Assembly: GCA_964567555.1 (NCBI GenBank)
Contig: CAZMNA010000001.1
Location: 152,911 to 216,910 of the forward strand
Length of the DNA stretch: 64,000 bases
Origin: an uncultured Candidatus Saccharibacteria bacterium
GTDB taxonomy: Bacteria; Patescibacteriota; Saccharimonadia; Saccharimonadales; UBA10212
Reading direction: 5' to 3'
Every line of letters begins with the position of its first letter. Within the stretch, counting starts at the first letter, position 1. Shown one piece after another: positions 1 to 64,000 of this stretch. A program made the translations under genes and the position numbers. The notes under the pieces are model-generated. The model did no database searches. It saw only the letters and a list, made by a program, of their open reading frames with translations, and was not told the DNA's origin.

Positions 1-654
1 TTTTGGCAGACCTCCCAAGAAGTTGAGGAAGAAGTATTGCAGGGCAGAACCTCTATTGCTTCTCGCCGTGGCGGCGACCCAAAAGAAATCAAAAAAATGC
101 GTATAGATATCTGGAGCGGCATGTTTTTGTCTAACGTCGTGATGTTCTTCATCATCGCCGCCTGTGGCGCTATTTTGTTCCCGGCCGGCATTACGCATAT
201 AAAAACTGCGGCTGACGCCGCCCAAGCGCTTAGGCCGTTCGCTGGTAACGCCACCTATTGGCTGTTTGCGGCCGGTATCATCGGTACGGGACTGCTGGCC
301 ATCCCGGTGCTGGCCGGCTCCTCCAGCTACGCCATCAGTGAAGGCTTGAAATGGAAAGAAGGCTTATACCGCAATCTGCGTCAGGCTCACGCTTTTTACG
401 GCACCATAATCATTGCCATGCTGGTTGGGCTGTCTATGAACTTTATCGGCCTAGACCCAATCAAAGCTTTGATTTATTCGGCTGTGGCTAATGGCATCGT
501 AGCCCCTCTGGTTTTGGCGCCGATTGTTATCCTCAGCAGCAACAAAAAGGTCATGGGTGACTTTGTAAACAAAAAACCGGTGACCTGGATGGGCTGGGCT
601 GTGACTGGCTTAATGAGCGTTGCCGGCCTGGCGGCAATTTACTCGCTTTTTTAG
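1..654 (+). CDS. mntH: NRAMP-family divalent metal (Mn2+/Fe2+) transporter, C-terminal part; 5' end lies outside the window
   Basis: Frame is open from nt 1. Multi-TM sequence with an NRAMP-like stretch FAGNATYWLFAAGIIGTGLLAIPVLAGSSSYAISE. Stop at 652-654. Confidence 0.75.
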   Translation, partial: FWQTSQEVEEEVLQGRTSIASRRGGDPKEIKKMRIDIWSGMFLSNVVMFFIIAACGAILFPAGITHIKTAADAAQALRPFAGNATYWLFAAGIIGTGLLAIPVLAGSSSYAISEGLKWKEGLYRNLRQAHAFYGTIIIAMLVGLSMNFIGLDPIKALIYSAVANGIVAPLVLAPIVILSSNKKVMGDFVNKKPVTWMGWAVTGLMSVAGLAAIYSLF

Positions 655-658
655 CCAT

Positions 659-2428
659 ATGGAAGCCAGCAATATTTTTTACGGTTTGAGCATAGTTCTA
701 GCCATTGGTACCATCATGGCGCTTTTAATGCGGGCTCTGCGCCAGCCGCTTATGATTGGCCATATTTTGACCGGTATTTTGGTAGGCCCAGCCGTCTTTC
801 ACATCTTAAAATCGCCGGAAGCTTTAAGCGTGTTCGGCGATATGGGGATTGCACTGCTGCTTTTCATCATCGGCCTTGGCATGAACCCCAAGGTTGTGGT
901 GGAGGTTGGCCGGGCGTCATCGCTAGTGGCTGGAGCCGAGGTGGTCTTTACCACCATAATTGGCTGGCTAGTGGCAATAGCGCTGGGCGTGCATAAAACC
1001 CCGGCTTTCTTTATTGGCTTGGGGCTGGCCATCAACTCCACGATTGTGGCCTTAAAACTGCTAAGCGATAAAAAAGAGCTAGGCCGGCTTTACGGCAAGT
1101 TGACGATTGGTACATCGTTGATGGAAGACGTGTTGGCAGCGGTAGTACTGATTTTTGTGGCCTCAGCTCATAACGGAGTTTGGTTTAGCGGCGGCACTTT
1201 GGTTGGCCTAATCTTTAAGGGCGCGGTTTTGGGAGTGGCTATGTACTTGGCCAGCACCAAACTTTTCCCGCGCCTGCAAAAAACCATTGCTGGTGACCAA
1301 GAATTTTTATATTTGTTTGCCATCGCCTGGGGACTAGGCAGCGCAGCAGTTTTTGCGCGCGCCGGCTTTTCACTTGAAATAGGTGCACTGGCAGCTGGCG
1401 TGGCGCTAGCTTCAACCACCTACGCTCAGGAAGTAGCGGCGCGGTTACGGCCCCTACGTGATTTTTTTGTGATTGTCTTTTTCATTGCACTTGGCACAGA
1501 GCTTAGTTTCCACGGCATCGGCGCTTCTATCTGGATGATACTTGCCGGCACGGTTATTGCTGTAGCTATCAAGCCACTTATAGTCATGGCAAGCCTAGGT
1601 ATTTTAGGCTATACCAAGCGCACCAGTTTCAAAACGGCTTTAACGCTCAGCCAAGTCAGCGAGTTCTCTATCATCCTTGCGATTTTGGCCGTCCAGCGCG
1701 GGTTGATTACCCAAAGCACGGTAACCACCCTTACCTTCATAGCTTTGATTAGCATCGCCGCTTCTACCTACTTAGTTGTCTTTTCTGACAAGCTTTACGG
1801 GTTGGTCGAAAAGTACCTTGGCCTATTTGAACAAAGGAAAACATACGGTGAGCCGCCGGTTGAGGGTAATTACGAGCTGGTGCTGTTTGGCTACCAGCGC
1901 GGCGGCCACGAGTTTGTAAACTTGTTTAATCGTCTCAAGAAAAAATACGTGGTGATTGATTACGACCCGGAGGTGGTGGACGTTATGGAGCACCGCAAAA
2001 TTAACTTTCTGTATGGTGACGCAAACGATGTGGAGCTTTTAGAAGAAGCTGGCGTAGACCACGCACGGTTGATTGTTTCTACCATTCCGGATTTTGATAT
2101 TAATAAATTTTTGCTCGGTTACGTTGAACAAAAAAACCCTCGGGCAGTTATAATTTTGCACGCCGATGACCCAACCGAAGCTGCCCGGTTTTATGAGGCC
2201 GGCGCCACTTACGTCATATTGCCCCACTACATTGGCTCTGAACAAGTCAGTGCTTTTTTGTCTAAGGAAGGTCTTTCCAAGCAGGCCTTTGCCAAACAGC
2301 GCACCAAGCATTTGGAATATTTAGAAAGGCACTACGGCGCGCTGGAAAAATTGTCCGAGATGCACAAGAAAAAGCTCGGCCACACCATTGTCCATGGCGT
2401 AGCTTCACTGGCTAAAGTCAAAGCTTAG
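659..2428 (+). CDS. cation:proton antiporter (CPA2/Kef-like membrane domain) with a C-terminal TrkA-N/RCK nucleotide-binding domain
   Basis: About 390 aa of TM helices followed by a Rossmann-like segment (ELVLFGYQRGGHEFV...VVIDYDPEVV). I prefer the ATG at 659 (MEASNIFYG) over the upstream 620 start, which overlaps the previous gene. Confidence 0.8.
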   Translation: MEASNIFYGLSIVLAIGTIMALLMRALRQPLMIGHILTGILVGPAVFHILKSPEALSVFGDMGIALLLFIIGLGMNPKVVVEVGRASSLVAGAEVVFTTIIGWLVAIALGVHKTPAFFIGLGLAINSTIVALKLLSDKKELGRLYGKLTIGTSLMEDVLAAVVLIFVASAHNGVWFSGGTLVGLIFKGAVLGVAMYLASTKLFPRLQKTIAGDQEFLYLFAIAWGLGSAAVFARAGFSLEIGALAAGVALASTTYAQEVAARLRPLRDFFVIVFFIALGTELSFHGIGASIWMILAGTVIAVAIKPLIVMASLGILGYTKRTSFKTALTLSQVSEFSIILAILAVQRGLITQSTVTTLTFIALISIAASTYLVVFSDKLYGLVEKYLGLFEQRKTYGEPPVEGNYELVLFGYQRGGHEFVNLFNRLKKKYVVIDYDPEVVDVMEHRKINFLYGDANDVELLEEAGVDHARLIVSTIPDFDINKFLLGYVEQKNPRAVIILHADDPTEAARFYEAGATYVILPHYIGSEQVSAFLSKEGLSKQAFAKQRTKHLEYLERHYGALEKLSEMHKKKLGHTIVHGVASLAKVKA

Positions 2429-2952
2429 GTTACAGGGTTTTTTGCTAAAGCCTTGTGCGAATATTTCAAAACCAAAGCGTAGATGCCAAATAGGCTAGCC
2501 GTGTAGAGCGCGTCGCTTAGTGCCGTGTTTCTAAAGAACGGCAAAGCCATTTCATAGCACTGGGCAAGGCCGGCCCAAGTGTGGGCGTACATTTGGCCCC
2601 AAACCCAAACGGCAAAGTTGGTAACGGTAAAGAAAAATAGTGAAGAACCAAGTGTCAGTGCTGCTCCCCGCACAAATTTAGGCCTTCGCATAACGTAGGT
2701 GCTGGCAAGTGCAATCAGTGCGTAGCAGCCCCACGTTACCAAAATCAAATTGTGCAGGCCAATGACCAAATCACTAGCCATCATGGCCGCAACTGGAACC
2801 CAAATAGCAAAGCGGCGCGGCAAGACTGTCCCGCCAAAAATAGCCACCGCGGCCACCGGCACAAAGTTGGCCGGGTGCGGCAGAAGCCTCAAGCCCGCTG
2901 CCAGCAAAATCAGACAAACAGCAATTAGAATATTTTGGGTGCCTGTTTTCAT
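2425..2952 (-). CDS. small polytopic membrane protein (DUF6580-like), putative substrate-capture or transport component for a corrinoid
   Basis: About 5-6 TM helices. The ATG at 2952 overlaps the upstream gene's stop (ATGA), indicating translational coupling. It is the second gene behind a cobalamin riboswitch. Confidence 0.6.
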   Translation of the reverse strand: MKTGTQNILIAVCLILLAAGLRLLPHPANFVPVAAVAIFGGTVLPRRFAIWVPVAAMMASDLVIGLHNLILVTWGCYALIALASTYVMRRPKFVRGAALTLGSSLFFFTVTNFAVWVWGQMYAHTWAGLAQCYEMALPFFRNTALSDALYTASLFGIYALVLKYSHKALAKNPVT

Positions 2953-3329
2953 TGCAGCTTCCAACTTAGGTTATCACCATTTTTTGTCACGTAGCTACCC
3001 GCTCCCACTTGAGCTTCTTTGCCGTTAACATAGAAGGTCCAGTACTTGGGGCCGTTGCCGGGCGTGCCCTTAATGGATGTTACAAGATCACCAAAGCTGT
3101 AGTGTTTAACACCAACGGTGGCGTGTTTTTTTAGTAGAGCCAGCGCCGTCTGGCCTTGGACTCCGCGGTAACTAATGTAAGTTGTTTGGTTCTGGGCGTT
3201 TTTGGTTACGCCCACCTTGTGGCTAGGTGAATTAGCAATCACAGCGCCGGTTATACCGCCGCCTATCGCCAAAACCGCTGCTACAGCGATAATTACTTTT
3301 TTAATGGGGTTTTGAACTGTTCGGCTCAT
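2949..3329 (-). CDS. DUF4430-domain secreted or membrane-anchored protein (transcobalamin-like fold family), putative corrinoid-binding protein
   Basis: N-terminal TM/signal anchor. C-terminal motif YWTFYVNGKEAQVGAGSYVTKNGDNLSWKL is typical of DUF4430. Strong SD (AAGGAGGA) upstream, under a B12 riboswitch. Confidence 0.7.
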   Translation of the reverse strand: MSRTVQNPIKKVIIAVAAVLAIGGGITGAVIANSPSHKVGVTKNAQNQTTYISYRGVQGQTALALLKKHATVGVKHYSFGDLVTSIKGTPGNGPKYWTFYVNGKEAQVGAGSYVTKNGDNLSWKLQ

Positions 3330-3334
3330 TAAGA

Positions 3335-3497
3335 AAATCCTCCTTGCCTTCGCGAGAGTTCCGGCAAGGAGGATGAAATTTACTTTTCACCTTCAACTCT
3401 GCACGGAGCTTAACGAAAGCTTTGCTGTATCGGACTTTGCGCGATAGCGCTCACCGTTGCGGCACAGTGCCGGATTTACACCGGCTTCCAGCAAAAT
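3335..3497 (-). promoter_or_regulatory. cobalamin riboswitch: short aptamer plus an SD-sequestering expression platform
   Basis: Minus strand reads TTTGCTGGAAGCCGGTGTAAATCCGGCACTGTGCCGCAACGGTGAGCG...GCAAAGTCCGATACAGCAAA. This contains the conserved GGTG-AAATCC core, a CCGCAACGGTGA segment and a B12-box-like AGTCCGATAC, with closing helix TTTGCTG/CAGCAAA. Downstream hairpin TCCTCCTTGCC...GGCAAGGAGGA buries the SD of the 3329 gene. Confidence 0.75.
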
Positions 3498-3639
3498 TAT
3501 TTGTTAACTTCCTTAATATAGCACGGTGCGCAATAAGATTTTGTCGTGGTTTTTGCATTAGTTAGCCCTCTGGTTTGATATAATCTTATCTGTTATTCCC
3601 CCTTGGTTTTGAGGGAGTAGTAATAGTCTTGCTGCCTCA

Positions 3640-3710
3640 GGAAGAGCAGCCCGAGCAAAAATCACATTTTTTGCCCGGCTTTGGTGAGAAACCCGCACGG
3701 GGTGTCTCAT
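3640..3710. repeat. copy A of a conserved two-hairpin intergenic element (copy B at 60164-60235)
   Basis: GGAAGAGCAGCCCGAGCAAAAATCACATTTTTTGCCCGG...TGAGAAACCCGCACGGGGTGTCTCAT aligns with 60164-60235. Differences are concentrated in loops and the linker, plus one compensatory pair change. Confidence 0.6.
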
Positions 3711-3727
3711 AAAGCCTAAGGCGCTAA

Positions 3728-3802
3728 TCCGGAGTAGCTCAATGGTAGAGCGCCTCGCTGTTAACGAGGATGTTGCCGGTTCGAGTCCGGCCTCCGGAGC
3801 CA
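3728..3802 (+). tRNA. tRNA-Asn (anticodon GTT), CCA encoded
   Basis: Cloverleaf read by hand: acceptor TCCGGAG/CTCCGGA, D arm GCTC-AATGGTA-GAGC, anticodon arm CCTCG-CTGTTAA-CGAGG, T arm GCCGG-TTCGAGT-CCGGC, then G-CCA. Confidence 0.95.
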
Positions 3803-3810
3803 TATAAAAT

Positions 3811-3836
3811 CACTCGCCATTTGGCGGGTGTTTTTA
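3811..3836 (+). terminator. intrinsic terminator after tRNA-Asn
   Basis: Hairpin CACTCGCC-ATTT-GGCGGGTG followed by TTTTT. Confidence 0.7.
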
Positions 3837-3937
3837 TATTGTTCGCAGTCTGCGAATCGGACCGGAGGTTCGGCGGAGCGAAGCCGCGCGCAAGAATTTA
3901 TTCTGAGCACGGCTGAGCGGAGAAGGCTTTAGCCGCT

Positions 3938-3955
3938 GTCCGGCCTCCGGAGCCA
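3938..3955 (+). repeat. exact 18-nt direct repeat of the tRNA-Asn 3' end (GTCCGGCCTCCGGAGCCA; first copy 3785-3802)
   Basis: Identical 18-mer 153 nt downstream of its copy inside the tRNA. This is the pattern expected of an att-site duplication at a tRNA gene. Confidence 0.85.
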
Positions 3956-3972
3956 AGCCAGAAAAGACCAAG

Positions 3973-4002
3973 TCAGAACTGTGAAAATGGTTCTGATTTT
4001 TT
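3973..4002 (+). terminator. intrinsic terminator about 18 nt downstream of the tRNA-end repeat
   Basis: TCAGAAC-(10 nt loop)-GTTCTGA followed by TTTTTT. Confidence 0.65.
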
Positions 4003-4058
4003 GTATACCCAAGCCAGAATTGAAACCATAGCTTAGTGCCTTGCTATACTTCAAAGAG

Positions 4059-4691
4059 ATGAAAGCTCTCTTTATCCACCGTTCAGTTGGGCATAATCTT
4101 ATCGCTGAAGGCAGGCTCCGTGAGCTATTACAAGCAAGTCACGTAGAACTAGACGACTACGATATTAACAATGGTACCTTAACAACTTCAGACAACTCTG
4201 TTATAGCAAATTGGATTACAATTCCTGGCAATAATACCAACCCCGATAATCTCGCGGAGTACTTCACAAACTGGGACAAACATTTGGACGATTACGATTT
4301 AGTCCTCATAAAATCTTGTTACCCAAATAGCCACGTTAAAGACGAAGCTCAGCTTGCAGCAATACAGCGAGCTTACCAGGCAATCTTTGAGGCCTTTCGG
4401 TCTCAGAAAAAACGGCTTGCACTACTTACCTCACCACCGCTACGACCTCTCTTTACAAATAAGAGAGAGTCAGAGCTTGCAAAGAAACTCAATGAGTGGC
4501 TCTTAAGCAGGGTAAACCAGCGCGTCCATATCCTTGACTTTCATAGGCTGCTAGCTGAACCAAAAGGTCGGCATGAGGGTATGCTCCGTCGAGATTATCG
4601 CCGACTACTACCCTTCGACAACCATCCAAATAAAAAGGCCAACAAAGAACTTGCTCCATTAGTAGCTAAGTTCATTAGCGCAAACCAGTAA
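4059..4691 (+). CDS. hypothetical protein (no family recognised with confidence)
   Basis: Long ORF. I prefer the ATG at 4059 (MKALFIHRS) because a TATACT -10 box (4045-4050) lies inside the TTG-4041 extension. Confidence 0.5.
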   Translation: MKALFIHRSVGHNLIAEGRLRELLQASHVELDDYDINNGTLTTSDNSVIANWITIPGNNTNPDNLAEYFTNWDKHLDDYDLVLIKSCYPNSHVKDEAQLAAIQRAYQAIFEAFRSQKKRLALLTSPPLRPLFTNKRESELAKKLNEWLLSRVNQRVHILDFHRLLAEPKGRHEGMLRRDYRRLLPFDNHPNKKANKELAPLVAKFISANQ

Positions 4692-4707
4692 ATCCTGCTT
4701 TATGACG

Positions 4708-4736
4708 GTTATAACGTCCTCTATCGTGGTGAGCCA
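4708..4736 (+). repeat. cassette-boundary motif, copy 0 (GTTATAACGTCCTCTATCGTGGTGAGCCA)
   Basis: Starts 16 nt after the stop of the 4059-4691 gene. Its 3' end and flank GAGCCAAGC are identical to the flank of the 3938-3955 tRNA-end repeat. Confidence 0.55.
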
Positions 4737-4782
4737 AGCAAAAGCACTTTACGGTAGATTTACATGACCTATAATTACTGTT

Positions 4783-5034
4783 ATGAGACTTTTAGGTAGA
4801 GAAGTTAGCGATTCATTTTTAGAGTATTCCGGACCATTAACAGCTGAAGATGTCCTCGTAACACATGATTATGGATTAACGTATGATGAACTATGCGAAA
4901 GAATATTAGATATGAGTAACGGAGCTCATAACGTAGAGATGCCATTAGGAACTGCTCAGTGGTCCACTGGTCAACTTGGCGAACACGCAACAAGACTTTT
5001 AGCTGACGCTATACGAAAACGAAGGCAAAGTTAA
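4783..5034 (+). CDS. hypothetical small protein (83 aa)
   Basis: ORF with TATAAT (4770-4775) 7 nt before the ATG. No recognisable domain. Confidence 0.45.
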   Translation: MRLLGREVSDSFLEYSGPLTAEDVLVTHDYGLTYDELCERILDMSNGAHNVEMPLGTAQWSTGQLGEHATRLLADAIRKRRQS

Positions 5035-5049
5035 ATTCCCCAATTCAAA

Positions 5050-5079
5050 GTTCCTAAGTACGCCCACTAGCGGGAGTCA
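5050..5079 (+). repeat. cassette-boundary motif, copy 1 (GTTCCTAAGTACGCCCACTAGCGGGAGTCA)
   Basis: Starts 15 nt after the stop at 5034. Aligns with the copies at 5600, 6168 and 7181. Confidence 0.6.
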
Positions 5080-5114
5080 TTGTTCTTATGCTTAAACCAT
5101 TGTAAGCTCATTTT

Positions 5115-5585
5115 ATGGACGCCATAAGCACCATCATCGGTCTGCCTTTATTCCTTGCCTTCCTTTTCTACTTGTCGCGAGCGATTGGCTATGGATCAGC
5201 ACAAGCCTCGCGGGAAAAGCGATACGTTCTTACGACCAGTTTCGCCATTGCGCTTTTGATCTTTGTCATTTGCGGAGCAGCTATAGGCAAAAAATCTTAC
5301 GGAGCAAACAGCGAGATCCCGCTTGCGCTTCTGCCACTAGTTTTTCTTATCCCAGCCTCCTTAATAATATTTGGTTTGGCACAAGTCTTCTATGCAGATG
5401 CTGCCTCGGCGTTGTTTGAGCGCCGCCGTGAGATGGGCGGGATTAGCAGGTGGATAATACCCTCCGTCCCCAAACGCGAGTCCTTTATTTTGCGGGGGTG
5501 GATAGTTGCTGGAACTGGTACCTTCATCTTTGTAATACTCTTGTTCGGGATATACATTGATTCGTCTAACGGTTATTTACACTAG
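5115..5585 (+). CDS. hypothetical integral membrane protein (156 aa, about 4 TM)
   Basis: Hydrophobic segments throughout. TGTAAGCT (extended -10-like) lies 6 nt before the ATG. Confidence 0.5.
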   Translation: MDAISTIIGLPLFLAFLFYLSRAIGYGSAQASREKRYVLTTSFAIALLIFVICGAAIGKKSYGANSEIPLALLPLVFLIPASLIIFGLAQVFYADAASALFERRREMGGISRWIIPSVPKRESFILRGWIVAGTGTFIFVILLFGIYIDSSNGYLH

Positions 5586-5599
5586 CAGACATTGAAATA

Positions 5600-5628
5600 G
5601 TTCTAACTCACACCACTACGGAAAACCA
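5600..5628 (+). repeat. cassette-boundary motif, copy 2 (GTTCTAACTCACACCACTACGGAAAACCA)
   Basis: Starts 14 nt after the stop at 5585. Confidence 0.6.
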
Positions 5629-5665
5629 TATTGTTTATGTTGAGGTAGGAAAGCCCAATTCTATA

Positions 5666-6067
5666 CTATTCACTATTATTTGTGTTCAGATGTACCAGCT
5701 TAACAATGCCCCATGCCACTACGAGGTAGACTATCATTGCTACGAGGGTGGCTGGTTCAAATACTCCCTTTGTAACATCCCCATTGGTGGTAGTGGTACT
5801 AAATATAGCCCTGAACGGAGCACTAAAAAAGCCACTAACACTATAAACAAAACTCACGAAGCCACTAGACGGGTTTGCTCCGAGCAACTTGAGTATAAGC
5901 CGAAATATCAGGAAAACTTCTATCACGCCCAGTAGAAAATAAATACCGTTGCTGAGCGTTAAGCGTGTTTCGGCTGATGACGCGGTGGAAGTTTTCTGAC
6001 GGACTACCTGTTTGTTCCCAACATCAGCTACTTCAGTTTCTTGTACTTTTTCTTGCATCTCCGCCAT
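5666..6067 (-). CDS. YggT-like small membrane protein
   Basis: C-terminal half (IYFLLGVIEVFLIFRLILKLLGANPSSGFVSFVYSVSGFFSAPFRAIF) resembles the YggT repeat. It has its own TATAAT and an AAGGAG SD upstream on the minus strand (6070-6100). Confidence 0.5.
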   Translation of the reverse strand: MAEMQEKVQETEVADVGNKQVVRQKTSTASSAETRLTLSNGIYFLLGVIEVFLIFRLILKLLGANPSSGFVSFVYSVSGFFSAPFRAIFSTTTTNGDVTKGVFEPATLVAMIVYLVVAWGIVKLVHLNTNNSE

Positions 6068-6167
6068 GGCATTTCTCCTTAATCTTTATTCAATTATACT
6101 CTTTTTGTTATCAGAACTTCTGCCTTTTACCTAATTGTTCGGCGCATTAATTTGATTATCGCAAATT

Positions 6168-6195
6168 GTTCTAACTTCCATCACTACGGGAGTCA
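6168..6195 (+). repeat. cassette-boundary motif, copy 3 (GTTCTAACTTCCATCACTACGGGAGTCA)
   Basis: Same + orientation although the enclosed gene is on the minus strand. Followed by a +-strand hairpin ATAAGCA...TGCTTAT and a T-run (6199-6230). Confidence 0.6.
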
Positions 6196-6304
6196 GACAT
6201 AAGCATTTTGTAAGAGGTGCTTATTTTTTATCGGCAGTTTGTCATTTTGCTCGTGCTTGCGCTTAGTCAGAAACACAATTACGATTTATTAAAAGGATAC
6301 GTTA

Positions 6305-7132
6305 ATGAGCGGGATGGAACAATTTCCAGCTAAATTAGCTGAAGGTAAAACAAAGATTATTTGGGATCTACCTGGTACTGGTGAGGTAAGGATTGAAAGC
6401 AAGGATGACATCACTGCTGGCGACGGTGAAAGGCGTGATGTTATTGAGGGAAAGGCTGCATTGGCAACCCAAACTACCAGTAATTGCTTTAGGCTGCTTG
6501 AGCGAGCTGGTATACCGACGCACTTTATAGCTCAGGAGGGCGACAGAACATTTCGTGCTAAGAAAGTCGATATGCTACCTATTGAGTTAGTAGCACGAAG
6601 GATGGCATTTGGTTCTTACTTGAAGAGAAATCCCAACACTGAATCTCGTACTCGATTTAATGATGTGAGGTTTGAGAAGTTTTCTAAAGATGACCCAAAC
6701 CACGACCCAATCCTTGATTATGATTTTGTAAACGGCGTAGTCTATCGATTTGATGCACGTTTCCCCATTAGCCCAGATACGCTAATAGACACAGTAGCAA
6801 TAAGCGATTCGCCTTTTGCTATAAGCGAAGAGCAGCTTGAAGAACTCGCAAGGTTAACAACAGATACTTTTGAAGTTCTTGAGGCAGCATGGACAGACCA
6901 GGATGTCACACTCGTGGATATAAAGATTGAATGAGGAGTAACTGTTGATGGGCAAATAGTAGTTGCCGATGTAATTGATAACGACTCGTGGCGTATATGG
7001 CCAGGCGGTGACCCTGACCAGATGGTTGATAAACAACTATACCGAGATGGACAGCCACTAGATTATGTGGCTGACCGATACGCTTGGGTTGCTGAAGCAA
7101 CAAATCAGTTTAACCCTCCCGATATGGGTTGA
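6305..7132 (+). pseudogene. purC: SAICAR synthetase (purC) interrupted by one in-frame TGA at 6932-6934
   Basis: N-terminal ORF (KTKIIWDLPG...ITAGDG...) ends ...LVDIKIE-TGA. The same frame continues [26 protein letters not shown]...DKQLYRD to a stop at 7130-7132, which is the conserved continuation (E-F-G...[10 protein letters not shown]) of PurC. Confidence 0.75.
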
Positions 7133-7180
7133 GCCTGTTCTAATTCCCAGCTCATTTTCATCACCGATTCGTAGCACTTA

Positions 7181-7209
7181 GTTCTAAGTATGCCCGCTAG
7201 AGGGAGCCA
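7181..7209 (+). repeat. cassette-boundary motif, copy 4 (GTTCTAAGTATGCCCGCTAGAGGGAGCCA), preceded by a partial copy starting GTTCTAA at 7137
   Basis: Lies between the purC stop (7132) and the convergent racemase gene's stop (7225). Confidence 0.6.
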
Positions 7210-7224
7210 CTGAATTTTCATCTG

Positions 7225-7983
7225 TTATTTCATTAACCCTCTCCTTACTTTCGAACCACCTACTCTGTTGAGATGTTTTTGGTAATACTTCTTCACAAGA
7301 CTACTGGCCAACACATTGTTTGAGTTTACGATTTTTACTTTGTGCAGATTCTCACAGTTATCTATAGCAATGGGTAGTTCGGTACAGCCTGCGATTGCTG
7401 CATTAAAACCATCCCCGCTAGCTTCTAAAAATACTCTTTCAAGTATCTTACCTGCCTGGCTCAGCTTGTGAGCCATAACTAGTCCGATCGCCTCATCCAA
7501 CAGCATTTGCTGCTGTTGTGTTGTTTCCTCAAAACTAACTCCACCCTTCTTCAGGTACGGGTGATATAGTTTCTGAGATTTAGAGGTACTAGAAGTAAGC
7601 AGCAAATAGTTATGATGCTCTTTTGACGCTTCTTGTGCCACTTGCTCAACGAGGTTAACAAGAACTGTCGTGGGCTTCACTTTTATTTTGGATAGGTATA
7701 GGTGTGCAGTATTACAGGCAATACCTATAATTGTCGCCCCTTGTTCCTCAAGGTTTTTTACCATACTAACAATTTCTTGTTCAAAGGCATCGTTAAGAGT
7801 TCCTGTATTATCAACTCCTTTGATACCATGATTAACAAGAATTAGGTCGGGGTATTCGCTATCTTCAACAGCACCGTTTTGTATTGCGGCGTGCTGTAAA
7901 ACCTTTGCGAATACATCAGAACCCGCTAGTGGACCAATGCCCGAAACAACTCCTATCTTGGGCGGTAGACTTGTGTGGCTCAT
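7225..7983 (-). CDS. aspartate/glutamate racemase-family amino-acid racemase
   Basis: IGVVSGIGPLAGSDVF..., GIACNTAHLY and AGCTELPI match the two catalytic-cysteine regions of the Asp/Glu racemase family. Confidence 0.8.
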   Translation of the reverse strand: MSHTSLPPKIGVVSGIGPLAGSDVFAKVLQHAAIQNGAVEDSEYPDLILVNHGIKGVDNTGTLNDAFEQEIVSMVKNLEEQGATIIGIACNTAHLYLSKIKVKPTTVLVNLVEQVAQEASKEHHNYLLLTSSTSKSQKLYHPYLKKGGVSFEETTQQQQMLLDEAIGLVMAHKLSQAGKILERVFLEASGDGFNAAIAGCTELPIAIDNCENLHKVKIVNSNNVLASSLVKKYYQKHLNRVGGSKVRRGLMK

Positions 7984-8198
7984 ATGTGTACCTCCTCGTA
8001 TAGAGCAGTCCCGTTCGGATCTAAACTGTGGAAAAGGCTTTTATAGCTTGCGAGTTTAGGCACTACTAACTTACCGAGCACGACTGAAAGCTGTGCTTGT
8101 TGCTTATTGTATGTTTCGGGCAAGACCGTTATCTGATGTTCGCCTAGGTCTGACTTCTTACCAAGTAAGAGGAAGTCTAGAAATACACAAGTTGGCAC
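7980..8198 (-). CDS. hypothetical ORF, possibly the 3' part of a frameshifted gene continuing from 8212-8580
   Basis: GTG-start ORF whose frame stays open upstream into the end of the 8212-8580 ORF. It overlaps the racemase start by 4 nt. Confidence 0.3.
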   Translation of the reverse strand: MPTCVFLDFLLLGKKSDLGEHQITVLPETYNKQQAQLSVVLGKLVVPKLASYKSLFHSLDPNGTALYEEVHI

Positions 8199-8211
8199 AA
8201 GAGTACTTACT

Positions 8212-8580
8212 TCACTGTCGACGAAGATAGCCCAGGCGCACGCCGGCCACGCTCAATACTCCCTTCTTCAGCTTCACTAAACCGTTTTTCAACAGCTCGC
8301 TCATCTCTTGCGGAGCGACCTCTGCTAATGCAGCTTCGCTAAATATGTGATTTGCTTCATCTTTTAGTAGTTGTGTGGCTTGGTCACTTTCGACTTGGTC
8401 CAAGAATGTGTCTCCTGGCTCTAAGAAAGTTTGCTCTTGATGATAGTCATCAACAAACAAGACCAACTCTGCATCAGTCTTATCCGCTACTAAATTTTTT
8501 CCTATTTCCCAACCCTTCATACTTAACATCGATGGGCCATTTACACCGTAGTAATGCCCTGCTTCAACAATAGTTTTCAT
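8212..8580 (-). CDS. hypothetical protein (122 aa)
   Basis: ORF with an AAGGA SD. First gene after the leader/terminator element. No family recognised. Confidence 0.45.
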   Translation of the reverse strand: MKTIVEAGHYYGVNGPSMLSMKGWEIGKNLVADKTDAELVLFVDDYHQEQTFLEPGDTFLDQVESDQATQLLKDEANHIFSEAALAEVAPQEMSELLKNGLVKLKKGVLSVAGVRLGYLRRQ

Positions 8581-8602
8581 CTTAAATCCTTAACAATTAA
8601 AT

Positions 8603-8630
8603 TAAAAAGCCCCTGTGGTTAACAGGGGCT
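8603..8630 (-). terminator. intrinsic terminator inside a 5' leader (attenuator)
   Basis: Minus strand: AGCCCCTGT-TAACC-ACAGGGGCT followed by TTTTT, about 22 nt upstream of the 8580 start codon. Confidence 0.7.
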
Positions 8631-8655
8631 GTTAAGGCTTTATTTTATGACAACT

Positions 8656-8721
8656 TCAAGAACAGCCCCCGATAATACGGTGGCGGCGGATTTCAGAATT
8701 TGGCACATGGCATGAAATCAT
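8656..8721 (-). promoter_or_regulatory. candidate 21-codon leader peptide (MISCHVPNSEIRRHRIIGGCS) whose 3' end overlaps the antiterminator strand
   Basis: ATG lies 9 nt after the -10 box. The stop TGA (8658-8656) lies just 3' of GGGGCTGTT (8669-8661), which can pair with AACAGCCCC (8633-8625), the 5' half of the terminator. Confidence 0.4.
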
Positions 8722-8730
8722 AACTCTGAT

Positions 8731-8758
8731 ATTATAACACAAACGGAATACGCTGCAA
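8731..8758 (-). promoter_or_regulatory. sigma70-type promoter with extended -10 (TTGCAG-16 nt-TGTTATAAT)
   Basis: Read on the minus strand: ttgcagcgtattccgtttgtgttataat. Confidence 0.6.
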
Positions 8759-8857
8759 GTTCTGTAGCTCCATAATTTGTTATACCTAGTTCTGGGCATG
8801 ACAGCCAGCTGAGAACCAAGCATAAGCCTTTTTTAAAAATTTTGTTATGATTGGGTT

Positions 8858-10015
8858 ATGAAAAGCGGCAACTCTTCGGATGAAGCTGTGCCAGAGCTGG
8901 CAAGTGAAGTTGAAGCTTCCAAAAGAGTATTAGATGTTAAATCATCTCAAAAGAAAGCCACCAGCGTAGCCAGTGGTGTGACCAACCCAGCACCCAGCAG
9001 TTCGTCTTCTAATAGGTTTATGCCCTCGCGCTCTTTTCTGTTCACAAAGCACCTGGTGTTTATTGTTTTTGTGATTGTTTTTGGAATCATAGGCCATCGG
9101 CTTTTGTGGCCTAGTCATGCAGAAGAAACAAGCTCCGGCACCAACATCGATACTTCAAGCAAGACTGCTGTTAACGATGCCTATTGGAGCCTTTGGAACC
9201 CAGCGATGACAACATCTGCTGGCTGGACCGGTTCTGTAAAGCCCTGTGACGCCGGAACTATGATGGCTACAGCCCGAAACTCGGAAGTTGACGCCATAAA
9301 CTTTGTGCGGCGCTTGCAGCGGCTAAAACCAATTAGCGCCAGAGATAGTGCTGCCAACAATGCTGCCATGAAAGCATCGCTGATAGTGGAGGCAAATGGT
9401 GCCCCAAACCACTCCCCCCCAGCAACTGGCCCGGGCTCGACGTGCTATAGCAGCGAGGGGGCCGCTGTTTCAGCCCAGTCCAATCTAGGTATAGATTATG
9501 TGGTTTCAACGCCCGATAGCACCCCCGTTGGCGTATTGGTTAAGGGTTACCTAGACGAGCGTATACCCCCCGCCGAAAACAAAACCCTAGGTCACAGGCG
9601 TCGACTTTCATACCCAGACGCAAATGTTTTTGGGATTGGCACAACTGCCCATGCTTCTGCAATTCGGGTCATTGGTCTTTCAACTTCTGCAGCAAATCCG
9701 AGCCCTGATGTAATGTGGCCAACGGGGGGCTACTTCCCCAAACAGCTCGCACCCCATACCTGGTCTTTAACTGGCAGCAGAACAACCGCAGACTTTTCGG
9801 CGGCAACGCTCAAGGTGACTCATAACGGAAATGTCATAAAAGGAATAGATAAGTATGTTACTGACCCCCGCTATGGCCCTTTGCCTACGCTTGCTTGGAG
9901 TATGCCTTTTCAATACGACAAAAGTGGTGGCTATATTGTTACTGTAGGTAATATCAAAGGAGACGGTGCAACAAGAATATCCTACAAAGTCCGTTTCTTT
10001 GACCCAGTACAGTAA
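8858..10015 (+). CDS. membrane-anchored secreted CAP/SCP-domain protein
   Basis: N-terminal TM (LVFIVFVIVFGIIG). CAP-like region (AINFVRRLQRLKPI...NNAAMKASL...GHRRRLSYPDANVFGIG). Confidence 0.6.
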   Translation: MKSGNSSDEAVPELASEVEASKRVLDVKSSQKKATSVASGVTNPAPSSSSSNRFMPSRSFLFTKHLVFIVFVIVFGIIGHRLLWPSHAEETSSGTNIDTSSKTAVNDAYWSLWNPAMTTSAGWTGSVKPCDAGTMMATARNSEVDAINFVRRLQRLKPISARDSAANNAAMKASLIVEANGAPNHSPPATGPGSTCYSSEGAAVSAQSNLGIDYVVSTPDSTPVGVLVKGYLDERIPPAENKTLGHRRRLSYPDANVFGIGTTAHASAIRVIGLSTSAANPSPDVMWPTGGYFPKQLAPHTWSLTGSRTTADFSAATLKVTHNGNVIKGIDKYVTDPRYGPLPTLAWSMPFQYDKSGGYIVTVGNIKGDGATRISYKVRFFDPVQ

Positions 10016-10045
10016 AGCCATAGCTTCCCCTACCGTGGGGAGCCA
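10016..10045 (+). repeat. cassette-boundary motif, copy 5 (AGCCATAGCTTCCCCTACCGTGGGGAGCCA)
   Basis: Begins immediately after the stop at 10015. About 19 of 26 positions match copy 0 (CGTCCTCTATCGTGGTGAGCCAAGCA). A small hairpin TCCCC/GGGGA can form. Confidence 0.45.
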
Positions 10046-10064
10046 ACTTTGATATATTTATGTT

Positions 10065-10376
10065 ATGGGTAAAGCAAAAATTTCCGGCGGTGTGGCACAC
10101 CCTCTGCCCTCCGATTTACGCAACGTTCTAGAGTCTGACGGATCTGTGTTAGAACGCTGGGAAGATCTCACACCACTGGCCCGCAATGAATGGATTTGCT
10201 GGACAATTACAGTTAAGCAACAAAATACAAGGGACGAACATGTTAAGCGGGTAGTTTCTGAGCTAAAAGAAGGCAAGCGCCGACCTTGCTGCTGGGCCGG
10301 TTGTATGCACCGCAAAGACAAAGCCCTAAGCCCGTCACAAAAGTGGGTACTTTCTAGACAATCTGGTTCCAAATAA
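10065..10376 (+). CDS. YdeI/OmpD-associated family protein
   Basis: LTPLARNEWICWTITVKQQNTRDEHVKRVVSELKEGKRRPCCWAGC matches the YdeI/bacteriocin-protection family signature. Confidence 0.65.
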   Translation: MGKAKISGGVAHPLPSDLRNVLESDGSVLERWEDLTPLARNEWICWTITVKQQNTRDEHVKRVVSELKEGKRRPCCWAGCMHRKDKALSPSQKWVLSRQSGSK

Positions 10377-11834
10377 CTAGACCTGAGCGGCTAGCTCTTT
10401 CATGCTTAGCATGATTTGCTGGGCAAAGTTATATAGGTGACGGCCGTGCTCTTCGAACTGAGCCTGGATGGCCGGATCCGTACTCGTTATTTTACTGCCA
10501 AGATGCGGATCCTGGATGAAAGAATCGAGCCGGTTCATCCAGCGTTCCATCAAAACATCTGCCATGAATAAGAATCCACGCGTCCATGTTTTTTGATCCT
10601 CGGTGGGTAGAAGTTGAAACTGTTGTTCAAATGATTCCAGACGACTCTCTAAGTCTTCGGCTGGTTCTACCACCCGGCAAATGTTTTTAAAAGTAGCGAC
10701 CGCACCAGGTATCTCACTGGCCATAATAAAACGGTTGCGAGCGACAGAAATTGATTCTTCTGAACTCTTAACTTGCTCTCTTAACCAAGCCGCGCTGGTA
10801 GGATCATTTCGTTCGATATCGTCTATTAATTCGATGGCTTTGTCTGGCGCAATAACTGAGTATAATAAAGCCAAATCTCCGGCACCTGGGACCATCAGCG
10901 CTTGGGTAAAGTATTTACTATCGTGCGAAAAGAACTTGTCGAATGTTACTTCGTGATTAATAACTCCCATGCCCTTCTTTGCATCGAAGCTGAGGCTAGA
11001 TAAAAAATCATATTTTATAAAAGAATTTTTACGCCGGTTAAAGTCCTGGATTGGCTCAACGTGGACTAATATATCACGGACTACGTGGGCAAAGTTGGTC
11101 AAATCGAGCCTATCCGTTTGGCGTGCTATTTGCATTGACTCCCGATTGTCACCCTCAGCTTCATCAATGTAAGGAGTTCTTGGTAATTCTATGCCATTTT
11201 CGAGCGTCACATTACCGTCTCGCGAATAGTTTGTGTGGGCGGCAATCGCGTACTTAATTAATTTTGTGAGGTTAGGTGGAATCACGCCTTTGGCGTACTT
11301 ACCAAACACAACTGCCCCTACCTCAGCATGGGCACCAATCCGGCTTTTATCCTTGTACCTATCGACTATAGAGTTACCGATGTCATGAAAAACACCAGCG
11401 ACAATACCAACCAGTAGCTCAACCTCATCTATTTTTTCATCAAACTTTGGATCCCGCAAAATGCCTAGCAGGTTTATGGTGTCGCGCAGGAAATGGCCTT
11501 TGCTATGCCCGGCCGGCAAGTTCTTAACTAATTCCTTGAAATGTTCCAGTATTTGTTCTAAAAAATCTGGCGGCAAAAGGCGCAATTCCCCGCGCGCTAA
11601 CCTTTTAGTTTCTTCATAGCCTTCGGGAGTATCTAATTCGCTCAGCTCTTGTCTAAGATCTTGCTCAAGCTTCTGGCCGCCTAAATCACTGGGGTCGATT
11701 ATCTTTGTTTGCACATCTTTAACGTCTTCTCGTTCTTTTGGGGTAAGGCCATACAAAAAAATCTCCGCGACTACTTTGGATAAATGTTCGCTAGTTATTT
11801 CCGGGCGCTGGGTAGGACTTTGTCTCTGTTCCAT
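10377..11834 (-). CDS. HD-domain phosphohydrolase-superfamily protein, function unknown
   Basis: H...HD...H...D pattern (GHFLRD, VFHDIGN, AAHTNY, QTDRLD). The C-terminal 250 aa are unrecognised. Confidence 0.65.
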   Translation of the reverse strand: MEQRQSPTQRPEITSEHLSKVVAEIFLYGLTPKEREDVKDVQTKIIDPSDLGGQKLEQDLRQELSELDTPEGYEETKRLARGELRLLPPDFLEQILEHFKELVKNLPAGHSKGHFLRDTINLLGILRDPKFDEKIDEVELLVGIVAGVFHDIGNSIVDRYKDKSRIGAHAEVGAVVFGKYAKGVIPPNLTKLIKYAIAAHTNYSRDGNVTLENGIELPRTPYIDEAEGDNRESMQIARQTDRLDLTNFAHVVRDILVHVEPIQDFNRRKNSFIKYDFLSSLSFDAKKGMGVINHEVTFDKFFSHDSKYFTQALMVPGAGDLALLYSVIAPDKAIELIDDIERNDPTSAAWLREQVKSSEESISVARNRFIMASEIPGAVATFKNICRVVEPAEDLESRLESFEQQFQLLPTEDQKTWTRGFLFMADVLMERWMNRLDSFIQDPHLGSKITSTDPAIQAQFEEHGRHLYNFAQQIMLSMKELAAQV

Positions 11835-11935
11835 CAGTGTAATCTTAACATTTTATGGTCGAATATTGACTGGGGTATCAGCCTCTTAAAGCTTGGCTTA
11901 TAAAAATCTACCGCTAGGAACTTTATTGAAGAATG

Positions 11936-14332
11936 CTACGGACCGGGTTGCCTCCACTCCCAGTTTCTAATCTCGGGCATATCAACACCATTTTTATCTA
12001 TATAAGCTCGGTGCTCAACCAACTTTTTTTGCATTTCTTGTTTTAGGTATGTCCCTTTTGTGCCCAGTTGGGGCAAACGATCTATTGTATCTATCACTAG
12101 ATGAAAGCGGTCGATTTCATTTAGGACGGCCATATCAAAGGCAGTAGTGATAGTCCCCTCTTCCTTGTAGCCGCGTACATGCAAATCACGGTTGGCCCGG
12201 CGATATGTCAGCCGGTGGATTAACCAAGGATAGCCGTGAAAAGCAAAAATTATGTGCTTATCGCGGGTAAAGATAGAATCAAAATCCACATCGCTCAAGC
12301 CATGCGGCCCTTCGGTGTCTGGCTCCAACTTCATTAGATCCACCACGTTAACAACCCGGATTTTTAGCTGAGGTAGAGCCTCACGCAAAATTGAGACCGC
12401 CGCCAAAGTCTCTACAGTTGGCACATCGCCTGCACAGGCCATAACTACATCCGGCTCAGCGTTTTGGTCATTAGATGCCCACTGCCAAATGCTCAGGCCT
12501 CGGGTGCAATGTTCAATCGCCTCATTCATGTTCAAAAACTGCAGGGCTTCCTCGTGCTTGCCGCAAATCACCAAATTTACATAATTGCGGCTGCGCAGGC
12601 AGTGGTCCATTACCGAGAGTAGGGTGTTGGCATCCGGCGGCAAATAAACCCGGATTGTCTTGGCCTTTTTGTTAATAATGTGATCAATAAATCCGGGGTC
12701 CTGATGGGTAAAGCCATTATGATCTTGGCGCCAAACGTGCGAAGTCAGTAGATAATTTAGCGAAGCGATATCGGCCCGCCAGGGCAATTCCGAGCTCATC
12801 TTTAACCACTTGGCGTGTTGGGTCAACATGGAGTCAACAATTCTGATAAAGGCCTCGTAGCTATGGAATAAGCCGTGACGGCCAGTTAGTAGATAGCCTT
12901 CCAGCCAACCTTGGTTAGTGTGCTCGCTTAGCATGGAGTCCAGCACACTGCCCTGCGGCGCCAAAAACTCATCGCCCGTCTTCATGCGGCCTTCCCATTG
13001 GCGGTCAGTAGCTTCAAATACCGCTTCAAGCCGATTGGAGATTGTCTCGTCCGGGCTAAAGATGCGGAAATTGCGCTGGGCGGAGTTGAGCTTTATTGTA
13101 TCGCGCAAAAATGGCCCCAGTACGTGCATACTGCCGGCATGTACACTGGCCGGAGCTGGCAGTTTTATTGCGTAATCGCGGAAGTCTGGCAGACTAAGAT
13201 CTTTGAGCAGTTTGCCGCCGTTGGCATGCGGGTTAGCACCCATCCGGCGTTCTCCCTCTGGAGCAAGGGCTGCCAGTTCGGGCAAGAGCTTGCCGGCTTC
13301 ATCAAACAGCTCTTCGGGACGATAACTCTTGAGCCAATCCTCCAGTAGCCTTAGATGCTCCGGCGGTGTGGATTGGTTGACCAAAAATGGCACTTGGTGG
13401 GAACGGAAACTACCCACGTTAGGTAGACCGTCCACCGAGGAGGGGCCGGTCCAGCCTTTGGGCGAATTGAGGATTATCATTGGCCAGCGTGGCCGGGCTA
13501 GTTTAGTGTTTTTCAAAGCCCGGCGTTTTATTTTTTTGATATCAGCGACGGCTCTATCCATCGTAGCGGCCATTTGCTGGTGCATAGAAGACGGGTCATC
13601 GCCTTCCACAAAATAAGGCTTCCAGCCGTAACCAATCATTAATTTTTCCAGCTCGTCTCGCCCAATACGTGCTAGTACCGTGGGGTTAGAGATTTTATAG
13701 CCATTAAGGTGCAGAATTGGCAGAACTACGCCGTCGCTAGCTGGGTTTAAAAATTTATTGGAGTGCCAGGCAGTGGCCAGCGGGCCGGTCTCGGCCTCTC
13801 CGTCGCCTACTACGCAGGCGGCAATCAAATCCGGATTATCAAAGACTGCTCCGAAGGCGTGGCTTAGGCTGTAGCCAAGTTCGCCGCCTTCATGGATAGA
13901 GCCGGGCGTTTGCGGTGAGACGTGGCTGGAAATTCCGCCCGGGAATGAAAATTGTTTAAACAATTTTTTGAGACCGGCTTCGTCAAGGCTGACGTTTGGG
14001 TAAACCTCGCTATAGGTGCCCTCCAGATAAACATTGCCGACTACGGCCGGGCCGCCGTGGCCCGGGCCGGACAAATAAATCATATTCAGGTTGCAACTTT
14101 TGATTATCCGGTTTAGGTGCGCGTAGATAAAATTCTGGCCGGGCGTAGTCCCCCAGTGGCCCAGCAGAATTTTCTTGACATGCGTAAGCTTAAGTGGCTC
14201 TTTAAGCAAAGGGTTATCTTGCAGGTAAATCTGACCGACTGATAGGTAATTGGCCGCCCGCCAGTAGGCGTCTATCTTCTTAAGCTGCTGCCGGCTGAGG
14301 GGTTTGCTGCCAAGGCGCATCATTTTGGCCAC
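11936..14332 (-). CDS. xfp: xylulose-5-phosphate/fructose-6-phosphate phosphoketolase
   Basis: 798 aa with hallmark motifs: [45 protein letters not shown] and a TPP-binding GDGEAETG. Confidence 0.95.
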
Positions 14333-15509
14333 CTTTCATTAACTGACCAATCTGCTTGGCCATTTGGCCAGCTTCATCGGCGTGGATTATGCGGACTTCA
14401 ACCCGGCCGTCTGCGGTTGATATAACTGGACTGGCAGATTCGTTAGCATCGGTTTCGAGCTTTATGCCAAGGTAATCCAAGCCCGTACAGGCTCGAACCC
14501 TGATTTTTGGCGCGTTCTCGCCCATTCCGCCAGTGAAAACCAGCCTATCAAGACCGCCCAGCGCAGCGCTCAGACCGCCGATGGCTTTTTTCAATTGGTA
14601 GCAAAACAGGCCAACAGCTTGTCTAGCCCGCTCATCGTCCGGTTCAAGTTCTAGCAATCTTTTCATGTCGGCCGAGGTCTCTGATAGGCCAAGCAGACCT
14701 GACTCAAAATTGACCATATGGTCAAACGCGGCATTGTCTTGTCCTTCTGTTTTGGAAAAATATAGCCCTAGGCCGGGGTCTAGATCACCAGCGCGTGTGC
14801 TCATCGGTAGGCCAGAGGCTGGTGTTAAGCTCATGGTTGTATCAATTGATTTGCCGTCTAAAATTGCGCTCAGGCTGACGCCGTTGCCCAGATGGGCTAC
14901 GATCAGCCGGCCGCCAGCAAGCCTCTCACCACCAATCCGGGTAAGTTCGTCCAAGATGCTCTGGCAAGACAAGCCATGAAAACCGTAGCGGCGTAAGCCC
15001 CCAGTTTGGTAACGCCTTGGCAAGGCCAACAACCTAGCTTCGTCTGGCAGGTCGTGATGAAAGTCAGTATCAAAGCAAGCCGCTTGGCGGGTGTTGCCAA
15101 ACAGATCTGACGTCATTTTTATAAGCGAAAGTTGAACAGGTAAATGCAGCGGGTCCAGCGGTATTATTTTTTCAAGGTCGGCTAAAACCCGGCTGTCCAA
15201 AAAGACCGGCTGATGGTAATCCGGGCCGCCGTGCACAATCCGGTGAACGATTACATCCGGTTGGGTGCCGCCCGGTTGGCTTTTTATCCACTCTCTGATG
15301 AGTGCCATAGCCGCATGGTGGTCGGCCACTGTAACTTTACTTGCATACTCAGCTTCGCCGTCTTTGACGAAAAAATCGCCCTCCCGGGCGCCGATATTTT
15401 CTACTGCGCCCTCAAATATCTTTTTTAGGTTTTGGTCTAGCTCGAAAAGAGCGAACTTTAAACTCGATGAGCCGCAGTTGATAGTTAAAATCTGACCAGT
15501 GCCGCTCAT
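14280..15509 (-). CDS. ackA: acetate kinase
   Basis: [18 protein letters not shown]-terminus, HRIVHGG, and GFHGLS...AHLGNG motifs. It overlaps the xfp start region. Confidence 0.9.
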
Positions 15510-15606
15510 GCTTTTATGATAACACTTTGGCTGGATTGTAGGTTACCTTGCAAAAGAGATACGAAGGGCCAAGTAGACTTACGTTATTGACGGTTGTTAG
15601 GTTAAG

Positions 15607-17028
15607 TTAGCTGAGGCTAAAATATTGCGTTGAGGAGAGAGACCAGCCCTGAGCTTGGTATTCTCCGCTTCGCTTATCCAGGGAGTAGCGGCCCTCATAT
15701 GACCCGGCAGCTATTTGTTCAAGGGCATCTATTAAAATGTCGACTTCTTCGGTGGTGTTATACATGCCAAAGCTGATACGGACCATACCGGGCATATGCG
15801 AACGGTCATTGGCCATCACTTCGCTGGCGAAGCTTTTTATGCCTGCGCCCTTAATGCCTAGTAGTCTAATGACATACGGTTGCGCACAAAAGCAGCCGTT
15901 TCTTACGCCAATTCCCCACTCGGCACCAAGGATAGCGGCCACCAGTGCGTGCGGTATACCTTTGATGTTGAAAGCTACTACGCCCAGACGTTTGTCGGCC
16001 TGCCCGGGGCTAACATCGCCATAAATTTCTACGGACGGAATCCCGGCAAGTTTAGTTAGTAAATAGGCTGTCAGGCGTGCTTCGTGCTCAGCAATTACGT
16101 CCATGCCGATTTGTTCAATAATTTTTAGAGCCTTGGCAAAAGTAACTGCGCCAACAACGTTGGGTGAGCCGGCTTCGTCTCGGTCGGGTGCGTCTGCCCA
16201 CTCAACCCTGTCTTGGGTAACGACTTTAATCGTGCCGCCGCCGCAAAGCTCCGGGGCGCCTTGAGCAAAGGTATCTTTACGGCCCACCAGCGCGCCGGTC
16301 CCAAACGGTGCGTACATTTTATGAGCCGAGACGACAATGTAATCCAAATGCTCAGGGTCACCCAAACCGCGCATATTAATCCGCCGATGCGGCGCCAGTT
16401 GGGCGCAGTCAATCAATATCGGGGCACCAACCTCGTGAGCCAATTTGGCAAATAGATGAATGTCGGGCATCTGCCCAGTCACGTTTGACCCGCCACTGAT
16501 TGTTATGAGCTTAAGTTTGCCGGCATACTGTTTTAGTAATTGCCTGTAGTTATCAAGTGACAGATTCCCTAATTTATCAACTTCTATGTGTTTGACTGTG
16601 GCCTGGGCACGCCAAGGCAAATCATTACTATGGTGCTCGGTTAGACCAACTAAGACGATGTCGTCCTTACTCAGCCCGAGTCGGTACGATAATTTATTGA
16701 TAGCCTCGGTGGTATTTTTGCCAAAAATAACTATATGCTCGGCGGCATTAGCGCCAAAAAAATCCCTGACGACCATACGAGCATCGTCATACGCCTTTGT
16801 GGAAAGCTGGCTTTTAAAACCGCTGCCGCGGTGGACTGACGAATACCACGGCATGAATTCATTGAGAGTTTCAAGGACTGGTTTGAGCACCGGCGTAGAG
16901 GCGGCATTATCAAAATTTATGTAGGTGCGCGCTAAGCCGCTCAAAGTCGGCACCTTCTCATCTACGCCAACTATCAGCCGTCTGATTTTTTGTTCTTTAG
17001 CCGTAACTGCTACGACTTCGGTCTTCAC
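15607..17028 (-). CDS. class V aminotransferase-fold PLP enzyme (cysteine desulfurase-like)
   Basis: YINFDNAASTP, SSVHRGSGFKS and SAHKMYAPFGTGALVG (PLP lysine region). Confidence 0.8.
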   Translation of the reverse strand: MKTEVVAVTAKEQKIRRLIVGVDEKVPTLSGLARTYINFDNAASTPVLKPVLETLNEFMPWYSSVHRGSGFKSQLSTKAYDDARMVVRDFFGANAAEHIVIFGKNTTEAINKLSYRLGLSKDDIVLVGLTEHHSNDLPWRAQATVKHIEVDKLGNLSLDNYRQLLKQYAGKLKLITISGGSNVTGQMPDIHLFAKLAHEVGAPILIDCAQLAPHRRINMRGLGDPEHLDYIVVSAHKMYAPFGTGALVGRKDTFAQGAPELCGGGTIKVVTQDRVEWADAPDRDEAGSPNVVGAVTFAKALKIIEQIGMDVIAEHEARLTAYLLTKLAGIPSVEIYGDVSPGQADKRLGVVAFNIKGIPHALVAAILGAEWGIGVRNGCFCAQPYVIRLLGIKGAGIKSFASEVMANDRSHMPGMVRISFGMYNTTEEVDILIDALEQIAAGSYEGRYSLDKRSGEYQAQGWSLSSTQYFSLS

Positions 17029-17045
17029 TAGAGTTATCCGCTCCT

Positions 17046-17657
17046 TTGAGGCTTATTATACTCTTTGTGGCGCCTGCTAAAATAGCTGTAGTGGAAGAGC
17101 AAATTATACTGGTAGATACGGGCGGCAAAATAATTGGTCAGGCGCCAAAACTTGCCAGCCATCATGCCAACACGCCTTTGCACTTGGCCTTTTCCTGTTA
17201 TGTCTTTGATGAACAAGGGCGCTATTTGCTGACAAGGCGTGCGCTTAGTAAAAAAGTTTGGCCGGGATGGTGGACAGTTAGTTTCTGTGGGCACTTATCG
17301 CCGGGCGAGACAGCGGTTGATGCACTGCGCCGGCGGGCCGACTTTGAACTGGGCATAAAAAAGCTGCGCGATATAGCACTTATATTGCCCGATTATCGAT
17401 ATAAAACCCCTCCTTACAAGGGCATCATCGAAAACGAAATTTGTCCGGTTTATGTGGCCGTACTCAACTCGGAACCTGTTCCTAACCCCGATGAGGTCGA
17501 AGAGTATGAGTGGGTTGTGTGGCCAAAAGTTCTAAAACTAGTAGAGAACAACCCGGGCAAATATTCGTGGTGGATGGAAGATGAGATAAAACTGCTTAAA
17601 AAAAGTCCTGAATTTAAACAGTTCTTGGCTAAATTGATTAAAAAACGAACGGGCTAA
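17046..17657 (+). CDS. idi: isopentenyl-diphosphate delta-isomerase, type 1 (Nudix fold); exact start uncertain
   Basis: HLAFSCYVFDEQGRYLLTRRALSKKVWPGWWTVSFCGHLSPGE and ENEICPVY motifs. The track start is a TTG. Confidence 0.8.
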   Translation: MRLIILFVAPAKIAVVEEQIILVDTGGKIIGQAPKLASHHANTPLHLAFSCYVFDEQGRYLLTRRALSKKVWPGWWTVSFCGHLSPGETAVDALRRRADFELGIKKLRDIALILPDYRYKTPPYKGIIENEICPVYVAVLNSEPVPNPDEVEEYEWVVWPKVLKLVENNPGKYSWWMEDEIKLLKKSPEFKQFLAKLIKKRTG

Positions 17658-17712
17658 ATTGCAAAACTCTAATGCTTAGGGCTATAATCGGGCTTAGTAA
17701 GGAGAAACTAAA

Positions 17713-18012
17713 ATGTTAAGCGTTTTAATCTTAGGATTTGTTGCCGGTGCGCTGGCCGCGGCCGGTGTACCAAATTTTGTCAAAGGTATCAGCGGCGAGA
17801 AACACAAACCGATTGTTGGACCAACCGGCTCAGCTACTGAAAGCGTAATTTGGGGATGGCTAAGTCTAGCTATCGCTGCCGTAGTTTGGCATTTGGCGCC
17901 AATGAAAAATCACCCGCGAGCGGCTTTTATTGGTGTAGCGGTTGGTGTCTTGGTCATGGGCCTGTCTTTGGCTAACGCAAACGGCAAAAAGAAAGCTGCC
18001 GCCAAGGCCTAA
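17713..18012 (+). CDS. small membrane protein, hypothetical
   Basis: TAAGGAG SD 8 nt upstream. Three hydrophobic segments. Confidence 0.5.
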   Translation: MLSVLILGFVAGALAAAGVPNFVKGISGEKHKPIVGPTGSATESVIWGWLSLAIAAVVWHLAPMKNHPRAAFIGVAVGVLVMGLSLANANGKKKAAAKA

Positions 18013-18073
18013 TTGACTTTGCTACGGTAAATTTCCATACAGCGTTTGGGGCAAACTCTTCTATAATTAACTC

Positions 18074-18220
18074 ATGCCTCTATTGATTGTCGGCGTACTG
18101 GTGCTACTTTGGCTACTCGGCCTAATCGCCCACATTGGCGGCGGTTTTGTCTGGCTGTTACTGGTTATTGCTCTTTTGATTTATATTGCGGAGCATCTTT
18201 TTGGACCCCGCCGGACCTAG
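18074..18220 (+). CDS. lmo0937-family-like tiny membrane protein (48 aa), not in the supplied ORF track
   Basis: MPLLIVGVLVLLWLLGLIAHIGGGFVWLLLVIALLIYIAEHLFGPRRT. TATAAT (18062-18067) lies 6 nt before the ATG. Confidence 0.5.
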   Translation: MPLLIVGVLVLLWLLGLIAHIGGGFVWLLLVIALLIYIAEHLFGPRRT

Positions 18221-18677
18221 CAGTATATTTACTTACTACTAACCAGCCCAACCAAGCCGAGACTAAGCCTATTGCAAAGGCACCAATAATATCAATCGGT
18301 GAATGAACATGCACTGTCACACGGCCAATGCCTACTAAAACTGCCAGAGCGGCCGCGGCGGCTGCCCACTTTTTTGAAAAAGGATAGAGTATGGCACTTA
18401 GGGTTGAAGTTAGCAGCGCATGGTCTGATGGAAAACCATTGTCTGCTGGATGGCTTATTAGAGGCTTGACGTGCTGGGTGACAAATGGCCGGGGATCATA
18501 ATAAAGCTTGCTCCCAATCCGGCTAATTATTAAGGCTATAATGCCGGCGGTTATGGTGGCTAACATTAGCCGGACTCTTTTGTCTTTAGGCTGCCTGAAC
18601 CACACATAAAGCCAGATTAAAATTACTGCCACAAGAAGGTACTTAGCTGCAAAGATTTTTACGTTATCCATAACCAT
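18165..18677 (-). CDS. PAP2-family phosphatase (undecaprenyl-diphosphatase-like)
   Basis: Acid-phosphatase motifs PSDHA and HSPIDI in a 5-6 TM protein. Confidence 0.8.
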   Translation of the reverse strand: MVMDNVKIFAAKYLLVAVILIWLYVWFRQPKDKRVRLMLATITAGIIALIISRIGSKLYYDPRPFVTQHVKPLISHPADNGFPSDHALLTSTLSAILYPFSKKWAAAAAALAVLVGIGRVTVHVHSPIDIIGAFAIGLVSAWLGWLVVSKYTARSGGVQKDAPQYKSKEQ

Positions 18678-18735
18678 ATACTATAAGCGCTTGGTCCTGC
18701 ATGGTACAATTTTGTTATAAACATAAGGGGAAAAC

Positions 18736-18963
18736 ATGCAACCGCAAGCAACCATGACGCCGCCGAGCACTGAACAAAAAAAGACGGAGCCAGCGCCAGC
18801 CGCCGGTTCAGTCGGACCCACTCAAACCACGCCAGCCAAAGCTGGTTACGGCAAGCGGCCGATGTGGCAATGGGTGTTAATCTACGTTGTACTGGCCATT
18901 ATTGTCTATGGCATTATCTACTTTGTCTGGATAAGAAAAAGCGGCTCAACAAGCACCTACTAG
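18736..18963 (+). CDS. small Pro/Thr-rich protein with a C-terminal TM, hypothetical
   Basis: ORF with an AAGGGG SD-like element. Single TM WQWVLIYVVLAIIVYGIIYFVW. Confidence 0.4.
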   Translation: MQPQATMTPPSTEQKKTEPAPAAGSVGPTQTTPAKAGYGKRPMWQWVLIYVVLAIIVYGIIYFVWIRKSGSTSTY

Positions 18964-19082
18964 ATTCTAGCCGCTTCGCTCAGGTTGGATTCTTAAGTTA
19001 TAATATTAAGCAAAGTTTATTAAGTGCACCCTGGGGGTTTTGGGGTCTAAAAGCTTATAAAAAGCGTTAGAGGATATTTAGT

Positions 19083-20681
19083 GTGATAAGAAAATTAAGG
19101 AACCGTTTTAGCGCCGCCTTCGCTGCTGCGCCGAGCGAAAGCGTCGCCGCACCAACCAGCCACCGCGAAATCATGGTTATTTTGTCAGCCTTGATGCTGG
19201 CCATGCTACTGGCTGCCTTGGACCAGACGATTGTGGCTACCGCCCTACCCAAAATTGCCGTGGATTTGCATGGGCTTAATAAATATTCGTGGGTGGCGAC
19301 TTCTTATTTAATGACCAGTGCTATTGCTACGCCGATTTACGGCAAGATAGGCGATCTTTTAGGCAGAAAGCGGGTCTTCCAAAGTGCCATTTTTATCTTT
19401 TTATTCGGCTCGGCGCTGTGTGGACTTGCCCGCAACATGGATCAACTAGTCGCCTTCCGAGCCCTGCAGGGCATTGGTGCCGGTGGTCTGATGAGTCTAA
19501 TTTTGGCAATTGTCGGCGATATTATTCCGCCACGTCAGCGGGGACGCTATCAAGGCTATTTTGGTGCAGTCTTCGGCCTAGCCAGCGTAGTTGGCCCGCT
19601 GCTGGGTGGCTTCTTTGCCGACGCCCATTCAATTTTAGGTATCGCCGGCTGGCGCTGGATTTTTTACATTAATTTGCCAATTGGCGCTATCGCCTTGGCG
19701 GCCATTGCCACCCGTCTGCACTTGCCAACCGGCCGCATAAAGCACAAATTAGATTATTTGGGTACTGCCCTACTTAGTATTTCGGTTGTCAGTTTGATTT
19801 TAGTAGCGGTCTGGGCAGGTGTAACTTATGCTTGGGGCAGCCCGCAGATTTTGAGCCTGGCTGCTAGCTGTTTAATCTTTGGTACCGCGTTCGTATTTTG
19901 GGAACGGCGCGCCGCCGAGCCGCTGCTACCGATGAATCTGTTCAAAGACGATATCTTCCGGGTAGCCATGGTTCTGTCACTTTTGACTGGCGTGGCCATG
20001 TTTGCCGCCATTTTGTACATTCCTCAGTATCAGCAAGTTGTGCGAGGTTACTCGCCGACTAAATCAGGCTTGATGACCATCCCGCTGGTAGCTGGTATGC
20101 TGGTGGCTTCTATTAGTTCGGGTCGTACGATTTCAAAATTCGGGCGCTATAAACCCTTCCCTTTGTTTGGCACATTAATGATTGCTCTTGGCATGTGGCT
20201 GTTTTCGCATGTGTCCCTTACCACTTCGCCGCTTACCTTAAGTATTTGGATGGTTATTATTGGCTTGGGGCTTGGCTCGTTCATGCAGGTAGCTACATTG
20301 GCTGTTCAAAACTCCGTGCACCGTTCACAGCTTGGTACGGCCACCGGCGGCACAACCTTCTTTAGGAGTATTGGCTCAGCCTTGGGAGGTGCCGTTTTTG
20401 GGACCATATTGCTATCACGCTTGACTCATTACTTAACTACTGCTCTGCCGCCTAGCGCCGCCCACCACATATCGCTTGGCAGTATCATCACTACCGGTAC
20501 AGCTAATATTAGTCAGTTATCGCCGTCTGCGCACCGTGCAGTACTGGAAGCTTTTATCCACTCTTTTCATGATATGTTTTTACTTGGCATCCCGTTTGCT
20601 TTGGCAGCCTTTATAACAGCGCTCTTCTTACGCGAATCGCCGCTCAGGGAAAGCTCGCACATGTCTTCGGTTGAGCATTAA
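19083..20681 (+). CDS. MFS transporter, DHA2 (EmrB/QacA-like, 14-TM) family
   Basis: [24 protein letters not shown] and about 14 predicted TMs. Confidence 0.85.
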
Positions 20682-21154
20682 GTAACGTAAGTCTGGTCTT
20701 CTTTGGTTTTCTTGACAGCCGAAAGTCTGGGTATAAAAGAATTGGCCGCGCCATCCAGACCCAAGACTTTTAAAGCCCCAATCAATACATAAAGTTCATC
20801 CATTTCCCGCTCGGAAATAACAGCTGAGTCCTCCGCAGCACGGAAGTACTGCTCCACTTTTTTGACCAGCCACTTTTCCTCTGAAGCCTTAAGCTGTTTG
20901 GGCGCGATTTCTTTTGGTACAGCGGATTTTATAACCTCCAAGGAGCGGGCAGAGTGATCGCGCTTAGCTAGATGTCCGCGCTTAATCAGATTATTGATAT
21001 GCAGCGCTACCGTGGCAACCGAGGTGTAATTAAGGCCGCTGGCAATTTCGCGGTAACTCGGACTGTAGCCGTGCGCGCTTATAAACTCATCAATAAAGAC
21101 CAGCATCTCTTGCTGTTTTTTGGTCGGCCGAATTGTGGTTTTTTGTTCGTCCAT
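20678..21154 (-). CDS. LexA-type winged-helix DNA-binding domain protein without the S24 peptidase domain
   Basis: N-terminus [52 protein letters not shown] is LexA-N-like. The C-terminal 80 aa lack the Ser/Lys peptidase motifs. Confidence 0.6.
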
Positions 21155-21163
21155 ATTTTGCCC

Positions 21164-21646
21164 TTAACTATAGGCCGAGTGGCCATGAGCCCGATGTGCC
21201 AGCAAATGATGAATAGCCAAACGAAGTTTCAGTGAGTCGGCCTTATCCGGGAAGACCCAGAACCGATACCATACATAATTCCAGAAGGTGAAGAAACCAG
21301 CGGCAATAAACTGGCCAATAGCTGGTGTGATGCCACCCTTCTTCAGGGCCAGCAAAATCAGGTAGTTAAACAAAAAATCCACTAAGGTTATGAAAATGTA
21401 GCGGTTGGTGACGCGTGTCTGGTTCTGGGGCAGCCCAGCATTTTTAAATACCCAATAACGCTGCATAAGATAGTTTGCCAGCCAACCAATAACGGAACTG
21501 GTAATAGTCGCCCACCAAAGACCCCAGTGCAACGGATAATAAAACAGGTCAAGTAGCGCGGTGCCTACCAAAAAATAAATACCGCCGGAAAAAAGATACT
21601 CAACTAGCTGCCAGATTTTTTTATGAGTACGCTTAAACTCTTCCAT
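21164..21646 (-). CDS. GtrA-family membrane protein (polyprenyl-phosphate-sugar handling)
   Basis: 4-TM protein with GtrA-like RYWVFK / YRFWVF motifs. Confidence 0.75.
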   Translation of the reverse strand: MEEFKRTHKKIWQLVEYLFSGGIYFLVGTALLDLFYYPLHWGLWWATITSSVIGWLANYLMQRYWVFKNAGLPQNQTRVTNRYIFITLVDFLFNYLILLALKKGGITPAIGQFIAAGFFTFWNYVWYRFWVFPDKADSLKLRLAIHHLLAHRAHGHSAYS

Positions 21647-21811
21647 ACTTCTTATGTTCTCTCAAATTATATCAGCTACAACTGTGTGTGGCACTTGCAA
21701 TTGGGCATAGTGCAAGGCAGCGGTGAGCAGCACACCGCAGGCGTATTTAAAAATACGGCGAGGGAGTAGCGCAGCCGATAACGTAGCAGTATGCCCTAGA
21801 GCTTCGCGCTG

Positions 21812-23107
21812 TTAGCGGCTTTGCCGCTGAGCAGGCAGAAGCGGTGCAAGCGCTACACCGGCTAGTCCCCACCATATGTAGGCTAACGTGTCGTCAGTCC
21901 AAGCATGAGAAAACAGGCTAACTACCGTCAGCCCGGCCAAGCTTATCACTAGGCCCAGCGCCAGCGGATCACGGCGTTTAAGCCAAAGCTGCCAGCCAAC
22001 GTTTATATATATTGCTATAAAAAGAATCAGCCCCAGCCAGCCGGTTTCTTGGCCGATTTGGACAAAGTAATTTTCAGCGATCCGGCTTTTACTATTGTTA
22101 TATACCGAGGCAGGCCCGGCTGTACCGACGCCTCTCCCTAACGGCTGGTGAGCCAAATCGTGTAGTCCTTGCCTAAGAGCGGAGACGTGTTGAGCATTAC
22201 TGCTAATTTTAGATGTAGTGCCGGTTTGGGTGTGCAAGACATAGTTCTGGAAAGTTGGGTTATGCCGTAAACCTACTGCCAATAAGCCAAACATCAACAA
22301 AATTGCTGCTGCGCCGAGTGCCGCCAGCTGGCGAACTCGCTTAGTTTTTAGGCCAAGCAGGGCAAAAGCTAAGGCTGCGGCGGCGGCTCCCAGCCAGGCC
22401 TCGCGCGAATAGCTGAGTACCAGTGCCAAAGTAGCCAAACCGGCCAGGCCCCACCATAGGCTTCGGCCTTTTTTTATTAGATAGACACATAAAGTGCCAA
22501 GTACTACTAGCAAGTAAGCCCCTAGGGGGTTAGCACCGCGTAGAGTAGACATCGCTCGGACGTAGTGAAGATTATGGTTCACTGTCTCGTAAGGAAAGAT
22601 GGTGGCTGCGCTGTAGCCAAAATGTCTTAAAAAGTCATACGGTAAAACCAGCGATTGTAGGATGCCAAGCGAACTTACTAGCAGTGCCGGCCAAAAAACT
22701 AGCTTAGGCCAGTTTTGTTTTAACCAAGCCGACTTAGTGCTAATGACTCCAACCGCCAAGAAGAAAATCAAAAACCGTAAGTTAACTATCAAGCCGTAGC
22801 CTACGGCTTTAGCCGTCACTTTCCCCAAGGCGTACGGCACGATTGCCCAAACTAGTGACACTAAAGAATAAGCCGCTATTAATAGATAAAGGCGGTCTGC
22901 TCGTAGCTTTTGGCGCAAAGCCTCGTCGCGCCATAAAATACCTGACGCACCAACCGTCAAAACTACCAGTAAAAGTTCATCCCAAAGTCTCAGGGCGGTG
23001 TAATGTCCTACCCCACTTGATAGCCAAACTGTCAAAAAGGCGTGAAACGGCACAAGTACCAAAATGAGGCCCGCGATATAACTCAGGGTTTTGGCCGTTT
23101 TTGTCAT
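21812..23107 (-). CDS. O-antigen ligase/polymerase-family (Wzy_C domain) membrane protein
   Basis: About 11 TMs. A large loop with SREAWLG...H motifs is typical of the family. Confidence 0.7.
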   Translation of the reverse strand: MTKTAKTLSYIAGLILVLVPFHAFLTVWLSSGVGHYTALRLWDELLLVVLTVGASGILWRDEALRQKLRADRLYLLIAAYSLVSLVWAIVPYALGKVTAKAVGYGLIVNLRFLIFFLAVGVISTKSAWLKQNWPKLVFWPALLVSSLGILQSLVLPYDFLRHFGYSAATIFPYETVNHNLHYVRAMSTLRGANPLGAYLLVVLGTLCVYLIKKGRSLWWGLAGLATLALVLSYSREAWLGAAAAALAFALLGLKTKRVRQLAALGAAAILLMFGLLAVGLRHNPTFQNYVLHTQTGTTSKISSNAQHVSALRQGLHDLAHQPLGRGVGTAGPASVYNNSKSRIAENYFVQIGQETGWLGLILFIAIYINVGWQLWLKRRDPLALGLVISLAGLTVVSLFSHAWTDDTLAYIWWGLAGVALAPLLPAQRQSR

Positions 23108-24567
23108 ATATAATCAGTATAGCGACAATGAAATCCAACAGCTCACTTATTTACAGCCTGGCGCTCCTTTTAGGGGATTTTTTGGCACTACTGGCGGCTT
23201 TTGCCGGCGGTTTTTTTATAAGGGGCCAGCTTTATAACGCTCCGGTTGCCCACCCAATTAGCGGCACTACCTACCTTGGAATTTTGCTGCTTTTAACCCC
23301 ATTTTGGATACTGGTTTTTGCACTGCTTGGGCTATACAACAGCTCAATCTATGAAAAGCGTTTCGTTGAAGCTGGTCGCCTGCTTATGGGCTCATTTGTC
23401 GGCTTACTTTTCGTATCGGCTTATGCCTATGCTTCCAACCAACCGGTTTTCCCTTCCAAGATGGTGCCGGTTTGGGGATTTGTTTTGGCGTTTGTCTTTT
23501 TGGTGATCTTGCGCAATTTTAGCCGATGGCTGCGAGCCGTGCTTTTTTCATATGGTTTTGGCATTACCAATTTACTGTTGGTTGGTAACACTCGGATTGC
23601 AGGCGAGTTGGTTGAAGTCTTGGCGGACAGCCGTGTTTCCGGTTACGAGTTGCTCGGCGTGGTTAGCCCCAAAGCCAGGACTGCCCAGCGCTATCCCCAT
23701 CTGCCCCATTTTGATAATTTTGCCGAGGCGGTTAAAAAAATTCGCTCCAGCGACATCCACGCTATCGTGCAAACCGAACTATACGTTGACGGTGATAAGA
23801 ACAACGAAATTCTGGAGTTTGCCCAGACCCACCATATCGCTTACCGTTTTGTACCAGGTAATAGTGAGTTATTTGTTGGTAACATCGCCGTAGAACTCTT
23901 TCGCGGCTCAGTTCCCGTAATTGCCGTCCACCAGACAGCCTTGTTTGGTTGGGGGCGGATAGTCAAACGCTTGTTTGACCTGGTTTTCGGTATTTTATTT
24001 TTGGCCATTGCTTCGCCATTCATGGTAATTATCGCGGTTTTAAACCTCTTATTTTCCGGCTCAATATTTTTCAGCCATACTAGGCTAACCCGCTTTAATC
24101 AGCCATTCACTCTCTATAAGTTCCGCTCGCAATATAAAAAGTATGACGGTACTACACCCGAGCAAGCTTTTGCTAAACTGGGCCGGCCCGAGCTGGCTAG
24201 TACTTACCGCAAAAATGGTGATTATTTGCCCCATGACCCGCGCATTACACCCTTTGGGCGTTTTTTGCGACGAACCAGTCTGGATGAACTGCCACAGTTG
24301 TTTAATATAGTTAAGGGCGATTTAAGCTTGGTCGGGCCCAGAGCACTAATACCCGAGGAACTGGCAAACTATGAGAAACGTCACGATATTTTGAGTGTTA
24401 AGTCCGGTGTAACCGGACTGGCGCAGGTTTCCGGCCGGAAGGATATCAGCCATGAAGACCGCCGCAAATTAGATTTATACTACGTCCAGAACTGGAGCCT
24501 TTGGTTAGATCTGACAATTTTAATCAAGACTATTCGGGTTGTTCTCCAAAGCAGCGGAGCAAAGTAG
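23101..24567 (+). CDS. polyprenyl-phosphate hexose-1-phosphate transferase (WbaP/exopolysaccharide sugar-transferase family)
   Basis: C-terminal catalytic domain KRLFDLV..., RRTSLDELPQLFNIVKGDLSLVGPRA. Confidence 0.9.
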   Translation: MSYIISIATMKSNSSLIYSLALLLGDFLALLAAFAGGFFIRGQLYNAPVAHPISGTTYLGILLLLTPFWILVFALLGLYNSSIYEKRFVEAGRLLMGSFVGLLFVSAYAYASNQPVFPSKMVPVWGFVLAFVFLVILRNFSRWLRAVLFSYGFGITNLLLVGNTRIAGELVEVLADSRVSGYELLGVVSPKARTAQRYPHLPHFDNFAEAVKKIRSSDIHAIVQTELYVDGDKNNEILEFAQTHHIAYRFVPGNSELFVGNIAVELFRGSVPVIAVHQTALFGWGRIVKRLFDLVFGILFLAIASPFMVIIAVLNLLFSGSIFFSHTRLTRFNQPFTLYKFRSQYKKYDGTTPEQAFAKLGRPELASTYRKNGDYLPHDPRITPFGRFLRRTSLDELPQLFNIVKGDLSLVGPRALIPEELANYEKRHDILSVKSGVTGLAQVSGRKDISHEDRRKLDLYYVQNWSLWLDLTILIKTIRVVLQSSGAK

Positions 24568-24570
24568 CCA

Positions 24571-25668
24571 ATGAGGGTTGCCATAGTTTGCGACTGGTTG
24601 GTGGGCACCGGCGGCGCCGAGCGGGTAGTTTTAGAGCTTCATAAAATGTTCCCCGATGCGCCTATTTACACCAGCCAGTATAATCCGAACCCCAAAGTTT
24701 GGTACGATGACAAATGGTTTGTGGACGCAGATATTAAAACCGGTTGGCTTTCTACACTGCCCTTAGACCTGCGTAAATTTTTGCCGCTATTTCGAGCCAT
24801 ATATTTTAGCCGCCTAGATTTGTCGGGCTATGATCTAGTCATCTCTTCCAGCGGTGCCGAAGCAAAATTTATCAAAGTTAAGACACCGGCAGTTCATATT
24901 ACTTATTGCCATGCTCCAACCCATTATTACTGGGCCCGCTACGAGCAGTATTTAAAGAATCCCGGTTTTGGCTGGCTGGATCCTTTGGCACGGCTAGGTT
25001 TAAGACTACTAGTCGGACCAATGCGGACGTGGGATAAGCGGGCCGCCAAGCGACCAGATTTTTTTATCGCCAATTCAAACTTCACTAAACAGCAGGTTAA
25101 GAAATACTACGGGAGGGAATCAGAAGTTATTCATCCACCGGTTGATATTGAACGCTTTAAACCAAACCCGGCTGGTGAACGTCATGGCTTTTTAGCCGCT
25201 GGCCGTCAGACACCGTATAAAAAAATCCACCTAGCGGTGGAGGCCTGTACCAAGCTAGGCCTGCCCCTTACAGTTATCGGCACTGGCCCGGATCACCAAA
25301 GATTAGTCAAATTAGCCGGACCGACTGTCAATTTCATAACGGCTGCTACGGATGAAACTTTGGCCAGACACATGGCTAGCGCGGAAGCTTTTATCTTCCC
25401 GGGCGTAGATGATTTTGGAGTCGTTGCCGTGGAGGCTTTGGCCGCCGGCACACCGGTAGTAGCTTACGGCAAAGGCGGCGCACTGGATTACGTCAGTAAG
25501 ACCACCGGACTAACGTTCACTGAGCCAACCGTAGACGGTCTTGTGTCAGCTTTAACCAAATTTAATAAAGAAAACTTTTCGCCTAGGCTGATCAGGTTGT
25601 TTGCTGCCCGCTTTTCGCCAGAAGCCTTTCAAAAAGCTATGCGAGCTTTTATCATCCGAAGCAGCTAA
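24571..25668 (+). CDS. glycosyltransferase, GT4 (GT-B fold)
   Basis: MRVAIVCDWLVGTGGAERV N-terminus. C-terminal E(x7)E-type region FIFPGVDDFGVVAVEALAAGTPVV. Confidence 0.8.
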   Translation: MRVAIVCDWLVGTGGAERVVLELHKMFPDAPIYTSQYNPNPKVWYDDKWFVDADIKTGWLSTLPLDLRKFLPLFRAIYFSRLDLSGYDLVISSSGAEAKFIKVKTPAVHITYCHAPTHYYWARYEQYLKNPGFGWLDPLARLGLRLLVGPMRTWDKRAAKRPDFFIANSNFTKQQVKKYYGRESEVIHPPVDIERFKPNPAGERHGFLAAGRQTPYKKIHLAVEACTKLGLPLTVIGTGPDHQRLVKLAGPTVNFITAATDETLARHMASAEAFIFPGVDDFGVVAVEALAAGTPVVAYGKGGALDYVSKTTGLTFTEPTVDGLVSALTKFNKENFSPRLIRLFAARFSPEAFQKAMRAFIIRSS

Positions 25669-25846
25669 TTATATATGCACTGAACTAATTTTTGGTTCAA
25701 GTCTTTCCACATAGAGCTATTTTTTGTAAAGTGTTGAGGGTTACTCGCAAACAATTTTTTCTGGGGACAATCGTTTTCATATTCGTAGCATGTAGTTGAG
25801 TGATTTGTTTGTTCAACTTGGCCCAGAGAATGTATAATTTCATCGG

Positions 25847-27289
25847 ATGAAGGTTAACCCACACATTTTCCGAGGTTATGATTTACGCGGCATTGTGGAT
25901 GAGGATCTTTCCCCCGAACTGGCTCTTCATATTGGCAAGGCCCACGGTACGTTATTAAAAAAACTCGGCCACACTAAGGCTTTGGTCGGACGCGATAGCC
26001 GCCAAACAAGCCCCTTGTACGCGCAGAAAGTAATTGAAGGATTGGCCTGGACCGGGTTGGACGTAATTGATATTGGTCTGCAAATGGTCGGAGTGTTTTA
26101 TTGGGCTCAACACGAGCTTAAAATACCTGGTGGTGTATTTGTAACCGCTTCCCATAATCCGCCCCAGTTCAATGGCTTTAAGCTAGCTAATGACTACTCA
26201 GAGACTTTAGTTTCCGAGAGCATGCAAACCATCCGCAAAATGGTGGAAGAAGAAGGCTACGAGCAAGGCGGTGAGCCAGGTAAGATTAGCAGGCAGGATA
26301 TACGCCCAGCCTATTTTAAAGATATTTTAAGCCGCATAGAGCTTGAGCACCCTCTCAAGGTAATGATTGATGCGTCCAATACTAGCTCAGGAGAAATTGT
26401 ACCGGAACTACTCAAGCAGGCCGGCTGTGAGGTTGTCGGCTATAACACGCTTATTAAGCCGGACTTCCCTCTGGGCGCGGCTGACCCAACCGAGGAATAC
26501 ATAATGGAGCGTATGCGGGGCGAGATGATTGAGTGTCAGGCAGATGTTGGTTTTACCTACGATGCAGACGGTGACCGAATCGGCATTGTCAATGAAAAAG
26601 GAGAGCCCGTCTGGAATGATATGCTCGTGGCGATTTTTGCTAAAGACGTACTGGCTGACCACCCGGGAGCAACTATCATGTTCAATACCTTGTGTTCAAA
26701 AGCCGTGCCCGAGACTATAAAGGCAGCCGGAGGGACTGCTTTTATGTGGCGTACCGGTCATTCTTTCTTAAAAAAGAAAAACCAAGAAATCAAAGCAGCC
26801 TTTATCGGCGAACTGTCCGGCCACTTCTTTTTCTCTGAAGACTTTTACAACCATGATGACGGTGTTTATGCGACAATGCGCCTTTTGCAGGCAATGAGTC
26901 GGACGGATAAAACCTTATCTCAAATGGTAGCCGAATTACCGCACTATATGTCTAGCCCCGAGATAAAGGTGTTTTGCCCAGATGATAAAAAAGTCGGTCT
27001 AATTGAGGATACATCAAAAAAATTGCGCGGAGACTACCCTGAAGCCGAAGTTATTGATGACGAACGTGCCGGTGATGGCGTGCGTCTAGAACTACCAGAT
27101 GCGATGTTTGTCGTCCGTTATTCCCAAAATGGACCATACGTAACGGTAAAAATTGAGGCTAAGGACAAGTCGCGATATGAAAGTCTTAGACAATACCTGT
27201 CCGATACTCTGCATTCATACCCCGAAATTGATTGGACGAATTCAGTCAGCGCAAACGTCAGCGCGTTGGATCCGGACTTTAAGCATTAA
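25847..27289 (+). CDS. phosphomannomutase/phosphoglucomutase
   Basis: Active-site loop TASHNPPQFNGFK. Metal loop DADGDR. Sugar-binding GELSGH. Confidence 0.9.
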   Translation: MKVNPHIFRGYDLRGIVDEDLSPELALHIGKAHGTLLKKLGHTKALVGRDSRQTSPLYAQKVIEGLAWTGLDVIDIGLQMVGVFYWAQHELKIPGGVFVTASHNPPQFNGFKLANDYSETLVSESMQTIRKMVEEEGYEQGGEPGKISRQDIRPAYFKDILSRIELEHPLKVMIDASNTSSGEIVPELLKQAGCEVVGYNTLIKPDFPLGAADPTEEYIMERMRGEMIECQADVGFTYDADGDRIGIVNEKGEPVWNDMLVAIFAKDVLADHPGATIMFNTLCSKAVPETIKAAGGTAFMWRTGHSFLKKKNQEIKAAFIGELSGHFFFSEDFYNHDDGVYATMRLLQAMSRTDKTLSQMVAELPHYMSSPEIKVFCPDDKKVGLIEDTSKKLRGDYPEAEVIDDERAGDGVRLELPDAMFVVRYSQNGPYVTVKIEAKDKSRYESLRQYLSDTLHSYPEIDWTNSVSANVSALDPDFKH

Positions 27290-27841
27290 CTAGTCTTCTA
27301 AATACTTCGAGAGCTTGTTCTTTAGCTTGTGCTTAGTTTTATTGATAGCTCTTTTGTGGAAGGTTTTGCTCCACTCATTGGTAAACCAACTGGATGACCA
27401 TTCCTTGTCTTCACCCACCCCAAATACAACTTCCGTACCATTTGCTTGGCAAACCTCCCATTCGCGGATAGTTGATGGGTCAACGGTGTCTCCGCCCTTT
27501 GTATAAACGTGCGGTTTTATAACTTTTAGGGCTTCGTTAACGCTCATATCATCTTCAATCTCAAACGGAACTACATAATCAACATTCTTTATTCCGCTGA
27601 CAATTAAACTGCGTGTTGCTAGATTCTGGAAGGGTTTACCCTTCTTGGCGGTTAAGAACCAGTCGCCGTTAATTATTACCGCCAGGGTATCGCCCAATTT
27701 TTTACTTTCTATTATTAGGCTTATGTGGCCAGGGTGTATGGGATCATAGCCACCACTAGTAGCAACGATTTTACCAAGTTTAGGCCGTAGTTTGGCGAAC
27801 TCGCCCAAACTAACAATCTGTGCTCCCCAGGATGCTTTCAT
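27290..27841 (-). CDS. cytidylyltransferase-like nucleotidyltransferase (RfaE domain II / TagD-like)
   Basis: SGGYDPIHPGHISLI (HxGH motif). Confidence 0.65.
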   Translation of the reverse strand: MKASWGAQIVSLGEFAKLRPKLGKIVATSGGYDPIHPGHISLIIESKKLGDTLAVIINGDWFLTAKKGKPFQNLATRSLIVSGIKNVDYVVPFEIEDDMSVNEALKVIKPHVYTKGGDTVDPSTIREWEVCQANGTEVVFGVGEDKEWSSSWFTNEWSKTFHKRAINKTKHKLKNKLSKYLED

Positions 27842-28756
27842 TCAGATTATTTTATCACGCAAGTACTGCTTAAACTCATCGCCGAGAGTCTCGTGCTCTA
27901 GAGCCAAGTCTACGACGGTTTTTAAATACTCTAGCTTGTTACCAGTATCATAGAACTTGCTATCTTTCATGATTACTCCATAAGCCTCGTGACCATCGTT
28001 TATCATCTGCTGTATGGATGGCTGGAAAATAAACTCTTCCCCAGGCTGCAACCGCTTAAGGGCAACCTCTAGATATTCAAATATCGAGGGGGTCATTAAA
28101 TAGCTGCTGACTGTTGCAAATTTGGAGGGGGCAGCTTCAGGGCTACCGGGCTTTTCAATAATAGACTTAACATTTAATAGATTGCCGCCGATTTGTTCAC
28201 CCCCAACATAACCGTATCGTTTATAGTCCTGCGGCTTATCCGCTTCAACGCAGGTAAAGACCATGCCTTTTTTGTCGGTATACACATCTATTAGCTCGCT
28301 GAAGCGATTGGTCTTACCTTTCACAAAGTCGTCCCCCCAAGTGAAAATGAAGGGCTCATCGGCTAAAAGATGCTTTGTGCACATTACCGGTGCGGCATTC
28401 CCGTAGGGCCCTTTCTGGCGGACATATATAAAATTAGCTAGATTGCCTATTGCCTCTGTTTCTTCCAGCAATTCGGTTTTACCTGAAGCGGCCAAATTAT
28501 TCACCAGCTCCTGGCTGAGGTTGTCAAAATGATCCTCAATCGCGCGCTTGCTATAGCCCGTCACGATAATAATGTCTTGAATACCCGCCTCAACTAGTTC
28601 TTCAACAATGTACTGAATAACCGGTTTATCTACCAATGGCAACATCTCTTTGGGCATGGCCTTGGTTTGAGGCAAAAATCGGGTGCCAAAACCCGCCGCC
28701 GCAATGACCGCTTTTCGGACTGTTCTTACATCTGCTTTGGTTGCCATACTCCTCAT
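27842..28756 (-). CDS. galU: UTP-glucose-1-phosphate uridylyltransferase
   Basis: AAGFGTRFLPQTKAMPKEMLPLVDKPVIQYIVEE. Confidence 0.85.
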   Translation of the reverse strand: MRSMATKADVRTVRKAVIAAAGFGTRFLPQTKAMPKEMLPLVDKPVIQYIVEELVEAGIQDIIIVTGYSKRAIEDHFDNLSQELVNNLAASGKTELLEETEAIGNLANFIYVRQKGPYGNAAPVMCTKHLLADEPFIFTWGDDFVKGKTNRFSELIDVYTDKKGMVFTCVEADKPQDYKRYGYVGGEQIGGNLLNVKSIIEKPGSPEAAPSKFATVSSYLMTPSIFEYLEVALKRLQPGEEFIFQPSIQQMINDGHEAYGVIMKDSKFYDTGNKLEYLKTVVDLALEHETLGDEFKQYLRDKII

Positions 28757-28781
28757 AATAACATCTAGGAGCTCGGGCTAA

Positions 28782-29807
<1,026 letters not shown>

Positions 29808-29856
29808 ATTGTATTAAGCGGGGTCCCCGCAAAATTTATTTTGTGGGGTATCGGTA

Positions 29857-30426
29857 ATGTCAGTCCCAACAACTGAATATAGCGGACAAAAGACGGATAT
29901 TCCCGGCCTCATTGTTTTTGATGTTACGGATGTCGGTGATGAACGCGGCTGGTTCCAGGAAAAATTCCACAAAGAAAAATTAGTAGCCGCCGGCATGCCA
30001 GAGAGTTTTAATGTCGTCCAAAATAACGTGGCTTACAACAAAGAACGTGGCGTCGCCCGCGGTCTACATGCCGAACCTTGGGACAAGTATATTTCCGTAG
30101 CCAGCGGACGGGTTTTTGTAGCTTACGTTGATATACGTGCCGGTAATAGTTTCGGCAAAGTAGTGACACTTGAAGTCGATAAGAACAAGGCAGTTTTTAT
30201 CCCTAAGGGTGTTGCTAATTCCTACCAAACCCTTAGCGAAGATGTCTACTATATCTACAGTGTGAACGACCATTGGCGGGCCGAGAATTATAACGTCTAT
30301 CCGGCTGTTAATATGGCTGACACGTCGCTTGGCATTAGTTGGCCTATACCGATGGATGAGGCAACAGTGTCTGAGCGTGACCGCGGCCTGCCAAAACTCT
30401 CAGAGATTAAACCGGTAAATACTTAA
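29857..30426 (+). CDS. rfbC: dTDP-4-dehydrorhamnose 3,5-epimerase
   Basis: DERGWFQE, RGLHAEPWDK and cupin-fold length. Confidence 0.88.
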   Translation: MSVPTTEYSGQKTDIPGLIVFDVTDVGDERGWFQEKFHKEKLVAAGMPESFNVVQNNVAYNKERGVARGLHAEPWDKYISVASGRVFVAYVDIRAGNSFGKVVTLEVDKNKAVFIPKGVANSYQTLSEDVYYIYSVNDHWRAENYNVYPAVNMADTSLGISWPIPMDEATVSERDRGLPKLSEIKPVNT

Positions 30427-31280
30427 TGCAAGACAGCGAAATTTTTATAACTGGCGCGAATGGTCAGATTGGTACGGCCTTACGCCAAATTTATCCAAAC
30501 TCTAAATCCGCGGACATTGATGAACTGAACATTACGGATAAAAATAGTGTGCTGGATTTTGATTGGACCCAAACTAAGGTGCTCATAAATGCCGCTGGCT
30601 ATACGAATGTTGATGGCGCCCAAACCCCGGAAGGAGAAAAAACAGCCTTTGCTGTTAATGACCAAGCCGTCGGCTATCTTGCCCGAGCCGCAAAGCAAAA
30701 CAACCTAACACTAGTTCATGTTTCCACCGCTTATGTTTTTGACGGCGCCAAAAAAATCTACACAGAAGAGGATGAGCCAAACCCGCTTGGAGTTTATGCC
30801 AAATCTAAATTGGCCGGTGATAAAAAAGCTGCTGCCACTAGTAAGCATTACATCGTCCGAACCGATTCAGTCATAGGCGAGGGTAAAAATTTTGTGCGCA
30901 CCATGCTAGAACTGGGCAAAAAAGGCGTTCCCCCTACAGTTGTGTCTGACCAGTACATCCGACCGGCTTTCACGACCGAACTAGCCCAAGCTATCAACCA
31001 TCTGCTAACCGCTAACTGCCCCTTTGGCATATATAACCTGACCAACGAAGGCAAGCCCATCAGCTGGGCGGACTTCACACGAGCAATTTTTAAAGAGGCC
31101 AACATAAATTTGAAAGTTACTGATACAACTTTGGCCAAATATTCAGCCGGTAAAGAAGGCGTGGCGCCAAGACCATTGAATAGTGTCTTGGATTTAGCCA
31201 AAATAGAGGCCACGGGCTTTACACCACATGATTGGTATGAGGATTTAATGGATTACATAAACAAGGAATTAGGCCGGTAA
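30426..31280 (+). CDS. rfbD: dTDP-4-dehydrorhamnose reductase
   Basis: ITGANGQIG, STAYVFDG, YAKSKLAG. The start overlaps the rfbC stop. Confidence 0.88.
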   Translation: MQDSEIFITGANGQIGTALRQIYPNSKSADIDELNITDKNSVLDFDWTQTKVLINAAGYTNVDGAQTPEGEKTAFAVNDQAVGYLARAAKQNNLTLVHVSTAYVFDGAKKIYTEEDEPNPLGVYAKSKLAGDKKAAATSKHYIVRTDSVIGEGKNFVRTMLELGKKGVPPTVVSDQYIRPAFTTELAQAINHLLTANCPFGIYNLTNEGKPISWADFTRAIFKEANINLKVTDTTLAKYSAGKEGVAPRPLNSVLDLAKIEATGFTPHDWYEDLMDYINKELGR

Positions 31281-31284
31281 TTCT

Positions 31285-31545
31285 TTATTTTCTGTAGACC
31301 TCTCGACGGTGCTGAACCCTCAAAATCACAATTTCATCATCTTGCACGTCAAAAAGTACCCTATAATCACCAATCCGCCAGCGATACTGTGCGTCAAATG
31401 GTTCGGTGAGCCGCTCGGCGTATTTTAGTGGATCCTTTTTGTCGTAGTAGAACTCCAATTTTACTTTAATACGCTTCCTGATTTGGGGGGTTAATTTTTT
31501 TATGTCGCGTACAGCCGGTTTTTTATAGCTTACGCGATATGCCAC
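31285..31545 (-). CDS. type II toxin, RelE/ParE family
   Basis: 86 aa; YRWRIGDYRVLFDV...IVILRVQHRREVY is the RelE/StbE signature. Confidence 0.85.
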   Translation of the reverse strand: MAYRVSYKKPAVRDIKKLTPQIRKRIKVKLEFYYDKKDPLKYAERLTEPFDAQYRWRIGDYRVLFDVQDDEIVILRVQHRREVYRK

Positions 31546-31790
31546 TAATCTAGGTCTCCGAACACCTCTTCGTGAGTGAAATATTCGTCACTGTCGCGTG
31601 CCTCTTTAATGCTAGCCAGATACTTAGGATCACTAGCAGCTAATAAATCTTCTAGTTTATCCAAGTCAATAATAGCTCGCTCTTTCTTACCGCGGCGGGT
31701 AATAATCAAGACGTCGTCAATTGAGACCGAATCAAGTGCGTCCGCCAGATTATCACGCAATTTGCTGGCGGTAATCGTTTTAGTACCCAT
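31545..31790 (-). CDS. type II antitoxin, Phd/YefM family
   Basis: 81 aa; ITASKLRDNLADALDSV...VLIITRRGK. Its stop overlaps the toxin start by 1 nt. Confidence 0.85.
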   Translation of the reverse strand: MGTKTITASKLRDNLADALDSVSIDDVLIITRRGKKERAIIDLDKLEDLLAASDPKYLASIKEARDSDEYFTHEEVFGDLD

Positions 31791-31800
31791 ATTTACTCCT

Positions 31801-31830
31801 GTACTATTAAATCGTACGCTTTAATTGTAC
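31801..31830. promoter_or_regulatory. three GTAC core motifs at 13-nt spacing, candidate Phd/YefM operator
   Basis: GTAC at 31801, 31814 and 31827, directly upstream of the antitoxin start (31790). YefM-type operators are known to contain (T)GTAC(A) cores. Confidence 0.45.
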
Positions 31831-31872
31831 GTCTGGCATTTTAATTCGTCAAGTGATTTTTCTGATGGCTAG

Positions 31873-31915
31873 GGACTGTGGACTCGGGACTACGGACTAG
31901 GATACTATTGTATCC
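31873..31915 (+). repeat. four perfect GGACTNN heptad repeats plus a degenerate fifth, merging into a 16-bp palindrome GGATACTATTGTATCC
   Basis: GGACT at 31873, 31880, 31887 and 31894, with GGAtACT at 31900. The palindrome spans 31900-31915 and ends 2 nt before the rfbA ATG. Confidence 0.8.
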
Positions 31916-31917
31916 GT

Positions 31918-32781
31918 ATGCGCGGAATAATTTTAGCCGGTGGTTCCGGCACACGGATGTACCCGGTAACTTACGGAGTCTGTAAGCAACTTATCCCGGT
32001 TCATGATAAACCACTGGTTTATTATCCCCTTTCAACCCTGATGCTGGCTGGCATCAAAGAAATCGGCATTATAACTACGCCGCATGATCAGCCGCGTTTT
32101 CAAGAACTATTGGGCGACGGCACCCAGCTTGGCTGCAAATTTACCTACATCACTCAAGATCAGCCGCGCGGTTTGGCTGACGCTTTCATTGTCGGGGAGC
32201 ACTTCATCGGCAAAGACAAAGTCTGTCTGATTTTAGGTGACAATATCTTCTACGGCTGGGGTTTTGGCACACAGCTTGAGAAGCTCACCAATCCGGATGG
32301 CGGAATTATTTTTGCTTATCACGTGGCTGACCCTCGCCGGCTGGGCGTCGTGGAGTTTGATGAAAATATGAAAGCGGTCTCAATTGAAGAAAAACCGCAA
32401 AATCCAAAATCAAGCTATGGTGTACCCGGCCTATACTTTTATGACAATGAGGTTATTGAGATTGCCAAGAGCTTAAAGCCAAGCGCCCGCGGCGAGATTG
32501 AAATAACCGATGTTAACGATGCCTACCTTAAAGCTGGTAAGCTCAAGGTAAGCGTCATTGACCGCGGCGTAGTTTGGATTGACCCGGGCAATTTTGAAGA
32601 CTTTTCTTTGGCCTCACAGTTTGTAGAAGTGATTGAAAAAGCTCAGGGTCTCAAAATTGGCTGCATAGAAGAAGTGGCCTGGCGCCAAGGCTTCATTGAC
32701 AATGCCCAGTTAAAGAAACTGGCCGAGCCCCTGATTAAATCCGGCTACGGCCAGTACTTGTTAAAATTACTTGATGAATAA
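31918..32781 (+). CDS. rfbA: glucose-1-phosphate thymidylyltransferase
   Basis: MRGIILAGGSGTRMYPVT...KQLIPVHDKPLVYYPLSTLMLAGI. Confidence 0.95.
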   Translation: MRGIILAGGSGTRMYPVTYGVCKQLIPVHDKPLVYYPLSTLMLAGIKEIGIITTPHDQPRFQELLGDGTQLGCKFTYITQDQPRGLADAFIVGEHFIGKDKVCLILGDNIFYGWGFGTQLEKLTNPDGGIIFAYHVADPRRLGVVEFDENMKAVSIEEKPQNPKSSYGVPGLYFYDNEVIEIAKSLKPSARGEIEITDVNDAYLKAGKLKVSVIDRGVVWIDPGNFEDFSLASQFVEVIEKAQGLKIGCIEEVAWRQGFIDNAQLKKLAEPLIKSGYGQYLLKLLDE

Positions 32782-34042
32782 AATCAGAGTTAGTGTCGTT
32801 GGCCTTGGATATGTGGGCCTGCCGCTGGCGCTACTTGCTAGTAAAAAAGGTCACGCCGTCACGGGTATAGATTTGGATAAAAATAAGGTTGAGTTAATTA
32901 ACGCCCATAAGGACCCTATTGACGATGACTATGTGGCAAAAAATATTAAGGGCTCCAGTCTCAAAGGAACTACAAGTTTTTCAGCAATCGCAGACTCTGA
33001 TCTTGTCATTGTTTGCGTCCCTACTCCGGTTAAAAACGGCCGCGAGCCTGACCTCGGCCCAGTCAAAGTCGCCTGTAAATCTTTAGCCCAAAAATTACAA
33101 AAAAATACACTGGTCATTATAGAGTCAACCATTAATCCGGGTGTCTGCGACGAGGTAGTTATTCCTTTACTGGAAGATATTTCCGGACTGAGAGTAAACC
33201 AGGACTTTTTTGTCTCCCACTGCCCCGAGCGCATTAACCCGGGCGATGAAAAGTGGAACGTTGAAAACATCCCGCGTGTGGCCGGCTCTAGCTCCCCTGA
33301 AGGATTAAAACGGACCTTAGAATTTTATGAATCAATAATTGATGCACCAATTAAGCCGATGGGTTCGCTCAAAGAAGCAGAGGCCGTCAAAATCGTTGAA
33401 AATTCTTTTAGGGACGTAAACATCGCCTTCGTAAACGAACTGGCTATGTCTTTTGATAAGCTCGGCATTAACGTCAAAAATGTCATTGACGGTGCCGCCA
33501 CCAAACCATTTGCTTTTTTGCCGCATTACCCGAGCGTTGGCGTTGGCGGCCACTGCATCCCGGTTGACCCTTACTACTTGATTGAGTATGCCAAGGGCTA
33601 TGGGTTTGACCACGAGTTTTTAAGCTTGGCACGTTCTATAAATAACCATATGCCGCAGTTCACGGTAGAAAAACTAATAGAAGGTCTCGATGAATCCAAA
33701 ATAAGTATCAAAGGTGCAAAGATCGCAGTGCTAGGGCTATCGTATAAGCCCAACGTGGCCGACGATCGTGAAAGCCCCACCTACAAAGTTATAAAGATCT
33801 TAGAGGATAAGGGTGCTGAAGTAAGTAGCTATGACCCCTACCTACCGGCTAAGTCCTCAGCAAAAAACTTAGACGAAGCTCTAAGTGGGGCCGATGCAGT
33901 AGTGCTGGCCACCAATCATCGGGAATTTGCAGAACTACCAAGCTCATGTATGAAAGTTAAAGTTTTTATTGACGGCAAAAATGCTTACAAGCGGGCTGAT
34001 TTTGAAAAAGAAGGCATTATATATTACGGAATTGGTACCTGA
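32771..34042 (+). CDS. nucleotide-sugar 6-dehydrogenase (UDP-glucose/UDP-ManNAc dehydrogenase family)
   Basis: VVGLGYVGLPLA Rossmann N-terminus. Catalytic-Cys region GVGGHCIPVDP. Confidence 0.85.
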   Translation: MMNKIRVSVVGLGYVGLPLALLASKKGHAVTGIDLDKNKVELINAHKDPIDDDYVAKNIKGSSLKGTTSFSAIADSDLVIVCVPTPVKNGREPDLGPVKVACKSLAQKLQKNTLVIIESTINPGVCDEVVIPLLEDISGLRVNQDFFVSHCPERINPGDEKWNVENIPRVAGSSSPEGLKRTLEFYESIIDAPIKPMGSLKEAEAVKIVENSFRDVNIAFVNELAMSFDKLGINVKNVIDGAATKPFAFLPHYPSVGVGGHCIPVDPYYLIEYAKGYGFDHEFLSLARSINNHMPQFTVEKLIEGLDESKISIKGAKIAVLGLSYKPNVADDRESPTYKVIKILEDKGAEVSSYDPYLPAKSSAKNLDEALSGADAVVLATNHREFAELPSSCMKVKVFIDGKNAYKRADFEKEGIIYYGIGT

Positions 34043-34060
34043 TGCAGGCTAGGCCAAAAA

Positions 34061-35044
34061 CTAAGCGCTCTTAAGACTACCTAACGTTTTTTTGCCCGCA
34101 GCTAGCCAACCTATGGCTAACACAAGGAATTGGACGCCACGATCAACAAGTGCGATTAATAAAATCTGGCTTATTGAAAAACCTAATATATTCGATGAAA
34201 AGATATAGACCGCTTCTTTAATGCCTAAGTTCGCCGGAGTTATATTGATAAATATGCTGAGCGAACTAAGGACTCCAAAAAGGAGCAACGGTCCAAAGTT
34301 AGCGTGGAGATGAAGCGAAAGAATTATTAACCAGACCGCCAAAATACTAAAAGCCAAATTCACTACGGCAATACCGCTGAGTTGCCATAGCAACTTTGGG
34401 TGGGATATTATCTGCTTCCAGCCTAAAGAGACTTTATGAATAGTTCTAAGTACTCTGGCTGCAAACTTATCAGCAACTTGCTTTGGCTTTATAAACGGAA
34501 TTTTTATTAATGTCACTCCGAGTGAAAAAATCAGAATTAAAACAAACACCAGCGCCAGAATATCTGATTGGTTGTTATGTTTTTCGCCTATCAAAAGTAG
34601 GGATATAAGCCCGGCAAGTGAGTTAAAGAAAAGAATGATTACATAATTACCAAATAGAGTCGAACCATAGTTTACGTATGCCAGACTATATTTACGCTTT
34701 AAATATATAGCTCTTAGGACAAAACCGGTACCCGCCGGTGCTAAAAAATTACCAATGGAAGAAATTAGAGAAAGATAGAAACTCTCAGGAATCTTAAGAG
34801 CAATATCAAAGGGCCGAACGATGAATTTGGTAAAAAAACCGTTGGAAAAAATTATCGCTACATCGGTCAGGGCGATTAGAGCTAATAGCGGAACCCTCAA
34901 GTGCAAAATTGGCTTAAATTTACTTAGGTTTGCAACCAAATAAACCCCGAATAATACTAAAACTATCACCAGGCTAGCCCATCGGAATAACCTGCTTTTT
35001 CTAGAGTTAGTGTGCTTAGCGCCTACATCACTATCTAAGTTCAT
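34061..35044 (-). CDS. flippase-like / lysylphosphatidylglycerol-synthase-TM-region family (UPF0104) membrane protein
   Basis: About 8 TMs and a family-like topology. Last gene of the GT2-GT4-membrane trio, joined by overlapping stops and starts. Confidence 0.55.
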   Translation of the reverse strand: MNLDSDVGAKHTNSRKSRLFRWASLVIVLVLFGVYLVANLSKFKPILHLRVPLLALIALTDVAIIFSNGFFTKFIVRPFDIALKIPESFYLSLISSIGNFLAPAGTGFVLRAIYLKRKYSLAYVNYGSTLFGNYVIILFFNSLAGLISLLLIGEKHNNQSDILALVFVLILIFSLGVTLIKIPFIKPKQVADKFAARVLRTIHKVSLGWKQIISHPKLLWQLSGIAVVNLAFSILAVWLIILSLHLHANFGPLLLFGVLSSLSIFINITPANLGIKEAVYIFSSNILGFSISQILLIALVDRGVQFLVLAIGWLAAGKKTLGSLKSA

Positions 35045-36137
35045 TTATAATGCCGCCAACTTCTTTGACAATTACCTTATTCGAGTAATACTTTTCGTAT
35101 AGCATTTTCCCTTCGGCACCTATCCTTTTAAGTTTTACCCTGTTATTTTCTGCCCAAGAAAGTGACTCGGCTAATTTATCTGGGTCTTCTCTATCTGTAG
35201 TAAGGCAATTCCTTTTATCTTCAAAATCCCCAGTCACATCATTCTTCCCGATAATAACCGGCTTACCCATAGCTAAAAACTGAAAAGTTTTGCCCGTAAT
35301 TACACGAGCGGCTTGGCTGGTGTTGCCAAAAGGCCCGCCCAGACCCAAATCTGCCTTTGCTATTAAATCCGGCAGTTTATTAAAGTCCACCCACTTGATG
35401 TAAGTCAGATTTTCTGACAGATTATTTTGCTTCTGGAACAACTGAATCTCGGTCTCAAACTTATCGTTACCACCAATCAGAGTAAAGTGCATGCTCTTTA
35501 CCTTATTATCTTTAGCAAGAAGCTCTATAGCTTGCACAATTATATTTACCCCATGCAGCGGAAGCATGCTGCCATAAAATAAAATTTCAAATTTTTTGTG
35601 GGTTTTGGTCTGACGTGGATAAAAAATGGATTCATCAGCGCCCACTGGGATTATTTTCATTTTTTCCTGTGGCGTTCCATAGATTTTAGCGGAGAGATCT
35701 GCATGTCCTTGCGTGTCTTCTAGAATAATGTCAGAACTTTTAATGACCCATTTCATATAACGATCGATTAATCTAACTAAGATAGTTCCGTCGTTTAACT
35801 TGTGGTGTTCGTCAACTAGCCAATCATGCAGATTTATAAATTCATCAAAAATAATCTTGCTACCAAACATTAATGGATAGAACATCCAAAAAGACTCCTG
35901 CGCTCTGAACCCGACCAAAAATATATCAGGTCGAGTTTTAATTCTTAGCTGCACCAACTTTAGAAATACTTCAAAGTATCGTAAGAATCCCCTCTCCTTG
36001 TTCTTCACAACCACGAGGTTAATACTTTTTATCTCGGAGAGTGCTTTCAGTAAAGTTAATGTTCGGATGTAATTTGGATCTTTGTAACAAAGAATGTAGC
36101 AGACAGTCTTTTTATTTTTCATCCGAGTCTTTACCAA
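35031..36137 (-). CDS. glycosyltransferase (GT-B fold, GT4-like)
   Basis: C-terminal GGPFGNTSQAARVITGKTFQFLAMGKPVIIG region. Confidence 0.6.
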   Translation of the reverse strand: MVKTRMKNKKTVCYILCYKDPNYIRTLTLLKALSEIKSINLVVVKNKERGFLRYFEVFLKLVQLRIKTRPDIFLVGFRAQESFWMFYPLMFGSKIIFDEFINLHDWLVDEHHKLNDGTILVRLIDRYMKWVIKSSDIILEDTQGHADLSAKIYGTPQEKMKIIPVGADESIFYPRQTKTHKKFEILFYGSMLPLHGVNIIVQAIELLAKDNKVKSMHFTLIGGNDKFETEIQLFQKQNNLSENLTYIKWVDFNKLPDLIAKADLGLGGPFGNTSQAARVITGKTFQFLAMGKPVIIGKNDVTGDFEDKRNCLTTDREDPDKLAESLSWAENNRVKLKRIGAEGKMLYEKYYSNKVIVKEVGGIINELR

Positions 36138-37092
36138 ATCGCTGCCTTTTGAGATGCTCCAGAATCTTTTCTTGGTTGTTGAGCATCCTGCTTAACATGT
36201 CTGCAACCAGACCAAGGGCCCAGAAAATAATTCCCATGGTGATTAAGTACACCCCGACAAAGCCCGTGAACTTATAAGGGGTAAACTCACCAGAAACGAC
36301 GTAATGTATCAATAGAAAGGCTATGAATCCTAGACCGATAATAAATGGGGTGAACCCCAGCCAGCCAAAAAAACGTAGCGCTGCGAAGTCGCGATAAGAA
36401 CGAAGAATACTAACGGCGCTGATCGCAATAAAATGCAGAATGCTTTGAACTACCTTGGATCTACGTCCGACATGGTAAGTAACGTCGATTGGAACCGCCA
36501 CAATGCGCATTTTTTTCATAGCTAGCACTTGGAAAGATTCCTGGGTGTAGGTGTAAGTTCCGTCGGTGTTTAAGGCAAATAGGGCTTTGCGATTGTAAGC
36601 TCGAAAGCCGCTGGTAACATCGTGAAAATTGTGTTTGGAGAGCTTGCTAACAACTCGTGCCCCAACTCGATTACCCCAATACTTTCCGCGGCTCATATTG
36701 TCTGGTCGCCGATATTCACCGCTAGCTTTGTCAGAGAAACGATCAGCGGCTACAAAATCAGCCTGGCCTTTAACGATTGGCTCCACTAGCTTTGGAATAT
36801 CGATTGGGTTAAATTGCATGTCCCCATCGATGTTGACCATGATATCAGCCTCACGAGACAGAGCTGTTTCGATGGCTTCACGGAATCGAAAAGCTAAGCG
36901 CTTGCTATCTCCATCTTGCAGTATGTTCGCGCCGTGCTCAGCAGCGACTTCAGCCGTTTTATCAGAGCTGCCGTCATCAATCACCCATTTCTCTATTTCG
37001 GTAACGCCAGCAATCCGGCTGGGAATATCATCAAGCACTTTGCCGATGGTTGCTGCCTCGTCTTTGCAAATCGAAAAAACAATTAACTTCAC
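36112..37092 (-). CDS. GT2 polyprenyl-phosphate sugar synthase (DPM1/GtrB-like) with C-terminal TM helices
   Basis: FSICKDEAATIG...DDGSSDKT...DGDMQ (DXD) followed by 2-4 TMs. GTG start. Confidence 0.85.
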   Translation of the reverse strand: MKLIVFSICKDEAATIGKVLDDIPSRIAGVTEIEKWVIDDGSSDKTAEVAAEHGANILQDGDSKRLAFRFREAIETALSREADIMVNIDGDMQFNPIDIPKLVEPIVKGQADFVAADRFSDKASGEYRRPDNMSRGKYWGNRVGARVVSKLSKHNFHDVTSGFRAYNRKALFALNTDGTYTYTQESFQVLAMKKMRIVAVPIDVTYHVGRRSKVVQSILHFIAISAVSILRSYRDFAALRFFGWLGFTPFIIGLGFIAFLLIHYVVSGEFTPYKFTGFVGVYLITMGIIFWALGLVADMLSRMLNNQEKILEHLKRQRFGKDSDEK

Positions 37093-37205
37093 TTTTCCAT
37101 ATTCTAACAGTTAAGGACATGTCTGATAAGAGTTGACGGAGTTGCAGCTAGTGTGAATTTGTTATAATGAATACAGATAAGCAAAAATAAAGAACTTAAA
37201 CTACT

Positions 37206-37730
37206 ATGATGAAGAAATTATCGAAATACGGAATCAAAACTTATATTGCAGCTACGATTGTTCTAATAGCCATCGGTGGTGGTGTTTTAGCGCTGAGAAG
37301 CGGTAAAACTCCGGTGACGAGTGATACTGGCTCAAGCAACACCACTTCGTCTAACGTAAGAGTACGAGCCAAAAAAAGCCCAAAAAAAGTGAATATTAGT
37401 CCATCGTTATCTGGTATATCAAGCTCTGCTTCATTGACTGCCCCAAATAGAGTCACCTACGCGAGCGACTATAACCCCTCGTCGAAAAATCAAACCGAGG
37501 TTTCCAGTTTTTTAACCACTCCAGGAGCCTCATGTTGGATCGAATTTTTTATGAACGGGTCAACCCATAAGCTGCCCTCCAAGATTGCCGACGACAATGG
37601 TTCGGTTGTATGGTATTGGACACCAGGTCAAGCTGAACTAAGTGGGGGTGTTTGGAAGATCACTGCTATAGCAAGCTTAGATCAAGAGAGTAAGTCGTTA
37701 GCTGACGTAAACACACTTCAAATCCCATGA
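37206..37730 (+). CDS. secreted or membrane-anchored hypothetical protein (174 aa)
   Basis: Signal anchor IKTYIAATIVLIAIGGGVLAL, a Ser/Thr-rich linker, and a stop overlapping the next start (ATGA). Confidence 0.45.
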   Translation: MMKKLSKYGIKTYIAATIVLIAIGGGVLALRSGKTPVTSDTGSSNTTSSNVRVRAKKSPKKVNISPSLSGISSSASLTAPNRVTYASDYNPSSKNQTEVSSFLTTPGASCWIEFFMNGSTHKLPSKIADDNGSVVWYWTPGQAELSGGVWKITAIASLDQESKSLADVNTLQIP

Positions 37731-39676
37731 TTAAAAGATATTTTATCCAGGCAGTTCTTCTGGCACTCATATTAGTACTTGAGCTGCCAGCTATAGCCAA
37801 TGCAGCGTTCAATAAGAATTCGATTATAAGTGATGCCGTTTTTAACGCCTCCTCTTCAATGTCGGCAGCAGATATTGATAGTTGGATAAACGCGCACTAT
37901 GGATCTACGAGTTGCATCAGTACTATGCACGGCTTTAAAGCGCCACAACCTATCGGTCGCACTTCCGACGGGAACTGGTTTCACTACGGTGGCGATGTTT
38001 CAGCTGGCACGATTATTTACAATATCTCGCATGTTTTTGGGATTAGCCCAAAAGTCATTTTGACGACCTTGGAAAAAGAAGAGAATCTTGTGAGCGGATC
38101 TAATGGTTGCAGCCTTTTACGGTATACATCATCTATGGGTTATGGTTGTCCTGATAGTGGTGGTTCATATAATTACTCGGGGTTTGAGCTTTATAGTATT
38201 AATGGAACAGCTGTGAAGAAAGTTAATGGGACCTGTGTTAATTTGCCAGATTATGCCGGATTTTCAAGACAGGTAGCATTTGCCGGTTGGCAATTTGAGT
38301 ACAACATGCAGCGCTCGGAAGGTAACGTAAACTGGGCTCCTAGTCTGAATAATTTTCCAGCAAACGGGGACTCCTGGAGTGATTCCGATGTTCCATCATC
38401 TCCAAATTTCTGCTATTTCGGCTATATGACGCCTGGTAATCGAGCAAGTGGCGGCGCAGGTAGCGGGTGCACGACTATTGTGCATTACAGCGGTGTGTAT
38501 ACAATAGATTCAACATCGGTAAGTATGAGTACTGGCGCCGACGCTTCCCTCTATCGCTACACCCCTCATATATCGGGGAATCAAAGCTTTTATAATTTAT
38601 ATGTCAATTGGTTCGGCAATACTTATGCCGCCCCAATTAGGATGAAAATTATTGATGCAAGCTCAACTAAATCAGGTGGCTCGGCCGTTGTTGAGTACTA
38701 TTTAATTTCAGCACCGAGCAGCAACGTAACCATTCCGTTGGCACTTAACGATCCGACTGGCGGATCGACCGACCAAGCCAGCTTCAACTCTTCTTCGTCT
38801 GTTGTCGCTTCGAATCTAATCATAACGCCCTCCAGTTGGAGTAGCGCATCCAGCAATAAGGTAACGATTTATGGTCGAAGTGATGGGCTGGCAGACGGTG
38901 ATTTACCATATATCTTAATCGCTGGAACGACAACGAGCAGTGACCCATCTTACAGTAATTTAAATGCGCCGAATGCTAGCCTGGTGAACCAGGACAACTT
39001 ACACGATGACATTGGTCTGGCTGGTGATTGGGACGGCAATGGCAAGACCGATATCGGTGTGAAACGTGGGCAAGCTTACTTTCTGAGTTATAAGTTCGGA
39101 GGCGTGTCAATGAGTAATTTCAGTTTTGGCAGATGGAATGATACCGCAATCGCTGGAGATTGGAACGGCGACGGGAAAAGCGACATTGGCATCAAGCGCG
39201 GCAATACCTATTACCTGGAGTATAAAAATGGCGGGGCCGCGGCAGCAAGTTTTAGCTACGGCCAGCCGACCGATATTCCAATTGCTGGCGATTGGAATGG
39301 TGATGGTAAATGGACAATTAGCTTATATAGACCGTCAACAAAACAGTTTTTTCTGAACAACTCGCTAAAAGACCACTCTGACGCCAGTTTTAGCTTCGGC
39401 GCCAGCGGAGACACCCCGCTTGCGGGTGACTGGAACGGTGACGGCAAATGGACAGTTGGCTTGTATCGACCTTCGACTCGTCAGTTCTTCCTCGCGAACC
39501 AAAACAAACCTCAGGCCGACATTACATTCACTTTTGGAGCAACCGGTGACACACCCCTGACAGGCGACTGGGACGGAAACGGAACTACCAACATTGGGCT
39601 TCAACGCGGAAACCAATATTTCCTAACCTACGCCAATAACGGCAAAACTGAAGTCAGTTTCACTTACGGTCGCTAG
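37727..39676 (+). CDS. secreted protein: unrecognised N-terminal domain(s) plus five C-terminal FG-GAP/VCBS-like repeats
   Basis: Signal peptide. Five repeats of about 47 aa, each containing GDW(N/D)G(D/N)GK(T/S)DIG or a variant (nt about 38970-39676). Confidence 0.65.
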   Translation: MIKRYFIQAVLLALILVLELPAIANAAFNKNSIISDAVFNASSSMSAADIDSWINAHYGSTSCISTMHGFKAPQPIGRTSDGNWFHYGGDVSAGTIIYNISHVFGISPKVILTTLEKEENLVSGSNGCSLLRYTSSMGYGCPDSGGSYNYSGFELYSINGTAVKKVNGTCVNLPDYAGFSRQVAFAGWQFEYNMQRSEGNVNWAPSLNNFPANGDSWSDSDVPSSPNFCYFGYMTPGNRASGGAGSGCTTIVHYSGVYTIDSTSVSMSTGADASLYRYTPHISGNQSFYNLYVNWFGNTYAAPIRMKIIDASSTKSGGSAVVEYYLISAPSSNVTIPLALNDPTGGSTDQASFNSSSSVVASNLIITPSSWSSASSNKVTIYGRSDGLADGDLPYILIAGTTTSSDPSYSNLNAPNASLVNQDNLHDDIGLAGDWDGNGKTDIGVKRGQAYFLSYKFGGVSMSNFSFGRWNDTAIAGDWNGDGKSDIGIKRGNTYYLEYKNGGAAAASFSYGQPTDIPIAGDWNGDGKWTISLYRPSTKQFFLNNSLKDHSDASFSFGASGDTPLAGDWNGDGKWTVGLYRPSTRQFFLANQNKPQADITFTFGATGDTPLTGDWDGNGTTNIGLQRGNQYFLTYANNGKTEVSFTYGR

Positions 39677-39702
39677 CCCTAAATCACGTATACTAGTTAG
39701 TA

Positions 39703-41109
39703 ATGCAACAGAAGTTCGATAGGTTATGCCGACAGATAATAGCTGCTGTTTCCTCTGACTTATTCCTAAGAATCACTTTAGTCTGGTTTTTAGTCCAAGC
39801 TTTATATTTTGTTTTTAGTGTCCAGTTTGGCCTGCCACCGGATGAAACCTATCATTACACTTATATTCAACTTTACGCTCAACATTGGCCGTCACCATTC
39901 CTGGGCAATAATGGTATACCGGGCGTATTAATTGAGGTTTCACGCAATCCTTTCTTCTTATACCATTACTTGCTTGGCTTCCCCTTCGTAATTCTGCAAC
40001 ACCTGCCCCATAGCTACGTGTATCTGCGACTCATCAACGTCGCTATGGGCTTTGGTTCACTATTGATGTTGGTCAAGGTCGCTCGCCGATTGAAATTGAA
40101 TTCTTTGGTTACAAATTTATCAGTTTTCATGCTCGTCAATACCCTGATGTTTGTTTATCTCTCGGCCAGCGCCAATTACGACAACTCAATGATTCTGCTT
40201 TGTTTGATTGGAATCTACTTATTTATTGATTTATGGTCCAAATTAAAAGCTTCGACAATATTGGGTTTTACCACCGCTATATTATTAGGTTGTTTGACTA
40301 ATATTAACTTTCTGCCTTTTGCTTTCGCGTTAGTGGTAGTGTTGATTGCCCGTTATGTAACTCGTTTGCCATTAGTCTGGCAAACACTGCGCCAGACATT
40401 CAAACTTAATCGTCGACTAAACATTGGTCTATCGATCTTGGTAATTATTTTGGGTGGTTTAATGATTCAACGTTTTGGCGTTAACGCAGTGCGCTACTCA
40501 AGCTTGAACCCGGCTTGTGAAAAAGTCCGCCCTATAAATGACTGCCGGCAAAGCGCTTTATATACCAGGAACGAATATCTTTATAGTCACAAACATCATA
40601 TTCCAGACCGACGAATACAGGCCTTTGCGGTTACTTGGGCGCACCTGATGGAGATAAGGACTTACGGTGAGTTCTCTAAGAGCAGTTTTCCACCCAATCG
40701 AATCATTCCAGTTCTGATGGTTAGTGTCGTTTCTATTTTCACTTTCGCACTAGTTAGAATGTGGCGCGCTAAAGACATTATGCTGTCAATCCTGCTGTTT
40801 ATCTGTTTGTTCTATCTAGCAGTACTGCTGCGCGAAAACTATGATACATACATTAAAACTGGGCGAATTATTGCCCTTCAGGGTCGCTATGCCTTTACCG
40901 TGCTACCCGTTTTATATCTGATTATCAATCGATACAACCTCGAGTTTTCCAAAAAGGTTTGGTTGAGAGCTTTGTACGTAATTGCGGTTGTTTTGGTCTT
41001 CGCAGTTTCCAGCCTACCGACCTACCTACATAAATACCGCTTGGCGACGAAAAGCTCGTCAATTAGCACTTCGGCTGCCACTCAAACTCCACAAGGACCA
41101 GCCCAGTAA
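39703..41109 (+). CDS. polytopic membrane protein, GT-C-like (DUF2142-like); paralog of 56837-58357
   Basis: About 11 TMs. First-loop motif PPDETYHY and NPFFLYHYLLGFP are shared with 56837-58357 (FDENTHL; NPSYLYHYLMSFP). Confidence 0.5.
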   Translation: MQQKFDRLCRQIIAAVSSDLFLRITLVWFLVQALYFVFSVQFGLPPDETYHYTYIQLYAQHWPSPFLGNNGIPGVLIEVSRNPFFLYHYLLGFPFVILQHLPHSYVYLRLINVAMGFGSLLMLVKVARRLKLNSLVTNLSVFMLVNTLMFVYLSASANYDNSMILLCLIGIYLFIDLWSKLKASTILGFTTAILLGCLTNINFLPFAFALVVVLIARYVTRLPLVWQTLRQTFKLNRRLNIGLSILVIILGGLMIQRFGVNAVRYSSLNPACEKVRPINDCRQSALYTRNEYLYSHKHHIPDRRIQAFAVTWAHLMEIRTYGEFSKSSFPPNRIIPVLMVSVVSIFTFALVRMWRAKDIMLSILLFICLFYLAVLLRENYDTYIKTGRIIALQGRYAFTVLPVLYLIINRYNLEFSKKVWLRALYVIAVVLVFAVSSLPTYLHKYRLATKSSSISTSAATQTPQGPAQ

Positions 41110-42456
41110 AAGTACCCCCACTGGAAACAGAATCAGTATCAAGTAGGTGAGTAGTGACGGCACTCCATTTACCGTAGCAAGCTTAACAATTTTCGCAGGG
41201 TGACCAATCTGCAATAAGGTTGTGCCTCCCATGAGAATTGCCACAAGACTAACCAGCTGACCACGCAGTTGCCGCACACTAAGTAAGCCGTAGCCAAGAA
41301 CCAGGCTAATAGACAGGATAGCGGGTAACATATAACGGAAGTTAACCGAACCGCCCCCCATAGCAAATCGAATCTGTGTCAGGAATACACCGCCTAGTGT
41401 AAGCGCTAGAATCACGACTATCCATAGGTTGGCTTGGTCGGCAAAGTATGTTTTGATCTTTCGGTTATTTACGGTCAGCCAGCCACTTAAGCCAATAGCC
41501 GACAGTAAGACCGAGATACGAGCATAGCTAGAAAAGTTGTAGTACCACATCTGCCAAAGCTTTTTATTACTCAACACTTGTTTTAGCGACATATGCGCTC
41601 GACCATACTTGGGTGGTAGAGAACTGAACCAATTGTGGCTTAGACGGTAATCTCTAAGGTAGTAGAACCAACCAATTGCCGCTGCAACCAGAATAAACAG
41701 GATTGCTGGCCACAGGCAGCTTCTTAGAAAGCGAGTAAGATAACTTCGTTTAATTCTTTGCCACTCAGCCAAAAAGATTGTTAGCAGGCTGCCAAGTAAG
41801 AAAACAATATATGGTGCTTTGGTAGCCATACCTGCCACACTGACCAAGGCAATCGCTATTCCGTTCCTTCTACTTAGGCCATCCCTGAGGATTTTATAAT
41901 CAAGTACCAGCGATAAGGTCGTTAGTGTAACTAATAAGGCATCTAGGGCATAGTCCACATTTAGACGAGTAAACCTAAATATTAATACAGACAGTGCTGG
42001 TATGGCTATTGCAAATAATCCTCTGCGCTTTCCACCAAAGACCCAACCAGCCCAGCTCAGGGCAACTGCTGCCAGTACACCCATAAAAACGTTAATTGAG
42101 CGCCCAACAGCAATGGCTTGATTCAACTTACCTTGATCAAGCATTGGCCCGACAACCGGTGCGTGAATTAGATAAAATAGTGGCGGATTAACTGAAGCCG
42201 TTTCAATTTTGAAACCAGTTAACTTCTTTATCGCTGGCGTTTGGATTCCGTCTGACCAAGTAGGAATGTGGCCATGCCAAAGTCTCCAAGTATAGTCCAG
42301 GTGTTCTTTGGTGTCGCCGCGTGTCCACCATGGGGTAGCTACTGAAACAATGCCCGCCACCGATATGTACATCAAAATAACCCCGCAGACTCCAATGAGT
42401 ACTATTTTTGGTACCGTCATACCAAATGACTTCATATCCCCTCGCCAAATTGGCAT
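41059..42456 (-). CDS. polytopic membrane glycosyltransferase-like protein (GT-C fold, ArnT/PMT-like)
   Basis: About 12 TMs. First-loop GDTKEHLDY and NPPLFYLIH motifs. The start may be the internal MKSFG. Confidence 0.55.
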   Translation of the reverse strand: MPIWRGDMKSFGMTVPKIVLIGVCGVILMYISVAGIVSVATPWWTRGDTKEHLDYTWRLWHGHIPTWSDGIQTPAIKKLTGFKIETASVNPPLFYLIHAPVVGPMLDQGKLNQAIAVGRSINVFMGVLAAVALSWAGWVFGGKRRGLFAIAIPALSVLIFRFTRLNVDYALDALLVTLTTLSLVLDYKILRDGLSRRNGIAIALVSVAGMATKAPYIVFLLGSLLTIFLAEWQRIKRSYLTRFLRSCLWPAILFILVAAAIGWFYYLRDYRLSHNWFSSLPPKYGRAHMSLKQVLSNKKLWQMWYYNFSSYARISVLLSAIGLSGWLTVNNRKIKTYFADQANLWIVVILALTLGGVFLTQIRFAMGGGSVNFRYMLPAILSISLVLGYGLLSVRQLRGQLVSLVAILMGGTTLLQIGHPAKIVKLATVNGVPSLLTYLILILFPVGVLLLGWSLWSLSGSRSAN

Positions 42457-42537
42457 ATTGTTTATAGGTTAGCATAAGCTGAACTTGTAGGCGAACGCTC
42501 TTGGTCGGTGCATTAGCTCGTAGTAAAGTGAAGACGT

Positions 42538-43716
42538 ATGAACTCATTTAAAAAGTTCCAGCAAAAACTTGGGAATCTTAAACCAGCTAAACATCGGGCT
42601 GAAGCAGAAGAATTAAATCGAGACTTAAATGAAGTTTACGCGTGGAATAAATTTCGGATGACCGATCAGCCAATCCGAGTTGCTTTGATAGTCCGCGATG
42701 GCTTGTGGTGGCCAAAAAGCTCGGCTTTCGTTCGATTATTATCCCCCCTAACTAGCCCTGGCCTGCAAGGTGAGATCGGTCTAAGAATCTTAGGCGAAGA
42801 TACAGTTGATATAGGGGATGCTAACATCTGCTTAGTTCAGCGAAATGCGTATGATGATATTCAATCTGCTAAAGAATTAGTTTCTTATTTAAGAGAACGA
42901 AAAATTCCTTTAATCGTCGACACTGATGACGCCTTTCATGATATTGATAAAAGTCATCCGGAATATAATTTGCAGCGGCAGCGTTTGGATGCGTTTGAAT
43001 TTTTAATTGCCAGCGCTCAGCAAATTTGGGTATCAACTCCAAGACTTGCTAAGTATTTCAAAAAGGAAACCAAGGCTGAGGTGCGTGTCATACTAAACAG
43101 TTTGGACAAGAGGCTTTGGTATTCAAATAAAGAGTCGGCAATGACTAAAAAACCATTAAGAATTATCTACATGGGGACCGGCTCACATGATGCTGACTTT
43201 GAGATGCTGCGCCCTTCGCTCAGGGAATTAGCCGTAGCTTATCCTAAGTCTTTTGAACTTACCCTGATTGGTGCTGTTTCCAAGCCGGTTGATGAACCCT
43301 GGCTGAAGCGTCTAGTTCAGCCGCCTTTTATGGGTTCACTGTACCTAAAATTCGTACCATGGTTCTTAGAGCAAGGACCATTTGACATTGGCCTAGCACC
43401 GCTAGTTAATTCGGAATTCAATCGAAGTAAGTCAGATATCAAGTGCTTAGATTATTTAGCGGCTGGTATATTACCAGTAGTATCTGATGTTGAACCATAC
43501 AAATCAGTTGAGCTTAGCTCTTTTATTATTCGTGTTGAAAATTCCCAAGATGGCTGGTTGAATACTTTAACCGAGTTAGTCAAGAACAAGAAAGGCTCCA
43601 GTCAAAAAAATACCAAAATTGTGAAGGCCGGCCAAAACTATCTTTGGTCAGAGCGCAACTCTACAGAAACTGGCCAGCAGCTTTACCGTCTTCTTCAAAG
43701 AGTAATTAGGGTTTAG
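42538..43716 (+). CDS. putative glycosyltransferase (GT-B-like C-terminal half), otherwise hypothetical
   Basis: IIYMGTGSHDADFEML...LTLIG and LAPL...SKSDIKCLDYLAAGILPV resemble a GT-B C-terminal domain. Confidence 0.4.
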   Translation: MNSFKKFQQKLGNLKPAKHRAEAEELNRDLNEVYAWNKFRMTDQPIRVALIVRDGLWWPKSSAFVRLLSPLTSPGLQGEIGLRILGEDTVDIGDANICLVQRNAYDDIQSAKELVSYLRERKIPLIVDTDDAFHDIDKSHPEYNLQRQRLDAFEFLIASAQQIWVSTPRLAKYFKKETKAEVRVILNSLDKRLWYSNKESAMTKKPLRIIYMGTGSHDADFEMLRPSLRELAVAYPKSFELTLIGAVSKPVDEPWLKRLVQPPFMGSLYLKFVPWFLEQGPFDIGLAPLVNSEFNRSKSDIKCLDYLAAGILPVVSDVEPYKSVELSSFIIRVENSQDGWLNTLTELVKNKKGSSQKNTKIVKAGQNYLWSERNSTETGQQLYRLLQRVIRV

Positions 43717-44599
43717 CTAGACGACGCCAGATCTTACTCAGGAATTGGCTAAGTTTTGAGGGAGCGGTATTAATGCCTAATTTTTTTTCGAGCACTCGTT
43801 CTTCAGTCGTGGCCTGTGCCATATAGTTGCGGACGTCCTGTCTGTAGTTCGGATAGCGTTGCCAGATGATTTTCAGATTGGTTTCAATTAGCCTGGCCTT
43901 GCGCTCAGCCGTAAAGCTTCTGGCTTCCAGATGATATACATACGCGTGATTGGCCAATACGTTTATGTAGCCTTTTTTAATCACTCTCTGGCAGAAGTCA
44001 TTTTCTTCTCCATAGCCCTTACCAAAAACAGGGTCGAAAAGACCAAAATTATTAATAAGCTTGCGGCGTATCAGTAGACAAAAGCCGTGGCCGGTCGGTA
44101 TTTCATTCTGGCGTGGTAGTTCTGACTTTAATTTTTCAAAAAGAGCGAATGATTTTTTTGGTGATATGCCTTTTTGGTGAACAGACCATAGTGGTATCGT
44201 AGCTAAAGTCGCATTGTTGGTACGTGGTGTTACGGTGGCAATTTTTGATGAAGAATTGAGAACGCTAATCATTTCATCTAGCCATCCAGGTGTTGGGATT
44301 GTGTCTGAGTTAAGCAGCAACATATCATTACCAGTCTTGTCGAGCTCTAGAGCGGCCCTATTGCATGTGCCAACAAAACCCAGGTTTTTAGAATTGCGGT
44401 AATATTCAAATCCACGGCGCGATTTTATAAAGTTCTTGATGTCGGCTTCTAGTTGGTCGGCTTCAGGACCGTTATCATTGACCAGCATTACCTTGTGCTT
44501 AGCTAGGTCAACGGTTTCCGCGAGGGCCTTTAAGCAATCTTTTAGCGAAGGCCAATCCGAATAGATTGGCACTATAATACTGACAGCTTTTTTGGTCAT
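43706..44599 (-). CDS. glycosyltransferase family 2
   Basis: VSIIVPIYSDWPSL...VNDNGPE...NLGFVGTCN...DSD motifs. Confidence 0.8.
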   Translation of the reverse strand: MTKKAVSIIVPIYSDWPSLKDCLKALAETVDLAKHKVMLVNDNGPEADQLEADIKNFIKSRRGFEYYRNSKNLGFVGTCNRAALELDKTGNDMLLLNSDTIPTPGWLDEMISVLNSSSKIATVTPRTNNATLATIPLWSVHQKGISPKKSFALFEKLKSELPRQNEIPTGHGFCLLIRRKLINNFGLFDPVFGKGYGEENDFCQRVIKKGYINVLANHAYVYHLEARSFTAERKARLIETNLKIIWQRYPNYRQDVRNYMAQATTEERVLEKKLGINTAPSKLSQFLSKIWRRLAKP

Positions 44600-45948
44600 T
44601 ATTTACCTGTCTTTTTTGCGATTGATGTCCTTAGGTTCTTATAGATCCATTTTGCCTTTCGGCGGGAGCGCTGTTTAAGAATGATCTTTAGACTGATAGC
44701 ACGAGTGTCGTCGATATATTGCTGAGCCAGAGTTGGATAGCTTAGCCATTGGTGAGAAATGTGAAGTGGTTGTTCGGGCTTAAAGTTTTTAATAGCTTCG
44801 GTGATATAGGTGTAAAGATCTTTGGCATTATATTCTCCGGCCATCATCGCTTGCGCTCGCTTCACAGAAGCCGGACCATGTTCGGCGATTAGGTTTGGTT
44901 GGATGGCATACTTTCGGATGGACCCGGTCAGGCTTTCTATGTCACCCGCTTTATACAGAAATCCGTTAACTCCGTCTTTTACCATCTCTGGTGTAGCGCC
45001 AGAGTTTGCACCAACGACCGGCTTACCAAGGACTAGGTATTCAAAAGTTACTCTTCCAAATGCCTCACGCCGTGAAGTCATTAAGCAAACATCAGCATTT
45101 TTAACAAAAGGTAGTGGGTTTATATGGCGACCCACAAAGTGAACCTTTCGCTTAATTTTATGCTTCTTGATTGATTGTTTGACTGTTTTCAGATATTTAT
45201 CCGGGCCCTTATCGCCGACGATGCAGAGCTCTATATTAAAACCTTCGTCGTTTAGACGTCCAACGGCCTCTACTACTTCGTGCTGGCCCTTAGATGGTGA
45301 TAGGTTTCCAATGATCACTAGTTTTAGGCTATCGCCTTTTCGGTATGGATTTGCTATTGGTTCGTCTGCTTTTACCTGAATCTCGTCAATATTAAACGGG
45401 TTATAAAGAATCCGGATTTTTTCCTTGGGCATATATTTGGCTAGGTGGCCAGCCAGTGCTTGGGAAATAGTAATAACCACACTGGATAGTTTGCCAACAT
45501 CTTGCCAAGTCTTTTCTCGTCCAATTTCAAAAAGTCGGCCATGGTCCAGGTCGCCGTATTCTCGTACAAACCAGATGTGGGGCACGCCCTGGTAATGCGC
45601 AGCTACTCCTGCCCAGGGTGAGACCATTGAATTAGTCATAACCACATCAGGTTTGGTTTTCTTAATAATTTTTTCGATCTCTAAAACGGCCATGGTGTTT
45701 TGGGAGGCTTGACGGAATTTTGACTCCGAATCAACTGGTGGGCGTGCATCCGACCAGAACGTGTAGTCCATAACATGATACTTCCAGCCTCGCTTTTGCA
45801 GTTCGCCGGCTAGGCTTCTGATAGGCTTACGCAAGATTAATTCCGGTTCTATACCGTAGTCCTTCACCCATAGCTCGACAACATCAAGCATCGAGCGCTC
45901 AGCACCGCCGAGCAGTTCTGAGATATGTGACAGTATTAAAACCTTCAT
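44599..45948 (-). CDS. glycosyltransferase family 4
   Basis: MKVLILSHISELLGGAERS N-terminus. C-terminal SRREAFGRVTFEYLVLGKPVV. Confidence 0.85.
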   Translation of the reverse strand: MKVLILSHISELLGGAERSMLDVVELWVKDYGIEPELILRKPIRSLAGELQKRGWKYHVMDYTFWSDARPPVDSESKFRQASQNTMAVLEIEKIIKKTKPDVVMTNSMVSPWAGVAAHYQGVPHIWFVREYGDLDHGRLFEIGREKTWQDVGKLSSVVITISQALAGHLAKYMPKEKIRILYNPFNIDEIQVKADEPIANPYRKGDSLKLVIIGNLSPSKGQHEVVEAVGRLNDEGFNIELCIVGDKGPDKYLKTVKQSIKKHKIKRKVHFVGRHINPLPFVKNADVCLMTSRREAFGRVTFEYLVLGKPVVGANSGATPEMVKDGVNGFLYKAGDIESLTGSIRKYAIQPNLIAEHGPASVKRAQAMMAGEYNAKDLYTYITEAIKNFKPEQPLHISHQWLSYPTLAQQYIDDTRAISLKIILKQRSRRKAKWIYKNLRTSIAKKTGK

Positions 45949-45952
45949 AAGC

Positions 45953-47041
45953 CTATATTACTTCCTTACCGATTATCCGAGCTACCAGGTTGCGCAGTTT
46001 CCAAAATCTGGAAGATTTCATGCTATCTATCTGGGCTTCTAGCTTAAGTCTCAAACCTCTCTCGTTTTTTACTTCTTTTTCTAATTTTTTGGCGCTTTCT
46101 GTTAATCGATTGTTTTCCTGTTCGAGGTTCTCGGTTTTTTGGTAGGTGTCTATAGCATAGCTGACAGTCGAATTTGGAAACTTAGTTTGTGCCTCTTTAT
46201 ACAAAGAAGTTTTTTGGTTTAGATCGGTTCCGATTAAATTCGATAGCATTTTATATAAGTTCCGGTCAATTATTTTTTGCAGCCGTGGCTCAGGAAACAG
46301 TTTCTTAAACTCTAAAAATAGCCTTGTATGGTCTATTCCGTATTTTTTCCAAATTTCTTCTCTATTGGAGTGTGATCCCCACCACATGCCGTCTTTATGA
46401 CGCCGGTAAGTTGACATAACTTTATTGATAAAACCTATTTTGCCAGACTGTGCATGGTAAACATGCAGGTACCAATCATCTGGAATAATGTTCGCCGGTA
46501 CCGTTAAGTCTGGCTGGCGTCGGTACATAACTGAATTTGTTTGGATGAAGTTGTTAGCTAGTAGTTCTTCGATGGAGAATTTTAGTTGGTCACGTTTTCC
46601 GGGGAATATGTATGATGGTTGTTCGTTATTTTCAAAAACTACCCGGACTGGATGGAAGCAAAGAGCGTAATCAGAGTGGCTGTCGAGAAAGTCGGCCTGA
46701 AGCTGAAGCTTCTTGGGGTCGGTCCAATAATCATCCCCCTCGCAAATAGCGAGATATTTGCCCTTAGTACGTCCTAAAACATCTACGAAGTTAGGTAAGG
46801 CTCCGATGTTGTTCTGCCGCAGGATAGGTTTAATTGTTTCCGGGTGCGAATCAGCATAGCGTTTTATGATTGCCTGAGTTTTATCAGTCGAACCGTCATC
46901 GCCAATAATAACCTCGAAATCAAAGTTAGTTTTTTGTTTTACGAAGCCGTCGAGTGCCTGTTTAATGAACTTCTCCTGGTTGTAACTTATTACTACGACA
47001 CTGACTTTTGGGGCTTTTGGACTATTTTGATTGTCTGGCAT
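45953..47041 (-). CDS. glycosyltransferase family 2 with a C-terminal coiled-coil tail
   Basis: VSVVVISYNQEKFI...GDDGSTDKT...EGDDYW. The last 70 aa or so are heptad-rich (ENLEQENNRLTESAKKLEKEVKNERGLRLKLEAQIDSMKSSRFWKLR). Confidence 0.85.
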   Translation of the reverse strand: MPDNQNSPKAPKVSVVVISYNQEKFIKQALDGFVKQKTNFDFEVIIGDDGSTDKTQAIIKRYADSHPETIKPILRQNNIGALPNFVDVLGRTKGKYLAICEGDDYWTDPKKLQLQADFLDSHSDYALCFHPVRVVFENNEQPSYIFPGKRDQLKFSIEELLANNFIQTNSVMYRRQPDLTVPANIIPDDWYLHVYHAQSGKIGFINKVMSTYRRHKDGMWWGSHSNREEIWKKYGIDHTRLFLEFKKLFPEPRLQKIIDRNLYKMLSNLIGTDLNQKTSLYKEAQTKFPNSTVSYAIDTYQKTENLEQENNRLTESAKKLEKEVKNERGLRLKLEAQIDSMKSSRFWKLRNLVARIIGKEVI

Positions 47042-47046
47042 ATACT

Positions 47047-47754
47047 TTATACCCTTAGTTTCTTTATTAAAACGTCATAGCGGAAGGAAGCATTTATTTG
47101 GTAGGTGGGCTGGTCAATAATATCAACTGAGATGTCAGCAAAGTAGTTGGCTAAAGCCTTGAAAAATTCGGGATGGTACCAGTACCCGATCAGTGGCCGG
47201 TTGTTCAGAACTCGGTTGATGTAATCCGTGCGGTATTCCGGTTTATTGATATATTCCCATTTTTTTAATTCGTCAGGGACGTCGCCAAGTAGCAGACGGC
47301 CACCAGGCTTTAACCAATCAAGTGAATTTTTGACGAGGCGGATAGTATCTTGCTCGCTAAAATATTGGATGCCGGCATAAATTATTACAATGTCGGCTGA
47401 ACTATTGCTAAACTTAGCCCTTAGGGCATCGGAGTAGATGGCTTTGACGGAGCCATCAAATCTTTCCATCATCTGGTCTAAAAGCTGCTTGGAATAATCA
47501 ACCCCAATGGCCTCGCGGGGCTTTGGGCTCAGATTGCCGATAATCTCGCCATTCCCGCAGCAGAGTTCAATTACAGAGGATCTTTTGTCTACAGCTACCA
47601 ACCGACATATGTACTCTAAAGTTTTTTGCCAAATCTTTTCATCAAGCGGCTTCCCTTTCTTAGTACGAAAAACGTTTTTTTTATAATCATCTGTACCGAC
47701 GTTTTTACTATCTGTATAAACATTATGCCAATACTGTTTTTGGTCGTCATTCAT
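47047..47754 (-). CDS. class I SAM-dependent methyltransferase
   Basis: SAM motif I VIELCCGNGE and post-I/II motifs. Confidence 0.8.
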   Translation of the reverse strand: MNDDQKQYWHNVYTDSKNVGTDDYKKNVFRTKKGKPLDEKIWQKTLEYICRLVAVDKRSSVIELCCGNGEIIGNLSPKPREAIGVDYSKQLLDQMMERFDGSVKAIYSDALRAKFSNSSADIVIIYAGIQYFSEQDTIRLVKNSLDWLKPGGRLLLGDVPDELKKWEYINKPEYRTDYINRVLNNRPLIGYWYHPEFFKALANYFADISVDIIDQPTYQINASFRYDVLIKKLRV

Positions 47755-47755
47755 C

Positions 47756-48721
47756 TTAATTGTCTTCCAAAATTAATTTAGCAATTTTGCTCATATCATC
47801 CTGATCATAGCGCTGATCGATTGGTAGCGGTAAAAGCTTGTCTGCCAGCTGATGCTCCAACTCCGTCTCTTTCGTCCATTCCAAAACATTAGGCCAATAT
47901 GTCGGTACAAAAATTTTATGCTCAATCAATTTGTGGCGAAGGCTAGAATCATCGCTTAAGAATGGGTAACACAATAGCCCGACGGCTGGCGCTTTTAGCG
48001 TCAATTTATTTTTTTGACCAATCACTCTGTCTAAAACAGCAAGGTTTCGGTCGCGGCGTGATTTAGACGCTTCATAGTCGATATTGGCCATTAGTCGCTG
48101 TGTTAGTTTAGACATGGCCATCAATGGTAGGTTGCTAAGGGCTTGGTCGTCTGTTTTAAAGTCGCCGTAACCAGCCTCGGCACCGTCTTCAATTCGTTTC
48201 AACAAGTGGCCGAAGTGACTACTAGATTTGGCCACCGGCAGCCGCTCTTCGAGCTCTTGATCGGTGTATAGCATGCCGCCATCGGGCAGACCAAAAAACT
48301 TCCGTGGGCTGTAAAAAACGTGGCTGCCAGCCGGTCGCTCAGCAAAGAAGGCCTGGCTGTAATCAAGAATTAAACGCCAACCATATTTCTGACTTAACTC
48401 ATAACAAACATCGGTCTTGATCCCAAAATAGTTAGTGTAAACAAGTAGCTCATCCCCTTTAGGTTCAATCTCCTCTTTGATTTCCAGTCTCTCGTTAACG
48501 CTATAGAGTATATAGGGGATCTTTAACTTATCGAGTGGCTCCAACATTACATCACAGGTGAATTTTGGGATATAAACCCGCTTGGGCTGTTTAGTTCGTA
48601 GTATGTATTCCAAGCAATTGCGGCCGCTATTTAGTAAAACAGCATCGCTATGGGGAAGTTCGCCGCGCCGCAGCTCGAGTTCAAAGTAGCCACCGATTGG
48701 ATTAGAGGAACTCATAGTCAT
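47756..48721 (-). CDS. DegT/aminotransferase-fold-like protein, divergent (function uncertain)
   Basis: GGYFELEL...LLNSGRNCLEYIL N-terminus, as seen in WbqC-associated proteins. I could not locate a clear PLP-lysine motif. Confidence 0.45.
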   Translation of the reverse strand: MTMSSSNPIGGYFELELRRGELPHSDAVLLNSGRNCLEYILRTKQPKRVYIPKFTCDVMLEPLDKLKIPYILYSVNERLEIKEEIEPKGDELLVYTNYFGIKTDVCYELSQKYGWRLILDYSQAFFAERPAGSHVFYSPRKFFGLPDGGMLYTDQELEERLPVAKSSSHFGHLLKRIEDGAEAGYGDFKTDDQALSNLPLMAMSKLTQRLMANIDYEASKSRRDRNLAVLDRVIGQKNKLTLKAPAVGLLCYPFLSDDSSLRHKLIEHKIFVPTYWPNVLEWTKETELEHQLADKLLPLPIDQRYDQDDMSKIAKLILEDN

Positions 48722-49412
48722 CCAGCATTATATTTACTTCTTCAGGAGAGTTAAACATCAACACGTCTACGATTGACAGTCCCGACTCAAACTCTGGTCG
48801 TTTTTGGTCATACTCCGCGAGTTTAATTGCTTGGAATTTCAACTCAACTCCTGCCTTATCATATTTAGCCTTATCAAAAAAAGCCTGGCCGCCGGGTGGG
48901 TTCCAATATTCATTGGCTGCTAGAGCTTTTGCGATATTCAACGCCCATTCATCAGGTGCTGTGGGCTGAATTATGTCTAATTTCATTTCTGAAATAACTT
49001 CTATTGGTTTATTTATCTGGAGGTAGGAACAAATTGCTCGAAGTGCCCCTTTGTTAAGGTCGACAATTGAACCAAACTGACGCTCAAATAATTTATTCAA
49101 TACTTGGACAACAGCTGAATAATGTGGCGCGATTCTTTTGTAGGTCACTAACTGGTCCAGAATTACCTTTTGCCAGTTCTTAGAGTTATCAATTTTGATA
49201 TCCCGAATCTTGGCGGTCTGAGCATGTTTTAGCAGTGGTACCTTAATGTATAACCATCCTTCACCTTGCTTCAAAATACGGTTACGTTCAATCCAACCAT
49301 GCCGGATGAACTGAACTTCGTCCAACAAAACAAATCGGTCGGTGTGTTTTATTAGGCTGAAATAGCCCAAGTACGGCAAAAAGTAGGGTTGCATGATAGC
49401 GACTTTTTTCAT
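48702..49412 (-). CDS. WbqC-family protein
   Basis: MKKVAIMQPYFLPYLGYFSLI...RFVLLDEVQF is the WbqC signature. Confidence 0.8.
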   Translation of the reverse strand: MKKVAIMQPYFLPYLGYFSLIKHTDRFVLLDEVQFIRHGWIERNRILKQGEGWLYIKVPLLKHAQTAKIRDIKIDNSKNWQKVILDQLVTYKRIAPHYSAVVQVLNKLFERQFGSIVDLNKGALRAICSYLQINKPIEVISEMKLDIIQPTAPDEWALNIAKALAANEYWNPPGGQAFFDKAKYDKAGVELKFQAIKLAEYDQKRPEFESGLSIVDVLMFNSPEEVNIMLDDYEFL

Positions 49413-49999
49413 TTTGTAATTTCAGCGATCAATTTTGATTCCTGCCGAGTTTCCAGACCAACGAGCTCAGGATGTTTGCTTTTACCTAAGGGGCAACGCT
49501 TAATCTTTGGATAGCCTGCTTCCTTGAGCCGCCGCTCCAGCTCTTCCCAGTCATATAGCCACTTGTGCCCCCACCACCTAAAAGACATGTTCATTCTTTC
49601 GGCTTTGGTTTTAACAAACTCCATATGGAAAGTTTTAATGGCGGGGTCTTTACTTAATGGCAAATTTAGGTAATCATCGACAACCGTTTCAAGATCGGGC
49701 GTAGCAATCCGCAATACGCCGTTCGGCTTGAGAACTCGCATTAAGTCCTTAATTACCACATGAAATTCCTCTACTGTCAGGTGTTCAGCAAAATGTTCAT
49801 TAAATATATAGTCGATGCTGCCGTTTTTATACGGCAGCGGCTTACGAAGATCCCAGTTAAGATCCAGTTTCTTGATATTGTGATCAGTATTGTTGTCAAT
49901 GTTAATCCAGCCCTTTTTATAGTTTGTTCCGCAAGCCACATTTAATTTAACCGGACCCTTTTTAGTAGCCCGGCTAAGCTTTGATATTAGTTTTTTCAT
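49409..49999 (-). CDS. SAM-dependent methyltransferase (type 11-like)
   Basis: LNVACGTNYKKGWINID...LKPNGVLRIATPD. Confidence 0.7.
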   Translation of the reverse strand: MKKLISKLSRATKKGPVKLNVACGTNYKKGWINIDNNTDHNIKKLDLNWDLRKPLPYKNGSIDYIFNEHFAEHLTVEEFHVVIKDLMRVLKPNGVLRIATPDLETVVDDYLNLPLSKDPAIKTFHMEFVKTKAERMNMSFRWWGHKWLYDWEELERRLKEAGYPKIKRCPLGKSKHPELVGLETRQESKLIAEITK

Positions 50000-51075
50000 T
50001 TGGTTAAGACCTTGCTGATCCGCTCGACATCCTTGACAGATAGATCACCATAAAGTGGCAAACAAAGAATCCGTTTGGCAGTGTCCTCCGAAACTGGACA
50101 ACTAACTTTCGATTTAACGTATGGCAGTGTATTGAGTGATGGATAAAAATAACGGCGCGGGAATATATTCTGGCTTTCAAAAACCCTGACCATATCCATC
50201 AGCTGATTTTCGCTATCAAGTACGATTGGATAATAGGCATAATTGTATTGGGTGTCCGGTCTAATACTTAGGGATTGGTAGCGGCCAGCTAGTAACTTAT
50301 CGTAGAGTTCCGAAGCTGCTTTACGCTTCGCGATTATCTGGTCGATGTAGTTTAAGTTGACTAGGCCCATCGCCGCTTGGAATTCTGATGCTTTGGCATT
50401 AATACCAAGCCTAAAATGTTCATCACTGTTATGCCCAAACCGCTTCATGAGCTCTATTTCATCGCTCAGCTTTTTATCTTTAATGATTACTGCACCACCC
50501 TCGATTGTGTGGAAGGGCTTAGTGGCGTGAAAGCTACAAGTTGATATATCACCGTAGCTAATCAGGGACTTGCCTTTATATTTAACGCCAAATGAATGCG
50601 CTGCGTCGTAAATAACCTTGAGATTGTACCTCTTAGCAATAGTCTCAATCGCCTCTACATCACAAGGATTTCCAAAAACATGAACCGGCATTATAGCTTT
50701 AGTCCGATCTGTAATGACGGCTTCAATTTTAGTCGCATCTAGGCAAAAGGTTTCTGGATCGATGTCCACAAAAACAGGCTGACAACGCTCCCACATAATT
50801 GCAGAAGTAGTCGCCACATAGCTAAAAGGGGTGGTAATAACTTCGCCGCCCTCGACATCTATAGCTCTCAGCGCTAGTTGCAGTGCTAAGGTACCATTGG
50901 TGACAAAATGAAAATTTTCTACGCCTAGATATTCTTTTGCTTGCTTTTCAAATTCAATAACTAGTGGTCCAGTGTTAGTCACATAGTGGCTCGCCCAGAT
51001 TTGTTTTAGAAAGGCTTCGTATTCTTCCAGTGGCGGAAGAAAGGTTTTAGTAACGTAGATCTTATCCATTGCCAA
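49996..51075 (-). CDS. DegT/DnrJ/EryC1/StrS-family sugar aminotransferase
   Basis: NGTLALQLAL, DAAHSFG, and SFHATKPF (PLP lysine). Confidence 0.9.
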   Translation of the reverse strand: MAMDKIYVTKTFLPPLEEYEAFLKQIWASHYVTNTGPLVIEFEKQAKEYLGVENFHFVTNGTLALQLALRAIDVEGGEVITTPFSYVATTSAIMWERCQPVFVDIDPETFCLDATKIEAVITDRTKAIMPVHVFGNPCDVEAIETIAKRYNLKVIYDAAHSFGVKYKGKSLISYGDISTCSFHATKPFHTIEGGAVIIKDKKLSDEIELMKRFGHNSDEHFRLGINAKASEFQAAMGLVNLNYIDQIIAKRKAASELYDKLLAGRYQSLSIRPDTQYNYAYYPIVLDSENQLMDMVRVFESQNIFPRRYFYPSLNTLPYVKSKVSCPVSEDTAKRILCLPLYGDLSVKDVERISKVLTK

Positions 51076-52219
51076 CCTTCCAGTTGTGATCTAACTTGAG
51101 AGCTGCGCCCTTGGTGGGATCGTGCCCTTTGATGACAATTTCTGGTTGTTGATCAAGTACCGTCAACAATTCTTTATTTTTCAGCCTAAACAGTGCTCCC
51201 CCAACCCGGTATGTGCCTCCATTAAACATTGTAGTATCCAGTTTATAAGTTATCTTACCGCTACGCGACACATCCAGTTGGTCAACAGTACTGATTTCTG
51301 CTAAAGAAATGCCGTCTCTTACTACCGATAAACCGATATACATTGGTTTAGTTTCTTTGGTCCGGTAGTTGATTTCAATAGTGGCTGATTCTGGAGACTG
51401 GTCTTTGATAACTGCTGTTAGTTGGTATGAACGCGGACCAGTTGTCTTTTTCTTACCAGGCGCTGCGGGGTTAATATTTTCCTCAGCATAAACATCAGAT
51501 ATGTATTCAGCTGTGCCGGAGTCGGCTAGTTTGCCATTTTTTAGGAAAATAGCTTTGTTGCAAAAGCGCCGGATAGCAGCCATGTCGTGTGACACAAAAA
51601 CAACTGTTTTCCCCTGCTGCTTTAGCTCCTCAAAATAGTTGAAGCATTTTTGTTGGAAGGCGACATCACCAACAGCCAGTACTTCATCTAAAAGCAGGAT
51701 ATCGCTGCGAGCACGGATGGCTATCGAAAATGCCAACCGAACTTGCATACCGGTGGAATAGTTCTTGAGCTTCTGGTCCATAAACCGCCTTAGTTCAGCG
51801 AACTCCACAATTTCTTCATACATCCGCTCCATCTGTTTGCGATTAAAGCCAAGAAGAGCGCCGTTTAGATATACGTTATCACGACCGCTCAGCTCGGCGT
51901 TGAAACCAACACCTAGTTCTATAAAAGGCGTCAGCGAGCCATTCATTTGAATGTTGCCTTTAGTCGGAATATAGATACCGGCCAGAAGTTTTAGTAAGGT
52001 ACTTTTACCGCTGCCGTTTCTGCCAACGATGCCGAAAAAGTCACCTTTTTTAACGGTAAAGCTGACATTGTTCAAGGCTTCCTGTAGCTCAAAGCCGCGT
52101 TTACGTCTTAGCCAATTGATAGTCATTGATTTTAATGAACTGCTTTTTTCGTGGGGTAACTTAAAGACCTTGCTAAGGTCTTTAACAACTATTAGGTTAT
52201 CGGAGTCGCCACTCATCAA
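51062..52219 (-). CDS. polysaccharide ABC exporter ATP-binding protein (Wzt/TagH-like) with a C-terminal extra domain
   Basis: Walker A GRNGSGKST, signature YSTGMQVRL, Walker B ILLLDE. About 130 extra C-terminal residues, as in Wzt glycan-terminus-binding domains. Confidence 0.88.
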   Translation of the reverse strand: MMSGDSDNLIVVKDLSKVFKLPHEKSSSLKSMTINWLRRKRGFELQEALNNVSFTVKKGDFFGIVGRNGSGKSTLLKLLAGIYIPTKGNIQMNGSLTPFIELGVGFNAELSGRDNVYLNGALLGFNRKQMERMYEEIVEFAELRRFMDQKLKNYSTGMQVRLAFSIAIRARSDILLLDEVLAVGDVAFQQKCFNYFEELKQQGKTVVFVSHDMAAIRRFCNKAIFLKNGKLADSGTAEYISDVYAEENINPAAPGKKKTTGPRSYQLTAVIKDQSPESATIEINYRTKETKPMYIGLSVVRDGISLAEISTVDQLDVSRSGKITYKLDTTMFNGGTYRVGGALFRLKNKELLTVLDQQPEIVIKGHDPTKGAALKLDHNWKVGNG

Positions 52220-53016
52220 ATATCCTCCGCAAAATAACGTGATCGTTTACGGAAATACGCTAACCCACCTGCAAAACAAACTAAAATTATTAGATAGGGA
52301 ATAAATTTATACCAACCTCCGGCAAAAGTTTGGCTGGTAGTCTGCGTACCGTTCCAAATCGTTGTATAACGTGCGTCCTGGATTGATTGAGACATCGGGT
52401 TAAGCATCATTATTTTTTGAACGGTCAGGTTCGGAATCTTAGTAATCGGGTAAATTATCGGCGTCAAATAAAAACCGCCCTGTAAAATTACGTCCCAAAT
52501 GTAGCTCACGTCTCGATACCGAACATAGGCCGCTGATAAGAACAACGAGATGCCAATCGCAAATATGTAAACCTCGCCGATCAGAGCAAAAAACCACAAA
52601 CTGCTAGGCGTCAGGTGAACGTGGTTAAAGTAGACAAATATCAAAAGAACGACGATATTAAAACCCAGGCTGATTGTCGCTGATATGCTTGTGGAAAGAA
52701 TAATTATCCAGCGGGGGATGCGGATTTTGCGGATTAGGTCACCCCGGCCAACTATAGAAGTGATGCTAGCCGCTGTCATCTCCCGGAAAAAGGTCCACAA
52801 AACTATTCCAATTAATAGGTACACTGAGTAGTGCGGTACACCTTTATTGATTTTTAGATAACTAAAAACGAAATATAGAATAACGAAGAAAAATAACGGC
52901 TGCAGAAGCGACCAGGCGTAGCCAAGTACGGAGCCTTGGTAGCGTAATTTAAAATCAGTGCGAACTAACTCAGAAATGAGTGCCCTGTTCTTGCGATGGA
53001 AGAGTCGACCAAACAT
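52216..53016 (-). CDS. polysaccharide ABC exporter permease (Wzm, ABC-2 type)
   Basis: FKLRYQGSVLGYAWSLLQP motif and 6 TMs. I prefer the ATG at 53016 (MFGRLF) because a TATAAT box (53028-53033, minus strand) lies inside the longer 53076 ORF. Confidence 0.85.
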   Translation of the reverse strand: MFGRLFHRKNRALISELVRTDFKLRYQGSVLGYAWSLLQPLFFFVILYFVFSYLKINKGVPHYSVYLLIGIVLWTFFREMTAASITSIVGRGDLIRKIRIPRWIIILSTSISATISLGFNIVVLLIFVYFNHVHLTPSSLWFFALIGEVYIFAIGISLFLSAAYVRYRDVSYIWDVILQGGFYLTPIIYPITKIPNLTVQKIMMLNPMSQSIQDARYTTIWNGTQTTSQTFAGGWYKFIPYLIILVCFAGGLAYFRKRSRYFAEDI

Positions 53017-53039
53017 ATAGCTGTGAACTATTATAGTGG

Positions 53040-54626
53040 ATGAACTCTGGATTGGTAGATGATAGCAAGATGACAAAAAAAAGAAATCAGAAGCCTAACC
53101 GGAAATCTAGTAAGAAAAGTTACCCGATAATTCGGAGCTTTTCAATGTTATCTTCCAGTATGATTGTCTTTTTGGTCATCGGGATGAGTCTAGTTGCTTT
53201 GCTCATTTGGCATCCCTGGCACAAAGCACCATTGAGCGATCAGCCTGAGGGCAGCAATGCAACGGCTAATAATAAAAGTGAGATTTGGGGAATCAAAAAA
53301 CCGTCCAATGGCCGTCAGGTGGATGGCTATGCTATGCCAAGTAGCGTAACAACCGGAGAGAACTTGACCTTCTTTGTAAGCTGCAAAGCAAATTCTTTTT
53401 CTACCGATATCTTTCGACTAGGTTATTACGGCGGAAGTGACGCCAAACTTGTTGAGAAAGTTAAGAAGAAAGTCTGTGAATTTCAAAAAACTCCAACGCC
53501 CGATCCCAATACAGGGTTAATCATAGCCCGCTGGCCTGCAAGCTTGAACGTATTAATAGAAAAGAGCTGGCAGCCAGGCGTCTATCTTGCTCGCGTTACC
53601 GATAACGAAGGGTATCAGAGTTTTGTCCCATTCATTGTACGTTCTTCTGCAGTCAAATCTCAGTATTTATTCATTCATTCAGTAGCGGACGAAGAAGCAT
53701 ACAACTACTGGGGTGGTAACTCTTTGTACCAGGATTTGACCCCTAAATTAGGTTTGCCTCGAGCAGTTGAGGTTTCGCTGGAAAGACCATTTATCCGTAA
53801 TAGTGGTGCTGGGTTTTTACTTGCCTGGGAATACCCCATGATTAAATTCCTTGAGCAACATAACTATAGTGTGGATTACGCAACTGACTTAGACGTTAAT
53901 AATAATCCAGCCATATTGAAAAAATATAAAGCTGTTATCATTGACGGCCATGATGAATACTGGACCCACAAGATGTGGGATGGATACCTCGATGCTGTGC
54001 ACTCTGGCACCAATCTTGCGGTTTTCGCTGCAAATACAGCCTACCGATTTATCCGTGTTGAAAACGACCCGGTCACCAATCAACCTGACAGTGTGATCGT
54101 TTGCTATAAAAATTCTGTACTAGATCCTGAAACAAAAATTAATCCACAACTCTCTACGCCAAAAACCATACACTTTGCCCCGTTAAACCTATCGGAGAGT
54201 GAATTGCTGGGAGAAACATGGGGAGGAGAAAATCTAAGAGGAAAATATCCAAATCTTGGTTATATAAGTAACATTGATCATTATTCGGGTAATTTGGTAG
54301 TGACAAATTCATCCAGTTGGATTTTTCAAGGCACTGATCTAAAAAGCGGCGATGTTATCCCTGGTGTTGTTGGATATGAATATGACAGGTATCTACCAAC
54401 AACTCCACACCCAGCTCCCGTGTCCATTATCTTCGCTGGGTTGACCAAAAATACCAAAGGAATTACACGGGAACAGGACTCTGTTTACTACTCTTTGCCG
54501 GACGGGGGCCAGGTTTTTGATGCCGGCACCATCGAATGGTCTTGGGGGTTAGACCCCGCTTTACCTACTTACAGTCCTCAACTAGTTAAAGTTACCGAAA
54601 ATATTTTAAACCACTTTGGGCAATAG
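53040..54626 (+). CDS. membrane-anchored extracytoplasmic protein resembling the N,N-dimethylformamidase beta-subunit-like family
   Basis: N-terminal TM. Motifs AYNYWGG and IIDGHDEYWT...NLAVFAANTAY, recalled from that family. Confidence 0.5.
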   Translation: MNSGLVDDSKMTKKRNQKPNRKSSKKSYPIIRSFSMLSSSMIVFLVIGMSLVALLIWHPWHKAPLSDQPEGSNATANNKSEIWGIKKPSNGRQVDGYAMPSSVTTGENLTFFVSCKANSFSTDIFRLGYYGGSDAKLVEKVKKKVCEFQKTPTPDPNTGLIIARWPASLNVLIEKSWQPGVYLARVTDNEGYQSFVPFIVRSSAVKSQYLFIHSVADEEAYNYWGGNSLYQDLTPKLGLPRAVEVSLERPFIRNSGAGFLLAWEYPMIKFLEQHNYSVDYATDLDVNNNPAILKKYKAVIIDGHDEYWTHKMWDGYLDAVHSGTNLAVFAANTAYRFIRVENDPVTNQPDSVIVCYKNSVLDPETKINPQLSTPKTIHFAPLNLSESELLGETWGGENLRGKYPNLGYISNIDHYSGNLVVTNSSSWIFQGTDLKSGDVIPGVVGYEYDRYLPTTPHPAPVSIIFAGLTKNTKGITREQDSVYYSLPDGGQVFDAGTIEWSWGLDPALPTYSPQLVKVTENILNHFGQ

Positions 54627-54656
54627 TCCTTCTAAGAACTTCAAGGCTATGTCATA

Positions 54657-55673
54657 TTGTTAACAGTGAAAACAGCCGTTGTTATACCAAATTGGGATGG
54701 TAAGAGTCGCCTGGGAGCATGCCTTGATTCGATACAAGCTCAGTCCGATCCGGCCGATGTAGTTGTAGTAGACAATGGTTCGCGCGATGGCTCCGCGGAA
54801 TTTATTAGGAGTAAATACCCCAAGGTTATTTTGCTGCAGAACCAAAGAAACCTGGGCTTTGCCGGCGGCGTCAATATAGGCCTGCGTTATGCGCTTGAGA
54901 ATAATTACACCTATGCCGCCCTTTTGAATAACGATGCTATTGCTGATAGGAATTGGTTAAAATATCTGGTGGAATTTTTAGATAAAGACAAATCAGGAGG
55001 TATCGTAGTTTCTAAAATGCTGGCCGCCGATGGCAAACACATAGACAGTGCTGGCGAAGCCTATAGTATATGGGGGCTTCCCTTCGCAACTGGGCGCGGT
55101 AAATTAGACAGAGGCCAATACGATAAGTCCGGTTGGGTGTTTGGCGCCTCAGGTGGCGCCAGTTTATACCGGCTGAGCATGCTTAAAAAAATCGGCTTGT
55201 TTGACGAAGATTTTTTTGCCTACTATGAAGACGTCGATATCAGTTTCCGGGCCCAGTTGGCCGGCTGGAAGGTTGGCTTTGAGCCAAAGGCAAAGGTTGT
55301 CCACCAGATTGGGGCTACCTCTAAACAAATCAAGGGTTTCACCACCTATCAAACCGTCAAGAACCTGCCATGGCTGATGTGGAAGAACATCCCGAGGCCA
55401 ACGTTGTGGAAGATCATGCCACGGCTTTATCTGGCTTATATTTCATTTATATTCCGGGCCTTATCCAAGGGCCAAATCTGGCCGGTTCTGAAGGGCGTTT
55501 TAATGACAAAACTGCTCCTGCCAAAAAAACTGCTGGAACGCCGGAGTATCCAAAAATCCCGCAAGGTGAGTCTGGCCTACATAGATTCAATCATTACCCA
55601 TGACTTGCCGTCCAATGCCGTTAACTTACGCCGCTTGCGCTCAGCTTGGTGGCGACTGCGAGGTAAAAAATAA
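54657..55673 (+). CDS. glycosyltransferase family 2 (rhamnosyltransferase-like)
   Basis: AVVIPNWDG...VVVDNGSRDGS...NLGFAGGVN...NNDA...YYEDVD. TTG/GTG start uncertain. Confidence 0.85.
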   Translation: MLTVKTAVVIPNWDGKSRLGACLDSIQAQSDPADVVVVDNGSRDGSAEFIRSKYPKVILLQNQRNLGFAGGVNIGLRYALENNYTYAALLNNDAIADRNWLKYLVEFLDKDKSGGIVVSKMLAADGKHIDSAGEAYSIWGLPFATGRGKLDRGQYDKSGWVFGASGGASLYRLSMLKKIGLFDEDFFAYYEDVDISFRAQLAGWKVGFEPKAKVVHQIGATSKQIKGFTTYQTVKNLPWLMWKNIPRPTLWKIMPRLYLAYISFIFRALSKGQIWPVLKGVLMTKLLLPKKLLERRSIQKSRKVSLAYIDSIITHDLPSNAVNLRRLRSAWWRLRGKK

Positions 55674-56833
55674 TGAGCCAGAACCAGTCTCCTGGCCGCA
55701 ACAGCGGAGCGGCCGGCTCTGCCGGACGGCAGTCTGTTGCGGCCAGGAGACTGGTGATTGATGCCCGCGAGTCAGGTACAAGCACTGGGCGTTATATTGA
55801 TAAGCTTATAGAGCACTTACATGAGCTAAAACCAACCGAAGAAGTCGTCATTTTGACAAAAACGGACCGATTGGATTTTTTTGCTAGGCTCACGCCAACC
55901 TTTCGGGTAGTCAAGAGCGATTACAAGGAATTCACTTTTGCTGAGCAGATCGGTCTGCTTAAACAGATTAATTCTCTTAAGGCCGACCTGGTGCATTTCC
56001 CAATGGTTCAGCAGCCTGTGCTTTACGGGGGTAGAGTGGTTACGACCATGCAGGATCTCACCACCGTTCGCTTTCGAAACCCAACCAAAAACCCTTTGGT
56101 TTTTTGGCTTAAACAACAGGTCTATAAATGGGTAAACAAGCGCGTGGCCAAAAAATCTAAGTGGCTGATAACGCCCAGTAAATTCGTTAAAGATGATGTG
56201 GTCAGCTATACGGGGGTTTCTCCTTCAAAGATCACAGTTACTTACGAAGCGGCAGACAAAGTTACTGCACCGCCTGAGCCTATTTTTGGCGTGAAAGCAA
56301 ATAAATTTATCGCCTACGTAGGCAGGCCCCTGCCGCATAAAAACCTCAAGCGTTTAGTGGAAGCGTTCGGGCAGCTAAAGGACACTCACCCAGGCTTAAA
56401 GTTAGTCTTGGCCGGCAAAAAAGACAGTTTAATGGAGGGCCTTGAAAAATACGCCGACCAAAAAGGAATTTCCGGTGTAGTTTTCCCGGGTTTTGTCAGC
56501 GACGCCCAGTGGCGCTGGATGTTTGAAAACTGCTCTGCTTACGTCTTCCCGTCTTTATCAGAGGGCTTCGGCCTGCCCGGCCTGGAGGCTATGTTATACG
56601 GTGCACCGGTGGTCAGCTCTAGCGCCACTTGTTTACCAGAAATCTACGGCCAAGCGGCTTTATATTTTGACCCCGAAAACGTAGATGACATGGCCGCCAA
56701 GCTCAAGCAAGTACTTGAAAATGAGAGCTTGCGCCAGGAGCTAATCAAAAAAGGCAAAAAACAAGCTGCTAAATACAGCTGGGCGAAGATGGCCGCCCAA
56801 ACTTACGATGTCTATAAAAAGGTTCTTGGCTAA
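55673..56833 (+). CDS. glycosyltransferase family 4
   Basis: C-terminal PSLSEGFGLPGLEAMLYGAPVV (E-x7-E). Confidence 0.85.
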   Translation: MSQNQSPGRNSGAAGSAGRQSVAARRLVIDARESGTSTGRYIDKLIEHLHELKPTEEVVILTKTDRLDFFARLTPTFRVVKSDYKEFTFAEQIGLLKQINSLKADLVHFPMVQQPVLYGGRVVTTMQDLTTVRFRNPTKNPLVFWLKQQVYKWVNKRVAKKSKWLITPSKFVKDDVVSYTGVSPSKITVTYEAADKVTAPPEPIFGVKANKFIAYVGRPLPHKNLKRLVEAFGQLKDTHPGLKLVLAGKKDSLMEGLEKYADQKGISGVVFPGFVSDAQWRWMFENCSAYVFPSLSEGFGLPGLEAMLYGAPVVSSSATCLPEIYGQAALYFDPENVDDMAAKLKQVLENESLRQELIKKGKKQAAKYSWAKMAAQTYDVYKKVLG

Positions 56834-56836
56834 ATA

Positions 56837-58357
56837 GTGAGCTGGCGGACAAAAATTATGAGAGTTTTACGTTCAAAGCACTTTTTTTGGGCAATTATGG
56901 CTTTATTTATTCTGGAATCTACCTGGATTGCTGTCTCGGCCGTTTACCCAATGGTGTTCGATGAAAATACCCATCTTGGTATCATCAAGCTTCATACGCA
57001 TACCTGGAGCCCAGTATTTCTACATCAGCCAACCAATGCCGGCTTTGCTGGGGAGTTAACCCGCAACCCGTCATATCTATATCATTATTTGATGAGCTTC
57101 CCTTATCGGGTGTTAGCCAGTCTTACCAGTAGTTCTATGGCTCAGATTATAGGTTTGCGTTTTATAAATATTGGTCTGTTCGCCAGCTCACTCGTGCTGT
57201 TTCGCCGTGTCTTGCTAAAAGCGCGAGCTTCACAAGCGATGACAAACGTAATTTTATTATTTTTTGTGCTTATACCGGTCGTACCGCTGTTGGCGGCCCA
57301 AATTAACTACGATAACTTAATCATGCCGCTGGCTGGGCTGGCGTTCTTGTTAGCCATGGCTGTAAACGAACGCCTATCCGCCCTTGGGCGCAGATTACCA
57401 ATTAACCTACTGCTAGGTTTACTGACGGTATGTCTGTTTGGTAGCTTGGTCCAAATTGAGTTTTTACCAATATTTGCCTCGGTTATTTTATGGCTAAGCT
57501 GGTGTATATGGAAGTGGACAAAATCCAATCGTTTAAAATTTTGGCCTACCCTAAACACAAGCTGGCGTGAGAATAGCTTGCGAAATAAGCTAGCCCTGGC
57601 CGTACCACTGATTGTTGCCGTAACACTTTTTATCCAGATGTATGGGGTTAACCTGGCAGTCTATCATAGCCTTATACCGCAGTGTAACCAGGTGATAAGT
57701 GCTCAGGAATGCTCTCAAAACGGTAGTTGGGAGCGCAGTCACTTGGCTCAAATCCATAAAGTCAGAGCAGACAACAACCCTCTATCGTATAGCATTGGTT
57801 GGACATACCGATTGGCTGTTAGCCTTTTTTACACCTCTAGCGGTGGAGCCCGAAAAGCCTACTATTTAAGTATTAATCCATTGCCAACAGTTTTTATAAC
57901 TGCCTTGGCAGGCTTTGGGCTCGGCTTGGTCTTGGCCTTGCGTTATTGGCGAAGAATTTTGGGTCTTTACCCTCATGTTAAATTATTTTTGTTAGCTGGC
58001 GGGCTATATACGGTAGCACTCTGGATCAACAATGACCGCGATTATTTACACACCGGTATAAAGGTGGGGATTAACGGACGCTATTTATTGCCAATTGTGC
58101 CACTTTGTTTATTCGTCCTCCTACTTGGCTACCAGCAACTATTGAAGGGTCGCTCTAGCTTGAGATTGGGAGTCTTTGCCATCGCGTTTTTGCTCTTTTT
58201 ACAAGGTGGTGGTGCCCTAACTTACCTGGTATATAGCAATAGTGCATGGTACTGGCAAAAACCGGCAATCGTTCGCCTGAATCGTAATATCCAGCACGTT
58301 GTTAAACCTTTGGTAATACTAAAGTCTCCCATGCCAGTTATAAGTGGCCTAAAGTAG
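56837..58357 (+). CDS. polytopic membrane protein, GT-C-like; paralog of 39703-41109
   Basis: Shares its first-loop and NP..LYHYL motifs with 39703-41109. About 12 TMs. Confidence 0.5.
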   Translation: MSWRTKIMRVLRSKHFFWAIMALFILESTWIAVSAVYPMVFDENTHLGIIKLHTHTWSPVFLHQPTNAGFAGELTRNPSYLYHYLMSFPYRVLASLTSSSMAQIIGLRFINIGLFASSLVLFRRVLLKARASQAMTNVILLFFVLIPVVPLLAAQINYDNLIMPLAGLAFLLAMAVNERLSALGRRLPINLLLGLLTVCLFGSLVQIEFLPIFASVILWLSWCIWKWTKSNRLKFWPTLNTSWRENSLRNKLALAVPLIVAVTLFIQMYGVNLAVYHSLIPQCNQVISAQECSQNGSWERSHLAQIHKVRADNNPLSYSIGWTYRLAVSLFYTSSGGARKAYYLSINPLPTVFITALAGFGLGLVLALRYWRRILGLYPHVKLFLLAGGLYTVALWINNDRDYLHTGIKVGINGRYLLPIVPLCLFVLLLGYQQLLKGRSSLRLGVFAIAFLLFLQGGGALTYLVYSNSAWYWQKPAIVRLNRNIQHVVKPLVILKSPMPVISGLK

Positions 58358-58367
58358 CTGCTTGGGC

Positions 58368-58844
58368 TCAACTGGCTGGGCGCAACACGATGTGGCGTTC
58401 GCGTCCTTCGCCAACTGATTCGCTAGACAAACCATAATCCACTGCCGCTTTATGAATAGTGCGCCGGTCGGCCGCATTCATGGGCTCTAGTTCTTTGGCC
58501 TCTCCACTGTCTCTGACGTGCTTAAACCAGTCCTCGGCCTGTTTTGCCAGCCGCTCAGCCCGGCTTTTTTTATAACCGGCGATGTCCACGTTCACCCGCG
58601 TATGCGCGTAATCAGCACTTCTTAGGGCTGAGCTGACCATAAATTGCAGTGACCGCATGGTGTCGCCATTATGCCCGATTAAAAAGCCGTTTAGGTGGGT
58701 GGAGGGTATATCCAGTTCAATTACTTCACCATCTTCAGTCGTTGCATAAACATCAGTGTTGAGCCCAAAAAAACTAAGTAAATCTTCAATATACTTCTTG
58801 GCAAATAGTATTGCCTGCTCGATATCGTCTTTGGCTTCTGCCAT
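58368..58844 (-). CDS. jag: Jag/KhpB RNA-binding protein (KH + R3H domains)
   Basis: R3H region LEPMNAADRRTIHKAAVDY. Conserved position downstream of yidC. Confidence 0.85.
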   Translation of the reverse strand: MAEAKDDIEQAILFAKKYIEDLLSFFGLNTDVYATTEDGEVIELDIPSTHLNGFLIGHNGDTMRSLQFMVSSALRSADYAHTRVNVDIAGYKKSRAERLAKQAEDWFKHVRDSGEAKELEPMNAADRRTIHKAAVDYGLSSESVGEGRERHIVLRPAS

Positions 58845-59735
58845 TTAGTGCCTCCTTCTTCTACCTTGGTGCTGTTTTTTAGGTTGAGGCTTTTTAATTT
58901 TTGGTTTTTGTTCGGGCACATTAGCATCTGCTTCGGCGGTGTCCTCCCTAAGCAGTCTGGATTGCTGAACGTAGGCCACCGCACTGGAGCTTAGCCAGTA
59001 AAGCGGCAGGCTTGCGGCTAGTCTTAGTGATATAAAAAACACCATGAACGGAATAAAATACTGCGTACCTTTAGTGACGGCCGCGTTGACTTCGGCTTGG
59101 TCGGCTTTTTGGCCTTTATTTGCCTCCGATAGGATTGATTTTAAGCTGCGCGCATCTTTGGGCTGAGGCATAAGTTGGCGGGCTTGGAAAAACTGAGCCA
59201 GAGCACTCAAAATTATAATTACCATTGCTGCCCAGTAAATACCGCCGGTTTCTACGGCCGTCCGCGATAGATTCACAACGCCAAATAAAGTGTTATCAAA
59301 GGCGTGAATATTGGTAGCCAGGTGCTTCATCCAGGAAAGATGATGGAGCCAAGAGTATGAAAAAGTTAGAAGTGAGTGCGGGTCCTTGATGATCCGCCTT
59401 AACCCCGCGTAAAGTCCAAATAGTATCGGGATCTGGATTATTAAAACGCCAATTGAGGCAAACGGATTTATCTCCTTTTCGCGGTAGAGTTCCATGGTCA
59501 GCTTGGACTCTTTGGCACGATCGCCCTTGGCGGCAGCCTTGATTTTTTTAATTTCCGGCGCTAGCTCGCGCATGGCTTTTGCCTGCGTAATTTGAGATTT
59601 GACGAGCGGCCACATTAGTAAACGGATAATCACGGTAAATATAATGATAGCCAGGCCGAAGTTATGGCCGGGCAGCAGCGCGTAGATAAGTACCAGCAGG
59701 TTAAAAATCGGCTGGACGATTATTGTAGTAAACAC
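58845..59735 (-). CDS. yidC: membrane protein insertase YidC (short, Gram-positive type)
   Basis: LIIFTVIIRLLMWPL...Q...M..L.PE..KI, with 5 TMs and a basic C-terminal tail. Confidence 0.9.
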   Translation of the reverse strand: MFTTIIVQPIFNLLVLIYALLPGHNFGLAIIIFTVIIRLLMWPLVKSQITQAKAMRELAPEIKKIKAAAKGDRAKESKLTMELYREKEINPFASIGVLIIQIPILFGLYAGLRRIIKDPHSLLTFSYSWLHHLSWMKHLATNIHAFDNTLFGVVNLSRTAVETGGIYWAAMVIIILSALAQFFQARQLMPQPKDARSLKSILSEANKGQKADQAEVNAAVTKGTQYFIPFMVFFISLRLAASLPLYWLSSSAVAYVQQSRLLREDTAEADANVPEQKPKIKKPQPKKQHQGRRRRH

Positions 59736-59787
59736 CCTGAAATCAATCCCCTAGATTTAGTAATAATATTAGCATAAGATAGCCGTC

Positions 59788-60147
59788 TTAAGCTTGGTTG
59801 GCGCGTTCGGCGGTGGCTTGTTTGAGCTGGCGGCGCATCTGTTTGGCCACGGTTTCAAACGGCTCAGCGGCCACCTCGTTACTAAAAACATTAACGACGA
59901 TGTCATAGGGACCGCCAATCACTCCTTCGTTTAGGCGGATAGCTTCATAAAGGCGGCGCCGGATACGGTTTCTGGCCACAGCAGATTTGTTGACCTTCCG
60001 CCCTACCACAATGGCTGCTCGGTAGTTTTTTCGGCGGTCGTTTTGGCGGACTTTTACCAAAAACAGCGGCCCCCGCACGGTTTGACCGTAGTTATAAACC
60101 ATCTTTAGCGAACCGTAGCCATGAAAACGATGCCGTCTATTTAACAC
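59788..60147 (-). CDS. rnpA: ribonuclease P protein component
   Basis: KSAVARNRIRRRLYEAIR is the RNR motif. Position between rpmH and yidC. GTG start is tentative. Confidence 0.85.
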   Translation of the reverse strand: MLNRRHRFHGYGSLKMVYNYGQTVRGPLFLVKVRQNDRRKNYRAAIVVGRKVNKSAVARNRIRRRLYEAIRLNEGVIGGPYDIVVNVFSNEVAAEPFETVAKQMRRQLKQATAERANQA

Positions 60148-60163
60148 TCCCTTAGTTTAACTG

Positions 60164-60235
60164 GGAAGAGCAGCCTGAGCAAAAATCGCACTTTTTGCCC
60201 AGCGCGATGAGAAACCCATGAAATGGGTGTCTCAT
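60164..60235. repeat. copy B of the two-hairpin element; fills the rpmH-rnpA intergenic spacer
   Basis: GGAAGAGCAGCCTGAGCAAAAATCGCACTTTTTGCCCAG...ATGAGAAACCCATGAAATGGGTGTCTCAT. It ends 1 nt from the rpmH stop codon. Confidence 0.6.
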
Positions 60236-60236
60236 G

Positions 60237-60374
60237 CTAGTGGCTTAGACGCGTCCGGCCTTTGGCGCGGCGGCGGGCTAGTATTTTTCTACCGGCCTTG
60301 GTAGCCATTCTTTTGGCAAAGCCGTGCTCGCGTTTTTTATGGCGATTTTTGGGTTGAAAGGTCCTTTTTGGCAT
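60237..60374 (-). CDS. rpmH: 50S ribosomal protein L34 (not in the supplied ORF track)
   Basis: Minus-strand translation is [45 protein letters not shown]. Confidence 0.92.
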
Positions 60375-60401
60375 GACGACACTTTATCACAAAGTGTCGT
60401 C
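60375..60401. promoter_or_regulatory. perfect 11-bp inverted repeat abutting the rpmH start codon
   Basis: GACGACACTTT-atcac-AAAGTGTCGTC lies immediately 5' of the rpmH ATG on the minus strand. There is no SD between them. Confidence 0.5.
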
Positions 60402-60441
60402 AAATAGTGGTATGCTTTTAAATTTTTGCTAGGCTTTTAGT

Positions 60442-60696
60442 ATGTTTTACACCTACGTACTGCGTAGCAAAAAAGACAAGGGTTTATATGTTGGTTGCAC
60501 GAAAAATTTAAAAGCCAGACTTGAGGAACACAACAAAGGACGGGTACCGTCCACAAAAAATCGTCGCCCATTTGAAGTCATATGCTTTGAGGTTTGCCGA
60601 AACCTAAGCGATGCTAGAAGACGTGAAATATATCTGAAAACATACTGGGGAAAGATGTATTTAGGCAAGCGCCTCAAGTCTGATACCACAGGATGA
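60442..60696 (+). CDS. GIY-YIG nuclease-family small protein (UPF0213-like)
   Basis: FYTYVLRSKKDKGLYVGCTKNLKARLEEHN is the GIY-YIG motif. Confidence 0.85.
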   Translation: MFYTYVLRSKKDKGLYVGCTKNLKARLEEHNKGRVPSTKNRRPFEVICFEVCRNLSDARRREIYLKTYWGKMYLGKRLKSDTTG

Positions 60697-60724
60697 ATTT
60701 TTGTAAAGCAGTAGGGTGAAATTG

Positions 60725-60880
60725 ACTACAAAAATTCACAAATCTTAGCAGTTTTTCCACTCTTGCGCTAATCTTATCCACATATTTACAGATAGGAGAC
60801 TGGGCTGTGCACAAAGTAATAGATTAGCGGGCGCAAGTTAGCTCCACGTGTAGTGTTTTTTGATAATCCTGTGGAAAAGT
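60725..60880. other. DnaA-box cluster upstream of dnaA (oriC part 1 / dnaA promoter region)
   Basis: Perfect TTATCCACA at 60774-60782, TGTGGAAAA at 60870-60878, TTTTCCACT at 60753-60761, and weaker TTCACA/TGTGCACA sites. Confidence 0.7.
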
Positions 60881-60949
60881 CCGTTGCCAAGGTCTATATT
60901 AGGGGCTAAGAGCACGCAAAATTATGCGAAAAGATAGAGGTTAGATCAT

Positions 60950-62314
60950 ATGCAAGAGGGCGCGCTGTGGAAAGCGGTCTTAGGTGAAATTGAGTTGTCT
61001 ATTTCAAGGGGACATTTCATCACCTGGTTCGGTAACACACAGTTAATGAGGGTGCGCGATAGCCAGGTAGTGATTGGTGTACCCAATATCTTTATAAAAA
61101 ATCAGCTGGAGAAAAAATATAACGACCTAATTGCTAAAGTCCTGGCCAAAAACGGGGTTGCTACCCCAGAAATAGAATATAAAATCCACACTGGCATAAG
61201 TGTTGATCCCAAAAAAGAAGAACCGCTGCTTGGCGGCTCATCCGAGCCGGCACCAGCGCCCAGCCGACCGGCTGTGTCGTCTATGGCCCGCTCTTACCGC
61301 CAGGGCTTAAATGAACGCTATACGTTCGAAAATTTTGTGGTTGGTGCTGGTAATGAGCTGGCCTACGCGGCTTGCCAAGCCATAATCGCCAAGCCAACCA
61401 AATATAATCCGCTGTTTGTATATGGCGGCGTTGGCATTGGCAAAACCCACCTAATCCAAGCTCTTGGTAACGCCGTTTTGCTCGCTAAACCAGACGCCAA
61501 GGTCGTTTATGCCTCTACTGAACAGTTTGTCCAAGAATTTGTGGACGCTATCCGCTACAAGAAAAATACTTCGGAATTTGCTGACTATTACCGAAGTGCC
61601 GATGTTTTGATTGTAGATGATGTCCAGTTCTTGGCCGGCAAAGAACGCGTCCAGGAGGAGTTTTTCCATACTTTTAATGCCCTGCACCAAGCCAACCGCC
61701 AGATTATTATGAGCTCTGATAAGCCGCCCAAAGACATCCCGACCTTGGAGGAGCGGCTACGTTCCCGTTTTGCTTGGGGCATGAGCATTGATATGCAATC
61801 GCCGGATTTTGAAACCCGCTGTGCCATTTTGCAAAGCAAAGCCGCCGAGTCCGGTATTGAGTTGCCAAATGAAGTTGTAGAGTTTTTGGCCGCCCGTGTC
61901 CAAAACAACATCCGCGAGCTAGAGGGGGCCCTAAACCAGGTAGTGGCTTACTGTGAGATGCGCGGCGTGGAACCAACAATTGAAGTCGTAACAAATATGT
62001 TTGAAGCTCAGGCTAACAGGCCGCGGCACATCAGCCCGCGCCAAATCATTGAGAAAACCGCTAAATATTTCCATATTTCTATAGAAGAGATTTTGGGCCC
62101 CAAGCGCGACAAAGATATAGTGGTACCCCGCCAGGTGGCCATGTATATGCTCAGAAACGAGCTCCACCTTTCATTCCCTAAAATCGCTCATGAACTTGGC
62201 CGCAAAGATCACACCACCGCCATCCACTCCATAGAAAAAATTCAAAAAGAATCGTCATACGACGGGCCGGTACGTACTTACGTTAGTGAGCTACGGGAGA
62301 AACTTTATGTCTAG
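60950..62314 (+). CDS. dnaA: chromosomal replication initiator protein DnaA
   Basis: Walker A GGVGIGKTHL, box VII SDKPPKDI...RLRSRF, and C-terminal DNA-binding HTTAIHS. Confidence 0.97.
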   Translation: MQEGALWKAVLGEIELSISRGHFITWFGNTQLMRVRDSQVVIGVPNIFIKNQLEKKYNDLIAKVLAKNGVATPEIEYKIHTGISVDPKKEEPLLGGSSEPAPAPSRPAVSSMARSYRQGLNERYTFENFVVGAGNELAYAACQAIIAKPTKYNPLFVYGGVGIGKTHLIQALGNAVLLAKPDAKVVYASTEQFVQEFVDAIRYKKNTSEFADYYRSADVLIVDDVQFLAGKERVQEEFFHTFNALHQANRQIIMSSDKPPKDIPTLEERLRSRFAWGMSIDMQSPDFETRCAILQSKAAESGIELPNEVVEFLAARVQNNIRELEGALNQVVAYCEMRGVEPTIEVVTNMFEAQANRPRHISPRQIIEKTAKYFHISIEEILGPKRDKDIVVPRQVAMYMLRNELHLSFPKIAHELGRKDHTTAIHSIEKIQKESSYDGPVRTYVSELREKLYV

Positions 62315-62324
62315 GGCTTGGTTA

Positions 62325-62581
62325 AAAGCCGTGGAAAACCGCCGGGAAGCCAAGGAAAACCCACCGGCTTTATCCACCGCTTCCACAGGCAGTCTGTCAA
62401 AAATCCCACATTCGCCTGTTTTTATACCAACTTTTTCCCTAGCTTTTTCACAAGCCAAGCTGATTTTTACACAACTGTTTGACCTAAAATTTCCTCTGTT
62501 AGGGTGGTTTTCTTACACACTTTCCACTGCACCTACTGCAGCTATTAAATTATTAAATAAGTATTAGAAGTAGTTATAAAT
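62325..62581. other. dnaA-dnaN intergenic DnaA-box cluster plus an AT-rich unwinding-element candidate (oriC part 2)
   Basis: GTGGAAAAC, TTATCCACC (62369-62377), TTCCACA, ATCCCACA, TTTTTCACA, TTTTACACA, TTCTTACACA and TTTCCACT, then the AT-rich run 62543-62581. Confidence 0.7.
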
Positions 62582-63673
62582 ATGAAAGTCCAAGTTACTC
62601 AAGCCAACTTAGCCCGCGCACTTAACACAGTTGCGCGCGTTGCGAGTGTGCGTGGCACCTTGCCAATTTTGGCAAACGTTTTGCTCAAAACAGAATCAGG
62701 CCGCCTAAACATAATGGCCACCAACCTAGATGTGGCTATTAGCCATTTTGTTGGCACAAAGGTAGAAAAAGAAGGCGCCATAACTGTGCCAGCCCGTCTA
62801 ATGCAGGATTTTGTCACCAACCTGCCAGAAGACGTCATAAATCTGGAAGTTGAAGACAAAAAACTATCTGTTAAAACCGACCGGTATAATTCGGTAATTA
62901 ACGGTATTGAGGCCGATGACTTCCCGCTAATGCCGGCTATTAGCTCGGCGGCAAGCTGGAAGGTACCGACGGCCGACTTTAAGTCCGCGCTTTCAAAGGT
63001 TGTGTTTGCGGCTTCGGCTGACGATGCGCGGCCGGTTCTAACAGGTGTGTATTTCAAATCAGCCGGTGGCGAGGTAAACGTTGCTGCCACCGATAGCTAT
63101 CGTCTGGCCGAAGCCAAGGTCGGTAAGTCCGCCAGCGATGTCGAATTTTTAGTACCCGGCGGAGCGATTAATGACCTACTCAGAATCATCAGCGACAATG
63201 AAAAAGAAGTAGTTGTTAAGCACGACGATCAGCAAGTGCAGTTTAGTTCGGGTGACGTGACTTTAGTGGCACGCTTAATAGAGGGCACCTACCCCGACTA
63301 TAAAAAACTCATTCCAACCAAATTTGCGACTACCGCTAGGCTCTCACGCGATGATTTTTTGGGTGTCACCAAAGTCTCTGCGTTGTTTGCCCGCGAAAGC
63401 GCCGGCTCAGTGACCGTATCTGTCAGCAAAGCTAGCGGCCAACTAAGCATCAACGCTGTTGCTGCTCAGCTTGGGGAAAACACCGCCAAAGCCGATGCTA
63501 AGGTCTCAGGTGACGGCGAAGTCACTCTAAACTCCCGCTATTTGGCAGAGGCCTTAGGCGCCTTTAGTGCTGACGAAGTTGAATTTTGCTTTAACGGCAA
63601 GCTAGAACCTTGTGTGCTCAGAAGTCTTAAAGAAGCCGACTACCTGCACTTGATAATGCCGCTTCGCAGCTAA
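62582..63673 (+). CDS. dnaN: DNA polymerase III beta subunit (sliding clamp)
   Basis: 363 aa with a typical N-terminus (MKVQVTQANLARAL...) and PILANVLL. Position after dnaA. Confidence 0.95.
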   Translation: MKVQVTQANLARALNTVARVASVRGTLPILANVLLKTESGRLNIMATNLDVAISHFVGTKVEKEGAITVPARLMQDFVTNLPEDVINLEVEDKKLSVKTDRYNSVINGIEADDFPLMPAISSAASWKVPTADFKSALSKVVFAASADDARPVLTGVYFKSAGGEVNVAATDSYRLAEAKVGKSASDVEFLVPGGAINDLLRIISDNEKEVVVKHDDQQVQFSSGDVTLVARLIEGTYPDYKKLIPTKFATTARLSRDDFLGVTKVSALFARESAGSVTVSVSKASGQLSINAVAAQLGENTAKADAKVSGDGEVTLNSRYLAEALGAFSADEVEFCFNGKLEPCVLRSLKEADYLHLIMPLRS

Positions 63674-63704
63674 AAGCAACGCGCTAAAGAGTAAACTAGA
63701 AGCT

Positions 63705-64000
63705 ATGATAAGCAGCGTTCGTCTGCAAAACTTTCGCTCTTACCGCGATCAAAGTTTTGAATTCGCGCCATCGGTCAACATCATAGTTGGTCCTAACGCC
63801 AGCGGTAAAACCAACCTCCTTGAAGCGGTTGCTGTGCTGGCAACTGGTACATCTGCCCGCGCCAAAGACGAGGAGCTTATAGCCACTGGCAAAGACTGGG
63901 CGCGCCTGGAGGGCAACTTTGATAATGAAACCCGGACCATAAAGCTAACCAAAATCAGCCCGGCCAAAACAACTACCATTAACGGCAAGACCTACCGGCG
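63705..64000 (+). CDS. recF: DNA replication/repair protein RecF, N-terminal part (runs off the window)
   Basis: MISSVRLQNFRSYRDQSFEF...VGPNASGKTNLLEA (Walker A). The ORF is open to the window end. Confidence 0.9.
   Translation, partial: MISSVRLQNFRSYRDQSFEFAPSVNIIVGPNASGKTNLLEAVAVLATGTSARAKDEELIATGKDWARLEGNFDNETRTIKLTKISPAKTTTINGKTYR

Follow-up and report, generated by a model that had tools for sequence, protein, structure and literature searches.

Several described systems resemble the element reported here in part. The REP and BIME sequences of proteobacteria are extragenic imperfect palindromes that occupy operon spacers and the regions after stop codons in both orientations, sometimes as inverted pairs. 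They are co-transcribed, and their RNA hairpins affect mRNA stability. A REP is a single hairpin of 20-40 nt. REPs number in the hundreds, are species-specific and go together with RAYT (IS200-like Y1) transposases, and REPINs are homogeneous within a genome. In the tRNA punctuation and the tRNA-like 't-elements' of organelles, structured RNA flanks the mature RNAs of polycistronic precursors. Rickettsia palindromic elements (RPEs) measure about 100-150 bp and lie in ORFs in nearly half of the cases (PMC10969869). Of 66 rRNA insertions in Saccharibacteria, 64 are short and ORF-less, and the short rRNA insertions of CPR bacteria in general cluster at known intervening sequence (IVS) sites (PMC11270868).

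The element compared here with these systems is an apparently undescribed two-hairpin family of ~75 bases in Saccharibacteria (TM7). Like the RPEs of a host-dependent bacterium with a reduced genome, it is a short palindromic repeat that occurs between genes and in-frame within genes, its old copies are shared at orthologous sites, and there is no sign of a transposase, of terminal repeats or of target duplication (PMC10969869). The two share no sequence similarity. Whereas RPE families differ in sequence, the element keeps one consensus over a phylum-level clade, and only 2 of about 100 copies among the matches listed lie in ORFs. Sense-only placement 4-17 nt before tRNAs or 5S rRNA, and a role as a 3' arm in 23S rRNA, are to our knowledge not features of RPEs.

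As in REP/BIME, the element is an extragenic palindrome found in operon spacers, in both orientations and sometimes as inverted pairs. Unlike REPs, it has two different hairpins and invariant single-stranded parts, reaches tens of copies per genome at most and shows no homogeneity within a genome. Some copies in relatives resemble the 23S IVSs, which RNase III excises, in their location at helix 25 or in a domain I hairpin, in forming a long irregular hairpin with an upstream arm and in their sporadic occurrence. Classical IVSs, however, occur in rRNA genes alone and do not form a dispersed family, while the element also precedes tRNAs, 5S rRNA and protein genes. In size and two-hairpin layout the element resembles the put RNAs of phage HK022 and the boxB-boxA antitermination signals of rrn operons, being ~70 nt long with two stem-loops, often promoter-proximal and associated with stable-RNA operons. 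It has no similarity to them on the transcribed strand, and many copies lie far from promoters, inside rRNA or antisense. The comparison with organelle tRNA punctuation concerns only how such a system works: the element could serve as a processing mark.

Two copies of the element in a 64-kb window

The window, by which we mean the whole 64 kb stretch of DNA that was analysed, from a saccharibacterium, holds copy A at 3640-3710 and copy B at 60164-60235, both on the + strand and of 72 bases each. An earlier note on this DNA had placed two copies with two shared hairpins at these positions, and sequence and folds on the + strand confirm this. Searching with the covariance model R1 (cmsearch; see below) extends copy A to 3636..3710 (+; 77.3 bits, E 2e-22) and copy B to 60160..60235 (+; 90.7 bits, E 1e-26). 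Copy A is a variant of type ii and copy B lies near the type ii consensus. The R1 search of the 64 kb found no third copy.

Each copy contains the single-stranded, purine-rich tail GGAAGAGCAGC, located at 3640..3650 (+) in copy A, where its columns are invariant or nearly so, and at 60164..60174 (+) in copy B, as assigned from sequence and family columns. Hairpin 1 has 11 pairs and one A.C mismatch in both copies, and is supported by sequence, fold and covariation. In copy A (3651..3678, +) the strands CCGAGCAAAAA and TTTTTGCCCGG enclose the loop TCACAT with the mismatch A3654.C3675, and in copy B (60175..60202, +) the strands CTGAGCAAAAA and TTTTTGCCCAG enclose TCGCAC with A60178.C60199. The compensatory change that had been claimed is found here, as C3652-G3677 of copy A corresponds to T60176-A60201 of copy B. 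The linker of copy A, CTTTG (3679..3683, +), departs from the family consensus CGCG, which lowers the model score of this copy. Copy B carries CGCG (60203..60206, +; sequence and family columns). Hairpin 2 contains one A.G mismatch in each copy. It covers 3684..3710 (+) in copy A (GTGAGAAACCC / GGGTGTCTCAT, A3690.G3704, loop GCACG; sequence and fold) and 60207..60235 (+) in copy B (ATGAGAAACCCA / TGGGTGTCTCAT, A60213.G60229, loop (A)TGAAA(T); sequence, fold and covariation).

In the 64 kb there are exactly two occurrences of the 24-nt block GGAAGAGCAGCCYGAGCAAAAATC and exactly two of the hairpin-2 pattern TGAGAAACCC-N-GGGTGTCTCA, where 0 are expected from 100 shuffles. Single-sequence folds show a moderate gain over shuffles on either strand (z -2.8 to -4.2). 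The real support for the predicted structure comes from its homologs, not from these folds.

Copy A lies between a tRNA-Asn gene and a match resembling a cobalamin riboswitch. Both neighbours named in the earlier note hold, although the AdoCbl-riboswitch-like match (3508-3384, -) scores 46.3 bits and remains under the gathering score of 50. The tRNA-Asn(GTT) gene (3728..3802, +; ARAGORN, 73.4 bits with the Rfam tRNA model) starts 17 nt past copy A, which is the distal part of the 5' leader of this tRNA. The same arrangement of element and tRNA-Asn recurs in two other loci (L015 and L025). An extended -10-like sequence, TGATATAAT (3576..3584, +), was read from the sequence and is absent from the output of the two-hexamer scan; that it may be the promoter of the leader-tRNA-Asn transcript is inferred only. 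A terminator-like hairpin followed by a T-run (3811..3830, +; terminator scan) ends the tRNA-Asn unit.

Copy B occupies the whole rpmH-rnpA spacer, as had been stated, and is antisense to that operon. The hairpin-2 end of copy B lies 1 nt from the stop codon of rpmH (L34; 60237..60374, -), and rnpA (RNase P protein, PF00825 homologs; 59788..60147, -) starts ~17 nt from the tail end of the copy. The element is missing from this spacer in all 4 of the 4 relatives in which the spacer can be read. Judged from these sequences, copy B is a lineage-specific insertion and not a conserved regulatory spacer of rpmH-rnpA. Within the rpmH-rnpA mRNA, only the two hairpins of copy B can contribute, unless it is separately transcribed. 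We also considered a tie to the adjoining GIY-YIG gene and rejected it, as a homolog is present in just one other locus listed, where it is arranged differently.

A dispersed family in Saccharibacteria

The earlier note had described two copies. The element is not limited to these: it forms a single family, of which a genome carries several to many copies. Model R1 was built from 70 related copies, with the tail, hairpin 1 with its A.C mismatch, CGCG and hairpin 2 with its A.G mismatch as family criteria, and a score of at least 45 bits defines membership. At this score, pattern scans of the collection and R1 together yield at least 106 copies in at least 96 loci, drawn from at least 48 species-representative genomes and about 20 metagenome contigs. 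The maximum per genome is at least 6 copies, counted only in 8-kb pieces. Both collection scans demanded an exact match to the tail and to the 5' strand of hairpin 1, and part of the apparent invariance is therefore ascertainment. All true matches listed are of Saccharibacteria type, and pattern matches outside Saccharibacteria score 28 bits or less. A phage origin was rejected, since 5 of 5 pattern matches in IMG/VR fail model R1.

The claim that the element belongs to no known RNA family is borne out: Rfam 15, whose models include hammerhead, twister, pistol, hatchet, SRP, 6S and leader families, gives no match to copies A and B, whether the gathering scores are applied or permissive filters with E up to 10, and none over the element in 18 related loci. 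The family is also absent from the literature searched. We show that copies A and B belong to one old, Saccharibacteria-wide family of structured repeats, in which copy B is nearer to copies of other genomes than to copy A.

Conserved architecture and covariation

The 5' part of the element is the single-stranded, purine-rich tail, with the consensus RGGRAARAGAGCAGCC (the conserved tail is also given as AGAGCAGCC). The base of hairpin 1 keeps C-N-G-A / C-C-N'-G with the conserved A.C, and the CGCG (GCGCG) linker between the hairpins is conserved. Hairpin 2 combines a conserved A.G with a freely variable apex that is able to hold large insertions, and its sequence is freely replaced in three loci (L139, L006 and L010). 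In divergent copies that were found by the model only, the entire upper stem of hairpin 1 is swapped for other complementary sequence, and these copies still keep the A.C, the tail and the linker.

Paired cells make up 92.3% of the family alignment. Double changes occur in 10 of 23 pairs, across both hairpins. In hairpin 2, 7 of 11 pairs have changed on both sides, and in hairpin 1 covariation is seen at pair 17-46 and at the loop-closing pair 30-34. The covariation score is 0.210 as opposed to 0.074 in shuffles, with 0 of 500 shuffles reaching the observed value, and a control with slid partners scores at most 0.057, which is 4-fold lower. The pair first noted as compensatory varies within the family (C-G 59, G-C 6, A-U 1, U-A 1, U-G 1). 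As far as an alignment can tell, this is a structured RNA/DNA element under selection for pairing.

Selection for pairing had been proposed from two copies, and it is now supported by more than 100 homologs. The earlier note had added that a lack of homologs and of covariation past one pair would mean a recent duplication, and neither is lacking. It had also allowed for a generic dispersed repeat without structural conservation. The element is indeed a dispersed repeat, but its structure is strongly conserved.

That the minus strand might be the folded one, turning the A.C mismatch into a G.U wobble, is not favoured, because the element is sense at every tRNA, 5S and 23S site, wobbles are somewhat commoner on the + strand and the A.C is itself conserved. 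The mismatch is kept in 63 of 70 family copies and is not an accident. The strand test is weak, with 28 wobble pairs on the + strand and 17 on the other; at pair 55-84, G.U is found 10 times on the + strand and 0 times on the other.

Placement and orientation

A tRNA on the same strand starts 4-17 nt past the element in at least 14 loci, which cover at least 9 amino-acid identities, and 5S rRNA starts 4-15 nt past it in at least 4 loci. Within 23S genes there are at least 3 copies, at helix 25 and at a domain I hairpin, and at least 1 further copy lies upstream of a 23S gene. In the 23S copies of L083 and L057, the element forms the 3' arm of an intervening sequence, with an upstream inverted arm as its partner. 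In the minimum-energy fold of the 23S insertions hairpin 2 is not formed, but is joined to this upstream arm, which speaks against the self-folding module proposed below. These copies fit the location of 23S IVSs, an extended hairpin in a 23S hairpin loop (helix 25/45), whereas the window copies, one in the leader of a tRNA and one between two genes, are not 23S IVSs. Head-to-head or inverted partner copies are found in 23S insertions and around 5S rRNA, and one 23S gene carries two copies that are 99% identical.

Among the matches listed, 22 of 22 stable-RNA-associated copies are sense (p about 5e-7), and no antisense copy lies upstream of a stable RNA. Spacers between co-directional protein genes hold ~24 sense versus ~17 antisense copies (matches listed, with crude ORF calls). 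The type i and type ii variants do not differ significantly between orientation classes (p 0.10). Antisense copies, copy B among them, reach the same scores as sense copies. This means that a strictly sense-RNA function cannot cover all copies.

We tentatively propose, with a probability of roughly 0.45, that the element is an old palindromic repeat akin to RPEs, REPs and IVSs, and that it either serves as a self-folding spacer module in RNA or is tolerated as one. Where it matters, the element would act as RNA read from its own + strand, which is an inference: at the end of tRNA and 5S 5' leaders, as the 3' arm of 23S IVSs, and within 5' UTRs and the spacers of operons. A conserved host factor that binds or cleaves RNA may recognise the invariant tail, the mismatches and the linker. 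The discarded spacer would stay self-folded and be cleaved from the RNA whose start lies 4-17 nt further on, and the outcome would be the definition of 5' ends or the punctuation of precursors and operons. Copy A would be a leader module of this sort for tRNA-Asn. The element probably marks RNA processing; this is inferred from position only, without transcript, cleavage or binding data.

Evolution and repeat-like behaviour

Orthologous elements upstream of clpC, hrcA, 5S rRNA and tRNA-Asn are 81-99% identical between genomes, and identity remains at 88-99% where the flanks are unalignable (57-62%). The orthologous copies differ by compensatory changes. From these comparisons, we infer that purifying selection acts at orthologous element sites. 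In the listed loci, 14 of 42 tRNAs carry the element, and the same tRNA identity is found with and without it. Any one tRNA can do without the element, which counts against the processing role. We show that the family behaves as the palindromic repeats of other reduced genomes do (RPE, REP and 23S IVSs), filling short transcribed spacers and coming and going at orthologous sites.

The RlmD-like methyltransferases P0121, P0122 and P0123 contain an in-frame copy that is translated as 25 codons (QEEQPEQK..AMRNPETGVSY). Homologs of 415-418 aa have a short linker and no element insert. Relatives share with RPEs the in-frame insertion into genes, and both window copies are intergenic. A copy read in frame within a coding region fits poorly with a cleavage signal and weakens that reading. 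A TsaB-like ORF holds half a copy of the element.

Alternatively, the element could be a purely selfish RPE-, REP- or MITE-like palindromic repeat without a host function, which spread long ago wherever 75 bases more were tolerated, in RNA spacers that are thrown away, in gaps between genes and in protein surface loops. Its conservation would then reflect the needs of a mobilisation or repair mechanism, and the sense-only rule would result from counter-selection of the other orientation. We consider this possible but doubtful. Such a repeat would explain why orthologous sites are occupied sporadically, why copy B is a lineage-specific antisense insertion and why mRNA spacers hold both orientations, yet orthologous copies are far better kept than their flanks and carry compensatory substitutions, and the 22 stable-RNA-associated copies among the matches listed are all sense. 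The in-frame RlmD-like insertion, the half copy in the TsaB-like ORF, the inverted partners at 23S insertions and 5S rRNA and the nearly identical pair in one 23S gene are likewise what a selfish repeat would leave behind. The hallmarks of mobility are missing, however: in one filled/empty pair (the window versus the rpmH-rnpA spacer of L004) there is no target-site duplication and the ends are not inverted repeats, so that MITE criteria are not met, no transposase was seen near the element, and no RAYT was seen in an annotated 20-kb locus (L001), which is not a genome-wide statement. Copies are no more alike within a genome than between genomes (identity 0.787 and 0.793, permutation p 0.65). 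Recent transposition bursts are not supported, and the greater within-genome likeness of REPs and REPINs is not seen. The consensus of a REP or MITE normally changes from species to species, while a single consensus extends here over at least 48 species.

Other possible modes of action

A bolder reading is a portable RNA-processing cassette found in Saccharibacteria only, either a small self-cleaving motif of a new kind or a site dedicated to a host endonuclease, whose abundant sense leaders, once released, would pair with antisense mRNA copies. We regard this as unlikely. If it were true, the cassette would set the 5' ends of tRNAs, 5S rRNA and 23S fragments and punctuate operons, and pairing of leaders with the rpmH-copy B-rnpA mRNA would provide feedback on the synthesis of the RNase P protein. 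A self-cleaving ribozyme is suggested only by the position next to mature 5' ends, and there are no cleavage data.

The element could also act in cis on transcription, with the nascent RNA acting on RNA polymerase (put-like processive antitermination or anti-pausing) or binding a regulator that coordinates the genes of stable RNAs, ribosomal proteins and chaperones. To this we give little credence. The put-like size and layout would suit such a role, and -10-like sequences lie shortly before many copies (TGgTATACT at hrcA, TATAAT in L089 and L127), with mostly highly expressed genes downstream (tRNAs, rRNA, rplL, rplP, rpsQ, clpC, clpP, hrcA). Promoter scans found no sigma-70 hexamers in or at copies A and B. 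Antitermination would, however, be unneeded for single 75-nt tRNA genes, and it fits neither the copies inside 23S insertions nor those 4 nt before 5S rRNA, nor the nearly half of operon-spacer copies that are antisense. The sequence downstream of the element is unrelated between loci, and there is thus no conserved terminator/antiterminator pairing. A Nus-dependent boxA (UGCUCUUUAACAA-like) is resembled only by the reverse complement of the tail, which reads UGCUCUU(U/C). It fails because rRNA-operon copies are sense, so the RNA carries the complement.

At the level of DNA, single-stranded or cruciform hairpins could be recognised by a recombinase, a replication or repair factor or a nucleoid protein. 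Covariation alone cannot separate DNA from RNA hairpins. Antisense copies are as well conserved as sense copies and keep the wobble asymmetry on the element's + strand (G.T 11 versus A.C 4), as such hairpins would allow. We nevertheless give little weight to a DNA-level role, since orientation is tied to the direction of stable-RNA transcription (22 of 22 among the matches listed) and conserved A.G and A.C mismatches and an apex of variable length are typical features of RNA motifs. There is also no simple link to replication direction, because neighbouring copies within 8 kb are often opposite (5 in the same and 10 in opposite orientation).

A recent local duplication or chance resemblance without wider meaning, to which the presence of only two copies in the window might point, is already refuted by more than 100 homologs in at least 48 species, by covariation and by the closeness of copy B to copies of other genomes.

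The genomes of Saccharibacteria and other CPR bacteria are tiny and their RNA biology is almost uncharted, and a 75-nt module is kept here in at least 48 species at tRNAs, 5S, 23S, and ribosomal-protein and chaperone operons. If it is a shared processing or stability signal, it would offer a way into stable-RNA maturation in Saccharibacteria. If it is selfish, it would be the first well-defined RPE-like palindromic repeat family of CPR bacteria, with translated copies, and would bear on the tolerance and reuse of selfish DNA in reduced genomes. With model R1, leaders, rRNA insertions and unusual inserts in proteins can be annotated in MAGs of Saccharibacteria, and the element accounts for part of the short, ORF-less rRNA insertions of the phylum (PMC11270868).

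Further readings of the sequence

Several other readings were tried and rejected. An SRP-RNA-like reading of GGAAGAGCAGCC lacks a conserved partner strand on the 5' side and finds no SRP match in Rfam, and a hammerhead-like GAUGAG..GAAAC misfits the core and matches no model. No tRNA-like fold, whether a cloverleaf or an acceptor/T-arm mimic, was found in the element, where ARAGORN and Rfam find only true tRNAs. No RNase P RNA matches downstream of the copies in L028, L041 and L081. A peptide-coding role was rejected, as the lengths of the hairpin-2 loop vary out of frame and copy B reads MRNP-stop.

A third helix between the tail and upstream sequence has duplex energies no better than controls (p 0.3-0.7), and the rRNA, 5S and window sequence examined holds no trans target for the complement of the tail. 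A loop-linker pseudoknot (AUCGC with GCGAU) is sterically implausible and unsupported by the A/G polymorphism of the loop. Wobble pairs do not switch strand between copies in sense and antisense orientation. Against an internal promoter, hexamer scans are negative, the sequence of hairpin 2 is replaceable, and there is no room where the tRNA starts 4-6 nt past the element. An intrinsic terminator is ruled out on the + strand of copies A and B, where neither hairpin has a T-run behind it. For the minus strand, the terminator scan of copy B returns only a weak alternative stem of 8 pairs.

A structured repeat family in Saccharibacteria

The two-hairpin element, a repeat of about 75 nt, is firmly shown to be a real, structured and phylum-wide family whose pairing is under selection. 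The earlier note had described two copies in the window, and both lie on the plus strand where it placed them, at 3640-3710 (copy A) and 60164-60235 (copy B). The predicted fold of each copy gives the two hairpins described, and the compensatory change proposed for hairpin 1 is present (C3652-G3677 in copy A, T60176-A60201 in copy B). Searching the window for the 24-nt 5' block or for the hairpin-2 pattern gives exactly two matches in each case, where shuffles expect none. Single-sequence folding energy is only moderately unusual on both strands (z about -3), and the two-copy observation alone is suggestive, not conclusive.

The note had also proposed a search for further copies, and this yielded more than 100 homologs. 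With the 5' block as query, metagenome contigs yielded 20 true copies. A hairpin-1 pattern run against one genome per species gave at least 116 loci, with about 75 true copies among the matches listed. A 70-sequence alignment (A2) and a covariance model (R1) were built. In related loci from other genomes and contigs, R1 gives at least 106 matches at ≥45 bits, in at least 96 loci and at least 48 species representatives; within the window it detects copies A and B alone. Up to six copies per genome were counted within the 8-kb pieces searched, which is a lower bound. RnpA homologs place the window in the Saccharibacteria/Saccharimonadales, and Saccharibacteria MAGs account for almost all true copies. 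The exceptional labels (Nomurabacteria, n=2; Acidobacteriota, n=1; 'Patescibacteria group', n=1) may be due to mis-binning or mislabelling. Pattern matches in other phyla reach at most 28 bits with R1, and no IMG/VR pattern match passes it. Rfam 15 contains no similar family, in keeping with the initial impression that this is not a known RNA, and literature searches found no description of the element.

Structure and covariation

Standard pairs make up 92.3% of cells in A2, and both bases change in 10 of 23 pairs. At 0.210, the covariation score lies above all shuffles (0.074 ± 0.005; 0 of 500 as high), as the suspected selection on structure would have it, and sliding the partners by 1-3 columns lowers it to 0.057 or less. 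The pair that differs between copies A and B is the most variable in hairpin 1 (C-G 59, G-C 6, A-U 1, U-A 1, U-G 1); the loop-closing pair also covaries (U-A 56, C-G 8), as do 7 of 11 pairs in hairpin 2. Two non-canonical features are conserved, the A.C mismatch of hairpin 1 (63/70) and the A.G mismatch of hairpin 2 (60/70). Since both collection scans required GCAGCC-N-GAGCAAAA, the invariance of that block in A2 is in part built in. The copies that R1 alone detected are free of this ascertainment bias. They swap AAAAA/TTTTT for ATGAA/TTCAT, TCGAA/TTCGA, AATTT/AAATT or CCGCC/GGCGG, and retain the stem base C-N-G-A / C-C-N'-G with its A.C, the tail AGAGCAGCC and the CGCG linker. The apex of hairpin 2 tolerates large insertions, and an optional third hairpin may stand between hairpins 1 and 2. 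Upstream sequence shows no general complementarity to the tail.

Modular variants are of two kinds, either an extra hairpin GGGGTCCCCGCAAAAC..GTTTTGTGGGG between or replacing the usual ones, or a large insertion (AAGCCGGAGG...) in the hairpin 2 apex (both kinds among loci L050, L084, L090, L111, L120, L141 and L040; also L013, L020, L024, L061, L072 and L126). The reverse complement of the tail, on the minus strand at 3651-3640 and 60175-60164, reads GGCUGCUCUUCC (commonest variant UGCUCUUUU) and matches the boxA core UGCUCUUUA. As this match lies on the non-transcribed sense in rRNA operons, the resemblance is probably a coincidence; where a copy is antisense, as copy B is, the mRNA does contain the matching sequence.

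Genomic placement

In 14 loci a same-strand tRNA starts 4-17 nt past the element (Asn three times, Pro and Ser twice each, Lys, Phe, Trp, Leu, Val, Ala and one unidentified), and in four 23S-5S spacers the 5S rRNA starts 4-15 nt past it. Upstream of stable RNAs, 22 of 22 copies are in sense orientation and none is antisense (p about 5e-7). One copy stands 153 nt upstream of a 23S gene, and three interrupt 23S genes, at helix 25 and at a domain I hairpin loop, within insertions of 110-135 nt (L083, 1004-1138 and about 1523-1640; L057, about 1285-1410). The element supplies the 3' arm of these insertions and an imperfect inverted complement of it the 5' arm, so that the whole insertion folds as a long hairpin, as in classical intervening sequences. 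Short insertions without ORFs have been reported from Saccharibacteria rRNA (PMC11270868). The L083 23S gene carries a third, unrelated insertion of 72 nt past LSU model position 312.

Downstream of 5S, beyond a terminator-like hairpin, lies a diverged inverted copy that scores 29-50 bits (L134, 1056-1130, minus strand; L125, 470-542, minus; L059, 3712-3782, plus). Predicted long-range pairing between the upstream and inverted copies encloses 5S like a processing stem. At L008 (about 3225-3345), the element and some 25 nt are flanked by a 16-nt direct repeat of the tRNA-Ser(GGA) 3' end, TGGCGGAAGGGGCGGG, which recalls an attachment-site duplication.

At protein-coding genes the element occupies short spacers. 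Sense copies precede clpC and hrcA (three genomes each), clpP, rplL, rplP, rpsQ, jag and others; between co-directional genes, about 17 antisense copies stand against 24 sense ones (p 0.35, crude ORF calls). The hrcA loci (L029, L099, L132) have a CIRCE-like half-site (TTTTGAGTGCCA) upstream of the element and an extended -10 ahead of it (TGgTATACT in L029), and their 5' UTR is mostly element.

Copies also enter reading frames. One is fixed in frame in an RlmD-like rRNA methyltransferase: a variable loop of P0121, P0122 and P0123 contains QEEQPEQK...AMRNPETGVSY, and the corresponding place in 415-aa homologs is a short linker. A TsaB-like ORF holds the 5' half of another. The RlmD-like P0179, from a Saccharimonadales MAG, has a different translated insert (..RHPGLDPGSS..LLDSRLRGNDRS.., columns 237-272 of the protein alignment A4), which looks like another palindromic repeat family translated in frame. 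Other homologs carry several unrelated inserts in that loop.

Evolution and possible function

Copies of the element at orthologous positions (clpC, hrcA, 5S, tRNA-Asn) share 81-99% identity from one genome to another; where the 60 nt on their flanks are no more alike than background (57-62%), the figure is 88-99%. Some of the differences are compensatory pairs. The pattern indicates purifying selection on vertically inherited copies. Identity within genomes (0.787) matches that between genomes (0.793, p 0.65) and gives no sign of recent bursts of copies; the exception is one 23S gene with two copies 99% identical. The element is dispensable and sporadic: only 14 of the 42 tRNAs in loci with the element follow it, and tRNA-Val(GAC), tRNA-Pro(UGG), tRNA-Leu(UAG) and tRNA-Ser(GGA) are each seen with and without it.

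The sense-only tight spacing ahead of tRNAs, 5S and 23S segments and the conservation of orthologous leaders argue for an RNA-level constraint on the element's own strand. Its sporadic distribution, antisense copies and in-frame insertion are hallmarks of palindromic repeats, such as Rickettsia palindromic elements (PMC10969869), proteobacterial REPs and 23S intervening sequences. From both we read the element as an old palindromic repeat, which would persist in transcribed spacers as a self-folding module. A conserved host factor probably recognises it for processing or 5'-end definition; this is inferred from position, and the antisense and intragenic copies make it less secure. The same copies speak for the main rival, a purely selfish repeat, and the better conservation of orthologous copies than of their flanks speaks against it. 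A role in transcription or at the level of the DNA is less likely.

The two copies in the window

Copy A is typical of the copies in leaders, and two other lineages have one at the same site; its lower score is due to an atypical linker. As described earlier, it lies between tRNA-Asn and a B12 riboswitch-like sequence. The tRNA-Asn(GTT) gene (3728-3802, plus strand) begins 17 nt past its end and is followed by a terminator-like hairpin (3811-3830). If TGATATAAT at 3576-3584, inferred from sequence, is the promoter of this unit, the tRNA-Asn leader is about 135 nt long, with copy A as its distal part. The cobalamin riboswitch itself is only partly supported, by an AdoCbl-like match (3508-3384, minus strand) whose 46.3 bits fall under the Rfam gathering score of 50. 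DUF4430 and DUF6580 genes follow downstream (ORFs 2949-3329 and 2425-2964, both minus), and together they are probably a B12-uptake operon divergent from the tRNA-Asn unit. The match is part of that transcription unit, not of the element.

Copy B does fill the rpmH-rnpA spacer (rpmH 60374-60237, rnpA 60147-59788). Both genes are on the minus strand, so copy B is antisense to the operon. None of the four relatives with a readable spacer (L004, L030, L144, L146) has the element there, one of them with an RnpA 83% identical to that of the window; copy B is therefore a lineage-specific insertion. Comparison of the filled site with one empty site (L004) reveals neither a target duplication nor terminal repeats. 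Copy B is a near-consensus copy, newly inserted, and is predicted to give the rpmH-rnpA mRNA two stable hairpins (minus-strand fold -32.8 kcal/mol, z -4.2), directly past the rpmH stop codon and about 17 nt ahead of the rnpA start. These hairpins may attenuate rnpA, or transcription of the plus strand may run toward the GIY-YIG and dnaA genes.

The surroundings (59788-63673) have an origin-type gene order, in which the minus strand carries jag, yidC, rnpA and rpmH. Facing these on the opposite strand are a free-standing 84-aa GIY-YIG gene (60442-60696), which at least one relative (L145) lacks at this place, dnaA (60950-62314) and dnaN (62582-63673). In place of the element, the rpmH-rnpA spacer of L146 (about 385-430) holds AGCTTTT tandem repeats, and that of L030 (about 1912-1963) a canonical terminator-like hairpin.

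Follow-up and report, generated by a model that had tools for sequence, protein, structure and literature searches.

The attC sites of integrons, 57-141 nt in length, are imperfectly palindromic, carry RYYYAAC ... GTTRRRY boxes, and fold as single strands; canonical large serine recombinases (LSRs) do not recombine attP with attL. The half-sites of LSRs are distinguished by their geometry, with the outer (zinc-ribbon-domain) box lying at bp 11-19 in attB and at bp 16-24 in attP (PMC3783163). Most known islands linked to tRNA genes use tyrosine integrases; the tycheposon preprint (10.1101/2020.12.28.424599) reports 910 of 937.

Here we analyse a stretch of 64,000 nucleotides from an uncultured Candidatus Saccharibacteria bacterium, hereafter the window, in which a series of small genes follows a tRNA-Asn gene. 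We find that positions 3803-10045 probably represent an accretion island of ~8 units at an att site in the tRNA-Asn 3' end, with a short motif marking the far ends of the units and an LSR as the most likely enzyme. This is in essence one of the readings put forward in an earlier note on this DNA, namely that of scars left by serial site-specific integration at the tRNA, and it is borne out by empty and occupied sites, complete elements, and strain-level variation of units.

Results

The motif is a conserved DNA site, GTTCTAAC-N13-GGGGAGCCA, of which the window holds seven copies, all on the + strand and all between tRNA-Asn (3728-3802) and the OmdA/YdeI gene at 10065; the other 58 kb contain no further copy. 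Six copies had been listed in the earlier note, and the coordinates and strand of each were verified, as was its exact 18-nt repeat of the tRNA end at 3938-3955; the spacings between stop codon and motif, 16, 15, 14, 48, and 0 nt, agree with the range given there. An additional seventh copy lies at 8789-8818 (GTTCTGGGCATGACAGCCAGCTGAGAACCA, then AGCATAAGCC), while the GTTCTAA at 7137, previously taken as a partial copy, found no support.

The similarity among the copies exceeds chance expectation by three measures. A hidden Markov model (HMM) trained solely on 63 independent metagenome copies and run against the 64 kb matched the copies at 6168, 7181, 5050, and 5600 (E-values in Table 1), with no other score above ~4.6 bits in the remainder. 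A degenerate pattern allowing up to 3 mismatches gave 3 matches versus 0.01 expected, and the edit distances from the window copies to the nearest independent copy were 1, 2, 4, 4, 6, 8, and 9, compared to mostly 13-17 for random 29-mers of the window. The identification of the weaker copies at 4708, 8789 (edit distance 8), and 10016 rests on context. Copy 4708 is 2 edits away from a copy in the relative L022, and the flanks 3' of copies 4708 (AGCAAAAGCAC) and 8789 (AGCATAAGCC) trail many copies elsewhere, whereas copy 10016, which shares 81% identity with 4711-4737, sits immediately 5' of OmdA, where L022, L063, L105, and L167 also have the motif.

Table 1. Layout of the tRNA-Asn island and its borders in the window.
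Feature	Coordinates	Strand	Evidence and remarks
tRNA-Asn(GTT)	3728..3802	+	ARAGORN; Rfam 73 bits
153-nt unit: terminator 3811-3830 and conserved structured stretch	3803..3955	+	Homologues in at least 9 other loci
Unit 1: terminator-like hairpin 3970-3999, GDSL/SGNH-like ORF 4059-4691, motif 4708-4736	3956..4736	+	Lipase_GDSL_2, weak
Unit 2: 83-aa ORF 4783-5034, motif 5050-5079	4737..5079	+	HMM E=3e-4; promoter-like site at 4748-4775
Unit 3: 156-aa membrane ORF 5115-5585, motif 5600-5628	5080..5628	+	HMM E=4e-3; pattern, 2 mismatches
Unit 4: YggT-like ORF 5666-6067 (- strand), motif 6168-6195	5629..6195	+	HMM E=5e-6; Pfam YGGT weak; motif 1 edit from a metagenome copy
Unit 5: purC 6305-7132, motif 7181-7209	6196..7209	+	SAICAR_synt 3e-37; HMM E=4e-5; exact pattern match; purC interrupted by in-frame TGA, 6932-6934
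Unit 6: Asp/Glu racemase 7225-7983 (-), 122-aa ORF 8212-8580 (-), degenerate motif 8789-8818	7210..8818	+	
Unit 7: CAP-like secreted protein 8858-10015, motif 10016-10045	8819..10045	+	Outermost junction
Native right flank (B' side) ACTTTGATATA..., then OmdA/YdeI gene 10065-10376	10046..10376	+	OmdA 3.8e-13

The left half-site of the bacterial side (B) is formed by the 24-nt 3' part of tRNA-Asn, GTTCGAGTCCGGCCTCCGGAGCCA. The strain variant L018 departs from the window exactly past this end, at 3804. The 153-nt unit that follows closes with the exact 18-nt repeat of the tRNA end and thereby provides a second B-type end; in its homologues, a hairpin is maintained through compensatory changes. 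On the far side, the OmdA/YdeI gene is the ancestral neighbour of tRNA-Asn: at least 15 loci have a homologue of it beside the tRNA or beside the final motif, and an empty site (L073) confirms the tRNA-Asn/OmdA arrangement. The region 3600-10500 was not enriched in promoter-like sites (11 versus 10.7 in shuffles) or terminator-like sites (8 versus 7.0). Because promoter-like sites do not exceed shuffles, the earlier proposal of a separate -10 box for most units is unproven, the sole strong match being that of unit 2.

Beyond the window, the motif is present in at least 119 metagenome loci, in hosts that include Saccharimonadales and at least one GC-richer lineage. Among the motif loci listed, 33 contain a tRNA, which is tRNA-Asn in 30, and in 27 of these 30 the tRNA-Asn lies upstream of the motif and in the same strand (GC 0.34-0.63). 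The motif is mostly intergenic, with just 2 of 96 copies inside long ORFs. Of 110 copies, 51 have a terminator-like hairpin on their downstream side and only 2 on their upstream side; the terminators that often trail the motif are explained as the tRNA's own downstream flank.

Complete elements are found in three Saccharimonadales genomes, where a full-length LSR gene borders directly on tRNA-Asn and the motif closes the element 8-11 kb further on. In L164, tRNA-Asn is followed by a 535-aa LSR, ~11 kb, and a consensus motif; in L167, by an LSR, 10.6 kb, the motif, AGCATAAGCAC with a terminator, and OmdA; and in L169, by an LSR, 8.3 kb, the motif, and more small units, each closed by a motif. 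At the empty site of L073, tRNA-Asn is fused directly to the AGCATAAGCAC-terminator-OmdA flank, and the comparison with the occupied sites of L167 and L063 shows homology from GAGCCA onwards.

An LSR gene or a remnant of one sits immediately at the junction in loci from at least 7 genomes. Genes (Resolvase, Recombinase, and Zn_ribbon_recom domains) occur next to the junction in L027/L164, L167, L169, L171, and L160; L018, L161, L089, and L153 have remnants. They are convergent and placed right after a tRNA 3' end in L018, L027, L161, and L160 (tRNA-Lys in the last), and right after a motif copy in L089, L153, and L160; relatives of the LSR are also located at tRNA-Asn in L171 and at tRNA-Gln in L172. 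The LSR gene overlaps the tRNA 3' ends with which it is convergent, and its ORF runs through the tRNA antisense. L018 stems from the same population as the window.

The direct enzyme search covered one class, LSR. In the window, tblastn detected no LSR across the 64 kb and Pfam no recombinase family among 30 scanned ORFs, in line with the absence of an integrase reported earlier. The sequence upstream of tRNA-Asn contained no recombinase in the window, in L062, or in L116, no recombinase family recurred among 246 ORFs near metagenome motif copies, and for the long arrays of the GC-richer lineage, 25 kb contained no LSR.

The geometry of the motif resembles that of an LSR half-site. The motif and the tRNA end share GTTC as the outer box and GAGCCA as the inner one; GTTC and CCA span 29 nt in the motif and 24 nt in the tRNA, a difference of 5 nt. 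Assuming a central GA, the outer box falls at bp 11-19 in the tRNA and at bp 16-24 in the motif, which matches the published attB and attP (PMC3783163); the 5-bp outward offset of an attP-type box is seen on the left side. Judged by its sequence, the motif is a separate, highly conserved half-site borne by the element and not a decayed tRNA end: the likeness to the tRNA end noted earlier holds for the shared GTTC and GAGCCA, but every window copy is nearer to the motif family than to the tRNA end itself. The right half-sites do not fit the LSR model cleanly, as they lack the inverted symmetry usual in LSR attP and attB. Beside LSR genes, the right flank has a ..CGAAC box ending at ~+12; in some attB flanks, GTTAGAAC ends at +10, which yields a roughly symmetric 34-bp site; and other right flanks (AGCATAAGCAC) show no clear box. 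Strain and empty-site comparisons bracket the putative crossover within GAGCCA(AG).

Units vary individually between closely related genomes. The two contigs L158 and L021 share 98.9% identity across 5 kb, but a VKOR unit of 0.5 kb, placed precisely at the tRNA end, is present in one and absent from the other, and the ORF of the next unit differs as well; the breakpoints are at GAGCCA. They represent two strains of a species other than that of the window. The window population carries an identical array in all contigs. A 27-kb contig of the GC-richer lineage contains arrays of at least 10 units with ~110-nt near-identical repeats, and unit order varies between related contigs, with breakpoints inside the repeat.

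The motif was also tried as an integron attC site and rejected, as pattern matches fell on one strand alone and the folding of the window copies did not surpass that of shuffled sequences. GTTCTAA is incompatible with GTTRRRY, and an inverted GTTAGAAC trails the motif in some lineages only.

Discussion

We propose that the units recombine site-specifically into the tRNA end, with a crossover that would lie inside GAGCCA(AG). Every insertion would leave the tRNA whole and displace older units downstream, and each unit would close in an attR-kind junction, the left half of which would be the unit's own 29-nt site (the motif) and the right half the sequence that formerly neighboured the tRNA 3' end, often the tRNA's terminator. 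We infer that the responsible enzyme is most likely an LSR of a family very common in Patescibacteria; how single-gene units without a recombinase move is likewise an inference. As the window lacks a recombinase and several of its motif copies are degenerate, its array probably preserves earlier insertions in a fixed state and carries heterogeneous accessory genes. Against this explanation stand the lack of a recombinase in the window, of a recurring recombinase family among the 246 ORFs, and of an LSR in the 25 kb from the GC-richer lineage, as well as the poor fit of the right half-sites. In addition, the window units, at 0.3-1.6 kb, are too small for autonomy, and tandem accretion at the tRNA requires something like attP x attL recombination, contrary to canonical LSR rules.

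A possible, though doubtful, alternative is that the window array is a working cassette array rather than a set of dead scars, in which an enzyme acting in trans (an LSR or another) would cut out recombinase-less single-gene units with the 29-nt site, insert them at the end of tRNA-Asn, and change their order. The present/absent 0.5-kb one-gene unit with exact breakpoints, the long repeat-bearing arrays of the 27-kb contig, and the repeat-located breakpoints of shuffled unit orders are consistent with such activity, as are the near-identical motif retained in units without a recombinase and a cargo of accessory type (hydrolases, methyltransferases, Fic, HEPN/MNT, metal resistance). By contrast, several window copies are degenerate (4-9 edits), the array is identical throughout the contigs of the window population, circular forms were not seen, homologous recombination between repeats could produce the reshuffling, and the reactions needed are disallowed by canonical LSR rules. 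We can only tentatively raise a new gene-cassette system, which would operate in Patescibacteria and at least one unrelated, GC-richer lineage and in which the tRNA-Asn 3' end would serve as the entry, the 29-nt half-site would close the cassettes, and a trans-acting LSR would capture, excise, and reshuffle them. If true, this would be a previously undescribed cassette system, integron-like in its working but built from different parts. The earlier comparison with a CALIN is a fair functional analogy, while membership fails for want of an attC-like palindrome or IntI.

A tyrosine recombinase, which could act in trans, is an improbable alternative user of the sites; it might be a classical tRNA-targeting integrase or a Xer-type enzyme, and the adjacent LSR genes would then be one kind of passenger. 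Most known tRNA-linked islands rely on tyrosine integrases, the window (3938-3955), L025, and L032 contain direct repeats identical to the 3' end of the tRNA, and a site of ~29 nt would fit a simple core site. The exact 18-nt repeat of the window closes a conserved 150-nt structured unit and not the island, of which the remaining borders carry the distinct 29-nt motif. Against a tyrosine recombinase, the 246 ORFs near motif copies included no Phage_integrase family with at least two members, 340 ORFs searched with a crude signature yielded none, the junction is directly occupied by an LSR gene or remnant in loci from at least 7 genomes, the +5-nt offset would be meaningless for a tyrosine recombinase, and the motif has no inverted arms flanking a 6-8-nt spacer.

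The third reading of the earlier note, a transcribed 3'-UTR or RNA-processing element with a tRNA-like CCA end before a terminator, is very improbable: although the motif lies 0-30 nt past co-oriented stop codons in many loci, often has a terminator 3' of it, and ends in CCA as the tRNA does, its variable columns lack base-pair covariation (the column pairs with top mutual information have a low Watson-Crick fraction), window copies fold unremarkably (z-scores -0.9 and +0.7), no Rfam family matches, most genes of array L051 lie on the strand opposite the motif, and an RNA element would not explain why the motif marks insertion breakpoints.

The island can be compared with several known systems. 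As in LSR elements, a recombinase gene lies beside the junction, hybrid sites bound the element, the empty site is the tRNA rejoined to its native flank, and the outer box of the element's half-site lies 5 bp further out than that of the host (PMC3783163). Unlike in LSR elements, the target is a tRNA 3' end (Asn, with Lys and Gln in relatives) rather than a protein-coding gene, the recombinase ORF traverses the tRNA antisense, the right half-sites are not clearly symmetric, and the units stack in tandem, most of them without a recombinase. The tycheposon islands of Prochlorococcus similarly grow by successive insertions at one tRNA that drive older elements deeper and leave behind att remnants, fragmented integrases, and cargo genes. 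Their scars, however, are partial copies of the tRNA and their enzymes mostly tyrosine recombinases, whereas the island described here has scars in the form of a distinct half-site derived from the element, is associated with an LSR, and belongs to a type hosted by Saccharimonadales and at least one GC-richer lineage. With integrons and CALINs, the island shares a one-directional array of small, mostly single-gene units, each closed by a recombination site, a single fixed entry site, arrays without a nearby integrase, an order shuffled among relatives, and, in L051, a group II intron beside a site. It differs from them in having no attC palindrome (R''/L''-L'/R' boxes), no IntI, and no attI-intI module; its site is conserved across lineages by sequence rather than by structure, and the end of a tRNA gene serves as the entry.

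A tRNA-Asn gene followed by site-closed units

The genomes of Saccharibacteria and other Patescibacteria are tiny, and to our knowledge few routes by which they gain genes have been recognised. Our results point to the end of tRNA-Asn as a hot spot for the unit-by-unit gain of accessory genes. In the window, which derives from a Saccharimonadales (Candidatus Saccharibacteria) population repeatedly assembled from one metagenome set, the ends of a conserved 29-nt motif separate some eight units, 0.15-1.6 kb long, in the island 3803-10045; their cargo is heterogeneous (see table). All six motif copies described in the earlier note were found on the + strand, and a seventh was added. Neither a tblastn match to a large serine recombinase (LSR; see below) anywhere in the 64-kb window nor a recombinase family among 30 window ORFs (Pfam) was detected, and promoter-like and terminator-like sites showed no enrichment in the island region.

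Features of the window island and of the loci compared with it
Feature	Locus	Position	Strand	Remark
Two-hairpin element, ~70 nt	window	about 3640-3710		upstream of tRNA
Inverted copy of this element	window	60164-60235	-	82% identity; between rpmH and rnpA
tRNA-Asn(GTT)	window	3728-3802
Conserved unit	window	3803-3955		structured part about 3853-3955
Conserved unit	L025	18275-18409		far island end
Conserved unit	L032, L048, L054, L072, L077, L095, L104
Six motif copies	window	4708, 5050, 5600, 6168, 7181, 10016	+
Motif copy 7	window	8789-8818	+
GDSL-like protein	window			cargo
Small proteins of no recognised kind (n=2)	window			cargo
YggT-like gene	window			cargo; inverted
purC	window	6305-7132		cargo; in-frame TGA at 6932-6934
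ORFs of 72 and 122 aa	window	7980-8580	-	13 nt apart
Asp/Glu racemase and 122-aa ORF	window		-	cargo
CAP-like protein	window			cargo
OmdA/YdeI gene	window	10065-10376		directly 3' of last motif copy
Full-length LSR	L027/L164, L167, L169, L171			at tRNA-Asn
Full-length LSR	L160			at tRNA-Lys
Full-length LSR	L172			at tRNA-Gln
LSR remnants	L161, L160, L089, L153			convergent with tRNA end or motif
LSR frames across tRNA 3' end	L018; L160; L164	1-422; 16564-18243; 10001-11608
tRNA-Lys island	L160	10001-18278
Group II intron	L051	2601-4400		RF02001, RF01998; reverse-transcriptase ORF 2923-4317

The motif copies lie above chance expectation in profile, pattern and edit-distance tests. When 63 independent metagenome copies were the sole input to a profile, it recovered the window copies at 6168, 7181, 5050 and 5600 (E 5e-6 to 4e-3) and no further scoring site in 64 kb; a degenerate pattern with up to 3 mismatches gave 3 matches against 0.01 expected. 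For the seven copies, the edit distance to an independent family member is 1-9, compared to mostly 13-17 for random 29-mers of the window, and all seven are nearer to the motif family than to the tRNA end. The weak copies (4708, 8789 and 10016) are backed by a near-twin in the related contig L022, by the flank AGCA[TA]AAGC, which is found 3' of many motif copies elsewhere, and by a position directly before OmdA.

Several further features of the region were observed. The TGA within purC is identical across all population contigs and could reflect a pseudogene or a read-through/recoding event, and the two neighbouring ORFs of 72 and 122 aa, which match no Pfam family, may be a single disrupted gene. 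The strain variant L019 departs from the window at 3722, just past the two-hairpin element, and has no tRNA-Asn there. The last 18 nt of the conserved unit, which is ~100-150 nt long and lies after tRNA-Asn, repeat the tRNA 3' end exactly; the 5' CCGGAGG of the unit and its 3' CCTCCGG can base-pair, its internal hairpin carries compensatory changes at 8 of 18 predicted pairs, and it has no Rfam match. This unit could act as a second landing site or be a small tRNA-like RNA, and since the L025 copy lies at the far end of its island, insertions are possible on either side of it.

Insertion boundaries lie at the motif

Comparison of empty and occupied loci placed the insertion boundaries at the motif. 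In the empty site (L073), the tRNA-Asn end is followed without a gap by AGCATAAGCAC, a terminator, ATTTGATATAG and OmdA, whereas in two occupied loci (L167 and L063) the same flank lies 3' of the motif, with 10.6 kb between tRNA and motif; homology between the two arrangements starts at GAGCCA. Unit-wise variation between relatives, which the earlier note had proposed to look for, was seen between L158 and L021, strains of a single species with 98.9% identity over 5 kb: they differ by a 0.5-kb VKOR unit precisely at the tRNA end, closed by GTTCTGAACAGGTCCACTAAGCCGAGCCA, and by the ORF of the next unit, which encodes a SET domain in one and a PhnB-like protein in the other. Because GAGCCAAG is common to all these junctions, we infer that the crossover falls within it. 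Within the window's own population, L018 departs from the window immediately past the tRNA, and several assemblies break at the tRNA. In at least 15 loci, OmdA lies next to either the last motif or the tRNA; as OmdA is the native neighbour, all of window 3803-10045 is inserted material. These boundaries support the earlier idea of serial integration scars, corrected in one point: each scar is a half-site that stems from the element, and not a degenerate tRNA end.

The motif as a DNA site

Near-identical motif copies occur in four related genomes, 3' of tRNA-Asn, in the same orientation as the tRNA and amid unrelated genes. A metagenome scan with a degenerate pattern found at least 146 instances in at least 119 loci, with the consensus GTTCTAAC TTC[CG][AT]TC CACTAC GG[GA]GAGCCA, and no match in the viral contigs scanned. 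Among the matches listed, a tRNA is present in 33 of the at least 119 loci and is tRNA-Asn in 30 of these 33, lying upstream of the motif and on its strand in 27 of the 30 (GC 0.34-0.63). The motif is mostly intergenic (inside long ORFs in only 2 of 96 copies) and follows a co-oriented stop codon within 150 nt in 65 of 96 copies; a terminator-like hairpin lies 3' of 51 of 110 copies and 5' of 2 of 110. The 29-nt signature locates such islands in any assembly.

The alternative that the motif is a transcribed 3'-end RNA element was rejected: folding of the window copies is unremarkable, no Rfam family matched, and the variable motif columns show no base-pair covariation. What is conserved is the sequence of a DNA site and not an RNA structure. 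Decayed tRNA copies were dismissed as well, because the motif copies resemble each other, and those in other phyla-level GC classes, more closely than they do the tRNA. On visual inspection, spacing and sequence misfit both a sigma-54 or other promoter and a dif/Xer site, of which arrays are not expected.

Serine recombinases at tRNA ends as the likely enzymes

The L018 sequence past the tRNA encodes a protein C-terminus, and homologues of this protein carry the recombinase zinc-ribbon domain; the fragment itself matches no Pfam family, and its link to LSRs runs via the homologues only. The layout, in which a gene overlaps a tRNA 3' end or motif copy and is convergent with it, recurs among full-length LSRs and remnants. 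The family comprises 4139 proteins at E<=1e-30, mostly from Patescibacteria where the source is named, and in all three loci having enough sequence the motif closes the LSR element at a distance of 8-11 kb from the tRNA.

The geometry of the two sites fits that of serine integrases. From GTTC to CCA the tRNA measures 24 nt and the motif 29 nt, and with the central dinucleotide set at the GA of GGAGCCA, the outer box of the tRNA falls at bp 11-19 and that of the motif at bp 16-24; the zinc-ribbon-domain box is reported at bp 11-19 in attB and bp 16-24 in attP (PMC3783163). This attP/attB-type offset is the probable reason that the motif looks like the tRNA end and yet is no copy of it; the motif was presumably kept across lineages because it must match a conserved target, namely the T-loop and acceptor end of tRNA-Asn.

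LSR reading frames were also seen to extend across sequence antisense to the tRNA 3' end (for example ...WLRRPDSNRQHPR* and ...WDSNPRHPA*). Hence, the recombinase C-terminus is encoded across the attachment site and, as read from these frames, would change upon integration. On the recombinase side of the junction in L164, L171 and L172, about 60-75 nt past the tRNA end, the tRNA strand carries a conserved T[TC]GTG[TA][AG]CGAAC, a hairpin and a direct GGTTCTAACC copy at about +64, which could reflect coding constraint on the LSR C-terminus or an extra binding site. In the tRNA-Lys island of L160, a complete LSR element is followed by a motif-like site carrying a 14-nt insertion (GCTCTAAC...TCCACTAGGCGGAGCCA) and then by the remnant of a second LSR, whose flank is identical to that of the L018 remnant at tRNA-Asn. 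Apparently, the same family uses more than one tRNA.

Repeated entry and possible cassette mobility

Some points fit a canonical LSR poorly. The symmetry of the right-hand half-sites is not convincing, and recombinases are absent from most units; batch Pfam searches of 246 ORFs near motif copies found no recurrent recombinase family (at least 2 ORFs), a search that a rare single-ORF integrase could escape. Canonical LSRs are not expected to insert into a tRNA-plus-element junction, yet the tandem unit structure implies repeated entry at the tRNA.

Long arrays with a repeat of ~110 nt occur in a GC-richer lineage, with at least 10 motif copies on one 27-kb contig and no LSR within the 25 kb examined. 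A single flanking gene, with 72-76% identity to its best named relatives, which come from Actinobacteria MAGs, weakly suggests a lineage akin to Actinobacteria. In our reading of the flanks, the hairpin 3' of the motif varies by compensatory changes; unit order is unlike between related contigs, with breakpoints inside the repeat, and in one long array (L051) most genes are opposite in strand to the motif. That array also holds a group II intron directly beside a motif copy, recalling those group IIC introns whose targets are attC sites or terminators.

Accretion islands at tRNA genes are already known (tycheposon preprint, 10.1101/2020.12.28.424599), as is serine-integrase att-site geometry, so the general phenomenon is not new. 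In the searchable literature we found no prior description of this tRNA-targeting LSR family, of the conserved 29-nt half-site (with nothing relevant on exact motif strings) or of recombinase-less unit arrays. Att-site prediction can benefit directly from the very large recombinase family identified here together with both site halves, and genome engineering may benefit as well.

The small recombinase-less units may be mobilised in trans, in which case the system would work like an integron; such a serine-recombinase cassette system is the more novel possibility. The likeness to an integrase-less CALIN raised in the earlier note holds as an analogy and not as membership: integrons have an attC palindrome and IntI, and the motif arrays have neither. 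A search for inverted partners and GTTRRRY/RYYYAAC boxes gave GTTAGAAC 3' of the motif in some lineages only, and no palindrome. If recombinase-less single-gene units are mobile, a serine recombinase and a tRNA gene would together form a cassette-capture system that parallels integrons in function and was arrived at by an unrelated route.
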